From Malacoraja senta (taxonomy: Eukaryota): a stretch of 64,000 bases of DNA. Where the stretch lies: the NCBI GenBank assembly GCA_038087875.1, contig CM075993.1:10542001-10606000 (forward strand). Reading direction: 5' to 3'. This document shows, in pieces, positions 1 to 64,000 of this stretch; position 1 is the first letter of the stretch, and every line of letters begins with the position of its first letter. The translations under genes and the position numbers were made by a program. The notes under the pieces are model-generated. The model did not search any database, was not told the origin of the DNA, and saw only the letters and a program-made list of their open reading frames with translations.

Positions 1-274
1 TTTAATTTAGTTTTCTAAGTATTAGTATTTAAAATTTATTATTTTAATAAATTTTAGTATTTTAAAACAAGTACCAAGCATCATGAGAGGAATAAATCGG
101 GTAGATGCCCAGAGTAGGGGAATTGAGGACATGGGTTCAAGGTGAAGGGGAAAAGATTTAATAAGAATCTGAGGGGTAACTTTTTCACACAAAGGAGCAA
201 GCTGCCAGCGGAGGTAGTTGAGGCTGGGACTATCCCAATGTTTAAGAAGCAGTTAGACAGGTACATGGATAGAC

Positions 275-1625
275 AGTCTGGTGGACTTCATCAACTTCAC
301 CACCAACTTCCATCCTGCATTCATATTTACTTGGACCATCTCCGACACCTCCTTCCCCTTTCTTGATCTCACAGTCTCCATCACAAAATAAACTATTGAC
401 TGACGTCTATTACAAACCCACTGACTCCCACAACTATCTCAACTACACTTCTTCCCACCCTGCTTCCTGCAAAGACTCTATCCCCTACTCCCAATTCCTC
501 CTTCCACGCCGCATCTGTGCCCAAGATGAGGGGTTCCATACCAGAACATCCAAGATGTCCTCATTCTTTAGGGAACGGGGGTTCCCCTTTCCTATCATAA
601 ATGAGGCCCTCACTCGTGTCTCCTCGGTACCCTGCAGCTCCGCCCTTGCTCCCCCTGCCCCTAGCTGCAACAGTCTCCCTAGTCCTTACCTTCCACCCCA
701 TCAGCCATCACATACAACAAATAATCCTCTGAAATTTCCACCACCTCCAACAGGATCCCACCACTTGTCACATTTTCCCATCTCCACCCCTTTCTGCCTT
801 CCGCAAAGACCGTTCCCTCCGCAACTCCCTGGTTAACTCATCCCTTCCCACCCAAACCACCCCCTCCCCTGGTACCTTCCCCTACAACTGCAGGAGATGC
901 AACACCTGTCGCTATAGCTCATCCCTCGACTGACCAGGGACTCCGACAGTCCTTTCAGGTTGGGCAGAGATTCACTTGCACCACCTCCATCTACTGTATC
1001 CATTGTTCAAGATGTGGACTCTTATACATCGGCGAGGCCAAACGCAGACTGGGCGATCGTTTCGCGGAACACCTTCGCACAGCCCGCCTGAACCAACCTG
1101 ATCTCCCGGTTGCTGGACACTTTAATTCTCCTTCCCATTCCTACACAGACCTTTCTGTCCTAGGTCTCCTCCATGTTCATTCCTTCTCTCCAGAGATGCT
1201 GCCTGTCCCGCTGAGTTACTCCAGCTTTTTGGGTCTATCTTTAGTTTAGTGAGGCTAAACGCAAATTGGAGGAACAGCATCTCATATATTGCTTGGGCAG
1301 CTTACAGCCCAGTGGTATGAATATTGATTTCTCTCTTTTCAGGTAGCCCCGGCATTCCCTCTCTCTCTATCCCTCCCCCACCCAAGTCACAATAGCTTCT
1401 CATTTTCACCCTACAAACAGTTTACAATGGCCTGTTTCCTTTATCATCATTACTTTTTTGCATATCTTTTATTCATTGTTCTTTATCTCTCCACATCACC
1501 GTCTATATCTCTCGTTTACCTTATCCCTAACCAGTCTTAAGAAGCGTCTTGACCCGAAACGTGACCCATTCCTTCTCTCCAGAGATGCTGCCTGTCCTGC
1601 TGAGTTATCCCAGCTTTTTGTGTCT
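275..1625 (+). mobile_element. Penelope-like retroelement, decayed RT end + GIY-YIG endonuclease + pLTR
   Basis: TDVYYKPTDSHNYLNYTSSHP..SIPYSQFL (PLE RT C-terminus); IYCIHCSRCGLLYIGEAKRRLGDRFAEH (GIY-YIG) near 990-1075. Confidence 0.85.
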
Positions 1626-1854
1626 ACATGTATAGACAGTTTTGGAAGGATATGGGCTAAACGACGGGAAGGTGGGACTAGTGTTGCTGGGATGTTGGCC
1701 GATGTGGGCAGGTTGAGCCGATGGGCCTGTTTCCACACTGTATCACTCTGTGACTCTATGCCTCTTAAGTTTCTAGTGTAATAAATAACATTTGAAATTA
1801 CAGTTGGACTATAAAATCAATTAATTTTAATTAATTAATTAGGTGCCCCCTACT

Positions 1855-2130
1855 CCATCATCTTTAGTGTCCACCGCCTCCAACCTTATCGTTCCCCAGT
1901 CCCGCATGGTATTTTACTTTCTACCCAAAATCCATAACCAGAACAGCCTTGGCAGACCCATTATTTCTGCCTGCTCCTGTCCCACTGAACTCATTTCCCA
2001 GTACCTCGGCTCCATCCTATCTCCCCCCCCCCCCAATCCTATCCCTCTCGACCCTGGTCCAAGATGCCTCACACTTCCTTTGTCTCTTCAATTACTTCCG
2101 TTTTCCAGGCCCCCACTCCCTCATCTTTAC
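1855..2130 (+). mobile_element. Penelope-like RT fragment
   Basis: FYFLPKIH...GRPIISACSCPTELIS motif typical of the PLE RT N-terminus. Confidence 0.75.
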
Positions 2131-2288
2131 TATTCCTTCCTACACACTTAATTTTAATGTTGCCTGAAGATTCATTATTTTAGTTTAGTAATTGAGTTCT
2201 GGGTTACCATTAGTTGCAGTTTGATATTGATGTAGATTGATGTCTATAAACTTTTGATTTCTTAAATGACACTTTCCACTTTAAACAG

Positions 2289-2365
2289 GAGCTTGAAATG
2301 GGGATTGTTGACCTGCTGATTCCAACTCCAAATGTCACGGCTGAAGTAGGCTATAATAGAGACAG
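2289..2365 (+). CDS. HERC1: HERC1 E3 ligase, HECT-domain exon (5th from last)
   Basis: cag|GAG...GAC AG|gtaag; encodes ELEMGIVDLLIPTPNVTAEVGYNRD(R), matching vertebrate HERC1 HECT; 77 bp, phase 0 to 2. Confidence 0.95.
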
Positions 2366-3244
2366 GTAAGAATATTTTGTTGCTAATTACTGATATGCAA
2401 GAAAATATTTTATTCTTTACGCTTCCCTTTTAATGAATGAGCAAATAGTATGTTACCCATTACTCAGTGTAAACTAGAGAGAGGAAGGGGAGGGGGGGGC
2501 AAGATCCTCCAAACTCTTCAACAGAACGCGTAATTGTTCAGTCCTGAAGCACTTAACAGGTAGTGAGCAATAGTTCAGTCCTCGCGTTCAAATATAATGC
2601 TGGAGTCAAAACCTAAGCTAACGCTTGAACAAAACAAACTAAAACACTAGAAGAAGCGTGATTCACTGTTCTGCTGCACGGTGACTGGAGTGTCAACTGT
2701 GACAGAAGGAAGAGGTCTTGGAGCCTGCAGCTAAATGTCCTTACTCAGCAGTATCGCCACTTGACCACTTCACGTACAACAGTTGAAATGGAGGAAATGG
2801 CTACATCATTTCACAACCCTCCGCCAATGTGACCATAACTCTTTGAAATTTGGCTACACATTGGTCTTCATAAACCTTTGTTCAGAATGTATATGATCAG
2901 GAGTCTTGCTGATGCAGTAGCTTTATATTGGCAGGAGAGGCTTATTGTCCTTTTCATTAGGCTAGCCAGCTCAGTACCACACGAGACGCCTTTACATCAT
3001 CTTTTGGCAGATCACAGAAGCATTTCTTGCAGCTTGTGTTGGGTGTTCTTCTGCTGCTTCAGGTCACAGAGGAGCTCAACATGGAACTTTCAGTACTTGA
3101 GTTGCAATGGCTGTCGCCTGTCGTGGATGGGATTTTCAATTTGTATTCTCAAATATGGGAAATCTGATCTCTCATCTTGCCACCAGAGCAACCTGTGGAA
3201 GAGATGGCTTAGTCCCACCAGATGTGCAACGTTATGTTATACTA

Positions 3245-3545
3245 GAGCACGGTGCCACAGCGGTAGAGTTGCTGCATTACAGCGCCAGAGACCCGGGTTC
3301 CATCCCAACTACGGGTGCTGTCTATCCAGAGTTTGTACGTTCTCCCCGTAACTGTGGGTTTTCTCCAAGATCTTCGGTTTCCTCCCACTCCCAAGACGTA
3401 CAGGGTTTTAGATTAATTGGCTTGGTATAAATGTAAATTGTCCCTCGTGTGTGTAGGATAGTGTTAATATGTAGGGTTTGATGGTCGGCGCGGACTCGGT
3501 GGGCCAAAGGGCCACTTTCTGCTCTGTATCTCTAAAGTAAACTAA
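3245..3545 (+). mobile_element. tRNA-derived SINE, representative of >10 copies (e.g. ~4480-4755, 10673-10945, 31690-31941, 49490-49810, 58490-58790, 61840-62120)
   Basis: Pol III A/B-box-like GGTGCCACAGCGG...GGTTCCATCCC, shared core GAGTTTGTACGTTCTCCCCGT, CTAAA tail. Confidence 0.8.
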
Positions 3546-6346
3546 AGAGCAAAAGGAGATTTTGAAGGTTGTGATGGCTAAAAATGCTCATTAGTACCAC
3601 TGGGAAAACTATCTAGCAGAGGCTGCCGCCGTTATCTGACAGGGTTTAGATGATAGACATGTTCTACTCGCTACATCAGTGCCAAGAATAACATAGGCTT
3701 ACACTGATAGCTGATCAAAAGGACAAATAAATCCCCATCAAAGAATTCCTCCATGCTGCTGAAGCTGCACCAGTTCCTCAGACAGAAGGCCTGGATAGAG
3801 TGGATGTGGATAGAATGTTACCACTAGTGGGAGAGTCTCGGACCAGACGCCATAGCATCAGGATAAAAGGATGTAACTTTACAAAGGAGATGTGAAGGAA
3901 TTTCTTTAGTCACAGGATGGTGAATCTGTGGAATTCCTTGCCACAGACGGCTGTGGTGGCCAAGTCAATGGACATTTTTAAGGCGGAGATTGACAGATTC
4001 TTGATTAGTAAATGTGTCAGGGGTTATGGGAAGAATGCATGAGAATGGAGTTGAGAGGGAAAGGTAAATCAGCCAGAGTAGACTTGATGGACTGAATGGC
4101 CTAATTCTGCTCCTAGAACCTATGAACTTTGAAAAGCAAAAACCTGCGGATATTATGAATTTGAAAATTGTGGAAATATAAACAGATTTGGCAGCGCTGT
4201 GGCTTATATGTAGAGCCACTGCTTCACAGCACCAGGAAATCAAATTCAATTCTGCTGTCTGTGTGGAGTTTGCATGTTTTCCCTGTGGCCATGTACGTGA
4301 GTTTCCTCCACATCCAGTTTGCTCCCACATCCCAGAGTGTGCAGGCTGGTCATTAAATTGCCTGTAGTGTGTAGGTGAATGATAGTATCTGCGGGGAGCT
4401 GAGAAGAATGTAGGGAGAATAAATGAAGGGATCATTGGATTAGTGTATACAGGTACCTGATGGTCAACACCTTATGGGAGGCATGGTGGCGCAGCAGTAG
4501 AGTTGCTGCCTTACAGGGTTTGATTCTGACTACGGCTGCTGTCTGTATGGAGTTTGTACGTTCTTCCCCTGACCGTGTGGGTTTTCTCCGAGATCAGTTT
4601 CCTCCCACATTCCAAAGATGTTCTGATTTGTAGGTTAATTGCCTTAGTAAATGTAAAAATTGTCCCTTGTGTGTGTAGGATAGTGTTGATATGTGGGGAT
4701 CGCTGGTCGGCGCTGACTCGATGGGCCTTAGGGCCTGTATCTCTAAACTAAACTAAACCTGGTCAGAGCCCCAAAGGACCTGTTTCTGTGCTCTACATCT
4801 CTGCAGCTATGTCAGGCAGCATCTGGATTAATGTATCAGATTAATAACCTTTCATTAGAGAGATGCTATTTACAGTTGCTAAGAAAGATGAACTTGTGAA
4901 TAATCTTTCCCTCCTGTACGCCAAGTTCTCCTGTATTACTATCGTCATGAAAAGTCTGGGTTTCTTCAGTGGGCAGACTCAACAACATTCCACTAGCAAC
5001 AGTGACACAGCGTTCTACCTTGGGGCAATTGTAATGTCAGCATCTCTCCCAATGAAGAATATAAACATGCATTGGTTAGACAGGCTTAACTTTGGTTGAT
5101 TTAATAATGCTACTGTAAATCAGGCTTGCAAGAAACTTGCCCTTGCAACTTAAGATGCTGATCTGTAAGTTCTCCATTTTTCGAATACCAATGTGTGGCA
5201 ATGAAACACAGATTACATACAGCTGCCAAGGGAGCAGCCTCAACAACCTTCCCCTTCAACCTACTCCTACATCGTATTCTTAGTCTCTTGTGGAACAGAG
5301 GTACCTCCTTCATATTCTCTCAGGAGCAATGATGCCAAACATCCCAGCATTCGCCATGCAAAGAGGACTTTACTGCCTCTGCATGGGTGCAAACTGTATA
5401 GTCACATCCACATGGGTCTATTGTATAGTGGGTGGCCTAAGCCAAGAAGGGAACCCTAGTTCTGCTTAAAGGGTGTTCACAAAGTGGGTACAAAACCTTC
5501 GATGTTAACTGATGTTAAAAAGGGTGATGAGGGGTGATGTTAAAAAGGTCTATAAAACCCCAAGGGGAATAGACAGGATAAATGTGCGTTGCCTTTTACC
5601 CAGGGTAGAGGATTCACGAACTAGAAGGATAGGCCTAGTATGGACCTGAGGGATAACTTTTTCCATACAATGAGTGGTGCGTATATTGAATGAGCTACCA
5701 GAGAAAGTAGTTGAGGGAAAACAGTGACATTTAAAAAGAAAACGTGGACAGATACATGAATCGGAAAGGTTTAGAGAGTAATGGGCTAGACGCAGGTGTA
5801 TGGGACTAACTTAGATGGACCATCTTGGTCGGCATAGACGAGTTTGGCCGAAGGGCTTGTTCCTGTGTTCTATGAGTCCATGACTTTAATTATAATGTGG
5901 AAAGCTGATGAGTTGGCAACGTGGGCTATGGGTAAGAATGCGCTGCCCTGGTATCAGTAGTTGCTCCATAAGGAATGGCGCTGAACTACAAAGCTGTCTG
6001 GCATCATTAATGAGTGGCATTGTCTGTTGTGGGACAGGCTCTGTCTTTCCAGAATGTGATTTCTTTTGTCATCAATAGAATTGCGGGACTAGCCATGGCT
6101 CGCTAGAGTTTCACATTTGCATAACGCATCTTGCATCAATGAAAGGACACCAGCTATCTGATCAGGAACTTTCCTGAATAGGTTTTTAGAATCAACCTTA
6201 GGATTTGTCCAAATGACGTTGGTCAAATGACTTAACTTGCCGTTACATAGATGCAAGCTCGACCAGCAAGCCCACCCTCTTAATTGTCAATTAATGGAGA
6301 CAAGCTTTATTGTTCACCCATTTTAAAAATCTATGTCTTCCTTCAG

Positions 6347-6599
6347 GTTCCTTCTTAACCCTTCGACTTGTTCAGAAGAGCACCTGCTGCAGTTCAAGTT
6401 TCTGGGCATTCTTATGGGTGTTGCCATCCGCACAAAGAAACCACTGGATCTCCACTTGGCCCCGCTGGTATGGAAGCAGCTTTGCTGTATTCCACTCTCG
6501 TTAGAAGATCTTGAAGAGGTGGATTTGCTCTATGTACAAACTCTGAACAGCATTCTTCACATTGAAGATAGCGGAATTACTGAGGAGAATTTCCATGAG
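6347..6599 (+). CDS. HERC1: HERC1 HECT-domain exon (4th from last)
   Basis: ttcag|G TTC CTT CTT AAC...CAT GAG|gttagt; FLLNPSTCSEEHLLQFKFLGILMGVAIRTKKPLDLHLAP...ENFHE; phase continues from previous exon. Confidence 0.97.
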
Positions 6600-6958
6600 G
6601 TTAGTATAAATGCCACATAAAGTTCCCACAGCCTTGTTCCTGATGGAATTATGATTGTCAGAACCTTTTTCATTATTTGCCTCGTATCAAATACAAATCA
6701 CCTTTCCAAGTTTAGAATGGGAAAATGGTCTAATGCAAACAGGCATTGTACATATTGAGGTAAGGAGAAATGCGGAGATTGTTCAGGTAATGACGTAAAA
6801 TCTACAAGCGCAGACAATTGGTTTGGATATGCTACTGTTTTACTAGACAATGCTGCCAGAAATGACAATGACCAGGAACATCAATTGTGTTCTTGCCCTG
6901 TTAGCAGAAAACTGGCTTAAGTTGCCACATGCAAAGGAATAGCCCTTTCATATGTTAA

Positions 6959-7573
6959 CTAGACCAAGTGGGACCCGTTGGGTCCCTGTCACACGGGAGG
7001 CCTGGTCCCCCAACACAACTTGTTCCCCAGCGCAACAGTCCGCCACTCACCCATAGCCCCCACGGGAGGCCTGGTCCCCCAATGCAACCTGTTCCCCAAA
7101 GCAATATTCCACAACTCATCCATTTCCCCAATGCAACCCGTTCCCGTAACGCAATATTCCACCACTCACCCATAGCCCCCAACTGCGCAGGGACTGCTCA
7201 TATCGCCTTATTCACCCTCCCTCATTTTTTAACTTTAAAAAAATGTAATTGTACTTGCTGGGGCCAGTAGGGCTACTTGGATAGCAACAATGTTGCGAGT
7301 AGGGCCACAATCCCATTGTGACGTCATAGCTGTAAGGACGGGGAAGACATTTTTCTCAAATTGAGGTTTTGTAAATCTAAACATGTCAATAACTTGTGAA
7401 ATATAACAATCTGAACGAAACTTGACACAAACCACCACAGGACAATAGTGAGTAAGGTGGTGCAAATCTTTCAGCACTGTCGTGTACCGTTTTGGCGTAG
7501 TTCCGTGATCACAATTATAGACGGACACGCAGGTTTAGAAACAAGCAAGATGAGAGTTTTAGTAATATATAGA
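6959..7573 (-). mobile_element. Non-autonomous Helitron
   Basis: Minus strand starts A|TCTATATATTACTAAAA and ends GGGACCCaacGGGTCCC hairpin + ACTTGGT + CTAG|T (AT target, no TSD); internal ~60-bp tandem repeats. Confidence 0.85.
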
Positions 7574-10500
7574 TGCTGTCTTTTGTCTCTCCTCGTACAC
7601 AGCTTTCTTGTTATCTCCCAACCAACACAGATGTCATTTTAAATTTGTCTCAGTTGACTCCCAAACAAATGTTAATTCCGCTGATCAGTTGGTTCAGGAC
7701 TCTGTTGGATTTTCCCCACATGTAAAATGGCTGCGGTGAGCAAGGTTGGAAGTAGAAAGGGTGTTTCCAGTTGTGGGAGAATCTAGGATCAGAGGGCACA
7801 GCCTAAGGATAAAAGGAAGTACCTTTTAGAATGGAGATGAGGAGAAATTTATTTAGCCCAGTGTGGTGAATCTGTGGAATTTACTGGTGTGGAGGCCAAG
7901 ACATTCGGTGTTTTTAAAGCGAAAATTGATAGGTTCTTGATTATTAAGGCTGCTAAATATTATGGGGGGAAGGCAGGAGAATGGAGAGGTGGAAAAGAGC
8001 CATGATTGAATGGCAGCGCAGACTCAATGGGTCGAATGGCCCAACTCTTCTCCTATGTCTTATGATCTAAGGCTGGTGTCTACTCACGATGTTCTGTGAA
8101 TGATAGATGGAGTGCACAATGTCGTTTAGTTTTCGTCTGATCAGTCTGAAGAAGGGTTTCCGCCCGAAACGTTGCCTATTTCCTTCGCTCCATAGATGCT
8201 GCCGCACCCGCTGAGTTTCTCCAGCACTTTTGTCTTCCGTTGTTTAGTTTTCAATCTTCTCACTCGAGTACAAGTTCTTTGCTCTCAATTTCCATCCAAG
8301 CTCTGCCTCCTTCCAGTTTACTGTTCTCAAATCCCTCTGGCGTGGTTGCAGGTGTAATTGGGCAAGTTTTTCCGTGCTTTAATAATGTAAGCTGATGACT
8401 CCTGAGTCACATCAACCCTTTCTCATTGCTGATTTCAGGTAAGTGTCACATCAGAGATCCCTTCTTCATAGCAAATTGACCATGCATTTCTGCCCGTCAT
8501 TTGCCTCGCACATGCTAGTGCCCCAGAGTCTGCTGCGTGCCACCTGTTTCATGCCATCCTGGCATCTGAGTGATCCTCCGTACACACCAGGGAGATCTTT
8601 GCAAATCCCTTCTCCTTGTATCCATTTCTCAGGGATGGACAGGTTAGAAAGCCACATTTCCCTGTGAACTCTGTTTCTCTCACTACAGGAGACAGAGTTA
8701 CCAGAGAAACATCTACTGAGTATTTCCAATGGTTTCTTTATTCAACTGTTTCTTTATTACCACATGTACAGTGAAATACTTTTTTTGCATGCAGGTCAGC
8801 AAGACGGTGACAATACACAAGTACAATCCCCCCGTTCGTACAGAATATACAGAACTGCCCAGTGATTCTATTTGCGAGTGGCCATTTTGGGGCCATTTTA
8901 CAGTCTCAGCTGCAACTGGCCACAAAGGCCGGTTGCAGCCGTCGCCTCCATTTCGGCCGTCCCGCGAACCATCGTCCCTCTCCTTGCACGACCCTCTTCA
9001 GCCCTTGTTCCCGATGGGGTGCCTCCCGCAGCCGACCTTGAAAGCAAGGTCCAGGTTATTAAATAGATCAGTTAATTGTGCGGAAAAAAACTGCAGATGC
9101 TGGTTTAAATCGAAGATGGACATAACATGCTGGAGTAATTCAGCGGGACAGGCAGCATCTCTGGAGAGAAAGAATGGGTGACGTTTCAGGTCGAGACCTT
9201 CACACAAATTAGTTTATTGTCATGTACACCATGGTACAACAAAATCTCTTGTTCTCATGAAGCTTACAGAATAAACAGTATTGATAGATACAATAAATGC
9301 TAAACGGTGCCAAGACTGGTGAAATATAGTTTCTCTTAAACATGTCCATTGGCAAAGACACAGCATTCAGTATAGAATCAAAAAGTTGATCATTACCCAT
9401 TCTTGATCAATTTTGCGGACGTTATTTAGATTATTTTTGTGCATGCTGCCACACATCTTGCAGTTAGCCAGGTAATGATCATGGATTCTATATGTATTAT
9501 AATGTCCCAGCTGTTATAATTCAATTATCCTCAGTCACACAGTAAATGATAAATTTTGTTCTTCCAAGGAGCAATCTAAGAACCTGGTTGCCCTCTCGAG
9601 CATTTGAAATTAAAATATAAATAGAAAATGTTGGAAACATGGGGTAGCATCTGTGGAAAGAGAAAGAGTTAACATTTCAGGTTTAAGTCCCTTCAACAAA
9701 CTGGAAAAGAGAAAACAAGTTAGGTTTAAATTGCAGGGAGGATGGAGAAGGGTTGACCATGTCAATAGGAATATCTGGCTGAAGAGAGATGAGCACTGTC
9801 CTGGGGCTAAGTCACAGAGCACATCCGATTGATGGGTTAAAGGAGCAGTTGGAGAAAAACAATGAATAAAATCTGTAATAAAGTCAGTCAGAGGAAGGTA
9901 AAGGTTGCAAAATGCAGGGTTGTCATCCATGCCTGGAGGGTCAGTCTGGGGTAATGGAGAGATTAAAATTGTGCCCATAAACCAGCTGCAGATGTGGCCA
10001 CTTGTGGTACCGTGTGGAGAAACTAGGTTACATGAAATTGTAGCTTTCAATATTGACGGCCTACGAACAGAAGATGAGGTGCAGTCCCTCAAGGTTGTGA
10101 TGAGCCTTGTTATAGCAGTTCAGGAGGCCATAAGCTGACAGGATAGAGTGGGATGGAGAATTAAATTAAGTGTCAGACAATCTGAGCCACAACTCCAGAC
10201 TGAGTGGAGGTACTCTGCAGAATGAACCCCAATCTGTGTTTGACTTCCGTGTAGAGGAGACTTGCAGGCAGAGGAGATGTTTAATTTGCCACCTTGGTCA
10301 GCATGGGCATTGTGGGACAAAGGACCTTTTGCTTTGCTGTGCGGTATTGCAGTTTACTTTATTGTCACGTGTCCCGAGGTACCGTGAAAAGCTTGTTGTG
10401 TGCTATCCAGTCAGTGGAAAGACAATTGTTCTATGTTCAGTGAGACCACATTTTGAACACCAAATGCAGTAGTAAACAAATTGGAGGAGGTGCAAGTGAA

Positions 10501-11485
10501 ACACGTTTGGACTTTCTGTGTCCCGGGACCTGCGAAGGAGGAGAATACGAGCCTGGTGATAGAAAACTTGTTGATGCTAATGGAAACTGTAAAGATGATC
10601 CATTGAAGGCAGTGGCTGGTGGAGTGGGAGATAAGGACCAGGGGACACTATCTTTTGTTCAGGAGATCAAGGGAAGCACAGTGGTGCAACTGGAAGAGCC
10701 TCTGCCTCATGGCGCCAGAGACCCGGGTTTGATCCTGACGTCGGATGCTGTCTTTGTGGAGTTTGCACCTTCTCTGTGTGACCGTATGGGTTTCCTATGG
10801 ATGTTCCAATTTCCTCCCACATCCCAAAGACATCCATGTAGGTTAATTGGCCTTTGTACATTGCCCCCTAGTGTGCAGGGAGTGGAATAACATTGAACTA
10901 GTGTGAATGGCTGATCGATGGTTAGCGTGGACTTGTGCCATGATGTATATTGGGGGAAAAAAGAAAGAGATGAGAGCAGAGGGGCAGGAAATGAAGGAGA
11001 GATAATCAAGGTCTGTGTCACCTACAGTAGACTGCATTCCACTGTTCAGGAAGAAAGAACACATTTCAAAGGCACCTGTGTAGAAAATTCTATCAGCACA
11101 TTTTGGTCAAGTTTTGTCACAAACATCTCTGAATAAACACCATGTGGAGTGAAGGAGCAAAATGATTGAGGTTGAAGTTATGTATTTTTGCCCTTGACAT
11201 TCAATAAAATTGTCCTTGAAAACGTGACGATTCTCCCTTAAGAATGCAAGGGTATTCGAAAATATTCAAAGAACATAAACAACATTTTTAAGCAATATTA
11301 ACCCCTTGAACACAGTCTTTTCATTCCATGTAATGTTATAGCAGACTGAGCTTGGCTTTCTTTATATTTTTCCAAAATATTAAGAGCCGCGTTTGAATAA
11401 CTTGAAATCAGAACTCCGCTTGTTGCCTGCGTCGTGCCATATGTTCAGTCTGATTTGAGTATTGCTGCTCCCTTTTATGTTTCAG

Positions 11486-11638
11486 ATGATACCTCTTGAT
11501 TCATTTGTGGGGCAAAGTGCTGACGGCAAAATGGTTCCCATAATCCCAGGTGGAAACAGCATCCCGCTCACCTTTTCCAATCGGAAGGAGTATGTGGACA
11601 GGGCCGTCGAGTATCGGTTGCACGAAATTGATCGTCAA
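11486..11638 (+). CDS. HERC1: HERC1 HECT-domain exon (3rd from last)
   Basis: ttcag|ATG ATA CCT...CGT CAA|gtaagt; MIPLDSFVGQSADGKMVPIIPGG...RLHEIDRQ; 153 bp. Confidence 0.97.
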
Positions 11639-14160
11639 GTAAGTGGGCCAACAAAATTAACCCAACGGATCAGTTCAGTCATATTTGTTTTTTCTATTAC
11701 ACAGAATCAATAAGGCTGAATAATTAGTACACACTCACACTGGTGTAAACAATTCACAATAGGTGACCCTGTTTCCTGAATGACCTGTTATTACAACTGG
11801 GGATGTCCAGGCCTTTCCATGCGCTTCATGGATATAAAGCGTCACCTGGGATCGCTGCTCTTCCAGTTTTGGCCACCGATACTGGGAAGGCGAGTGAGTA
11901 AGAGGGAGGTGGCGGAGAGCAACTCCCAGCCAAGTTGCCGACACCAGCGAGGCCTTCTTCACCAGCTGCTGCACCGTATAGTTGACGCGGCTCACGGTGT
12001 AGCCCCTGCCGACAGCGCCTCCTTCAGGCTGCCGCCAGCGACACGTTACCGCTTCCCTGTTTTATATCATTAAATAATAATAATAATTCTTCCTGCACCT
12101 CCTCATGTTCTTGGGCAAACATCATTTGAACAGGTTACTTACAACTTGGCCAGTGTTTTTTAAAGCTTACAGACGTTCTCACAGCTTGGGGAGGCTGATG
12201 GGTGAACAGTTCTGGATCCATCTGTCATGGCAGTTCTCCATGGGTAAAGCAACTAAGGCACAAGAAGGTCACAGATGTTTGATGTTGGCCCTTTAAACGG
12301 CAGTTTCAGAAGAAACAGAGTTAGTGAAAGCTTGTTACTCTGTTAGTAACCTAACCGTGACCTCCTTGTGCCTCAGCTGCTTAACCCATGGTCACATTCA
12401 GCTTCTTAGCCTCAGGACCATTACAAGTTGCTGCTGCTCATCTCCACTGCATTTTGTCAGTCAATGCTGCATGAAGGATGTTTCTAAACTTCACGTTGAA
12501 GGTGAGAAAGCTTCATCCACTGAGACTCGAGGCTACAGAATCTGGAATCGTAAGCAAATAACAAAGTGCTGGAGGAACTCAGCGGGTCAGCCAGCATCTG
12601 TGGGAATGGATAGACGAAGTTTTGGGTCGAGACCCTTCTTCGGATTCCATGTTGCCTTGAACCCACAAGAGTGTTCGGAGGCACAGGCGCCTGTCACCTT
12701 GGCAACGGACATCCCCCGGTAACTTCCTGCCAGGAGTGCCTGTCTCTATTTCTGTGGGTCCTACAAGCCTGTTCTTCAGCAATCTATCTGTCCCTCCAAC
12801 ATTACTCCTCCCCCTCGCATCACTGCAGCATCCATTCATTCAGTAGCATTACTCCCCTGTGAATGGAAGAATTTGCATCCCATCAATAAAGCACGCTGCA
12901 CCTACATCAGTATCAACGCGGTACTTTGCAGGCTAGCTGGACACCATTCTGTGAATGTTGCAATTGGCACAACAGCTGGAGCTGCTGCCTCGTATCTCTA
13001 GTGAGCCGGGTTTGATCCTGACCTTGGGTACTGCCTGTACTCCCCGTCACACCATGGGTTTCCCTCAGGTGATCCAACTTCCTCCCACATCCCAAACATG
13101 TGCTGGTTAGTAGGTGAGTGGCTCCTGTAAATTGCCGTGGTAAGAGGATAAAAGTGGAGTTAATGGGTATAGAACGCAGAACATAGCCAGTACAGCACAG
13201 GCCCTTCGGCCCACAAAGTTTGCCAAGTTAAACTGATCTCATTTGCCTGTACATGATCCATATCCCTCTATTCCCTGCACTTCCACATCCCTATACAAAA
13301 TCCTTTTAAACACTTCTATCGTATCTGCCTCCAACACCACCCCTGGCAGTGCGTTCCAGGCACCCACTGCTCTATGCAGTGCCCCACACATCCCCATTAA
13401 ACTTTCCCCCTCTCAACTTATAGCTATGCCCTCTAGAGTTGGGCATTTGCACCCTTTGAAAAATATTCTGACTGTCCCCATTATCAATGTCTCACATAAT
13501 CATCGGCGACACGGTGGCGCACTGCTCTGGATTAGATTCCATTTGACATTTTACTGCTCTACTGACCAGACCATCTCCATCTTCCTACTGTTGAAGCTTT
13601 TCCTCCTCCCTGTCATTTTAACAACTCACTTTGACTACAGAAGAAGGGTCTCGACCCGAAACGTCACCCATTCCTTCTCTCCAGAGATGCTGCCTGTTAC
13701 TCCAGCATTTTGTGTCTGCCTTTGACTTCGTCACTGCTGGTCTTGACTTGGCCCTCTCTTTATCTGCAGTTCCATATTGCAGATTATTCTGATCCAGCGA
13801 GTCTGATTATAAATATTAGAAAATGTTCCTGATCGATAGGATGTTAGGATAACAAGATACACGTGACAATGTAATGTGGTGCAGTGAAAAGCTTGTGCAT
13901 GCTATCCAAATAGTTCAGATAATGGTATACTTAAATACAATAAAGCCAAACTCAAGTGCTATAGGTAGAGAAAAGGGAAAAATACAGAATATAGTTCTCA
14001 GCATTGTAGCGCATCGGTTCCATAGACAAAGCCTAATGTCCACAATGGGGTAGAGGTGAATCGGACAGTACCCTAGTTTATGGAAGCCTGATAAGAGAGG
14101 GATAGAACTTGTTCCTGAGTGTGGCTGTGGGTGCTTTCAAGCTTCTGTATGTGTATTCAG

Positions 14161-14466
14161 GTGGCTGCCGTTCGAGAGGGGATGTCTTGGATCATTCCTG
14201 TCCCGCTGCTGTCTCTCCTCACTGCTAAACAGTTAGAACAGATGGTTTGTGGGCTGCCGGAAATCTCTGTCGAAGTCCTGAAGAAAGTAGTGCGTTACCG
14301 GGAGGTGGATGAGCAGCATCAGCTGGCGCAGTGGTTCTGGAAGACGTTAGAGGAATTCTCCAACGAAGAGAGAGTCCTCTTCATGCGCTTTGTGTCGGGC
14401 AGATCCCGCTTGCCAGCCAACACGGCGGACATCTCGCAGCGGTTTCAGATTATGAAGGTTGACAGG
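14161..14466 (+). CDS. HERC1: HERC1 penultimate coding exon
   Basis: ttcag|GTG GCT GCC...GAC AGG|gtaag; VAAVREGMSWIIPVPLL...RFVSGRSRLP...KVDR; 306 bp. Confidence 0.97.
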
Positions 14467-15639
14467 GTAAGAGCTTTTCATTCTCTCAGCAGAGAGGCTG
14501 CTTTATTTCAGCTATGCTGTACTGATGATCTGCCTGATGACGGGTGGAAGCACATTGGTTCTTTCCAGTGGCCCCATAGGGAAGGACTGCTGGCGACGTT
14601 GTCATCGGGAGTTAGCTCGTTGCTGGCCTCTGCACTACGCATTGAAATGCGGAAATCAGAGCTAAGTTGGAGCTCGGCCACTGGTGACTCGAGCGGCCGA
14701 GTCCAGCAATGAAACGCAAACATCCTGAGCCGAGGGGCCGAATGGAGCTCAACACATCTGGTCCCTCAGCGCCAGGGCAGCCACAGCTGCTGTAAGTAGC
14801 ATGAATGCATTCATTTGTTTGGGGTTCTAGCCTTAATTAAAAAGGTAAGTGCAGGCAAATAAATTGTTAGTTTATTTGCCTAATTTCTCATTAAAGATAA
14901 AGTCATTAAAACCACAAAGTATTTTAAGTAATTCTTTCAAAAATTGTCATTGACATGTGAAGAGGCATCGGCTCATTCAGGTAACGAACCTGAGGGCCTG
15001 TCGCTGTTCACAGTGTGTTCCACTTCAAGCAGAAGTGGTCCCACACCCATCAACCATGCAGAGCCACAAAGCACGGCCGTTGGGTGGCTGGCAGATGGAG
15101 TACAACCCAGTCCAATGCAGGGATAGGATGGTCAACACGTCTACCTCATACTACATGGAGTCACACTGACCAGTGTCCCATCATCATGCGTGTAATGCGC
15201 ACTCCTGACAGTGGTGCTTTAGTTGATATTCGTCGTTGTTCTAAGTGACTGGAGCTGTGCAGGGGCAAGCATGGGAGGCCCATTAACTATCAACATGCCA
15301 TCGGTAATTTGGAAGCTTGATTTAAAGAGTAGGATAAAAGTCTTGCTCAGCCATTGAGTATGGCTTATCCTGTGTTTTGCTAGCTTTCCCGTCCAATTTC
15401 CTTAGAATCCAAAGATCTATCAGTCGTAGCATTCGATATTCTCAGCCATTAAGGCAGGATTCCAAAAAGCAACATCCCTCAAGGTTAAGAAGTATTGTCT
15501 TATCTCGGTTCTGAATTGCAGTGTGACCCTGGTCCACGGACTCTCCAGCCTAAGGAAGAAGCCTCCCACAATCTCATGTCACTGTGAATCGCCTTTCACT
15601 CTTCTAAATTCTAGCAAATGTAAGACACAAAGATCACTC

Positions 15640-16450
15640 ATTCGCATCTCCTCTGTGCCCCATAGTTCTGCTCTCGCTGCCCCGCTGCCAGTCAGGAAAA
15701 GGATAGAGTTCCCTGTTTTTTTTATCCACATACAACACATCTTTCTCCCACATTTCTGTCATCTCCAACACGATCTCGCCACAGGTCGCATCTTCTCTTC
15801 CTCACTCCTTTCTGTCTTCTGCAGAGATCGCTGTCTCCACAACTCACTCACCCAAACCACCCCGTCCCCAGGTAATTTCCACTGCAACCACAGATGTAAC
15901 CCCCCTGCCAGACCACCTCCCACACATGCATCCAGGAACCCCAGCAGACCTTCCATGTGAGACAGAGGTTCACGTGCACCTCCTCTAACCTTATCTACTG
16001 CATTCGGTGTTGCCAATGTGGCGTCCTGTACATTGGCGAGACCAAGCGTAGACTCGAAGACTGTTTCACCGAACACTTGCACTCGATTCATCAAGGATGT
16101 TGGATCTCCCAGTTTCTAACCATTTTAATTCCCCTTCCCATTCTCATACTGACCTTTGTTTCCTGGGCCTCCTCCATTGCCAGAGTGAGGCCACACGCAA
16201 ACTGGAGGAACAGCACCTCATTTTCCATTTGGGTACCTCATGTCCGGCCATTGTACAATCATCTGACTATCAAAATAAGCCCACACACGTATCCACCTAT
16301 TACTCAACAGGCTTTGTCGTGCCTCTCCTCTCTTCCAGCTTTCTTGTCCCCCACCCCCATGATAACACAATGCAGAAGGGTCCCGGCCCAAAACGTCGCC
16401 TATCCATGTTCTCCAGAGATGCTGCCTGACCAGCTGAGTTATTATTCCAA
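15640..16450 (+). mobile_element. Penelope-like GIY-YIG fragment
   Basis: RQRFTCTSSNLIYCIRCCQCGVLYIGETKRRLEDCFTEH...RKLEEQHLIFHLGT. Confidence 0.85.
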
Positions 16451-17421
16451 CACTGCATCTTTTCCAGAAAATGTCAGCCAGCCTCTCTCAACTTCTCATA
16501 AATTAACCCGCGCAGGCTAATGGAACACTTTTGTGCCGGTGTCCATATACCAGATTCTACCAAAGTATCAATGTTACTTTTCTCATTCTAGCTGGTATCT
16601 GATAAACTTTACCCATGTGCATGAGGGAGGGCGTACTCTAGTTTAGAATCCTCTGCCCAGGGGATAAGTCTGTGTTTGTTCATTTGTTCCGGTGAAGGCG
16701 CTGTGCACACGGCAGCCAGACAACAGTCATTTGTCTTTTTCTTTTAATTTCAAGTTTTTGTGTACCTTGTGTGTTGTGACTGTCGGCAGATGAATCTCCC
16801 TCCGGAGATGAATGAAATTTATCGTATTATCGGTAAACTGGCGTTATTGTATTATTGATCAAAGTCGAACGCACTCCAGAAATGTTCAATTGACCGTCAC
16901 AATAAATGTTGTCTCTTTAAGAGAAAGAAACAAGGACTGGAACAGCTTTACGTTCTGATGTAGCAATTTTCAGTGACAATCAACATATCTTTGTCCCTAG
17001 AATTAATAGAAAGATACAGCATGGCTACAGGTCCTTCAGCATACCGAGTCCACGCCAACCATCCAATGTTATCCCACTTTCACATCCACTCCCTGCACAC
17101 TAGGGACAATTCACACAGGCCAATTAACCTACAAACCCGCACATCATTGCGATGTAAGAGGAAACAGAAGCACCCAGACGAAACACACAGGGAGAACGTG
17201 CAGGCACCACACAGACAGCTCCCAAGGTCAGGATCGAACCCGGGTCTCTGGCGCTGTGCAGTGGGAAACTCATTTCTTACAGTGGAAATGAACCCCATGA
17301 GCTCCACCGTGCCACTCCGATGAACTAACAGTATTGTGGTTTGATCGAGTAGTTTATTTTGATGATGTTTGTTTTACTCGGTTTCTGAACCCTCACCATC
17401 CTCTGTCTCTTCCCTACACAG

Positions 17422-17607
17422 CCTTATGACAGTTTGCCTACCTCACAAACCTGCTTCTTCCAGCTGCGGCTGCCGCCGTACTCCAGCCAGTCCGTCATGG
17501 CTGAACGACTGCGCTACGCTATCAACAACTGCAGGTCCATCGACATGGACAACTACATGTTGTCCCGCAATGTGGACAACACAGAAGGCTCCGACACAGA
17601 TTACTGA
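17422..17607 (+). CDS. HERC1: HERC1 final coding exon with HECT catalytic Cys
   Basis: acag|CCT TAT GAC; PYDSLPTSQTCFFQLRLPPYSSQSVMAERLRYAINNCRSIDMDNYMLSRNVDNTEGSDTDY* (TGA 17605-17607). Confidence 0.97.
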   Translation, partial: PYDSLPTSQTCFFQLRLPPYSSQSVMAERLRYAINNCRSIDMDNYMLSRNVDNTEGSDTDY

Positions 17608-18064
17608 TACTCCAAACAAAAACGACTGCACTGGGAGCTACAGTGAGTGAGCCTTCTGCTATTGTATGTGAACGTGACTACTGCAGTTTAGTGAGAAGCC
17701 CAGAAAATTTTAATTGTATATGTACTTGAAGAAAAATGAATGTGATTGACAAATGTTATTGTTTGAATTTTAATTTCAACTATAAACAGGTTTAAGAAAA
17801 AAAAATGCAATTCTCCTCCTGGTTTTGTTCCTTTTTTGTTCAGTTTTGGATAAGTTTGCATGGAGATAATTTGGTGCATTTCTGAGAATGGTATAAATGA
17901 TCCCTCCCAGCGTTAGAGGGCTACAAAATTACAGTTTAAAAGAAAATGTACATTGTGTATAATTGTTCATGAGGGAGAGCAATTTTACATAAATATTCTT
18001 ATATTTATTTTTGTTTTCTTTTGAATTGCCTGTGCTGAGTTTCCCATCAGACGTACATCAGAAG

Positions 18065-18070
18065 AATAAA
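18065..18070 (+). promoter_or_regulatory. Probable HERC1 polyadenylation signal
   Basis: AATAAA about 460 bp after the stop, ending an AT-rich repeat-free 3' UTR and followed by T/GT-rich sequence. Confidence 0.6.
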
Positions 18071-20199
18071 ACATTAATTTAAAGCCACTTGTTTGTACTA
18101 ATTGTCATCGTTCCAATTAATAACATAGAATCTCAATGTTATTTTCCCGCCAGAAGAAATATTTTGATTTTGTACTGATTTTATTTTTTGTTTGCAACAT
18201 GACGTAGAGGAGATGCTAAAATAGAGAATGATCTCATGATATTTGGAGGGCGTGTTATGAGGTGCCCGTTAAATTTAGAGCAAAATGCGAAGTGCTGGAG
18301 AAACTCAACGCGTCCGGCAGCATCTGCGGGAAGGAATTGACAGGCAATGTTTCAGGTGGGGACTTAAATTTAGTTCCACGTCTAGATTTCAATACATCCT
18401 GTTTGAATTTGCTCATCACACTCTCAATTAAAAATCTCATCCACAATAGTCACTTTATTTTCCGGCTCTGTTTTATAATTTAATTTGAGTTCACAAGTTT
18501 ATCTGTAAACAGTTCAATTTTCAATAAAATGACACATGCCACTTCCACTTCCAACTCCCACCTAGAGTGGATGTGTCCTTATCTGGCATTCTGCACTTCA
18601 ATGATGTGTCTTGCTGGGAGCTTGTGGTGGCACAGTGGGTGTCTGTGTTGCAAGGATTCTGTATCTTACCTCCCGGTTCTGATGGCTCTCTTTACATCCA
18701 ATAATATGCAGACATCATGGTGAGCCAGAGAATGGTAAATGTGAATCTATTTGGTATCAATTATATTCACAGTCAAATGCCACACCACTAGCAGCAGGAA
18801 ATTGTTTCCCAATCTTCTGCCGTTTAGTTTACAATGGATGTAAATGTTCCCCGGTTCTCATTCTGAAACTGGATCCGGCATTACTGCCCAAAGGCTCCTC
18901 TAATATCTTTGTTACTGCCTGTCCTAACCATCCTCAAGGAGGTGATGGTGAGCCAAAGTCTTGAATTCTCACCTGATTGTCAAATGTAAGGCCTGTAACA
19001 GGGTGGTCTTGGGAGCTGCAAGTCGGCAATAAAAATAGAAGAGAAAAAATAGTGAATGTTGGAAATATGAGAGGCAAACCTGAAATGGTTGAATTCCCCG
19101 TGATAATCAGCCTTGTATTTAGTTTAATGCTGGCGTAACTCAGCGAGACGGGCATCTCTGGAGAGAGGGAATGGGTGACGTTTCGGATCAAGATCCTTTT
19201 CAGACTGAGGAAGGGTCTTGACCCAAAACATCACCCATTCTTCTCTCCAGAGATGCTACCACTCCAGCATTTTGTGTCTATTTTCGGTAGAGCAGCATCT
19301 GCAGTTCCTTCCGACACATTGTATTTAGTTTAGTTTATGTGCTGATGTACAGTGACAGGCTTTTTGTTGTATGCTATTCAGTCAGCAAAAAGACTATATG
19401 TGATTAGTCAAGTCGGCCACAGTGCAGATCCAGGATAAAGAGAATAACGCTTAGAGCAAGATAAAATGTAATTGTAAAACAGAATCCAGTCTCAAGTTCC
19501 AACACATTTTCTGAAAATATTCTGCATCAAGAATAAAACAAGTTTATTTTTCACATCATAGCGTACCAAGTAACTCAGTGGGTCAAGCAACATTGCTAGA
19601 GGAGTATGCACCTATCACTTGCCAGGCTTTGTCCCACAGTCAGTCAGAAAAATCCCAACCCCAAACATCGCCAATCCATATTCTCCAGCGATGCTGCCTG
19701 ACCCGCTGAGTTACCCCAGCAATTTGTTTTACTCAGGATTCCAGCATCTGCAGTTCCTTGTGTCGCGCCTTTATGTTCAAATTTACAGGAAAGGCATTTA
19801 ATCATTTACTTGATCAGGATTTCAGGGTTCAGCCTGAAATAGATGAGGATGGGCCTCGATGTGGAGGCTGTTTCCACGAGTGGAAGAGTCCAGGACTAGA
19901 GGTCTAGCCTCAGAATTAAAGGACGTTCCTTTAGGAAGGAGATGAGAAAGAATTTATTTAGTCAGAGGGTGGTGAATCTGTAGAATTTTTTGCCACAGAA
20001 GGATGTGGAGACCAAGTCAATGGATATTATTAAGGCAGAGATAAATAGATTCTTGATTAATATGGGTATCAGAGGTTATGGGGAGAAGGCAGGAGACAGA
20101 GATAGATCAGTCATGATTGAATGGCAGAGTAGACTTGATGGGCTGAATGGCCTAAATCTGCTCCTATCATTTATGACCTTATGAAATAAATGGCTTGTC

Positions 20200-20348
20200 C
20201 TTGTGATTTTTCCCCCCTCAATGGCAGGGCACCATGTCACATCACCTCAATGAATCCAGACATTAGTGGCTGAAAACTAAGGCACTTTTCCGGTGTCAGT
20301 CAGGTTCCCATAGCAGCAGATGAAGTACTTCAGAAGTGTTGTTAATGT
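20200..20348 (-). pseudogene. Probable next exon of the HAUS6-like pseudogene
   Basis: Good acceptor ccttactttcag|; phase compatible with donor at 23208; ~148 bp with several stops; weak similarity (CLDSLR*CDMV vs FLQILQRQDCV); donor degenerate. Confidence 0.4.
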
Positions 20349-20532
20349 CTGAAAGTAAGGTAAGTAGAGGCCAAATTGTCACAAGAGTCAAGAGTGTTTT
20401 ATTGTCATATGTCCCAGATAGAACAAGGAAATTCTTCATTGCAGCAGCACAACAGAATGTGTAAACATAGTACAGTGTAAACAATATAATAAACAAGTAC
20501 AAAGTTCAGTTCAGTGTGTGTACACATACTTA

Positions 20533-21900
20533 CATTGTCCTCCAGAATGTTTGGGACAAAGACCCAGCATTTATTTATTTGCCTCTGTACTCCACAATTT
20601 GAGATTTGTAATAGAAAAAAAATCACATGTGGTTAAAAGTTCACATTGTCAGATTTTATTAAAGGGTATTTTAATACATTTTGGTTTCACCATGTAGAAA
20701 TTACAGCAGTGTTTATACATAGTCCTCCATTTCAAGGTACCACAATGTTTGGGACACAGCAATGTCATGTTTAGTATTTTGTTTCATATCCTTTGCATGC
20801 AATGACTGCTTGAAGTCTGCGATTCATGGACATCACCAGTTGCTGGGTGTCTTCTCTGGTGATGCTCTGCCAGGCCTGTATTGCAGCCATCTTTAGCTTA
20901 TGCTTGTTTTGGGGGCTAGTCCCCTTCAGTTTTCTCTTCAGCATATAAAAGGCATGCTCAATTGGGTTCAGATTAGGTGATTGACTTGGCCACTCAAGAA
21001 TTGACCCTTTTTTAGCTTTGAAAAACTCCTTTGTTGCTTTAGCAGTATGTTTGGGATCATTGTCTTGCTGTAGAATGAACCGCCGGCCAATGAGTTTTGA
21101 GGCATTTGTTTGAACGAGCAGGATGTGTCTATACACTTCAGAATTCATTATGCTACTACCGTCAGCAGTTGTATCAATAATGAAGATAAGTGAGCCAGTA
21201 CCTTCAGCAGCCATACATGCCCTGGCCATAACACCCCCACCACCGTGTTTCACAGATGAGGCGGCATTTTTGGATCTTGGGCAGTTCCTTCTCTCCTCCA
21301 TACTTTGTTCTTGCCATCACTCTGATATAAGTTAATCTTCGTCTCATCTGTCCACAAGACCTTTTCCAGAATTGTGGTTGTTTTTTTATGTACTTCTTGG
21401 CAAACTAACCTGGCCATCCTATTTTTGCAGCTAACCAGTGGTTTACATCTTGCAGTGTAGCCTCTGTATTTGTGTTCATGAAGTCTTCTGCGGACAATGG
21501 TCATTGACAAATCCACACCTGACTCCTGAAGAGTGTTTCTGATCTGTCGGACAGGTGTTTGGGGATTTTTCTATATTATTGAGAGAATTCTTCTGTCATC
21601 AGCTGTGGAGGTCTTCCTTGGCCTGCCAGTCCCTTTGCGATTAGTAAGCTCACCAGTGCTACTACAGTCAGCAGTTGTATACTTACATTGTCCTCCATAA
21701 TGTTTGGGACAAAGACCCATCATTTATTTATTTGCCTCTGTACTCCACAATTTGAGATTTGTAATAGAAATTGTGTTCTTAATGATGTTCCAAACAGTTG
21801 ATTTTGGTAAGCCTAAGGTTTGGCTGATGTCTCTAACAGTTTTATTTTTGTTTCCCAGTCTCATAATGGCTTCTTTGACTTTCATTAGCACAACTTTGGA
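20533..21900 (-). mobile_element. Tc1 (DD34E) transposon, IR/DR type, decayed and truncated at its 5' side
   Basis: Frameshifted transposase: HTH (KTVRDISQTLGLPKSTVW), VLWTDETKI, QQDNDPKH-34-SPNLNPIE; TIR starts after TA at 20531-20532 and has direct repeats AATGTTTGGGACA near 20546 and 20744. Confidence 0.9.
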
Positions 21901-21904
21901 AAAT

Positions 21905-23005
21905 TTAAAAAGCGGGCCTTGCAATGACTGCATCTCCCAGCGGGCCTCCAGTAGGATGACGCATGTTCCCTCTCCAGGACGTAAGCCTGGAAAAGGGGCA
22001 GGCAGCCTACCCCGGTGTGGCCGTCGACTACCTGTTGCTTGGACCCGCGAATGGCCCTCTTGGCCAGGTCCAGGAGCAGACCGACAGGGAGACTCCCCTT
22101 TCCCTCCAGACCCTCTCCTCTCTGTGCCCAATATCAGGTGCCTGGGGCAAAAATGTAGCCAATGCTTGAGGAGCAGTACCTTCAGATAGTCGAACAGGGG
22201 CTGCAACCTCTCACACTGCACGTACAAATGAAACACGGTCTCTTCCTCGCCGCAGAAGTGACAGGCGGCTGGCGATTCCGTGAACCGGCTCAAGTACCTG
22301 TTACAGGCCACAGCCATGTGCAACACTCTCCACCCCAGGTCCCCGATGTAAAAGGGGAAGACTCCCTTATAGAGAGACCTCCATTGGGGACCGCTCCTGC
22401 GGTCAGGTGGTAGCAAGGGCGTGTCAGGACGGAGGGCGAGGAAGTGTAGAGTGTGCAGGAGCAGCCTGCACAGTACGTGCCTCTCAGCGTCACAGAACGG
22501 CACGCTGGGCATCTCGGAAAGGCGGTTAATGCTGCCTGGGGCCGGCTCTCGGGAAGGGACCCGGGCCGTGGGTCCTATGAGCAATTCCGAAGGAGCTGGG
22601 ATAAGCTCGGCCGGAATTGCTCCACGCACACGCCTCTCCTCGATACCCACCTTGACAGGGTGAGGACCGGCCACCCTCGTAGCCACAACACCCTCCCCCC
22701 CTGAGGAGCAGCGCCCTGGCTGAAGGTGACCAGATTCCTGGCTTTAAGTAGATCACGATAAAAGCCCTGCATGTCGACTGATGCCCGCTGCCGGGAGTTC
22801 TGTGCCCTCCTGGTGACAGTGCCCTGGCAGAAAAAATACATCGCCAGCGCATGCCATCTAAGAGGACACTCGGAATACATATACCTCCGCAGGGTCCTGA
22901 GACAGAGAACTGCCACCTGGGTACGGACGCAAACCAGCGCCTGACTGCCCGCCTTCAACGGGAGACTCAGAACCCCAGTAGAGACCCAATGATTCCTCTG
23001 CATGG
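21905..23005 (-). mobile_element. Tx1/L1-clade non-LTR retrotransposon ORF2 C-terminal fragment
   Basis: HWVSTGVLSLPLKAGSQALV (post-RT) and zf-RVT-like WRVLH...CHFCGEEETVFHLYVQC; GC-rich; frameshifted. Confidence 0.8.
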
Positions 23006-23112
23006 CCCACTGGGAGTTGTAGTGTGCCGCAAGGCCCGCTGGGAGCTGTAGTGTGCCGCAAGGCCCGCTGGGAGCTGTAGTCATTGCAAGGCCCGCAGGG
23101 AATTGTAGTCCT
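23003..23112. repeat. Four ~29-bp tandem units each with ACTACA(A/G)(C/T)TCCC
   Basis: GGGAGTTGTAGT, GGGAGCTGTAGT x2 and GGGAATTGTAGT at ~23012, 23041, 23070 and 23098. Confidence 0.85.
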
Positions 23113-23207
23113 GCATGGAGGCACGCTGAGAGGCACGCTAAAAATTATTTACAGTATATACACAATTATTTACAATATATACAGTCTAGCCCAACATAAT
23201 CACTTAC

Positions 23208-23700
23208 TTTCAAATTGTTTTTTAACTTTGTGTGAGTAGATATTTTGCAATAGCAAAATAAATTAATAAATTTAGGGCCTCCTGGAGAAAGAAATTAAGA
23301 AGCGACCACTTGAGGAAAAGTATTTCCAGCTTCAACAGCAATTTTGTTCATCTATTTATAGCATGCGTTTCTGAAGCACGCAGCACCAAGTGGGCCAACA
23401 ATCTCTGAGGATTTGCCACTTTTCATTTCACTGCACATCTCATATGTGTATGTGACGAATAAACTTGACTTGACTTGACTTGACAAAATCGGCATGTGTT
23501 TGGTCCAATTGCAAAAACAAATAGTGCACAACAATTTGGAACGCTTGCACATTCGGTCCGTCAAACACATCCGCGCCAGAGACGGAGCGCTTCACCGTTT
23601 GCTCGTCTCCTGGCGGCGTGAAGCCCAGATCCAACAGCATCTTCCACAGGATATTCTGGGCTGTAATCCTCCAGCACGATCCAGGAGCCGGCGTTGCATT
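23208..23700 (-). pseudogene. HAUS6: HAUS6 (augmin subunit 6)-like pseudogene, N-terminal domain segment
   Basis: ILWKMLLDLGFTP...ADVFDGPNVQAFQIVVHYLFLQLDQ [LINE-tail insertion ~23419-23483] ...RDCWP...FRNACYK*MNKIAVEAGNTFPQVVAS*FLSPGGPKFINLF resembles HAUS6 N-terminus (LWMYLQALGF...FPQVVGSLFLSPGGPKF); in-frame stops at 23352-23354 and 23295-23297, frameshifts; ends at GAAA|gtaagt donor. Confidence 0.85.
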
Positions 23701-23704
23701 GTAA

Positions 23705-24006
23705 TGGGCCTGTCCCACTTACAAGATTTTTTTCGGCGACTGCCGGCACCCGTCATAGTTGCAGCAGGTCGCCGAGAATTTTCAACATGTTGAAAATCCA
23801 GCGGTGACTCTTTGGGTGACCACTCACCATCATACAGGAGTCACCCCGCGACTTGCCTGTATGGTCGTGAGTAGTCGCCCAAAGAGTCGTACCTTTTTCT
23901 GGTCGCCGCTGCATTTTCAACATGTTGAAAATTTTCGGCAACCTGCTGCGACTATGACGGGTGCCGGCAGTTGCTGAAAAAAAATCGTGTAAGTGGGACA
24001 GGCCCA
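23705..24006. mobile_element. PIF/Harbinger-like MITE (near-palindromic)
   Basis: TIR TGGGCCTGTCCCACTTAC...GTAAGTGGGACAGGCCCA, long internal inverted repeat, TAA/TAA TSD. Confidence 0.85.
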
Positions 24007-24009
24007 TAA

Positions 24010-24715
24010 ATGGTCTGTCCCACTTGGGCGACCTAATCTGCGAGTTTAGAAGAGTGTCTTTGACCTTTAAGCTCGCAGCATGGCCGACACGAGGTCCTAT
24101 GAGGTCGCTGGAACTCTCCTTCATGCTCGAGGGAAGTTCCCGAATACTCGCGGCCTCAGCTAGGTCGCGGAAAATTCCGCGAGTAAAATTTGGTCATCAT
24201 GTGTCTTTTTAACTCGTAGTGCAGTGGAGTGGGGTCGCTATTTGGTTACAGGCAGTCGAGGGCAGCCGTAGGCAATCTCCTTCGCTGATCGGGCATTTTG
24301 ATTGGCTCATTGGAGTTTTCAGGACCAGGGAAAACCAACTGGTAGGTTAAATACCCGCTAAACTTTATTATACTTCTTAAAAGTGTCTCCACTCCTTCTC
24401 TCCCCTTCTCTCTCCTTCTTCCCCCTTCTCTTCCGCTTCTCCCCCTCCTCCCCTCGCGCTCTCTAAAGGACTTACCGTTACTGTGCAGCCGTTTTAGCTT
24501 CATCTTCATTGCGCAGACGGCGCTCCCCCGCTTTCCCTGGCCCTGGCCTTCGCGATGACTCTGTGTGTGTGTGTGTGTGTCGGTCGATGCAGCTCGCGGT
24601 TTCAACGAGGGCGGTCGATCCAGCTCGAGGCTTTCCAGGCGAGTGTCCTCGAGCTAGAAGGTCGAAGACACTCTTTTTAACTGGCCGATTAGGTCGCCCA
24701 AGTGGGACAGGCCCT
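24010..24715. mobile_element. PIF/Harbinger-like MITE adjacent to the previous one
   Basis: TIR ..CTGTCCCACTTGGGCGACCTAATC / GATTAGGTCGCCCAAGTGGGACAGGCCCT; flanked by TAA and TTA. Confidence 0.8.
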
Positions 24716-26034
24716 TTACTCTGTGGATGCCAGCTGCTGACTAATCATTCACTCCTTTCCCCAAGGAGGAGCATTTTATTTGACAGCGATAAAAGCCGTT
24801 CAGTTGCTATGGTTGAATTCTGAAAGAAGATCCAAAAGAAGGGATATAACATTTCTAGGACTCTGGAGAGAACTCGCTCACTCCCTATCTGCTGCGGACA
24901 AAATATATATTTGAAATAAACTGCAGAACTTTTAAATGTAAAAAATAATCTGTGTTTATGTTCCTACAAGACTGGGAAGAAGTTTCCTACAAACCTGCAT
25001 GTCTTTGGGATGTGGGAGGGAACTGAAGCACGCAGATGAAACCCACACGGTCACAGGGTCAATGTACAAACTTCACACAGAGAGCACCCGAGATCAGGAT
25101 CGAACCCGGGTCTCAGGCGCTGTGAAGCAGCAGCTCTACCCGCTGCACCACTGTGCCGACCCTGCAGAGATGAGCTTTACTGCCAGGAGTCAGGTTGGCA
25201 ATTTAAACATTACAATAGTGCTGTGTGAAACAGTGTTTCAGACCGTTACAGAGTTAACCCTGACTGCTGTGTTCCTGAGGGCAAAGGAAAACCCAATAGT
25301 TCGAGGGAAGGGTAAGCACCTTTATAGAAGCAAGATGGTTTCTTCCATCCCACCCAGCATCATAGAGCACCCACCACCAATCCCAAACACAGTGAAGGGG
25401 TAGGGAAAAGTGGACTGAGATCGGACTCTGCCGGGTCTTAGCATCACTAGATCAAACCTGTCATTGAGGTTGCGTTTTGGGTGGGGATTGCTTCAGGACC
25501 CTGACTGATATCCACACTACATGGGGGGCAAATATGCCTGGGATGTTTCCCCATCTGAGACTGATTCCCCACCCCACACTGCCCAGCCGACCAGTTCCTG
25601 TAGCTATCATAAGGTTATAAGTGATGGGAGCAGAATTTGCCCAATCAAGTCTACTCCGCCATTCAATCATGGCTGATCTATCTCTCCCTCCCAACCCCAT
25701 AAACCCTTGACACCCTTGTATCGTGGGCAGAATTTCTGGGCCAGGGAATGAACTAGAGGTCATCAGTGTGAGGCTTTCACCAATGGTCCAATGTACTTTA
25801 TTGTCACGTGTACCAATGTGCAGTGACAGTTTGTTTTGCATGCAGTTCAGTAAAACTCTTACGATACAAAAGCACAATCATATTGAAGTACAGAGTATAA
25901 GATGACCGATTACACTGAGGCAGTAAAAAATAAATCAGGTGGGACATTTGGAAGAAACTTTCTTCAGAGAACATGCAGCTCATCTCCACAGATGAGAGAA
26001 ATTGACAAGAGAGGTTCAGGAGACTGCAGGTGGA

Positions 26035-26470
26035 AACATAGAAACATAGAAAATAGGTGCAGGAGTAGGCCATTCGGCCCTTCGAGCCTGCACCACCATT
26101 CAATATGATCATGGCTGATCATCCAACTCAGTATCCTGTACCTGCTTTCTCTCCATACCCCCTGATCCCTTTAGCCACAAGGGCCACATCTAACTCCCTC
26201 TTAAATATAGCCAATGAACTGGCCTCAACTACATTCTGTGGCAGAGAATTCCACAGATTCACCACTCTCTGTGTAAAAAATGTTTTTCTCATCTCAGTCC
26301 TAAAAGATTTCCCCTTTATCCTTAAACTGTGACCCCTTGTTCTGTACTTCCCCAACATCGGGAACAATCTTTCTGCATCTAGCCTGTCCAACCCCTTAAG
26401 AATTTTGTAAGTTTCTATAAGATCCCCCCTCAATCTTCTAAATTCTAACGAGTACAAGCCAAGTCTATCC
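26035..26470 (-). mobile_element. 5'-truncated CR1 LINE with 23-bp flanking direct repeat
   Basis: YSLEFRRLRGDLIETYKILKGLDR...TRGHSLRI...FFTQRVVNLWNSLP; TCTATGTT tail; AGGTTCAGGAGACTGCAGGTGGA at 26012-26034 and 26471-26493. Confidence 0.9.
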
Positions 26471-26732
26471 AGGTTCAGGAGACTGCAGGTGGAGGTTGAA
26501 GGAGATTTGGAACATGGATTTAGGTGAAGATAGACACAAAATGCTAGAGTAACTCAGCAGGGACAGGCTGGAGAGAGGGAATATGTGACGTTTCAGGTCG
26601 AGACTCTTCAGATTTAGGTGAACAAGCGAAGTTGGGAAGATTCAAGTGAAGCATAAGAGCCGCACGTTGTGAACAGTTTGTTCTGTGCTGGGGTCTCCTG
26701 GAAAAATAGGAAGTTGGGGTCCGGGCACCATT

Positions 26733-27384
26733 GCCCCCTGGTGGTGGTGAAGGCAGCAGCGCCCCCTGGTGGTGGTAAAAGGGGGCATCGCCCCCTGGTG
26801 GTGGTGAAAGGGGGCATCGCCCCCTGGTGGTGGTGAAAGGGAGCAGCGCCCCCTGGTGGTGGTGAAGGGAGCAGCGCCCCCTGGTCGTGGTAAAAGGGGG
26901 CATCGCCCCCCTGGTGGTGGTGTAAGGGGGCATCGCCCCCTGGTGGTGGTGAAAGGGAGCAGCGCCCCCTGGTGGTGGTGAAAGGGGGCATCGCCCTCTG
27001 GTGGTGGTGAAAGGGGGCATCGCCCCCTGGTGGTGGTGAAGGGAGCAGCGCCCCCTGGTCGTGGTAAAAGGGGGCATCGCCCCCCTGGTGGTGGTGTAAG
27101 GGGGCATCGCCCCCTGGTGGTGGTGAAAGGGAGCAGCGCCCCCTGGTGGTGGTGAAAGGGAGCAGTGCCCCCTGGTGGTGGTGAAGGGGGCAAGCGCCCC
27201 CTAGTGGTGGTGAAAGGGGGCATCGCCCTCTGGTGGTGGTGAAAGGGAGCAGCGCCCCCTGGTGGTGGTGAAAGGGAGAAGCGCCCCCTGGTGGTGGTGA
27301 AAGGGGGAAGCGCCCCCTGGTGGTGGTGAAAGGGAGCATCGCCCCCTGGCGGTGGTGAAAGGGAGCAGCGCCCCTTTCACCACT
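26733..27384. repeat. 29-bp GC-rich minisatellite, 22 units plus a terminal inverted half-unit
   Basis: Unit GCCCCCTGGTGGTGGTGAAAGGG(G/A)GCA(T/G)C; variants recur at 174-bp (6-unit) spacing; minus strand reads CCACCAGGGGGCGC/A. Confidence 0.95.
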
Positions 27385-28174
27385 ACAGCTGTCAGACCAC
27401 TTGAATCAGCTCTGAGCCACATGCATGCGGATGGTGTCAGGGACAGAGTGCCATTGGGTTTTCACGGAGCAATTCTGAGATTCTTCTGTACAAAATCATG
27501 AGGGGAATAGATCAGGTAGATGCACAGTGTCTTGCCCAGAGTAGGTGAATCGATGACAGGAGGACATAAGTTTAAGGTGAAGGGGAAAAGATTTAATATG
27601 AATCCGAGGGGTAACGTCTTCATATAAAGGGTGGTGGGTGTATGGAACGAGCTGCCAGAGGAGGTAGTTGAGGCAGGAAATATCCCCACGTTTAAGAAAC
27701 AGTTAGACAGGTACATGGACAGGACAGGTTTGGAGGGATATGGACCAAACGCAGGCAGCTGGGACTAGTGTAACGGACATGTTGGCCAGTGTGGGCATGT
27801 TGGGCCTGTTTCCACGCTGTATGACTATCAGAGTGGTGAGTGTATGGAACAAGCTGCCAGACGGGGAGGTTGAAGTTATACAGGATTATAACAACGTTTA
27901 AAAGACGTGGGCAAGTTCATGGATAGGAAATGTAGAGGGATATGAACCAAAAATAGGCAGATGGGACTTCTTGATCGGCGTGGGCAAGTTGGGCCAAATG
28001 GCCAGTTTCCTTGCTGTATGACTGACCAGAGAGACATAAAATATAACCACTGCAACACTTGTCTTCCCCCGTCCCTCACTGAGACACCCACTGTCCTTGT
28101 GAAGATTTGCTGCAGTCAGAGCCTCATAACTCACACATCTCCTTCCCGTCCCTGTAGTCCATGGAGTTGCAGTG

Positions 28175-28517
28175 TTACCAGGGCAGTCGCTTCTTCCTCC
28201 CGTTCCCGAGGCTGTCGCTTGTGTCGGGCTGGTCAGGAATCATTGCAGCGCTGTGATCTGCACGGAGGCACAGTGAAGGGCAGGTCCGACCGATCCGGTC
28301 CAGCCCCTCCTGTGTGATATTCCGGCAGAAGTCCACGTGCAACGTCCTCACGTTGCCCCCGTAGATGGCAACGGCCTCCAGACTTTTGTCAGTCAGACGT
28401 GCACAGTTCTCCAGTTTCAACGTGTTTAGTTTGCTGCATCGCCCCAGGATTTGTGAGATGTAGTCATCTGTAAGGTGTCCACACCCAGCAAGGGTTAATG
28501 ACAGCAAGTTTGGACAC
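28175..28517 (-). CDS. FBXL22: FBXL22 coding exon 2 (leucine-rich repeats) to stop
   Basis: ttttttcag|[28 protein letters not shown]...[14 protein letters not shown]...VDFCRNIT; joins exon 1 in frame to give 225 aa. Confidence 0.93.
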
Positions 28518-31500
28518 CTGAAAAAAGATCACAATGATTATAGAGATTGCAATTGACTTAAAGTCTGGGCTTTAGTCTGTATTACTGCATGTAATGCAGA
28601 CTAAAGCATACACACTTGCCCAGACAACAGATCAAGGAGCACGGCCAGTGACCAGACTGAGACCACTTCTCTCTGGGACCATCTCTCCCTGGTATAATGG
28701 ACAATGGTTACACCCACCAAAACGAACAGATTATTGGTTTATCTGGGGAACTACTTACTACACAGTAGTTACCTGCTTTGTTTCAGACATAATTCAAAAA
28801 CACCCACTGACAGTAACGCACTGGAACTGAAATAGAGAACACATAGAAAATAGATGCAGGAGTAGGCCATTCAATATGATCATGGCTGATCCAGAATCAG
28901 TACCCCCATATCCCTTGATTCAGTCGTGAAGTTGGGGGGAAAAGCTGACTTTCTTTGGGGTGGCACCAGTGCCAATGGTGGCCCACGCACCTCCAGCTCT
29001 TCCCTCTCCACTGTAGAGCTGGTGGCTCTGTGAGAAGTTGTCAGAGACAGTCGCTGTGTTACTGCAGTGAATCCAGGAACAGTGACTGGTGCACCAGTGG
29101 TAGTGAGGAGATTCCATCTGTTTAATATGTTGTGCAAACTATCCTTTATAAAAGTATAACGTTGTCCACCTAACCTACCCGGTCATTGCTCAAACAAATT
29201 GCATTAGTTCTGTATTATTAGCAGAGCAAACATTTCGTAGAAAAGTTCAAACAAAATTGACACATGGCCAGAGGGCAAGCTTGAGAGTGAAGTTGAACTG
29301 GTCTGAGACGATTCATACGATCGATCCCCTCTCGTGTGCCCGTATATAGATCAGCCATGATTGAATGGAGGAGTAGACTTGATGGGCCCAATGGCCTATT
29401 TCTGCTCCTCTCACTTCTTGGACATGTGGAGTTGAGTGCACCTGATCGCACGTGTTTAGTGCTGGCAGCCAAAAGTAATTGCCTCCCTCTGCCCCCTGTG
29501 ACTCAAGAATGGTCAGTGAAGTGGGCTTTGGGGATTTTCCCAAAGGAAAAGTGGATTTAAGGAGGAATTCCAGAACTCAGGATACAGAGGGACTAGAAAT
29601 GGCAAATCCTGAAGGTTGGGGCCAGAATGTGATGATCACAAATTGCTGAATTTGGTTGTCGTGACCCAAGGCCTGAATGCAGTACAGGATGTGGTACCCC
29701 GGGCTTCATTAGACCAGTGGACAAGGTCAGCGTGCAAGTTGAGTGCAGAATTAAACTGTGCCAGCCTAAGCGGAGAGTCACATCGGAGCACTGAGTTCTG
29801 GTGTTGTGTCGGCCTGTAACTGCTCTGCTTCTCCAAATGTGGGTACCAGGTTGGCAACCATGAACGTAGCAACAATTGGAAGAAGTGGTCACTTCCCTGG
29901 AAGGATCGGTTGGGTCCCTGGATAACAAGAAGGGAGAAGTAACGGCAGAACCTGCAGCACCAGCAACTGACTGCATTAATCAATCCCCTTCAGCATCCCC
30001 GTCTCCTGCTAAAGATGGGTCTCGATCCAAAACGTCACCTATTCCTTTTCTCCAGAGATGTTGGCTGACCCGCTGAGTTACTCCAGCATTTTGTGTCTCT
30101 CTTCGGTGTAAACCAGCATCTGCAGTTCCTTCCTACACATTCTCCAAACACAGGCGGCCCCCGGGTTCTGCAAGGAATTTGTTCTGGGAATTGTGAGCTG
30201 GTTTCTCCATGTCCATTTTCTTCTGTAGCCCATATGGTATCCTGTAACTCATCTAACTTCATTTCATTCAGTAATCACCCTAACACTACCTGTAATTAAA
30301 CTAATGGAATGTACACGGTATATAGACATTAATATCATGAAACATCATTAGCTTGAAGATACGTAAAAACATCTGCGTAAACCCGTTTATTCAAAGTTAT
30401 TCATAAGCCCAGGAGCCCCTGAACTTGTTACTCTTTTCCCCTGGTCTTGTGTAAATCTTGCTCTCAAAAGGAGTTTGAAGTTGGAGTTTACTTTAGAGAT
30501 ATAGCACGGAAACAGGCCTTTCGGCCCACTGGGTCCATACTGACACTAGTTTGATGTTATCCCACTACCTAAACACTAGGGGTAATTTACAGAGAGTCAA
30601 TTAACCTACAAACCTGCACATCTTTGGGAAGTGGGAAGTGGGAAGAATCCGGAGCACCCGGAGGAAACCCACGCGGTCACAGGGAGGAAGTGCAAACTCC
30701 ACACAGACAGCACCCGAGGTCAGGATTGAACCTGGGTCTCTGGCGCTCCAAGGCAGCAACTCTACCTGCTGTGCCACCCTTGAAGGTGAGGAAGGAAGGG
30801 AATACCACTCGGGCAAGGGTGATGTCTGTGGTAGTGCAGGACACGGAAGGGGCATGGATGAGGCCGCTGGGGACATGATCTCAAGGGGGGTGTATAGTGT
30901 CTGACTCAAATGGCTTCACGGACCCCTTTGTTGATGAGGCTGGAGAAGGCAACAGAAGGATGATTGGAAGGAGGGATCAGCAGTGTGCGGTGGAGAGGCC
31001 TGGAGTTATCAGGGCATTGCAGGATGGCCCTGCATCTACTGAGCAGTGGTGGCACTTTACACCTAGCTACACATGACAATAAAGTATCGAACATCCAGCT
31101 GTCATCCCATTCTCATGTAACAGCTTCAGTCTCATCATAAAATCCTGCTCCATGTTCCCCTCTAGCTTACAACTACAGAGCACACAATACTTTGATGAAT
31201 GACAAAAATAATGCGTAGAGGGTGCATGAGAGAGCCCGGAATGAAGGCGTGGAGCCAGGCAAATTCTGTAGAGGCTTTAATGAGCACAGCAAACTACTCT
31301 CCGCTTCAGTGAGAGACTGAAGACTGGTCTCGTGCCAAAAATCCCTGCTCTTATCTCGTGGCTGGGAGCCGCCCCCGGACCGGTCCATCAAGTGCAGAGG
31401 GGGATGAACCAGGGAGTGGCCTACTCGCCAGGAACCACCACAAATGTTTAGTTCCATGAAAGTGGCCGCATGGGTCGGTAGGATGGTGAAGAAGCGTTTG

Positions 31501-34500
31501 GCACACTTGTCTTCATCCGTCAGTGTTTAGTTTACAGAAACAGGTACGGGTGTGGGGTTATGGGGAGAAGGCAGGAGAATGGGTTGAGGAGGGAGAGATA
31601 GATCAGCCTTGCTTGAATGACGGTCAACTTGATGGGCCGAATGGCCTAATTTTGCTCCTATTACTTATGATCTCATGAACAGGCTCTTCAGCCCACACCG
31701 ACCTACGATCTCCGCACAGCAACACTATCCTACACACTAGGGACAATTTACAATTTTACCAAGCTAATTAACCTACAAACCTGTACGTCTTTGGAGTGTG
31801 GGAGGAAACCTGAGCACCCTGAGAAAACCCACGCGGTCACTGGGAGAACGTACAAACTCCGTACAGACAGGACCCGTAGTCAGGATCAAACCCGGGTCTC
31901 TGGCGCTGTAAGGCAGCAACTCTACCACTGCGCCACTGTGCCTATAGGCAAATTGATTGCATGGACATGTTGGGCCGAACTTCTTGTTTCTGTGGTCTAT
32001 GATAATGTTAATAATATCATTCTAGTGAAGAAAATAACAGTTGGCCAGGGCAGTTCAGAGTCACCTACCCCACACTGCCCCGCCAATCCATGTCTTCGTG
32101 GTCCAATATCCTTCAACTTAAAGAGTCCCGACCCAAAATGCCACGAGCATTCCCTCCACAGATGTTGCCTGAACCGCGGAGTTACTCCATCACTTTGTGT
32201 TTTGCTCCAGATTCCAGCATCTGCTGTTCCTTGTGTTGCCTTCAGTATTCGATATACAGTCTCAGCCAGCAGGCAAAGAGCTAATCGCATGGGTGAAGGC
32301 ATGGGAAGCTATCAAAGCAAGCTGGGAGCGAGCAATCACATATCACAGCACTGGGGCACATTTGCTCTGCTCCTCGTCCCCTGACGCACCCATTCAGCAC
32401 CTCCCTGATCATCTCCTCCTCCCGGCAATGCGTTCCTCACCCCAACCTCTCCCTGCACCCACACAACATCCTTGTGTTCACTTTGACAACTCTGGCAATG
32501 AGAACGAACTCCATCTGTCTACATGGTTGTAACTACCTCTATCAGAGTTCCTCACAACTCGCATCTGTTTCAAGAACAGCTTCTATTTCTTCACATAAAT
32601 AAAGTGCCTCATGCTTGGAGTAATTTTGCTAAATCTTCTTCAATAATTTCCCAGTCTTCCCTAACAGAGCTGTTGTGACGGAACCAATGTGTGATAGGAG
32701 TGTGTGGTGACATCCTTGCTCTAGTAGTCTGCCTTCATGTATAAACCCCTGGATTCTGTACACTTTGAATTCACATTCTTAATCTGCCCTGTCATAAGTT
32801 CATAAGTTATAGAAGCAGAATTAGGCCATTTTGACCATCAAGTCTACTCCGCCATTCAATTATGTCTGATCTATGGTTCCCTCTCAACCCCATTCTCCTG
32901 CCTTCTCCCCATAACCCCTGACACCCGCACTAATCAAGAATCTGTCAATCTCTGCCTTAAAAACATCCATTGACTTGACCTCCACAGTCTTCTGTGGAAA
33001 TTAATTCCACAGATTCACCACCCTCTAAAGAAATTCCTCTTCATCTCCTTCCTAAAGGTGTGTCCTTTCCAACAAACCATGCACAAACCCCAGACATCCT
33101 GTTCCTGTGCCCCTTGTAGAATTGTTCCCTCTAGTTTACACAGTCTTTCATTCTTCCTGCCATAAATGTAGTACTTCTCGGCATTAAATCTCATCGTCTA
33201 CCCATTCCACTGGCTGGTCTGTATGTGCTTGACGACTATTAGTGTGCAATGTCTCCAAGTTAGCCACAGAGTCGTACATCACGGAAACAGGATCTTTGGC
33301 CCAACTTGCCTATGCCAACCAAGATGCCCCATCTTCACTATTCCTACCTGCCCGTGTTTGGGCCTTATCGCTCTGAAACGTTCCTATCCATCAGACGGTG
33401 GTCGAGGACTGGCCACGGAGAACAAAGTGAGACCCCCGCATGAGTGGACCACCGAGAACTAAGGTGTAACGGTCCTGCACACCTGGGTCCAAGTTACACG
33501 TGGGCTGCCTCCAGCCCCAGGAGATTCCCCCAAACTGGGGAAAAATCCTTACCTGCTGCCACTCTGCCCATTCTCTGTCCCTGCTATTCCACAGGCTTCA
33601 AACTAAAGGGCTTGCATGTTACACGCACTTTAGGAATTATAATAACACTTCCATCATTCCTTCAACAAATGGTGCTTTTCAAGTTATTTAGAAACGATTT
33701 ACTTGCAACGTCTACCCTACCTTTAACTGATCAATCCAAACTTGTCACAATTAATTTAGTTTTAGTGATACAGCAGATACATCAAGTCCACACCGACCAT
33801 CGATCACCTGTTCACACCAGTTCTATGTTATTCCGCTTTTTCCATCAATATAATAATAATAATAATAATAATGGATTGGATTTATATAGCGCCTTTCTAA
33901 TACTCAAGGCGCTTGAGTATTAGAAATATACTATTTCTATGAATATTATGAATATACACTGAGGCAATATACAGAGGGCCAATTAACCTACAAATCTGCA
34001 CGTCTTTGGAATGTGGGAGAAAACGGGCACCTGGAGGAAACCCACGTAGTAATGAGGAGAACATGCAAACTCCTCACAGACAGCACCCAAGGTCAGGATG
34101 GAACACGGGTAAATTCTGTCCCTGATTATTGATTCTAGAACCTTCCTCACCACTGTAGTTAGGGGTTGTCCCAATATCTTATTCTGAGTAATGGTGTAAC
34201 ATTTGCAGTTTTCCATTCTCAGGCACCACCCGTGGATCTACAGGCGTTTGGAAGAACAAGGCCAGGGTGTTTGAGTTCCCCGAGCACCAGAGGACTGCAA
34301 CATTGAACATGTTAGTTTTTAACAATGTCTTCAGTTCCTCTTGTAAAAAGCATTCAGTGTTCAAAAGTTCATACGTTCTAGGAACAGAATTAGGCCATTT
34401 GTCCCATCAAGTCCCTTTTACCACAAAGTGTTGGTGGATGTATGGAACAAGCTGCCAGAGGAGGCTGGGACTATTCAAACATTTTTAAGAAACAGTTAGA

Positions 34501-34726
34501 CAGGTACATGGATAGGGCAGGATGGGAGGGATATGGACCAAACGCAGGCAGGTGGGACTAGTGTAGCTGGGACATGTTGACCAATGTGGCCAGGTTGGGC
34601 CGAAGGGCCTGTTTCCACATTGTATTCCTCTACTCCGCCATTCAATCTATCTTTCCCTCTCAACTCCATTCTCCTGCTCTCTCCCCATAACCCTGGCAGT
34701 GAGGAGATGTTCTGCCTTCTACTGAC

Positions 34727-35061
34727 CTGTAGCTGACTTCAGCCAGGAAGCCATTGACCAGAGTGTGGTGACGGCTGCAGATGTCCCTCTGGAAGCTGCT
34801 CTTGGCCCAGTCTTCAATGTTACACACCTTGACTCGGCTGGAGTGCCAGCAGATAGCCAACGATCGCAGCGCGGGGCTGAGCACAAAGTTGTCCTTCTTT
34901 AGCTCTGACGGTGAGGAGAAGCACAGCAGGGACCACAGAGCAGGGTCATGGAACACTCCCCGCAGCGTTCTGCAGGTCGCTGACATACTCTTCCTGTTCT
35001 CCTTATCCAAAAAGGAGAAAATATGCAGCAGGCACTCTCGGTTTAAATCTGTCAGCAGCAT
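34727..35061 (-). CDS. FBXL22: FBXL22 coding exon 1 (F-box)
   Basis: ATG at 35061; [26 protein letters not shown]...[14 protein letters not shown]...; donor TAC AG|gtcagt; located between USP3 and HERC1 as in human. Confidence 0.93.
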
Positions 35062-35156
35062 TGGAAGCTAGTCTTTGCACCCTGGCTCCACGGAGCAAAT
35101 TACAAAGCAACTTCTGGGAAATCTGCCTCATCCAGGCTGCTCGAACAGCAACGTGG

Positions 35157-35215
35157 ACTTATATGGGTTAGGAATGCGGCCTCTTGTCAAGATGGCAACT
35201 GTTGTTTAAATTTAG
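35157..35215 (-). promoter_or_regulatory. Putative muscle-type proximal promoter of FBXL22
   Basis: Within 60 bp: CArG/TATA-like CCATATAAGT (35157-35166, minus), M-CAT CATTCC (35171-35176), E-box CAACTG (35196-35201), MEF2 consensus TTAAATTTAG (35206-35215); about 100-155 bp upstream of the ATG. Confidence 0.55.
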
Positions 35216-36173
35216 AAGCCTGCACCTCTCGGACTTCACCATCGTCTCCTGATTCACTGGACGGTTGATATTAGTTCCTGCAATGACCATTAACTACTGA
35301 GAATGTTAACAACACTTTTGAAATCTTTGATTTATACTGCTCATCACGCACCCAAAGCATTCTTTTATACCAGACTGTTTGAAATAGGCATTCCTGACCC
35401 AAACCGAAACTCATTTGCAACTGGAAGTTAACTCCTGATGACAAGAATATCAGATGAACTCACAAATGGCCAGTGTAACCATTGACACATTTCCGTGCTG
35501 TATCTCTAAACTGAACCATTCTCATCAGCTAGAGTGCAGTCCCAGAAGCCCAGCTACCTCCTTGAAGACCTTTATCTTGCCCATTATCCTTTATCTGTGC
35601 AGTGGACGACTTCCTTGTAATCATGTATAGGCTTTTCATTGACTGGGCAGCAGGCAAACAAAAGCTTTTCACTGTACCTCGCTACATGTGACACTACTAA
35701 ACTAAACTAAAACAAGAGGATCGCACGGGTCAAAATCTACAGGAACACAGGCCTATCTATGTACATGGGTAAAATGTGTGTGTGTGCGCGTAAAAACAAG
35801 GTGTTTCCTGCTCAGAGCCAGCGATTGGCGAGGCGGCATTGTACGGGCATAGCATCTGACAGTAGAACATGCATTATCAATGTTTATCAAGAGGGTGGCA
35901 AGGCAGTGCTCAGCCAGCCCTGAGATGAGAGGCTTTATGGGCAGTGTGTCAGGGAGTGGAGAGGGTCCCATGTAGGTGGGCAGCCTGTGTGAGAAGCACT
36001 GTGGAGCCGCAGAGCGGGTGTTAACAAGATAGGCAAAATTCTGGAGAAACTGAGCGGGACAGGCAACATCTCTGGATAACCCGGAGAAAACCCAGACGGT
36101 CAAAGGGAAAACGTACAAAATCCATACAGGCAGCACCCATAGTCAGGATCGAACCTGGTGTCTGGCGCTGTAA

Positions 36174-36421
36174 AGGGCCTGTCCCACTTTCACGACCTAA
36201 TTCACGACCTCTGCCGAGTTTGCCCTCGACTCATACTCGCAGCATGGTCGTCACGAGGTCTTAGGTAGGTCGTTGGAGGTCGCAGGCAGGTCGTAGTAGG
36301 TCGTGATGCTAGTCGTAGGTACTCGTGGCATCAAGTAGGTCGGGGCGTTTTTTCAACATGATGAAAAATGTCCACGAGTAAAAAATGTCGTGAATCAGGT
36401 TATGAAAGTGGGACTGGCCCT
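36174..36421. mobile_element. PIF/Harbinger-like MITE nested in a SINE
   Basis: AGGGCCTGTCCCACTTTCA...TGAAAGTGGGACTGGCCCT; TAA TSD splits the SINE motif GGCGCTG-TAA-GGCAGC. Confidence 0.85.
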
Positions 36422-39408
36422 TAAGGCAGCAGCCACCATGCCACCTTGGGACTGAGGCGAATGGCCTCTAGCACCACAGCCAACTTCTCAAGAGCACCAT
36501 TGGACCGTTTTTTCTTTGACTTCACTTTTGCTTGGTCAAGGTCACCTCTATTCCCTTCCCCAGGAATATGATGCTGGAAGTAATGAACACAGCACACCGC
36601 CTATAACCGTGTATATGTTGTAATGTTCCTTGGTGGAGCAGCCACTCAATACTTCAACCAGAGCCCGAGCAAATTTATCATCTTTAAATATATAATCAAT
36701 CCCTCTCTGAAAGTCACACGAATCAATATCAACCAGACATGCAGACAGTGCATTCCACTCCATCACCACCTCCTATATTGGTTTACTCACATCAATCCAG
36801 CGTCTTTAGTCAATTGACTTAAATCTGCTCCTTGGTCCTGGATCTCGTTATTGGGACCAGATTGCCTGTTGATCCCCTTATTGCGTACCTCAATCAGTTT
36901 GCTCTGATCCAAGGAGAACAGTACCAACTTTTTTCATTTTACCTCAACCCCGGAACCCTCTAGTTAATCTCCAGCAGTGTATCTCACTTTCGGAAGTGCG
37001 TGAATCAAAATGGTTTGCAATGGTTCAACGTGCTTTATATGTGAAGGACTGTCCTTAATCACAGTATGGACTTTGAAAGATTTATACAGACTTCTAAGTC
37101 ACCCTGCTCCTGCACCCTTTTCACACCTCTGCTGTTTAGCCTACGTAGTCTTTGTTTTGCCAAAATACATCACATTTCATCCAACAGAAACAAGAAACTG
37201 CTGATGCTGATTTACATGAAAAGATGCAAACTGCTGGAGTAACTCAGCGGGTCAGGCAGCATCTCTGGAGGCCGTACAGCACAAGAATGGGCCCTTTGGC
37301 CCACAGTGAATAAGGGGCCTGACCCGAAACATCACCTATCCACATTCTCCAGAGATGCCATCTGATTTGCTAAGTTACTCCAGCACTTGTCCATTATATA
37401 TTAACTAGCATCTGCAGTTCCTTCTTTCTAGGTTTTATGTTCACTTGGAAAAGCAGGTCAATTAGGAGTCTACATCAACAATGGTCCTCAGGTTTACCCT
37501 TGTGTTAATGTCCATCTATGCTGCCATTTTATTGCAGGTCCTTTATTTTTGTTACCAGCCTTTAAAGTGAGAGTCAGATATCTTCTGAAACTTCAAGTAG
37601 ACCGAGGCATTTAGTTTTGGGAAAGGCAGCAAAGAAGATGAAGTCTTTCACAAAGGAAAAAGGAGACTGTTTCTTTTGCTCCAACTTGCCATCAGCTATC
37701 TAACTTTTAACATTCAAATGGGGGCACATTCTCTGCTTCCACCTACCTGCATGGGTCAAGATTGCATATAGGGCAGCGAAGTGGATGCCTCACAGCACCA
37801 GAGACCAGGGTTCAATTCTGACCTCGGATGCTGTAATGTGTGCAGTTTGCACGTTGTTCCCTCCCACATCCTAAAGACGTAAGGGTTGTAGGTTAATTGG
37901 CCTCTGAAAATGGGTGGATGCGCAGGTGGGATAACATAGAACTAGTGTGAATGAGTGATGATGATCAGTATGGACTGGGTGGGCCAAGGGGCCTGTTTCC
38001 ATGCTGTACCTGCAAACCAAACTAGAACTATAGAAACAAGGAACTGTAGATGCTGGTTTACTAAAACACACACAAAGTGTCACAGACCCAGTCTGAAGAA
38101 GGGTCCAGACGCAGAACATCACCTGTGTTTTCCAGAGATGCTGCCTGACCAGCTGTTACTCCAGCACTTTGTGCCTTTTGTAAGCTACACATCTACTAAA
38201 TTTGTGAAGTTATTGGTGTTTAATAATCACCAATACTATAATCAGATATAATCACCAATAATCACTTAATACTATTTTTGTTTACCATTCCTCCAAGTTT
38301 CCTGCCATCTACAATTATTTTGATTCACACACTTCCAGAAGCGAGATTTTGGTCGACCCGAAACGTCACCTATTCCTTTTTTCCAGAGATGCTGTCTGAC
38401 CCCGCTGAGTTACTCCAGCCTTTGTGCCTATCCACGGAGAAGAGATTTCTTCACCCACGAACATAGGAATTCTCAACACAAAGCTCAGTCATTGAATATT
38501 TTCAAAACAAGGACAGATAACGTTTTAAATACAAGAGAATCAACTGATACAAGGTTAGTTAGTGCAGGGAGGATGCATAGTTCAAGGATCACAAGAACAA
38601 ACAAAGTCAGGCACCTAACATCTCCAGTCTGCCCTGCCATTCATTATCATGAATGTTCTGCCTAAGGTCTCATCTCCTTCCCAGTTTCCCCATTGCCTTT
38701 GATGACACCATGTTTGTAAACATGATCTACTATTTAACCCAACCCACCCCAAATGATCTAGCCTTCACAGCCCCCTGGGGACGAGAATTCTACAGATTCA
38801 CCACCCTACACTTTAGTCCGGGCCCTCACCTTGTAACTAGGTTTCGTCATTCAAGCCTTTTCGACTTGTGGAACAATAAAATCATACTCTGCATCGTCCC
38901 CTCCAGATTTCCTGTCTCAATTCTTCTGAGCGCCAAAGAAAACACACCCAACTTATTTAGCCCCTCTTAAAAACATAGAAAAATAGGTGCAAGTGTAGGC
39001 CTCTAACCCCTGATCAACCTGCATCAGACTGCCTCCATTGCTACTCAATGACCACGACGAGGCGAGTCCCTGGAGCCATCTTATTGAGAAGCACAAGAGC
39101 TGGCCTATTCATTGTCCTTTAGTACTCATTAAACACCAGCGGGGAAACATTAATCGCTGAATAAAACACAAGTGCTAAAGGAGCTCTGAGTTAGGCAGTA
39201 TCTGTGGAGGGAATGGACAGGCAACATTTTAGATTGAATCTTTCTTCAGGTTGTTCAAATGGATCAGTCTTAAAGGCGCTGAACTGAAACTGCTCGATTC
39301 CAGCATCTCCAGTCTTTTGTCTCCACATTGAATTGGTGAACATGTATTTGCTCAAAGAGAGCCCCAACTACCCCTCCACTGAACTCTCTTCACTTCAGCG
39401 GTTAGCAA

Positions 39409-39561
39409 AGGTAGACAAAAGTGCTTGAGAAACTCAGCGGGTGCAGCAACATCTATGGAGCGAAGGAAATAGGCAACGTTTCGTCCCGAAACGTTGCCTA
39501 TTTCCTTCGCTCCATAGATGCTGCTGCACCCGCTGAGTTTCTCCAGCATTTTGTCTACCTT
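39409..39561. repeat. Penelope pLTR-derived palindrome (same family as 55946-56106)
   Basis: AAGGTAGACAAAA...GGCAACGTTTCG/TCC/CGAAACGTTGCC...TTTTGTCTACCTT. Confidence 0.85.
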
Positions 39562-40053
39562 CGATTTTCCAGCATCTGCAGTACCTTCTTAAACATCAGT
39601 GGTTAGCAAATCTGGGAATGGAAATAAAATGAGATCCTCTGATAAACCAGGGAGATATTTGGCATTGGAAAGTGGCTGTAATATCACACAGGTTTGTGGG
39701 GAAACAAAAGCCATTCCAGATTTCTCTTCCAAATCAGCTTTTCAGACAGGGACACGACTCAAAAGAGCCAAGGAGACCGGTTATTCATGTTGACACTAAG
39801 AACTGTAGATGCTGGAATCTTGAACAAATCACAAAATGCTGCAGGAACTCAGTGGGTGGGTCAGGCAGTGTCTGAGACGGCAATTGACAAACGATGTTTC
39901 GGCTCAGAAGGTAAACACAAAAAGCTGGAGTAACTCAGCGGGACAGGCAGCATCTCTGGAGAGAAGGAATGGGTGACGTTTCAGGTCGAGACTCTTCAGA
40001 CTGATGTCAGGGGAGTAGGCGAGACGGAGATAGAATGTAGTCGGAGACAGTAA

Positions 40054-40468
40054 AGGGCCTGTCCCACGGGCATGCGGCAAGCGCGACCTAACCGCAAGCG
40101 GGGGCCGTGCGGAGGTCGCGGGTCCGGTCCCACTTCGATCGCCGGAGCCGTGTGGAGTTGTGCGGAGCTGGTCCCGACATCGCGCGGGGCTCTAAAAAAC
40201 CGACACTGTTCAAAAATTCCGTGCGGCAACGGCCTGCCGCCCCGCAGCCGCATCGAAGCCGCGCGCATCGCCTCAACGGCCGTACGCACCGTCTTGATGT
40301 CACTCGACCTCTGCGCGGCCCCCACTTCCGATTTGGTCGCGCTTGCCGCATGCAGCCGCATGCTCGTGGGACAGGCCCTGTACGGGGATCACTCGACCTC
40401 CGCGCGGCCCCCGCTTGCGGTTAGGTCGCACTTGCCGCATGGAGTCGCATGCCCGTGGGACAGGCCCT
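40054..40468. mobile_element. PIF/Harbinger-like MITE, CpG-rich, with duplicated right end
   Basis: AGGGCCTGTCCCACGGGCATGCG...CGCATGCCCGTGGGACAGGCCCT; flanked by TAA/TTA; extra internal TIR ending at ~40379. Confidence 0.8.
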
Positions 40469-40554
40469 TTAGACTGGTGGGAGAACTGGGAAGGGGGAGA
40501 TTTTGGCTCAGAATTCTTCTCCAGGTTATTTATGTTGCATGGGGAAGAGTTACA

Positions 40555-42569
40555 GAAAGAAATAATGTACATTTATTCAAGAGGTCTCTGTGCCCATTGG
40601 ATGTCTGAAATCCAACGGAGGAACCAATTTTGATTGTAGTTACATTTTTAAAAAAAAAGAAAAAGGGGCAGGTGTACACAGATGGACTTACATTTCTGGG
40701 GGATATAGGGCAATGAAACATTTTATGAGATGGTTTTTAAAAAATGGATTCATCTTTGTAAAGAATTTCCAAATGGCAAATGAATTGTCGATTAAAATTA
40801 TTTCCCAGAATCACAGCTAATTATTAAACAAATATTATACCTTAATCAATTTTAAACATACAAGAGCTGCAATGCTGAGTTTATGAACAGGTTTATAATT
40901 GAAGACAAAATGCAAAGTTTTGCATCATTAACATTGCACTTTACTATCAGTGAAACAATACATGAACATTTACTAATATACATACCATTATAAGCAGCCA
41001 TAGTAGTACATATACAATCAGGTTTGTTGTGGGGTTGAAACTGAATAAATCTCATGTTATTACTATGTCAGTTCATATTTTGCAACCAAAAACATTAACA
41101 TTTAAATAAGTTTGTACAGTTTTAAAAGTCAGATTCAAGTTTAGTGCGTGTTTTCACATTTAAAAGACCGGTCGGTGTTGAAACCCACCCAACTGTTTCT
41201 GTTGGCTGCTGCTTCCACTGCTGCCGCCCTGTTACACAACATCCACATGCAAATACACCACTTCATCTCATTACGCAATTTAAACATTCAGTTCCAAAAA
41301 CACTACTTAGGCCACCATAACAGGATTAATGATAACGTGCCTTTGACAAATAAGGCCTTCATTCTGGCATGAAAAGATACCCATTTTGCGTGTGTGAAGC
41401 TGTCGCCCACTGTTTCAAGTTGAGAACACAAGCGTGTTACGGATGCGCCATGCTGCCAGTCTCCTCAAGTAGCCTGGCATCTTTTTTCACTTCTCTTCAT
41501 CGCGTAAAAACTGCAGATTCCCAGCCTGTTTCTAATTAACCCTTAGCAACCCATCGCCACCGAGTGATACGGACAGCTGAACATAAACTCTACTCTGCCC
41601 AGCAAAGTATTGGGATAAACCAGAGTCCAAATTGGTTTTCAGTTCCGTTTATTTTTTGCTCCATCATTTTTTTTTTTTTTAAACAAAACTTGTTTGTTTT
41701 TCTGAAAGATTCAATAGTGTCTAGCGATGCATCAGGAAAATGACGCCTTTAAAAAAATCAAAGTTGAATACCCAAACTAAAATGTAAAAACATAAATTGA
41801 ATTGTGCAACATAAGCAAGTGTGGAGCAGTTTGCCTTTGCTCTGGGTTCCCAGTGTTTACAATGGTTGCATGAAAAATGGCAACAAAAATTAGACAGTGA
41901 TCGATTTTCAATTTAAAAAAAATTCTTGGGCAGATACAAGTGCACAAGGCACTGCAAAGTCAAGGTGCATTTACACTTTACGTATCTGATAATACTGAAG
42001 CCCATGTCTACACAGTACTTGTTTGAAGGAGCAAAGAAAATAATAGCAGCCTGCTAAAAACGAAACCCTCAAGTAACCGACCCACACAGTTGTTTATTAG
42101 TCTTGTGTAGTTACTTAAATCATTCTCCCAGAGATTTTGACTGCTGAAACTCGAGCTGAATGCTGATTAAATCTGGAAGTCACGAATCATGATGTTTTGA
42201 GAGAGGTTTGCTTGAACCCAGATGTAAATGCACCTTGAAGGCAACCAATGCTATCCTACAGTTTACACTAAGGAGGCCATTTTAAAATATCAAATTTCAA
42301 TGTCAGAGCTACCAAGTTCTTGATTAACAGCAACCACTACAGATTTCAAAATATTCTGTGATAGGCTAAAACTGGACCAGGTGTCCACGATTGCTGCGTC
42401 AGCACTAGTAATGGTGCAATGAACACAATTCTCATCAGCGATTTAAAAGTGCAAGATGAAAAGAAGTCTTGAACTATCAAGTACTTGTGGAAATGTAGAA
42501 CTGTTTGTGCGCATTTCAATTCAGTATTTGCAGGGAAACGCTGGCATATAAAAAAAATGTTAGGTTGCA
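40555..42569 (-). other. USP3: Probable long (~2 kb) USP3 3' UTR
   Basis: About 2 kb with no recognisable TE in an otherwise TE-saturated region; AATAAA on minus strand at 40572-40577 (others near 41648 and 42093). Confidence 0.55.
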
Positions 42570-42738
42570 TTAAAGTTTGGTGCCCGGTCCCGATTTGGTC
42601 TGGCGTTCCACATAGAACAAGATGTAGGCCTTGGCCTTCACTACAGTTTCTTCTTCAGTCAATGTAACAGTACTGTCATTGAAGTGGAACCAGCGGCCTT
42701 CGTGGGTTGCATATGCAGTGTAATGACCAGAGCCAACT
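42570..42738 (-). CDS. USP3: USP3 final coding exon (catalytic His and Asp)
   Basis: cttag|A GTT GGC TCT GGT CAT TAC; VGSGHYTAYATHEGRWFHFNDSTV...KAYILFYVERQTKSGPGTKL*. Confidence 0.96.
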
Positions 42739-43124
42739 CTAAGAGGGAAAAAGAAAACATCATTATTGCTCCACTTACAATACATTGATGGCTAGTCCAA
42801 TTTACTCAGTAAAATTATAAAATTTAAGGCTTTTGTACAAAATAAATACAAGGCTTACAATGTACTACTTGAAATAAATGGTTGAGAAGAAACTGCAGAT
42901 GCTGGAAAATCGAAGGTAGACAAAATTGCTGGAGACTCAGCGGGTGCAGCAGCATCTATGGAGCGAAGGAATAGGCAACGTTTCGGGACGCTGAGTTTCT
43001 GCAGCAATTTTGTCTACCTTTGAAATAAATGGGTTGGCTATGAACTAATTATAATCAGAGTAAATGTACTTGAAATGTTCTTTCACTACAGCCCATGTAA
43101 CACTAAATAACGAGGCACAACAAA

Positions 43125-43623
43125 AACTATGGAAAGACAAGTTTGCAGAGACTAAAGGTGTCATATAATGATGCCATGAGAACACTGCTAAGGAAACCTA
43201 GATGGTGTAGTGTTAGTAACATGTTTGTGGCTGCAGGAGTCTGTACTTTAGAAGCTATCCTAAGAAATCATATGTATAAATTCATTTGCAGGATAAATGA
43301 CTCTAAAAATGTAATTATTGTGGCCTTGTCACACATACGGTTCAACACTACACGCTACCAATCCCAGTTGTGGAGACACTGGTATCGCTGTCTCGTTATA
43401 GGACATTGATCATTCTTTTATTCTGGATTTTAATTCATGTATTGTGTTTTTGTTTTTTTAATATATATATAATTTATGATGCTTTTATAAGTGATATACT
43501 AAGATTTTATATGTACTTTATTTTTTTTTAATATGCAATGCATTTTTTATGTAATGTTGCCCCTTGTCTGGACCTTGAGTCTGAAATAAAGTTTATTATT
43601 ATTTATTATTATTATTATTATTA
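43125..43623 (+). mobile_element. Non-LTR retrotransposon 3' end, possibly RTE-X-like
   Basis: Open C-terminal frame LKVSYNDAMRTLLRKPRWCSVSNMFV...LWRHW, AT-rich 3' UTR, AATAAA and (TTA)n tail; clade assignment from recollection. Confidence 0.6.
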
Positions 43624-45446
43624 AAGTGCTGGACACATTCAGCAGGTTGTACATGGGGAAAGAGAAAGTTGACATATCAGGATACAAGCCCTTCATCAGA
43701 ACTGGGAATGTGAGTAAAGGTTACAGCTAGTGTGCTTCCCCAATGGCCCACCCGCTCCTCACCTCCAATCTAGCCTTTACTCATGTTCCAAGCTCCGATG
43801 AAGGGTTTTCAACCTAAAAGGTGAGTTCTGTTCCTCTTCCCCCCAGTGCTGCCCAACCTGTCGAGTGTCTCCAACAATCTCTGCCTTTATTTCAGACTTC
43901 TGCCACTTGCAGATGTATGATTTTAAACAAGATGATATTTTTAATATACTGAAGCATCCAAAGAAATTTTTATAGAGCAAGCAAATTTAACGGGACCACA
44001 CAAGGAGAGCCGCTGGCAGATGGTCAAAATCTTAATCAAAATAGGTTTCCTTCATATTCTATTGAGGAAAGGAGGGTTGGAGATAGAATTAGAGTGCTGA
44101 GAATCTTGGGTAGTAGCAGGCACAGTCAATGGTGGAATAAGTGAAATCAGAGATGTTGGACAGGGCTTAACTGGAGTACTACACTGAAATCAATTATAGA
44201 TCATGGGGTGGCAAGGTTGGAAAGGGAAAAAAAATTAAATCGACTTCCTAACGAAGAGCCAGTCTAAGAGTCAAGGATGACGTGTGAATGTTCACAACCC
44301 GCAGAAGATAGAACAATGGAAATACAACAAAGGATGAGAGGACTTTAGTTTTGAGAAAAGAGTGGGTAAAGGAGCCCTATTTAAAGATCATAACTAACCA
44401 CTGCTAGACAGCCAGAATCTCTTTTCCCCAGTTTAGGATTATCAAAAACTAGAGGGCAATGGTATAAGGTGAGAGGAAGGAGCTTAAAGGGGATCAGAGG
44501 GGTTGTTTTCTTTATGCACAAAATAATTGACATCTGGAATGCAGTGCCAGAGGTGAAAGATACAATCATTGCATTTAAGAAGCATTTAGACAGATACTCT
44601 CACAGACAAGAGAGAGTTAGATTTAGCTCTTAGGGCTAAAGGAATTATGGGAGACAAAGCAGGAACGGGGTACTAATTTTAGATGATCAGCCATGATCAT
44701 ATTGAATGTTGGTGCTGGCTCGAAGGGCCGAATGGCCTACTCCTGCACCTATTTTTCCATGTTTCTAAGGCAAAGAATATGGTCATATAGAGGGCAAATG
44801 GATGGGCAAAAAGGCATACGGTGGACCAAAGGAGCGACTCCACTGCTGCACAACAAAATGACAATTGTTTGCCGCTTTGACTTCAGTTGCCAACTTCATT
44901 TCACAGCAACCCTGACACAAAATGCTCTGCAATTCCTCCGGTCACATGTCAAATCCAACCACTCGTCTGGAGCCTGGGGAATAGAGGAGGGAGCTGCTGA
45001 ATAGAGGCTGACAACTCCCAGTCTCAGGAGGGTGAACTCGAACACTCAATACAGTCCCCGCTGGCTTCCAGAAGATAAATACATCCCCATAAAACTCACC
45101 TTGCACTTCTCCATTCCTTAGAGGAAAACCCTAGCTGTCCACACTTTATTTGGGATATAGACCTGTGGCCTAATACCAGCGTCCTGGTATCTGCCTTCAT
45201 CCATAGTCCATGGACACACATTTTCTATTCCACTCCCCAAAATAATCTGCAGCATATTACACTTATTATTTGGTATTTTCTGCACTTTGTTTAGATCATT
45301 ATATCTGGATGCTTTCCACATGTCAGTGGACAATCAATGAGCCAAGGAACTGCATCACAAGCAGGTAAGTGGTGGAATGTTTACTTTAGTCTGCAAGTTT
45401 AAGCTAAGCTATTAAGTGGAAAATATTTAACACCATCCTGTAGGTA

Positions 45447-46488
45447 CCGTATTTCCCAGCAATGAAGACGCTATTTTTTTACCCTAATATAAGGCCCGAA
45501 AATTTACCTGCATCTTAGAGATCGAAGGTTAGGTTGTTAGCTAAGAAAGATAGACTTGACTATCCCTCAGTACAGCAACATCAAGAACGATGTTGCTGTA
45601 CTGAGGGGGATAGCCGTCTATCCCCCATTGCTGGCAGCCGATTGACATTCTCTGGCTGGGTGGCCAGGTCCAGTGGCACCCTTGCAGACACGTTGCTGGT
45701 GGCGACATTCTATCAGGACTCGGGTCTGGTCCCAAAGGCGGGAAGACGGAGCAGCTTTCCGCCGGGGCAGTGGCCATCCTCTGGAGTGGAGTTGGCCGAG
45801 CAATGCCACTCTCGTAGCGACTGCTGCACGGAACCTGCCACGCCTTCGACCCTGGAATTGTGTGAAGTGGGAAGCAGCTGGAAAAGGACAGCGCCGCTGT
45901 AGGGGGGGGGGGGGGGGAAGAGTCCTTTCCACAGCGTGTGGAGAGTCTGGCCTCGGTCAGCATGGCCTGGCTGCACAAAGTAGCAAACTTGTCTGGGCTG
46001 CCAGGGGTAAAGTTGTGGGGAGGGCAGGAGCGTTGAGAAGGAGGGGGCCGGGGATCATGCCAGCAACTCACTCACTCAGTAGCTCGGGTGGCTGTGAGCA
46101 GCCGCCGGGACTGGACAGCAGTACCAGCCACCACCTCGGCACCTTCTGCCAGCCCGTCGCCAGCCAGCCACGGTGTCCTTCGGCACAGGCGCAACCGGTG
46201 GAGGTGGTGGTCGGCGGGTAGCTACTGGGTGGAAGGCTGGCTGCTCAGGCCCGGGCTCTCTCACACTCCCCGTTATGTGATCCCCCAGAGCCAGGGTCCC
46301 CGTCCCTCAGACCTGAACCGCACAGTGCATTGTGGGACAGGCGAAGATGGAGGCTCCACGGTCCCCATTGCCTCCTTGAACCAAATCCTTGATCCTGCCC
46401 GACAGCCCTTTTTCAAAATTTAGCAACTCAAAATGGGGGGGGTGGGGAGTCTTCGATGCAGGTGCGTCTTCTTCGCCTGGAAATACAG
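45447..46488. mobile_element. Non-autonomous Tc1/mariner-superfamily element with GC-rich interior
   Basis: TA|CCGTATTTCC...GAAGACGC and GCGTCTTC...GGAAATACAG|TA terminal inverted repeats; TA TSD; no transposase. Confidence 0.7.
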
Positions 46489-48926
46489 TAGGTCTTTACA
46501 CTATGCATTATTTTTTGTGTGAACATGCACTGTTTGAAGCTCAAGGAGTTAACGTCATTAAACATATTAACCGCCTGAGGTGATGACAGGTTGTATCTGG
46601 CCCTGCTCCATATGCTCTATAAATGACTCCAAATTATTACCTGTCAGGGGCTCTATTTAAGGGCTATCATTATAGTCAAGCACATTGGTTCTCAACTTGC
46701 CTCAAGTCTATCCTACCATACCTCAGTGTCAAGGGCTACCTGAACCATTCCCATGGACATAACATTTCAAACCCATTTTACATGTATCTCTAGTCCTCAA
46801 AGTCACATTATTTCAAATCTAAACAGTTGAACGTTGTCCAATTTTTCATAAGGTTCTTGATTCATCTGCATTGGCTACGCCCGAGCTTTGAACATCTCTC
46901 TGGTCTCGGTGACCAGAACTACACACAGTAGCCAAGAGGCCACTGATCAAAGGTCTACAGCTTAAGCAGCATAAAACCTATCTTGTACTCCACTGATCTA
47001 GAAATAAAACACAACACTGCATTTGTTTTGCCAATCTATACTCCACAGAGGATACGGTGTCAGGAAACATTGAAAGCTCTTTCCAGATTGTCTTTAAACT
47101 TGTCAGATATCATAGAACATTATATCCAATGAGCAGCATCTTTCTCCAACTTCAAACATTAATTTCTAATTTTCTTTAACGATAAAGCTCTTTTAAAGTT
47201 ATTTGCTGATTTATTGCACTCCAGTACAACCAAGCCAATCAAAGAACCTTCTCTTTTGATTGTCCGAATCTAAGCATTAATATATCAATCTCAACTAGTG
47301 GTAGCAACAAGCGCTTCTTTAAATTAAACATCACTCAACTGAGTGACAATTTCAACTGAAAGCAACCAATTTAGTCTGGTCACAAATCAGGGTCTAAAGA
47401 TGCTGCCCATTGGGTTTCCAAGGTGATCTCAGGTAAGCAGTAAGCGACTAATTCATTACCCAGTTTTGAGCAGTTTTAAGGGTCTGAATTTCCCCATTCT
47501 TTTTGGTCTCACCACCTTCATGAGTCATTTGCAGTTTACCTCCTGATGTAAAGAGCGGGTCACCATGCTCCTCCACAACTCTGACACCTGCTGTGAACTG
47601 GCCAGCATGTCAACACATTAGTCCTGGGGCAGATAGAGGAAGCCAAGTGGTCACCAGTTTTGCAGCAACAACAGGGAATTTGGTTTCACTCTTATAAATC
47701 CATTTCTGACAGACTTGTAACTGCGGAGGTGCAAAATGAACATTGCTACCTCAATCCCAGAGCCAGTGTCTTGCAGGATTGCCAGCTAGTACAAGACTAC
47801 TAGTCAGTGTGGGACATTTAATGAAAGCAAAATAAAACAATCTAGTGTACGTCACATCACAAGAGGAAATGACTAAGGTCACTCATTTTGTCATGTACGT
47901 ACTTGTTTATGCTGGCATACATCCATAAACACAATCTAGTTTTTATATATAAAAACATCTGGTCCGAATACAAAATACATAGCAATTTTGAGTACTTCTA
48001 ATTTTACAATAATCATAAACGGCATTTTATTTGAAAGGTTTTCGAATAAGCTGTTTGAAATGACTAACAATCACGTGCAGGATCAGAATGTAGAAACAAA
48101 GAACTTGCAGGTGCTGGTTTAATGAAGGAGGACACAAAGTGCTGGAGTAATTTAGCGGGTCAGGCAGCATCCATGTTCTCCAGGGATGCTGCCTAACCCA
48201 CCGAGTTGCTCAAGCACTTTGTGTCTTTTTATGTGCAGGATCAGGACATTGCTGATGTTAGCCCAGTTCCGATGCATATGCTCAGAGGGATTCATAGAAC
48301 GGAGAATAGTACAGCACTGGAATAGGCCCATTGGCCGCAGTGTCCATGCTAAGCATGATGCTGTTAAACTGATCTCCTCTACCTGAATGTCATCCATATC
48401 CCTCCATTCCCTGCATATCCGTGTGTCTATCTAGGCCTTTTAAATGTCATTATTGTATCGGATTCTACAAAAAACCCAGGCAAACACGTTTTAAGCACCC
48501 ACCTTTTTGAACCTGTCCCACACACTTTTTAAACTTTACCCCTTTCCCCATAAAATGTCCTTTAATCTTTGACATTTCCATGCTTGGAAAAAGCTTCTGA
48601 CTGTCTACTCTATCTCTGCCTCTCATAGATACCAGAGGCCATTCCAGTTATTAGTTTAATCAAGCGGAGCCTGACTGCCGGAAGGGTGACAGTATATTTA
48701 TAAATCGGTGCAAATATGCTTTCATTTGGTTAGTGCTCATTATGTAAACCAAATTTAAAAATCTGGTAACAAGTTTAGATCCGAGGTGAGACCTCAGTAC
48801 TGTACAGTCATATTATTTAGTCCCCCAATCATTTACAGCACTGCCCCCCAAAACACTGCGTGTCAGTTTAGTGACACACTGGTCTACAATGCAACTGCTC
48901 TGTGACAGAGAATCAAAAGTGCTCAC

Positions 48927-48994
48927 CCTGAACCATGATGCACCACCACTGCTGCCAGGTCGTACAGACAGCACTCAGGACCACTGTTCTCAGG
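48927..48994 (-). CDS. USP3: USP3 penultimate coding exon (His-box start); absent from ORF track
   Basis: ttttgcag|CCT GAG AAC...TCA GG|gtgagc; PENSGPECCLYDLAAVVVHHGSG; 68 bp. Confidence 0.95.
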
Positions 48995-51900
48995 CTGCAA
49001 AACGGGGAAAAAAGGATCAGATATTCAATAAACACATCAAACTCACACTTTAAATGGAGACTCAAGAAATAGCAGATGCTGGAAAAACTCAGCAGGACAG
49101 GCAGTATTTGTGGAGGGAATTGACAGATGACATTGCAAGTCAGGACCTTTCTTCATACTCAATTCAGTCTGAAGAAGGATACGGACCCAAAATGTCACCC
49201 ATCCATTGGCACCACAGATCCACTATGTCCCCCCCAGCAGCTTGTCTTGCCAAAGCATCCACCCAGCAGTTTTTAAACCAACTACTAGGTTGGTTGCTGT
49301 TATCAAGAGAAGTCATCAGTGGAAGCAATGAAATACTCAGGTACAGATCAATGACTATATTCAAGCTTCACAACAGAACTCAGCAAGATAGATTGGGACT
49401 TCAGTAAGTTTGCTGCATTATTGAGTTATACTGCTTAAAGGATTAAGTAGTTCCATATATCTCCTGGCCAATATTATTCCGGTTTTAGTTTGTCTTAGTT
49501 TTAGTGATACAACATGGAAACAGGCTCTTCAACCCACAGAGTCCACGCTGACCATCGATCACCTGTTCACACTAGTTCTATGTTATCCCACTTTCACATG
49601 CATTCCCTACAGACTAGGGACAATTTTTGCAGAGACTGATTAACGGACAAACCTGCACGTCTTTGGGACGCGGGAGGAAACCGGAGCACCCAGAGGAAAC
49701 CCGCGTGGTCACAAGGCGAACATGCAAACTCCACACAGACAGCACCCGAGGTCAGGATTGAACTCGGGTCTCTGGCACTGCAAAACAGCAGCTCTACCCG
49801 CTGCACCGCCCTACTATCTGTGCTGTCAGTTACCAACATAATTGCCTTCATCATAAACATCATCCATTTCTTTGCGATTTGAATATCCTTGGTGTATGAA
49901 AAATTGCTGCTGCACTACACTGAAAAGTCTTGGTCAGTCACAGGACCACACGGCATAATTGGAGAAGAGGTACAGCAGTTTGGGTGCTGCACTTTAATTA
50001 GCCCAGGGAAACAGCATTACATGGATTAATGCATCTGGCGATTCATTGCAAGGTGGAACCTTACAGTACTGCACCATAGTGAATGCTGTGGAGTTGGGGA
50101 TCACACCAAGTACCAGTTTCCCATCCCATCCTGGACAAATCAGATCCATTAGTTTTTTCCAGACTGGAAACTAACCAATTAGTTTGTTGTGCTCACCACA
50201 CAGCATTTATGGATACATTCATAAATCTGTCGATTATGAAAATTTAACCGATGCAATGCAGCGATATCAATTAACGATTAAATAGATTCCAAGAGCTTTG
50301 GACCAATGTTGAATGAGTACGAGATTAAAATCCATAAACACATAATTACGTAACATATTTCCACAGTACCTACAACTCATTATTCAAGTTTTGGTTAAGA
50401 AGGAACCAGAAAATCGAAGGTAGACAAAAATGCTGGAGAAACTCAGTGGGTGAGGCAGCATCTTAAGGGTCTCGACCCGAAACGTCGCCTTTTTCCTTCG
50501 CTCCATAGATGCTGCCTTATACACTGAGTTTCTCCAGCATTTTTGTCTACCACTTATTATTCAAGCATCATTTGAATTGTGCAAACAAAGCAACTGAGAG
50601 AGTGATCCACGATGGTCAGTGCACGCAGTTGCCGGGTAACTTGGCAAGTGGAATGTGTGGCAGCCTGGCAACGTCACAAGGCAGCCTTCAGTCTCCTCGT
50701 AAGTACAAAGACGTACTTTTGATAAGCCAACGAATGAAACAAAAATTGATTGGTACACGTCAAACTTTTCTTCTCATTTATGATACAAGAAATTACACAT
50801 TCTAGGCTGATGAACAAATATGAAGCAACATATATAAGTAGTCAATTAAAGAAATCAAAACACCTCAAAACTAAGGTTGCTGTACTTTAAAAACTCTTCC
50901 ATTAGATTCAGCGAGTTACTGTAGGTAAAAAGAATGGTAGATTTCAACTTTCCACACATTACAGTTAATGCTCACTAGCCAATGGCAAAACAATATGTCA
51001 ACTGAGGTAAACGTTCTCATCTTCCATCACTTGAGAAGGGATTATACAGAGACGTTTCAAAACACACAGATCAGACAGCTTGACCGTCAGAACTTGCTTT
51101 CTTTATAAAGTACACAGGGAACCACAGATGGTGGAATCCTTGAGCAAAACACAAAGTGCTGGAGGAGCTCAGCTGGTCAGGCAGAGTCTTAGGAGGGAAT
51201 GGAGAGGCAACGGTTCTTCAGAAGGGTCCTGACCTGAAACATCATCTGCCCATTCCCAGCACACATGCTGCATTACTCCAGCATTTCTGTTTTGCTTTCC
51301 TTTAAGATCAGTAAACAAACCCACTAAAACATGAGTGAGTGAATTATTGACTGAAGTTTCAGAGATGCTATTTGGGGATTATTCTGAATAACCTCTGGGA
51401 AACATGGTCAGTAACTGATTTCCCAAGGCGCATTCCTCACCCTGCCTTTCTAATCTATTCCACTTTTGCCTGCATGTGAAGACCGGCTGATCACATGCAC
51501 ACACTCACGACATTTGCCACTTCTCACCCAACTAAACATTGCCAATCACTGCATCCTATGTTTGGTTTTTCTGCAGTGAGGAAGTGGTTAGGATGTACAA
51601 CGGCCACCGCTGTTCATTCTCAAGACAATTGGTGAGAATCCTTTGGGGTTACTCCAGCATTTCATTTTCAATTCTTAGTGTTGAAGTTTTAATGAAGATT
51701 GGTTCAAAGTTGCCAGCTCATTGCTTTGAAGGGGAATGGTACAGATCGGGTTTGACACTGAGAAGCATACAGCATGTAAAAAGTATGTATTTTCTCTAAA
51801 ATACAGACTCCAAATAAGACAGCAAAAAGCCCTGTGTAAAGAATTCCGCAAAAAAGGGGAATATTTTAGATGGTATAGTATCAAAATCTCAGGGAAAGCA

Positions 51901-53339
51901 CATAAACAAGCAAGTATGGAATTTATCCCTGTGCCATTTGTATATTATTAATGCTTGCAGATTAGTTTATTATGCTGATATATGACACTAATCTGAAATA
52001 TACCCATGATGATATATTTCGAAAGAGGTTCTCGTATTCAACTGCCAAACCAGCACCAATGCCATTTCTAGTGTTTTTTCAAGATTTCCTGCCACTCTCC
52101 CCCACTACATTGAGAGCCCAGCAAATAAAAAATTAAACTATGTAGAAAGGGTAATGAAACAGCACAAACTGTCAAGCTGCTAACACTTGCACAGGGGTCT
52201 TATTCAATGACAAGATGTATTCTCGGGAAGCTGAGCACCGAGATGGGCCTTCATACACAGGTCAAGTTTCCCAGAGGCTGCTGGGTAGGGCACCTGGCAT
52301 AAACCCCCTGCCCTCCGTACTGCTCCAGCAATGAAACTTCCCAAGGTTCGGTGTGGAGAGGCTGCCTAATGAGCCTGCTGATGAGAAATTCTACAGAGTT
52401 TTTACACTGTGCAGCCAAACAGAAATGAGGAGACAGCAGTTTCAAGCACATCCAAACAAAGTAGTGATGAGGAGCACAGTGGGATCAGGCTGGTCTGTCA
52501 TCACAGGGCAGTTTCAGGTGCCCCAATGATGCTAACACCCCCGAACCTCATACTTCAGCAGCACAGTGGTACTGCTGGTAGAGCTGCTGCCTCAGTGCCA
52601 GAGACCCAGGTACGACCCTGATCCTGGGCGCTTGCTTGTGTGGAGTTTGCACGTCCTCCTTGTGTCATAGAAAATAGGTGCAGGAGGCTGCCATTTGGCC
52701 CTTCGAGCCAGCATCGCCATTCATTGTGATCATGGCTGATCATCCACAATCAGTAACCCGTGCCTGCCTTCTCCCCATATCCCTTGATTCCGCTAACCCC
52801 TAGAGCTCTATCTAACACCACATGGGTTTCCTCCGGGTGTTCCGGTTTCGGCTGAGTGTTGGGAATGGATGCAAAAGTGGGATAACATAGAACTAGTGTG
52901 AACGGGTGATTGATGGCTGGCGTGGACTCATTGGGCTGAAGGGCCTGTTTCCATGCTGTATCTTTCTATTCATTCAATCAATCAATGTTAAGTAGTTGCA
53001 TCACCAGCCCTACCCCACCCAATATCGCCACACCAAGCCGAGGGAGATTCATTACTCGGAGAATATCAGGGTTCACACGGGTTCCCAGTACAGCAGTGGG
53101 AAACTAGGGGTGTCTTTTTAAACCACACACTAGCATTTACTCGTGCTCCATCTGTAGGACCAGGAACTCCACCTAGAACCACTGCTCAAAATAGTGGATC
53201 GAGCTAAACAGGGTACCAGCACAATGAAAATAACCAGAGATAAGGAAACAGTGTGAGCCATCCACAAAATACAGTGCAGTAACATGCCTGATCTACACCA
53301 ATAACATATCATAAACACATTGCTTATACTATCAAAATC

Positions 53340-54800
53340 TTACTTTTAGCCAAGTATGCTTTGCAACATTCAAGGAATTTGATTTGCCAAACAGTTATAC
53401 CAATAAAAAGCAACAAGACACACAAAATACATTTTAACATAAACATCCACCACTGTGAATCATCCACATTCCTCACTGTGATGGAAGGCGAAAAATAAGT
53501 TCAATCTCTTCCCTTCTTTGTTCTCCTGCGGTCGGGGGCCTGGAGCCTTCCGTTGACGGGACGCTCTTGGCTCCTGTAGCCGGAGGTCGGGCCCTACACG
53601 TCAAAGCGATCAAGCTCCTGCATTGGGGGGATGTCAGCTCCCCGCGACCCACTTGAGCTTCCCGACATCGGTCTCTAGCCGAGATTGCGAGCTCCTCGAA
53701 ATCCGTTGGATCGTCGATCCCAGGCAAGGGATCGGCTCCGATGGCAAGTCCCCGTCCCCGCGGTGGGGCTCAGTTAGTCCCAAGCAAGACCGCCAGCTCC
53801 ATGATGTTAGGCTGCAGAGCTACCGGAGATACGATCCGGAAAACAATCGCATCTCTGGCAAGGTAAGAGATTGAAAAAAAGTTTCCCCTGACCCCCTCTC
53901 CCACATAAAACATACCAGAGAACATTAACACTAACTTTTAATAAAAGTCATTAAAATAACAAAAAGGACAAAAAGGCAGACAGACCGTTGGGGTGGCTGC
54001 CATCGCTGACGGCGCCACCCGGTGGTGGGGAAACAAGACAGGCAAAGGCAGCAGGGGTATAGAACAAAAGATAGAAACAAAAAGCTGGAGTAACTCAGCG
54101 GGACAGGCTGGAGAGAAGGACTGGCTGATGTTTCGGGTCGAGACCCTTCTTCAAAGGTCTTTTATTGTCACAGTACCAATTAAGGTACAGTGATATGCAA
54201 ATTACCATACAGCCATATGAAAAAAAGCAACAAGACACACAACTATATAAAAGTTAACTAACATCCACCACAGCGGATTCCCCACATTCCTCACTGTGAT
54301 AGAAGGCAAAAAAAGTTGAAACTTCTTCCTCTTTATTCTCCCACGGTCGGGGCAGTCGAACCATCTGTCGGGGTGGTCGAAGCTCCCGCGTTGGGGCGAT
54401 CGAAGTTCCAGCGGCTTGGCGTTCCCGAAGTCGGTCTCTGACCAGAGACCACGAGCTCCACGATGTTAAAGCCAGCAAGCACATGGTTGGAACTCCAAGG
54501 TTGATCGCGGGCTCCACGGTTAAAGTCCCATAGGCCCCACGGCGGAGCTCAAAAGTCGGTCTCCAGCAAAGGCCGCCAACTGCTCGATGTTAGGCTGCAG
54601 TGCGGACGGATATACGATACGGAAAAAAATCACATCTCCGTCGAGGTAAGTGATTAGGAAAAGTTTCCCCCTACCCCCCCCCCCACATAAAACAAGCTAA
54701 AGAACACTAAAAACATACAATTAACAGATACGATTAAAACACAAAGGAGGAAGGGACAGACTGTTGGCGAGGCAGCCATTGGTGGTGCTACCCGGTGGAG
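53340..54800 (-). mobile_element. Two related GC-rich interspersed repeats in tandem (~53340-54025 and ~54160-54800)
   Basis: Shared blocks AAAGCAACAAGACACAC, CACATTCCTCACTGTGAT, ATGTTAGGCTGCAG, GGTAAG.GATT and CCCGGTGG end. Confidence 0.65.
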
Positions 54801-54961
54801 GTACTTCAGAGTTCAGACTTCAGAGTATAGAACATCCTTAACCACATGCTCCCCAAGCCAATACCAAGCTGACTTTACAGCATTAAGTCTTTGTCAATGC
54901 AGTTATTCTGTAACAATTTAAATCCTTCTGAAAAACTGGCGAACAATTTGAGCGCATTTAC

Positions 54962-55075
54962 CTCCAATAAGAAGCACTTCATATCTAGAGCCTGCAGAGG
55001 GAACTCTACATATGTATCTATCTTGTTCCGCAGATAAGCTGTCCAATGAAATCTTTTCAGATGCAAGCATAGCAC
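54962..55075 (-). CDS. USP3: USP3 exon (LHLKRF motif)
   Basis: ttag|GTG CTA TGC...TTG GAG|gtaaat; VLCLHLKRFHWTAYLRNKIDTYVEFPLQALDMKCFLLE; 114 bp. Confidence 0.95.
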
Positions 55076-55945
55076 CTAATGACAAACAAAAACAAAACAG
55101 GTTTAAAAGATTAAAAACTAATTCAGTTACACAGTGTGCAAAGTTTCCTTGAAAACCTCAGGCTGCAACAAGAAAAACCATAGATCATGTCATATATATA
55201 TTACAAATCTAATGCAATAAATAAATTAGAATTTCAATAAATCCACTCACTGCCGTTACCATTCAAGATTGTATATAATCTTAAATGATAAATCAATATT
55301 TAACTGTATATAAAACGGTGTGAATTATGGTTTCTCTTTAGTGCAGATTGTACATAAAGAGAACCCGAAGCATATCCAAACCAGTTACAGCAGTACAATG
55401 GAAATAGCCAGAGATAAGGAAACTGTGTGAGCCATCCACAAAATACAGTGCAGTAAAATGCCTAATCTACACCAACAGCATATTGCAACCATATTGCTTG
55501 CACTATACCAAGACAGGCAAAGGCAGCAGGAGCACAGAACATCCACACGCACATGCTCCCCAAGTCATATGGGCATATGACAATTAGGCCATTCGGCCCA
55601 TCAAGTCTACTGCCATTCAATCATGGCTGATCTATCTCTCCCTCCTAATCCCCGACACCCATACTAATCAAGAATCTACCCATCTCTGCCGTACAGATAT
55701 CTATTGACTGCCTCCGCAGCCTTCTCTGGCAAAGAATTCCACAGATTCACCACCCTCTGACTTAAGAAATTACTCCTCATCTCCTTCCTAAAGGATTGTC
55801 CTTTAATTCTGTGGTTATGGCCTCTAGTCCTAGACTCTGCCACTAGTGGAAGTCGATACCAAGCTGACTTTGAAGTACAGCACCATCCATTGCTGTTGGG
55901 TCTAACTACCGGAATAGCCTCCCCTGGAACTGACTTCCACTCTAC

Positions 55946-56106
55946 TCGAAGGTAGACAAAATTGCTGGAGAAACTCAGCGGGTGCGGCAGCATCTATGGA
56001 GCGAAGGAAATAGGCAACGTTTCGGCCCGAAACGTTGCCTATTTCCTTCGCTCCATAGATGCTGCCGCACCCGCTGAGTTTCTCCAGCACTTTTGTCTAC
56101 CTTCGA
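55946..56106. repeat. Penelope pLTR-derived ~160-bp palindrome
   Basis: Near-perfect ~80-bp arms centred on CGTTTCGG/CCCGAAACG; insertion flanked by 14-bp direct repeat CTTCCACTCTACTC (55934-55947, 56137-56150). Confidence 0.85.
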
Positions 56107-57418
56107 TTCTCCAGCATCTGCAGTTCCTTCTTGAACCTTCCACTCTACTCGGCCAGGAGTACCTTCGCCAGTGAACTGAGCGATTCATGGAGGCGACTCA
56201 ACACTCGTGGGCAGAACTAGGGATGGACAACAAAGACAGGCAGCAATATAGATTCAGATAAATGAAAAAAAATGGCCTTCATAACAAGTGGAATGGTGTT
56301 TGATGCAGCCCGGTTCTGTTACAGTTTGTCATCAACATTATTAAAACATGCAACAGTCACGCAGAATTAGAGTCTAAATTAAGAAACAAAGTTTCTGTAA
56401 TCAGTTCATATTCTGGTTTGGGCGCCCCACAACCTAAAAATCCATTCCAAATTATTAATAAATACAGCTAACAATCTACAATCTAATAGGTAAAATACTA
56501 GAACAGGCAGACGGATGAAAGGCAATGTTCTCATGCCTTTAATGAGCTACAGACTCTACATCATTTAAAAAGTAGAATTTTTTGATTTGAAAGAACAAAA
56601 TTGAATCAGAAAACACGCTCCACCCGTCCTTAACAGGAAAATCTGAAGAAGAAGCTTAAAAAGTTGCCAAGAAAGCAGCAAACCAAAGGATTTTGGAACA
56701 TTTTAGAACTCAAAAGACAACAAATTTGATAAAGACAGACAAGACAGAATATGTAATTTGGCTTCGTCAATGAATACAGCAACGTAGTCACTTCACATAC
56801 CAAAACCAGAAAATGGTGGAAATACCAAATGGAACAGCATTTGTGCAGGCAGAGACAGTGCATCTTTCAGGTTTTCCTATCATCCACTTTCATTATGGTA
56901 TCGGATAGGCTTTTGGATCGGCACGTGAATATGCAGGGAATGGAAGGATACGGATTATGTGCAGGCTGATAAGAGTTAGTCTTGGCATCGTGTGTCGGAA
57001 AGAACTGCAGATGCTGGTTTAAACCGAAGATAAACATAAAAAGCTGGAGTAACTCAGCAGGACAGGCAGCATCACTGGAGAGAAGGAATGGGTGACGTAT
57101 CAGGTCGAGACCCTTCTTCAGACCTTCTGTACGTCTTAAGAAGGGTCTCGACCCGAAACTTCACCCATTCCTTCTCTCCAGAGATGCTGCCTGTCCCGCT
57201 GAGTTACTCCAGCTTTTTGTGTCAGTCTTGGCATCATGTTCAGCACATTGTGGGCCGTAGGGCATGGCCTGTGCTTTATTGTTCTACGTTATATAATTGA
57301 CATGAAGTGTTAACCATTTCTCTCCATGAATGCTGGCTCTACTCAGTATTTCCAGCAGTTAATGGTTTATTTCAGTTTTACAGTATCTAGAGTTTTATTC
57401 CTTTTAAAAAGTACTAAC

Positions 57419-57537
57419 CTTTGGCAACTTTTGAATCCAAAATTTTTTGGTGGACTTCTGTCGTTTTTTACACTTATGGCACATGTACAGCTCGGTTTCA
57501 TCCAGCTCCTCCAAGTCTGTGAAACTTCGTAGGCAAT
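57419..57537 (-). CDS. USP3: USP3 exon
   Basis: tgcag|AT TGC CTA...CCA AAG|gttagt; (D)CLRSFTDLEELDETELYMCHKCKKRQKSTKKFWIQKLPK. Confidence 0.95.
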
Positions 57538-60500
57538 CTGCAACAAAAAGTCCAGCAGATTGATATCAGCAACTTCACAAACCCCATTTGTACCTGCTTG
57601 TTTAGTTTAGAGATACAACACGGAAACATAGAAAATAGGCGCAGGAGTAGGCCATTCGAGCCAGCACCGCCATTCAATATGATCATGGCTGATCATCCAA
57701 AATCAGTACCCCGTTCCGGCTTTTTCCCCATATCCCTTGATTCCCTTAGCCCCAAGTGTTAAATCTAACTCTCACTTGGAAACGGGCTCTTCAGCCCACC
57801 CAGTCCGCACTGACCAGCAAACTATTCAAACACGCCAAAGTATGTCCAAAATATTCCTCTCAATGGAATCATTAAAGTTAAACTTGAACGTGATATAGAC
57901 CAAATGTTGATACATGGGTGTTCTCTGTTGCAAGAATCCAATTTAGTTGAACAAAATGGGGGATAAAATTCTGCAATTGAACCAAACAAAAATCAAGCCT
58001 TACATAATTCAATGCAAAGGTATAACGTGGCGTGTTCAAAGTAAAAATATTAATGAGTTAAATGTACATGTGGGTAGATATTATTTTCATCCTTCTATTA
58101 AAACTATACATTGTATTGTTGCTAAGATGCAGAACTTCCCTTTCCAAATCCATGTTCCTCATTTCTGTTGCTTACACCAGTAATAAAGAACATTTAAACC
58201 ATCATCCATTGCAACAAACAGTATTCTATGTTTTGCCCCAAATGACCAAATGGAGTGTCATTTCATATTTGGGGCACAGGAGCCAGGTGTCGGAGGAAGA
58301 AATTCCTGCGGACTTTTCTAACAATGTGACCCAAGGGTTGGATATATTAAATCACTCCATAATATGCTTCACGGTACTATAGTTGACTTGCTGGGAGAAA
58401 TGATATGTCCTGGAAAAAATACCCAACTTTTCTGGTTGAGATTGGGAAATGGAAACAAAGTATTTGTTTGGGCTGATTTGTGATGGCATTCAGTTTAGTT
58501 ATATAGCACAGAAACAGGCCTTTAGGCCCACTAAGTCCACGGTGACTAGCTATCCCCGTACACTCGCACTATCCTACACACTAGGGGACAATTTTTTACA
58601 ATTTCACCAAGCCAATTAGCCTACAAACCTGTACGTTTTTGGAGTGTGGGAAGAAACCGGAGCATCTGGGGAAACTCACGCAGATCACAGGGAGAACGTA
58701 CAAACTCCGTACAGACAGCACTAGAAGTCAGGATCAAACCCGGGTCAATGGTGCTGTAAGGCAGCAACTCTACCGTTGCGCCATCGTGCCGCTCAAAAAT
58801 AGTCTCCCACTACTATAAATGTTGCAGTCGAGTATTCCGCATTGGGAGACATCGCAGGCATCAGCACACCTGGAGTGCAATGAGAAAGCCTTGTCCTGGG
58901 AGAACAGCCATCCTGACCACCGATTGTCCCCGCCAGGTAAGCTGGCACACAACCTTCCACACATTGGAAAATGGGGTAAGTGGTTAATTTGCAAAAAAAC
59001 TGCTTTCTTCTTCGCTTATTATTGAAAATATATTCTGTTCTTTGGATTGTCAGCATCATGAGAAACTAGAAATCAAAACAGACCAGTCAGCATTCCTGGA
59101 GGATCTGTGATTGTTATTACATCAAAATCCAGCCGTGGATTGCCCAGAATTTGCATCCCTTTTCAATGGAGGGTGGAAAACCTGTCAGCAATCTGTCACG
59201 CATGCGCAGTGCTACACCAAAACCGGACGTGGTTGACAAGGATTCATTGAATCTGCAAAGGACACACTGTTTTCCTGCACAATCAGTGGCCTTCAATAAT
59301 GCAATGAGTGGGAGTCAATGACTTAAATGAACACCCCAATATTTTTTGGCAAACTATTCTCAAAACTGAGCTAAGTCGTGCCCAATGATGTATAGTTGGA
59401 TTTTCAAATGCTTTACAGAATGGTCTTGTTTATGTTCAGTGGAGCTGAACAATGCCTCTGGTTCTCAAACACTGACTTTACTCTGCGGAATGCCGACAGA
59501 CCTCAATTTCTGAAGCCCATGGAATTTCATTAAAGCTAATTAAACCAAAACTGATACTCAGTTCCTGTTTAATTGTTGGTTTTGCTTTCATCTTATTTTC
59601 CAGTGCTGTAAAATATTTAAGTTAAAGCTTATATTTCAATCAGCCTGTCAGTCAGAATTCTTCACTCCAAGCCAGTTAGTGACATCAGAAATACTGGATG
59701 CCAAACATCACAAGCTGCGACTTACTGCAACCAATGTGGAGAAAAGGAAATCAGTACCACAGGAGACCTCTGCGGGCTGCTTTCTTCAAAGTCAATAGCA
59801 CACATCAATTCACTGCTGGCCATGGAATACAGATCAACATTCTCCCACATGAACCCAGCCAAGGCTGACTATTTGTAGCAATGTAATTTTTTAATGCCAA
59901 ATAAAGAATGCACCCCCACATGGCTCTTCCTGACATCACCCTGTGGAGGTACAGTTTTATTCTAATGGAGGGTTGGTAGTCCCAGAGTGATGCCCAAGCT
60001 CCACCAGAAGTGACAGCTAGATTTCTGCAAGCCAGGGTCCATTTTGTAGCCCGCGACTGCATTTTTGATTAATGCAGTTATGAGATGCAGTACAACTGCT
60101 TTTTGCTTCAAAATATTTGCAAAGGCTTTCCAATACACATCAAAGTGACTTCCTTACCACCAATAGGTGTTCTCAGTCCAGATAGGAAAGGCCAGAAGCC
60201 CAATAGCAGGAAACTACACAATGAGTTTCAATGATCACCTTTGTTTAATGCAGCAGAAGCCTGATACTTTGGATGCTGAGAATCATAGTGAGTTACTGAC
60301 CTTGTCACTCGACTCAGGTCACCCCATTATAGGCAGGATGTGGAGAGTTTGCAGAGGGTGCAGAAGAGGTCTACCAGGATATAGCCTGAATTAGAGGGTA
60401 CTAGCCACAAGGAGAGGTGGGACAGTCTGCAATAGCTAACTGGAGCACCAGACAGAATGATGAGCGACCTGACAAAACTATATTAAACTAATCAGAAGCA

Positions 60501-62405
60501 AAGATAGGGTTAGACAATCAGAACCTTTTTTCCCTAGGGTGAAATGTCAAAGGTTTAAGGTGAGAGGGGCAAAATTTAAAGGGGATGTGTGGGCAGGTTT
60601 TTATTACACAGGGAGCGGTGAAACTCAGGAATGCAGTGCCGAGAGAGGTGGAGGAGGCAGGTAGGAGATGGGCATTTAAGAGGCTTTTGGACAGGCACAT
60701 GGATAAGCAGGGAATGGATGGATATGGATCACATGCAGAGGAAATTAGTTTAACTAGTTCAGCACGGAGTTTGTGGGCTGAAGGGCCTGTTTCTGAGCTG
60801 CACTGTTCCATATTCTATATCTCTTCCTGGGGTTGCTCATTTATTAATTTTGTGTTGAACGGCCAGCTGCCTTTAGAGCTAACCTTCCCTTTAATGGTGC
60901 GTATTCTTCAAGCTGCAAGAGTAGCTCCTGAGAACAGTGCTTACTCAGCCAGACTTACTAGCTCTCAGAATGTGACAAGTCTGAGGTGTGCAGGGTTATC
61001 ACTGCTCACATCCAGAGTCCTGCCATCATCAAGGATAAGGATATTCATAGTGCTACCTCCGCTCATCAGCTGTTTAACGACCTGAAGATGAAACAGCAAC
61101 ATAATTCCAAATTGGGAACTTGGAGAGGAACATGCAGATGGTGGTGTCGTCATGAACTGAAAGTCCTTGTACTTGTTGATGTAGAGATTGCAGCTTTGAG
61201 AGTGATGGACTAGCCTAAGTGAGCACATCTCTCACTGTGTCCTGCAAATGACACATGGGCTTTGCAGACACAGAATATCCAATCTGTCCTGTTCACAAAT
61301 GTGTAGTATTTGTGGGTGGTTCAAATGAGTTTCTGGTCAATAGTGCCCCATCACATTCATAGTGGGGCATGTAGTGAAGACAACTCCTTTGAATATCAAA
61401 AGGTAGATAGAGATTCATTTATTCAAGATCTTCACTGCCTGCCATTCAAGGTGTCCATATTCAGCTTGTGTTCTGTAGCTGTAGTGAATGATCTGCAACA
61501 TCCAAACCAGTTTCCTTTATGCAAGGTGTGACCCTGGTCCTTGGGAGTCTTTTCCCTTTAATTCCCATCAACATCAGTTTTACAGAATTCCTTGTTGCTG
61601 CCGTCAGACTTGGCCTTGATCCCCAGCTCTGATGCTAATGCATTTTGCACAATTGGAGCACCACATAACATGGCTGAACAAGCCTAGCCCATTGCCCACA
61701 AGTTATGACTCTGTGGGACAATCCTCAAATTTGGCACCAATCTCCCGATGTTTCTGAGAATGACACTACAAGGTCAACTGAGCTGGGAGCAACAGTGTAA
61801 AATCAGAATAAGATACACAAGCTGAAGTCGGGTGTTTAATTTAGAGATACAGCTCAGAAACTGGCCCTTCGGTACATCGAGTCCGCGCCGACCAGCAATC
61901 GCTGCACATTAACACTACCCTACACACACCAGGGACAATTTTACAATTATACCAAGCCTATTAACCTACAAACCTGTGCGTCTTTGGAGTGTGGGAGGAA
62001 ACCGGAACCCCATGCCGGTCACGGGGAGAGCGTGCAAACTCCGTACAGACAGCACCCATAATCTGGATCATACCGGGGTCTCTGGAGCTGTAAGGCAGCA
62101 ACTCTACCACTGCACCACTGTTCGAGCAAGTTCCACTGTTGTTTTTGTTTTGTTTTAACAGACGTTCATTGTGTTGGAACTGAGCAGCTTTCTGGGCCAT
62201 TTCAGAATGCATTTAAGAATCAGCTATACACCAGGGGAGGATTGTGTGTCTGCAATTGCGCAGAATCATCTGGAGAACATTAATGAATCAATGGATTTTT
62301 ATGCCAATCTGGTTGCTCACCCAAAAGTCTCATCAACTCCCTTAATATAATTACTTATACTGCATCACTGCATCTTTATGTAATTAAAACACAAAAGAAC
62401 CTTAC

Positions 62406-62486
62406 CGCGTAGAGTACATACTGGTCCATTATCCTGGTTTTTGGATCTTTTGTTTCTGAACTGACTTGGGATATCTAATGAAAGAT
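62406..62486 (-). CDS. USP3: USP3 exon
   Basis: tcaag|AT CTT TCA...CTA CGC G|gtaag; (D)LSLDIPSQFRNKRSKNQDNGPVCTLR; 81 bp. Confidence 0.95.
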
Positions 62487-62570
62487 CTTGAAAGAGAAAA
62501 AAAAAGTCAGAAATATAATAACCTCCCTATGTAGAAAACAGCTAAAACACAAACCTGCAAAATCACTCAC

Positions 62571-62677
62571 CAAGGAATGGATCAAATTTCCGAGATTCAG
62601 TTCCACATATTAGACAGTTTACTTCATTTTGAAGTATTCCTCCAAATATGTTAGTGACAACTGTAGAAACACCATTT
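62571..62677 (-). CDS. USP3: USP3 exon
   Basis: tcag|A AAT GGT...TTC CTT G|gtgagt; NGVSTVVTNIFGGILQNEVNCLICGTESRKFDPFL. Confidence 0.95.
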
Positions 62678-63005
62678 CTGAAAATAATCAAAACCTTATT
62701 AGCAATAGGAAAATATAATAGCCATGTTATTGCTATTAACGGCTCCATTTATAAACAGCAACAAAGACGTCGGAATTTGTTAATTGGCTTGGTAAAAGTG
62801 TAAATTGTGCCTAGTATGCGTAGGATTGTGTTAATGTGCGGGGATCACTGGTCGGTGCAGACTCGGTGGGACGAAGGGCCTGTTTCTGCACTGTATCTCT
62901 AAACTAAACTAAAGTAATGGGTAACAGACTAAATGCAGCATTTGCCATTTAAAAAAAATTCCATTCTTATCTAACATAAAAGACAAGACTGAACCAGGGA
63001 CTTAC

Positions 63006-63152
63006 ATGCAGCATTTACTGGAAGACGAGATGCTCGAGCTGTCTGGCAAAATAAATGAAGTTGTCATCCCATTGTAGCTTCGCTGAAGCTCCAAGTGAAG
63101 ATGGTCTAACAAGTATCGCATAAACTCATGCGCATCTTGCTGTTGATATCCT
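63006..63152 (-). CDS. USP3: USP3 exon containing QQDAHEF motif
   Basis: gcag|A GGA TAT CAA...TGC TGC AT|gtaag; GYQQQDAHEFMRYLLDHLHLELQ... Confidence 0.95.
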
Positions 63153-64000
63153 CTGCACAGAAAGATTAACAGTGTGTTATTTGGCAAGGTAAATATATTC
63201 AGTTCATACAAAATAATTCTTTCCATTAGAAACCGCACAGACTGCTCCACTTCTTTTGCTCCATTATCCTTATGGATGTTGTGATGCATAAGTTAAATGG
63301 ATTAGTTGTGAAAAAGGTGATCATTTCATTACAGTTTCAGTTTAGGTTATTGTCACGTGAAAAGTTTTTGTTGTCTGCTATCCAGTCAGCAGAAAGACAA
63401 AACATGATTACAATTGAGCCATTTACAACGTATAGATGCATGATAAGGGAATAACGTTTAGTGCAAGGTAAAACCAGTAACGTCCGATCAAGGGTAGGAG
63501 TTTAAGATCATAGTTGAAGTAAGAATATTTGCTGGAGGAATAGAGATTTAAGAGTGCGGAGCAATTGCATGATGTGTTTGTAGATCTGCTTATCTGGCTA
63601 GCACACAAATAGTTGCCTGCGTTGGGCGCCATCTTGGAAGCTAGCTGCAGTATTTCATATATTCTGCATCACCTTCTGTGGTTGGGTAAGAACATATACT
63701 GGGGAAGCAGCAATTGAGCTCTCTTGGGCTGAAACATGACATACAATAAATGTCAACTGCAGATGCTGGTTTACACTGAAGATAAACACAAAATGGTGGT
63801 GCAACTCAGCAGGTCAGGCAGTATCTCTGAAGAAAATGGAATAGGTGAAGATTCAGATCAAAACCTTTGTTCGGACTGGGACTCAGGGGAGAGGGAAACT
63901 AGAGGTATGAAATGGTTCAGAACCGGCAGAGCTGGCACCGATGACCAAGGAAAGGTGGAGCCCACAATGCAAGGGGCTTATTCTACTGGATAAAACAGAA

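Follow-up and report, generated by a model that had tools for sequence, protein, structure and literature searches.

The window, a 64-kb stretch of the Malacoraja senta genome, holds a decayed copy of the 5' part of HAUS6 set among mobile elements (Table 1). The flanking coding sequences comprise HECT exons on the plus strand and F-box, LRR and UCH exons on the minus strand; judging from synteny, we take these genes to be HERC1, FBXL22 and USP3. The non-LTR ORF2 fragment downstream of the copy is presumably of Tx1 type, and the nearer of the two miniature elements is assumed here to be Harbinger-like. The Tc1-type transposon retains two 92-nt end copies that are 98% identical. An Rfam scan of positions 17500-24300 matched nothing.

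Table 1. Features in and around the HAUS6 copy
Feature	Position	Strand	Remarks
Second miniature element, related to the next	24007-24718		
Palindromic miniature element with TTA-type duplication	23704..24007		about 28 nt upstream of copy
Decayed HAUS6 copy, parent exons 1-4 fused	23208..23675	-	tblastn, Pfam, chondrichthyan profile
Parent intron 1 site, seamless in copy	23572..23573	-	position partly assumed from human HAUS6
72-nt insertion, 3' tail of LINE/SINE-type element	23410..23481	+	AATAAA then CTTGA repeats; family presumed
Parent intron 2 site, probably seamless, confounded by adjacent insertion	23404..23405	-	Narcine model P0011 shows intron read-in
Premature stop TAG at conserved Trp	23352..23354	-	
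Parent intron 3 site, seamless in copy	23336..23337	-	P0132, P0134 models
Premature stop TAA at conserved Leu	23295..23297	-	
GTAAGT donor and about 70 nt AT-rich stub, putative start of parent intron 4	23137..23207	-	
Four 29-nt tandem units	22996..23136		one inverted unit at 21912-21947
Non-LTR retrotransposon ORF2 fragment (zf-RVT), both ends cut	21950..22995	-	
Rearranged Tc1-type transposon (HTH_Tnp_Tc3_2, DDE_3), left end missing	20520..21885	-	
"148-bp exon" candidate: unique intergenic DNA, not HAUS6, no donor	20200..20348	-	
Three weaker exon candidates: background among repeats, outside copy	18360..19833	-	

The minus-strand homology to the N-terminus of HAUS6 proposed in the initial annotation was confirmed by tblastn with batoid HAUS6 (E 2e-33) and by the Pfam HAUS6_N model (E 6.7e-10). 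Our own profile of full-length chondrichthyan HAUS6 gave domain matches at 23658-23482 and 23387-23196 (E about 1e-21), and its next-best match in the whole window reached only E 2.9. The copy corresponds to residues 2-138 of skate HAUS6, out of about 1020, the region with the CH-domain basic patch, and its start codon is damaged. Over the N-terminal 126 columns it is 73% identical to Rhinoraja HAUS6 (P0149) and 71-73% identical across the canonical skate proteins (with Amblyraja P0135 and Leucoraja P0136), and it has the same short loop. Unlike them, it lacks introns 1-3, carries stops and frameshifts, and has lost three of the five basic microtubule-binding residues named in PMC12373997. Neither the rest of HAUS6 (exon 5 onward) nor any other part of it was found in the window by tblastn or profile; weak matches at 15702-15803 and 30382-30435 had background-level scores and were dismissed. 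Pattern matches to parent exon 4 DNA in viral, prokaryote and metagenome contigs yielded no confirmed case (0/49, 0/302 and 0/415, respectively).

The copy has no coding capacity today. The nonsense codons at conserved Trp and Leu positions and the frameshifts reported earlier are present, the latter numbering about four (near 23656, 23391, 23258 and 23230). Disabling lesions are accompanied by no sign of purifying selection, the combination expected of a pseudogene: changed columns account for 8 of 43 deeply invariant positions and 8 of 40 positions invariant in batoids only (Fisher p 1.0; small numbers), and such equal decay of deeply and less conserved sites is expected if the copy was dead from the start. 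The nucleotide decay is estimated at about 10%, plus indels; simulated 10% divergence produced 21% residue change and 1.6 stops, and the copy has two. The 72-nt insertion was likewise correctly recognized as a LINE tail insofar as AATAAA and the CTTGA repeats point to that type, its LINE/SINE family being our assumption; it has no close second copy within the window. It lies 5 nt off the intron-2 site and can also be parsed as GT...AG at the intron-2 position. Its reading as a shrunken intron 2 was rejected, as this requires codon loss and substitution and the content resembles an antisense LINE tail. A 66-codon open frame from 23640 was rejected as a live ORF; its ATG is Thr or Ala in other HAUS6 sequences, and the frame enters the insert. 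CpG observed/expected is near 1.0 in the 5' half of the copy, which has CpG-island character.

Which parental introns are missing? Canonical chondrichthyan HAUS6 has introns 3 and 4, plus intron 2 from one gene model. The skate-type model P0132 and the Callorhinchus model P0134 both begin with intron-3 read-in at the exon boundary, and the visible exon-3 boundaries of Narcine P0011 place introns 2 and 3 in the canonical Narcine gene model. The intron 1 position, which we assume from the human HAUS6 structure, fits a one-residue insertion in Mobula birostris and skate isoforms beginning at the next Met. Exact loss of most parent introns, the mark of a retropseudogene, is what the copy displays, with a clean site for intron 3, a partly assumed position for intron 1 and a confounded one for intron 2.

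The fourth intron is a different matter. The GTAAGT donor at 23207-23202 is present as first described, in phase 1 and 23 codons past the K of GPKF, and homology to batoid HAUS6 stops at 23209 for all three batoid queries. Read-through past the exon-4 junction gives KQIESK* in skate-type P0132 and KQFESK* in the window. Across both strands (128 kb) the hexamer turns up 25 times, a frequency of about 2e-4 per position. A donor at the parent exon-4 end with matching read-through is the parent intron remnant that distinguishes a semi-processed copy. We infer that the stub beyond the donor derives from parent intron 4, its first bases alone being tied to the parent. A scan of the stub (23137-23207) revealed no poly(A) signal or tail, although younger elements cover the 3' end, which has decayed by about 10%. 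Neither the stub nor 20187-20525 yielded a target-site duplication; the scan turned up only short matches at a distance, which may be due to chance.

The initial annotation had continued the gene across a retained intron into an acceptor-led exon of about 148 bp and three weaker exons. No downstream exon has HAUS6 homology, so the copy contains no intron between two exons, only a stub. In the segment 20348-20200, TTTCAG resembles an acceptor, but the 148-nt end lacks a GT. The segment scored 19.6 against batoid exon 5, where the null mean was 20.3 and 208 of 396 random segments did equally well or better. The weaker candidates are background: 19770-19833 is equalled or exceeded by 76 of 396 random segments and 18973-19015 by 375 of 395, while 18360-18502 (22/396, the best of five such tests) has no donor at its end. 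Two of the exon candidates touch multi-copy repeats (19569-19779 and 18272-18365). Directly 3' of the donor there is no signal of exon 5 (95/397). As positive controls, the same scoring gave 75.6 for exon 3 (0/397) and 139.4 for exon 4 (0/396). A lack of homology in 20200-20348, which the initial annotation had listed among the signs of an ordinary recent retrocopy that would refute its reading, is what we observe, although a copy with this much nucleotide decay is not recent.

From its sequence, the copy has batoid affinity. At columns diagnostic of batoids versus sharks and chimaera, 9 of 13 residues are batoid-type, one is shark-type and three are other. Its loop is 17 residues long, compared with 18 in 8/8 batoids and 23-29 in 9/9 sharks and chimaera. 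Columns separating chondrichthyan from bony fishes are chondrichthyan-type in 6 of 10 cases and bony-type in none. Identity to skate HAUS6 is 73% for the copy, 64.5% for chimaera and 56% for coelacanth. For tree building, the duplicated exon of the Narcine model was cut out, and S. canicula and Mustelus were excluded as N-terminally incomplete. In the tree with canonical HAUS6 suggested by the initial annotation, the copy nested with the eight batoids (support 96/92); this grouping received 84/92 under LG+G4 and 85/99 in the first set of 24 rows, which included a mis-cut Rhinatrema row (12% filled) left out of the other two runs. AU tests alone were not decisive, as placement outside the canonical chondrichthyan genes was not rejected (p 0.283 and 0.184). 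Codon edit distance was lowest to three skates (56.7-58.7), followed by other batoids (62-72), sharks (80-98) and coelacanth (112). The seven strict columns separating skates from other batoids were split (two skate-type, three other-batoid-type, two other; AU p 0.27). No second HAUS6-like gene was found among chondrichthyan proteins; all 17 chondrichthyan rows among 120 listed of 229 matches look canonical, 15 of them on contigs over 100 Mb, and the canonical HAUS6 genes of three skates lie on contigs of 101-131 Mb. Protein searches queried with the copy returned canonical proteins only, plus one chance match; P0124 was rejected as a HAUS6 relative, being an unrelated repeat protein.

How did four fused exons and a splice donor arrive here? 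We think it likely that the copy is a 3'-truncated semi-processed retropseudogene. A semi-processed copy was one of the options raised at the outset, and it holds for the 5' half, which lacks introns 1-3 and preserves the intron-4 donor, but not for the HAUS6 exon expected downstream. The source would have been a HAUS6 RNA of a batoid ancestor, probably in the skate line, from which introns 1-3 had been spliced out while intron 4 was still held, or which had been cleaved and polyadenylated inside intron 4. A LINE enzyme may have reverse-transcribed it and inserted the product between two convergent genes, where it would have been dead on arrival and decayed neutrally. The LINE tail, the miniature elements, the ORF2 fragment, the Tc1-type element and at least one deletion would have followed, blurring its ends. 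Two hallmarks of retrocopies, a poly(A) tail or signal and a convincing target-site duplication, are missing or lost, which counts against this reading. So does the direction of truncation: retrocopies usually lack their 5' end (74% of one cancer set; PMC4151081), not their 3' end.

Could the copy have arisen from DNA? Duplication of part of HAUS6, from an allele or lineage already without introns 1-3 or followed by their loss, with the remaining gene deleted, would explain the preserved donor and the unseen poly(A) and target-site duplication, and the missing left end of the Tc1-type transposon attests to deletion damage at the locus. We nevertheless regard it as unlikely: skate-type and chimaera HAUS6 have intron 3, the Narcine gene model has both introns 2 and 3, three exact losses in a sequence without sign of constraint are unparsimonious, and no parent promoter-like flank is recognizable by inspection. 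Transposon-assisted capture, whether as a chimera formed by template switching between nascent HAUS6 RNA and the neighbouring LINE or by carriage inside a DNA transposon, seems quite unlikely. A same-strand ORF2 fragment about 210 nt past the donor would account for the missing poly(A), and miniature elements stand at the 5' flank, but the stub is set apart from the ORF2 fragment by unrelated tandem units totalling 141 nt, and that fragment is cut at its own 3' end and retains long open frames. The flanking elements also look younger than the copy, since element ends are 91-98% identical, and a DNA route would preserve introns.

An ordinary, fully processed retrocopy that later lost its 3' part by deletion, with GTAAGT coincidental at the break, belongs to a far commoner class, and deletion damage is evident next door. 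It is highly unlikely here, as the break falls on the exact exon-4 boundary base with parent-like read-through, the motif alone has a chance of about 2e-4 to 6e-4 per position, and exon 5 gives no signal right after the donor. Finally, the dying ohnolog or divergent intron-containing paralog of the initial annotation, intact in other chondrichthyans, may draw on the permissive AU tests, on a tree without invertebrate or lamprey outgroup and on human 9p22 and 15q22 blocks that we presume may belong to one paralogon, but we consider it very unlikely, the remotest of the origins, because the copy is batoid-type: it does not branch before the bony/cartilaginous split in diagnostic residues, loop deletion (ignored by the AU test) or tree, it is closer to skate HAUS6 despite decay than chimaera or coelacanth is, it has no multi-exon structure with downstream exons, and the protein searches recovered only canonical-looking genes and the chance match.

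The HAUS6 copy is most likely a half-spliced member of an uncommon but known pseudogene class. Rodent preproinsulin I is a working gene. Like ovine RPSAP8 and RPSAP9, and like the HAUS6 copy, it is a retrocopy with a remnant intron, a kind described as very rarely reported (PMC2850357, PMC4151081). Preproinsulin I, as characterized there, keeps a whole intron, whereas the HAUS6 copy has neither downstream exon nor coding capacity. Human TMF1 inserted into CYBB as a semi-processed copy that is 3'-truncated and stops in intron 8 (PMC4151081). It parallels the HAUS6 copy in its joined 5' exons, 3' intron sequence and truncation inside an intron, and probably in its dispersed location. The TMF1 insertion, however, is new, has a 100-bp poly(A) tail and keeps the whole of intron 7, while the HAUS6 copy has about 70 nt of intron stub only, shows no tail or target-site duplication, and is old and decayed.

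Among the papers listed in our literature search, none described a HAUS6 copy in chondrichthyans or an intron-4 isoform. A more consequential idea, decidedly unlikely in our judgment, is that the copy preserves, as a fossil, a HAUS6 transcript made regularly, with its end in intron 4 and coding for little beyond the microtubule-binding CH region (the KQIESK* end), and that other rays might carry the retrocopy intact or transcribe it. If so, HAUS6 would have a conserved short isoform that could compete with augmin; the copy gains importance only if the intron-4-terminated RNA is a regulated isoform for an isolated microtubule-binding domain. In itself it has little significance, beyond removing an apparent HAUS6 ohnolog and offering a tidy cartilaginous-fish example in which three introns are removed and a fourth begun. 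Should several species prove to share it, its presence or absence could be used as a marker in batoid phylogeny.

A decayed HAUS6 N-terminus lies on the minus strand, as the initial annotation had proposed (Pfam HAUS6_N, E 6.7e-10; tblastn with batoid HAUS6, E 2e-33). By frameshift-aware alignment, residues 2 and 138 of Rhinoraja HAUS6 fall at 23675 and 23209. The nonsense codons and frameshifts noticed earlier are confirmed: in the alignment Trp89 and Leu108 are replaced by stops, the frame shifts near 23656, 23391, 23258 and 23230, five codons are missing, and a 72-nt insertion interrupts the copy. All three batoid queries align over exons 1-4 with scores of 336-364 (background median near 30) and stop at 23209; one base past this end stands the previously noted donor GTAAGT, a hexamer with a frequency of about 2e-4 per position.

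Features of the window, in window positions
Feature	Position	Strand
HECT-domain exons	stop ends at 17607	+
Rearranged Tc1-type element	20520-21885	
29-nt unit, inverted (one)	21912-21947	
29-nt units, tandem (four)	22996-23136	
GTAAGT donor	23207-23202	-
72-nt insertion	23481-23410	
Two miniature inverted-repeat elements	23704-24718	
GC-rich minisatellite (~0.7 kb)	26720-27380	
F-box and LRR exons	28175-35067	-
UCH exon	near 63 kb	

Is this donor the parent's own? Three proteins that run into intron sequence show that introns 2, 3 and 4 of canonical chondrichthyan HAUS6 lie at the human positions. P0132, skate-type, 71 aa long and taken from an assembled run, joins an intron-3 read-in to exon 4 and then reads through as far as KQIESK*; P0134, a Callorhinchus fragment, begins with an intron-3 read-in at the same boundary; and P0011, a Narcine model, has a doubled exon 3 flanked on each side by intron read-ins, the doubling probably being an assembly or annotation artefact. 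Support for intron 1 is weaker (one residue is inserted in Mobula birostris, and isoforms begin at the Met that follows). Over the exon-4 read-through junction of P0132 the window reads KQFESK*. These read-ins and this match identify GTAAGT as the parent's own intron-4 donor; the 70-nt stub that it opens is a putative piece of intron 4. Searches of viral, prokaryote and metagenome contigs for the parent's DNA gave no match. The copy is seamless at the intron 1 and intron 3 sites, and its insertion sits 5 nt from the intron 2 site. Parsing the insertion as intron 2 by an alternative GT...AG was rejected: it requires codon loss, and the insert resembles an antisense LINE tail.

The copy probably originated from semi-processed RNA. 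HAUS6 RNA with introns 1-3 removed, still holding or ending in intron 4, would have been copied by a LINE enzyme, and the 3' end would have been obscured afterwards by insertions and a deletion. Neither poly(A) nor a target-site duplication was found at the copy in the window. That the copy duplicates, as DNA, an intron-poor HAUS6 allele is unlikely, given the introns of the canonical gene. The closest precedent is a semi-processed TMF1 insertion (PMC4151081), which is 3'-truncated and stops at a poly(A) signal within an intron; similar ovine RPSA copies are called very rarely reported in PMC2850357, and a review lists partially processed retrogenes as a recognised class (PMC5470649). The HAUS6 copy adds one case to this known, uncommon class; no earlier report of it was found in the literature searched.

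Of the HAUS6 gene with downstream exons originally proposed, the first segment and donor stand; the exons do not. Batoid exon 5 scores 19.6 on 20190-20360, a value that 208 of 396 random window segments reach or exceed, and the supposed 148-bp exon (20200-20348) lacks GT at its end. The weaker candidates (~19770-19833, 18973-19015 and 18360-18502) are equalled or surpassed by 76/396, 375/395 and 22/396 segments, the true exons 3 and 4 by 0/397 and 0/396. When all six frames are searched with a profile built from 15 full-length chondrichthyan proteins, the first segment alone matches (next match, E 2.9). The supposed intron is mostly mobile DNA, apparently younger than the copy: the tandem array of 29-nt units, an ORF2 fragment bearing zf-RVT, the rearranged Tc1 and multi-copy repeats. 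A transposon chimera or capture is also unlikely, slightly more so than the DNA duplicate; an ordinary retrocopy with its 3' part deleted is improbable, its homology ending at the donor.

The initial annotation also suggested a dying ohnolog. The copy groups with eight batoid sequences (support 96/92; 85/99 with a mis-cut row included; 84/92 under LG+G4). The main result against a batoid derivation is that AU tests, which ignore gaps and use ~130 informative residues, do not reject (p 0.283 and 0.184) a placement of the copy outside canonical chondrichthyan HAUS6. Characters rather than the AU tests decide the question. Of 13 columns that distinguish batoids from sharks plus chimaera, 9 carry the batoid state in the copy, 1 the shark state and 3 another; of 10 that distinguish chondrichthyans from bony vertebrates, 6 carry the chondrichthyan state and none the bony one. 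Its exon-1 loop has 17 residues (18 in 8/8 batoids and one bird, 23-29 in 9/9 sharks and chimaera), and its identity to Rhinoraja HAUS6 is 73%, higher than that of Rhinoraja HAUS6 to the chimaera (64.5%) or coelacanth (56.3%) protein. The copy's own affinity points to a batoid host. Codon edit distance is smallest to three skates; origin on the skate line is only probable because strict skate-diagnostic columns split. Word- or cluster-limited searches revealed no second HAUS6-like gene among 17 chondrichthyan rows in the best 120 of 229 matches, each resembling one canonical gene (15 of 17, among these, on contigs >100 Mb), and cluster members, 10 shorter proteins and searches with the copy itself added none. 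An ohnolog is very unlikely.

Among columns that hardly vary in 22 gnathostome proteins, 8/43 have changed in the copy; among those invariant in batoids alone, 8/40 have (Fisher p 1.0). The numbers are small, but nothing in them points to an earlier phase under constraint. In simulation the decay level lies near 10% nucleotide divergence, with 1.6 stops expected. Five basic HAUS6 residues have been shown to bind microtubules (PMC12373997); in the copy, where alignment offset locates them, one is deleted and two are changed to Asn. CpG o/e is ~1.0 (15 CpG/219 nt) in the 5' half (23482-23700) and 0.45 in the window; germline methylation may be absent from this half.

The flanking genes are presumably HERC1-FBXL22-USP3, judging by gene order. 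In the Tc1-type element a second copy of the right end sits within the start of the transposase, and the left end is lost; the end copies are 98% identical. The 29-nt units share an ACTACA-N-TCCC core, which resembles a ZNF143-type promoter motif, and bracket the ORF2 fragment, possibly forming a non-autonomous element carrying LINE sequence. The two related miniature elements abut, with TTA/TAA-type duplications, and the first is fully palindromic. The minisatellite, 3' of the F-box gene's last exon, yields long spurious ORFs.

Follow-up and report, generated by a model that had tools for sequence, protein, structure and literature searches.

Genes and repeats at the locus

In the stretch of 64,000 nucleotides of skate DNA that was analysed here (hereinafter, the window), a 29-bp minisatellite lies between the 3' ends of two convergent genes (Table 1). 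The plus-strand gene, represented by four HECT exons that end at 17607, was named HERC1 by synteny, and the minus-strand gene was identified as FBXL22 from its Pfam F-box and LRR matches, its identity being highest to Amblyraja radiata (94%) and lower to other rays (86-89%) and sharks (78-82%). FBXL22 is a muscle-enriched gene, and the gene with a UCH domain that is located behind it is, by synteny, presumably USP3. The array is separated by 0.8 kb from the stop of FBXL22 and by 9.1 kb from that of HERC1, in agreement with the original prediction, which had placed it about 0.8 kb past FBXL22, between convergent genes. In the little-skate annotation, herc1 and fbxl22 have consecutive gene ids (PMC9605692).

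The array and its unique flanks are embedded in dispersed repeats. A broken DDE transposase (20774-21570, minus strand; Pfam DDE_3 at 20774-21316), which we take to be Tc1/mariner-like, separates HERC1 from the array. Positions 23000-23109 are occupied by a second 29-bp tandem repeat with 3.8 copies, the minus strand of which carries what we presume to be a ZNF143/THAP11-type motif look-alike; together with an inverted copy of its unit at ~21912-21950, ~1 kb to the left, this repeat brackets a zf-RVT LINE fragment (21727-22743), and the two may represent inverted termini belonging to a small DNA transposon. The CpG-richest stretch of the window (39751-40750; o/e up to 1.1, GC 0.66) is found between FBXL22 and the end of USP3; it includes an 89-bp two-copy repeat (40300-40468) and is resembled by palindromic CpG-rich repeats at 23500-24700.

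Table 1. Genes, array components and flanks, with positions in the window
Feature	Positions	Strand	Description
HERC1, last HECT exon and stop	17389-17607	+	Pfam HECT; stop 17605-17607; named by synteny
Left flank	26619-26732		114 bp; no other match in the window
Leftmost CTCF-type site	26729-26747	-	20.8 bits; completed by the unique left flank; putative ancestral single site
29-bp minisatellite	26733-27374		22 units of 28-30 bp; one minus-strand CTCF core motif per unit
GCCCC, left copy of the 5-bp direct repeat	26733-26737	+	start of the array; from the sequence
Exact 140-bp duplication	26847-27160	+	26847-26986 = 27021-27160; offset 174 (six units)
Terminal hairpin	27352-27386		last unit plus inverted part-copy of the unit (27372-27386); 12-bp perfect stem, -16.8 kcal/mol, z -4.26
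GCCCC, right copy of the 5-bp direct repeat	27370-27374	+	end of the array, 0.2 partial unit; from the sequence
Right flank	27375-27494		120 bp; no other match in the window
FBXL22, last coding exon (LRR)	28175-28528	-	limits of the open reading frame; stop 28175-28177
FBXL22, first coding exon (F-box)	34660-35067	-	Pfam; limits of the open reading frame
USP3 (presumed), last UCH exon	42573-42791	-	Pfam UCH; gene behind FBXL22

Structure of the minisatellite

Tandem Repeats Finder reports a period of 29, 22.2 copies and 89% matches for 26733-27374. The 22 parsed units fall into 16 distinct variants, and the 21 complete units differ from one another by 9.3% on average, so that the array has the organization of a typical minisatellite, namely, head-to-tail units within the 10-100-bp range with interspersed variants, bounded by a short direct repeat (GCCCC, at 26733 and 27370). 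When the possibility of a dispersed satellite or a transposon-borne repeat was considered, the 13-mers of the array proved to be confined to it, with none elsewhere in the 64-kb window, the extent of the search. Identical units are found six units apart (4 of the 15 pairs at lag 6) and never as neighbours (0 of the 20 pairs at lag 1); together with the exact 140-bp duplication, this shows that the array grew by blocks. The exact six-unit duplication is evidence of turnover, not of polymorphism, and the array, which the original prediction called a VNTR, is a candidate VNTR.

A perfect 7-bp hairpin is usual in one of the two main unit types (nine junctions per type), and a stronger one closes the right end of the array. 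The 3' end of a Helitron consists of a hairpin followed, some 10-12 bp later, by a CTRR end; at the required distance beyond the terminal hairpin there is no CTRR, and this candidate was rejected. A G-quadruplex minisatellite was rejected as well, with no canonical match of four G3 runs on the plus strand and a maximum G4Hunter score of 1.24. The Chi octamer does not occur in its exact form and occurs 16 times in a one-mismatch form; no weight was given to this count. Directly 3' of the terminal hairpin, there is an 8-bp perfect palindrome (27385-27392) containing CAGCTG, presumably an E-box of the muscle-factor type; this hexamer occurs 22 times across the window, so the palindrome may be due to chance.

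CTCF motifs in the array

Both strands of the whole window were scanned with a CTCF count matrix after JASPAR MA0139.1 (column sums 908-913, self-consistent). Under this matrix, 17 of the 22 minus-strand sites of the array score between 20.5 and 24.3 bits, against a maximum of 27.5 (p<1e-7), and do so despite the 9.3% difference between units; one site scores 18.3 bits, two score 14.4 owing to a C-to-G replacement in column 5, and the remaining two, at 7.4 bits, are broken by an extra G. Altogether, 20 of the 22 sites reach p<1e-5. The strong motifs, without exception, lie on the minus strand and are oriented towards HERC1, and the six plus-strand matches are weak (9.5-9.6 bits) and overlap strong minus-strand sites. 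The matrix scan, which the original prediction had named as a check, thus bears out its central observation, a 29-bp minisatellite with some 22 co-oriented CTCF motifs. Its statement that nearly every unit carries the core holds for the motif and does not hold for the two strings it had quoted, either of which is matched exactly in 10 of the 22 sites; the exact 14-mer CCACCAGGGGGCGC is present in seven. The 15-bp core read by fingers 3-7 of CTCF is printed in PMC12885311.

A chance origin of such a motif is improbable: among 20,000 units that were shuffled and tandemised, none reached 24.3 bits, two reached 20 and 38 reached 15, and the expected frequency at the GC content of the window is ~1e-7 per unit. 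Outside the array, 15 CTCF matches are listed in the window, the best of them, at 54010-54028 (minus strand), scoring 19.1 bits. Other single CTCF-like sites on the minus strand are located at 12013-12031 (15.8 bits) and 10859-10877 (15.6 bits); the latter is, apparently, within a common short interspersed repeat and has 11 bases in common with the left end of the array.

CpG dinucleotides and methylation

The CpG of the core is preserved in 20 of the 22 sites, 18 times in register and twice shifted by the extra G, and the other two sites read CA. This CpG falls on position 12 of the core, at which CTCF binding is nearly indifferent to methylation (PMC8084297), and the methylation-sensitive position is position 2 (PMC8084297, PMC6600276). 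A CpG at position 2 is present in one site of the 22, unlike what is expected of a methylation-switchable array of the H19 type. Judging from the sequence, CTCF binding to the array should be largely methylation-insensitive and, because the retained CpG occupies position 12, dense methylation would be compatible with binding. The retention of the CpG had been read as a sign that the array is young or unmethylated; this reasoning fails, given that position 12 is nearly neutral and that CpG o/e is lower in the array (0.34) than on average in the window (0.45). Moreover, a single CpG change in 21 junctions cannot separate youth from lack of methylation, so that the CpG count neither dates the array nor reveals its methylation state.

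Origin and age of the array

The reading that we prefer, and hold to be somewhat probable, is that a single pre-existing CTCF-type site gave rise, by ordinary amplification, to a GC-rich, locus-specific minisatellite, at a subset of whose units CTCF would be bound, so that the array would behave as a single saturated, left-pointing site the copy number of which is probably neutral. The motifs, the ends of the array, the duplication and the gene context are observed directly; for the origin, a plausible sequence of events can be proposed. The ancestor would have been one minus-strand site flanked on either side by a GCCCC direct repeat, the two repeats being 28-29 bp from each other; the interval would have been duplicated when these repeats slipped or underwent unequal exchange, and each duplication junction would have rebuilt a complete core motif, equal to the original or better; the hairpins within the units and the copying of several units at a time could then account for growth to 22 units. 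Flanking direct repeats of 5-10 bp are a signature of minisatellite birth (Haber and Louis 1998, as cited in PMC4232551). The leftmost motif is completed by the unique flank, so that even an allele with a single unit would contain a strong CTCF-type site, and this, with GCCCC at both ends, supports the earlier suggestion that a single site was amplified. Both 14.4-bit sites and both 7.4-bit sites are within the duplicated block, and hence damaged sites themselves have been copied.

On the claim that the array is young, the evidence points both ways. The exact six-unit duplication does indicate recent turnover, whereas the 9.3% difference between units, compared to the ~6% divergence of the flank from organism B (see below), speaks against a young array. 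The array could be an old one that has recently turned over, provided that it does not mutate more rapidly than the flanks and that its two unit types do not go back to the first duplication.

Probable CTCF binding and occupancy

CTCF motifs, with the customary bias in orientation, are found at the TAD boundaries of skates (PMC10115646), so the motif can be considered meaningful in these fishes. Given this use of the motif and the location of the orthologous little-skate region in the A compartment, CTCF probably binds the array. How many sites could be engaged at once is a different matter. Adjacent 19-bp motifs in the array are separated by 10 bp, and in the IL3 and HS4 probes, the gap between the upstream motif and the core is 8-9 bp (PMC12885311). 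Fingers 9-11 of one CTCF molecule would overlie the tail of the next core, so occupancy would probably be limited to some of the sites, and we infer that neighbouring sites are not all fully engaged simultaneously. Our literature search did not find published work on co-occupancy of adjacent CTCF sites. The upstream consensus for fingers 9-11 is matched at 6-7 of 10 positions, with a gap of 8-9 bp, in 7 of the 22 sites; this match, noticed post hoc, has P of 0.006-0.06 against random sequence or period and 0.24 when the spacers alone are shuffled, and it overlaps the preceding core. On the preferred reading, amplification of one site followed by partial occupancy, the array would most likely be equivalent to one left-pointing CTCF site of high occupancy and, within the TAD, could serve at most as a loop anchor that faces HERC1; its copy number probably would be beyond saturation and unselected.

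Among the alternatives, the one that fares best, though unlikely in our assessment, is that the minisatellite is inert, that is, a decayed or incidental look-alike, covered by nucleosomes and lacking useful CTCF occupancy. Most genomic CTCF motifs have a low predicted impact, and the model predictions require ~15 bp of suitable flank (PMC11828424), whereas the flanks of the sites in the array are neighbouring cores; furthermore, CpG o/e is not raised in the array, and the motif shows no sign of selection. Against inertness stand the improbability of a chance match, the presence of 17 strong sites whose core is methylation-insensitive, and the location of the orthologous little-skate region in the A compartment (PMC10115646).

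The selection test is based on seven events and thus has low power: the seven distinct motif substitutions have a mean effect of -2.99 bits, compared to null values between -3.2 and -3.7 under six mutation models (P 0.24-0.42), so that the substitutions in the array are not milder on the motif than random draws. In three of the seven, the new base is the second most frequent one in a degenerate column, and the two sites with the extra G were set aside, with the case for selection weakening further if these are counted.

Proposed insulation between HERC1 and FBXL22

The original prediction went further, envisaging a copy-number-tunable insulator or loop anchor between FBXL22 and HERC1. Taken here as an insulator or TAD boundary that is maintained by selection and shields HERC1 from FBXL22 enhancers, this model is improbable in our view, the 17 strong sites, the co-orientation of all strong sites and the partial match to the finger 9-11 consensus in seven sites being in its favour, and the P of 0.24 for that match with spacer-only shuffles, as well as the overlap with the preceding core, weighing against it. 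From gene order, we assume that, in the little skate, the HERC1-FBXL22 junction lies between Dapk2 and Usp3. In the published Hi-C analysis of that species, no boundary is called between these two genes (PMC10115646), so that, if the assumption is correct, the junction lacks a called boundary in the orthologous interval, a result that pertains to another species, which may or may not carry the array, and to fin tissue, 25-kb bins and a score cut-off. Dapk2 (12.04 Mb), the Usp3 bait (12.59 Mb) and Rab8b (12.78 Mb) are within one called TAD, Leri_36C (11.4125-12.8375 Mb, on a 15.3-Mb chromosome; PMC10115646, SI Tables 8-10), and the junction is probably spanned by two low-count HiChIP rows, one linking the Usp3 bait with 12.39 Mb and the other linking the Rab8b bait with 12.28 Mb (PMC10115646). 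Hi-C insulation at the locus had been proposed as a check; as far as the little skate is concerned, the published calls argue against a boundary between FBXL22 and HERC1.

With respect to copy number, the published experiments and models do show that insulation depends on the dose of CTCF sites (PMC7087399) and grows with the number of tandem sites; however, beyond two sites the added effect becomes smaller, and arrays of 6 or 15 non-boundary sites bind CTCF strongly without insulating (bioRxiv 10.1101/2020.07.07.192526), which lends no support to tuning by copy number. These dose tests employed 139-bp elements or, in the model predictions, 180-bp spacing (PMC11828424), compared to 29 bp in the array. 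The proposed role of the array as an adjustable boundary so far has no positive support.

A broader conjecture, a long shot in our judgement, would combine several of these elements: CTCF sites in cartilaginous fishes would have been turned repeatedly into short-period minisatellites; with a period of 28-29 bp, the tail of one core would coincide with the finger 9-11 position of the next site, so that junctions rebuild two-part, high-affinity sites bound alternately; and length alleles would represent natural dose variants of a cohesin barrier that works in one direction and alters the HERC1-FBXL22-USP3 contacts.

Comparison with known CTCF-site arrays

Tandem arrays of CTCF sites are not without parallel. 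The macrosatellites DXZ4/Dxz4 and D4Z4 are tandem and CTCF-bound, and Dxz4 shapes chromosomal contacts in an orientation-dependent manner; the units of these arrays are kilobases long, thanks to which the sites are uncrowded, in contrast to the 29-bp unit of the skate array. Closer in scale is DXPas34 of the mouse Tsix promoter, a 30-34-bp tandem repeat, described as having a CTCF site in each monomer, that is lineage-restricted and varies in the number of sites among rodents, down to zero in one vole (PMC3149622). However, DXPas34 is X-linked, rich in CpG and associated with a promoter, and it has been the subject of experiments (PMC3149622), whereas the skate array is located between two 3' ends and has a CpG o/e of 0.34 and near-consensus cores; no homology is implied. 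The short sequence repeats of alphaherpesviruses similarly consist of short tandem units with CTCF motifs, differ in copy number between strains and have been proposed to be insulators the strength of which may vary with length; these, of course, are viral, and some of them are documented to be bound and their variation in length has been demonstrated (PMC3192842), whereas in the skate array binding is probable and length variation putative. The clusters of CTCF sites in Pcdh, in Igh and at TAD boundaries also are co-oriented, with directional anchoring and dose-dependent insulation (PMC7087399; bioRxiv 10.1101/2020.07.07.192526; PMC11828424), but are made up of separate, spaced sites with their own flanks, and their dose effect saturates and depends on the flanks. 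A human subtelomeric 29-bp repeat was considered and rejected as a relative: it has the period alone in common with the skate array, carries NRF1 sites, and is ~300 bp away from a CTCF site (PMC6600276).

Among the literature matches listed, with most subscription papers outside the coverage, we found no description of a CTCF minisatellite in skates or sharks. The skate array is real and belongs, as a clear-cut case, to a class of repeats that has precedents in mouse and herpesviruses; it is probably bound by CTCF and probably not under selection. It illustrates a route of CTCF site multiplication that does not involve transposons. Should the array prove to be bound and variable in length, it would provide a natural allelic series in which the number and packing of co-oriented CTCF sites, at 29-bp spacing, could be related to the strength of the barrier.

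Sequencing runs and related organisms

That the copy number was inflated or scrambled by the assembly, the true allele being much shorter, is very improbable: the exact 140-bp duplication could be a mis-join, but the presence of 16 variants among 22 units, without identical neighbours, and the representation of the array in sequencing runs are hard to reconcile with this possibility. Runs X1 and X2 of organism A contain 0.48 and 0.45, respectively, of the 67 words sampled from the array and its flanks; as the share of non-array words among the distinct words is 0.31, the run data include some words from the array (binomial P 0.002 and 0.01, even sampling assumed), although the two runs belong to one study and may derive from the source sample. 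Among the 11 listed runs, eight contain 0.04-0.07 of the words and one contains 0.00, which is not taken as evidence of the array in relatives, and none is an RNA run with words from the array or the flanks. A search of metagenome and viral contigs with a 26-base exact piece of the array gave no matches, an uninformative result for a fish genome.

Equally improbable is the reading under which any role of the array is played in the FBXL22 3' UTR or in the termination zone and not as chromatin DNA. When the FBXL22 strand is followed from the stop, the first AATAAA comes beyond the array, at 25797, and the single ATTAAA, at 27592, is within a dispersed repeat, so that the array may be in the 3' UTR, but the FBXL22-sense strand is C-rich and the plus strand has no canonical G3 quadruplex (mean G4Hunter score 0.23); run X3 does not connect the FBXL22 exon to the right flank.

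For the right flank, 4 of the 11 listed runs were compared; the dispersed repeats at 27495-28031 swamped the loose-end analysis. The lack of cover of the right flank in X3 and X4 (27375-27454) and in X1 (27375-27403) proves nothing. Run X8, from organism B, contains the orthologous right flank from 27385 on, ~94% alike (12 differing letters in ~200), and differs from the window in 48 of the 727 letters of the FBXL22 exon region. By the arithmetic of read depth, two further X8 records apparently extend past 27375, which suggests that the inverted end piece probably predates the split. Run X1 is identical to the window over 27404-27513 and 27981-28560. Its record 1, a contig at half the depth seen at the exon (21.2 vs 41.9), matches 27404-27513 exactly, and its first 28 letters do not fit 27376-27403, which hints at a second allele that differs right at the end of the array.
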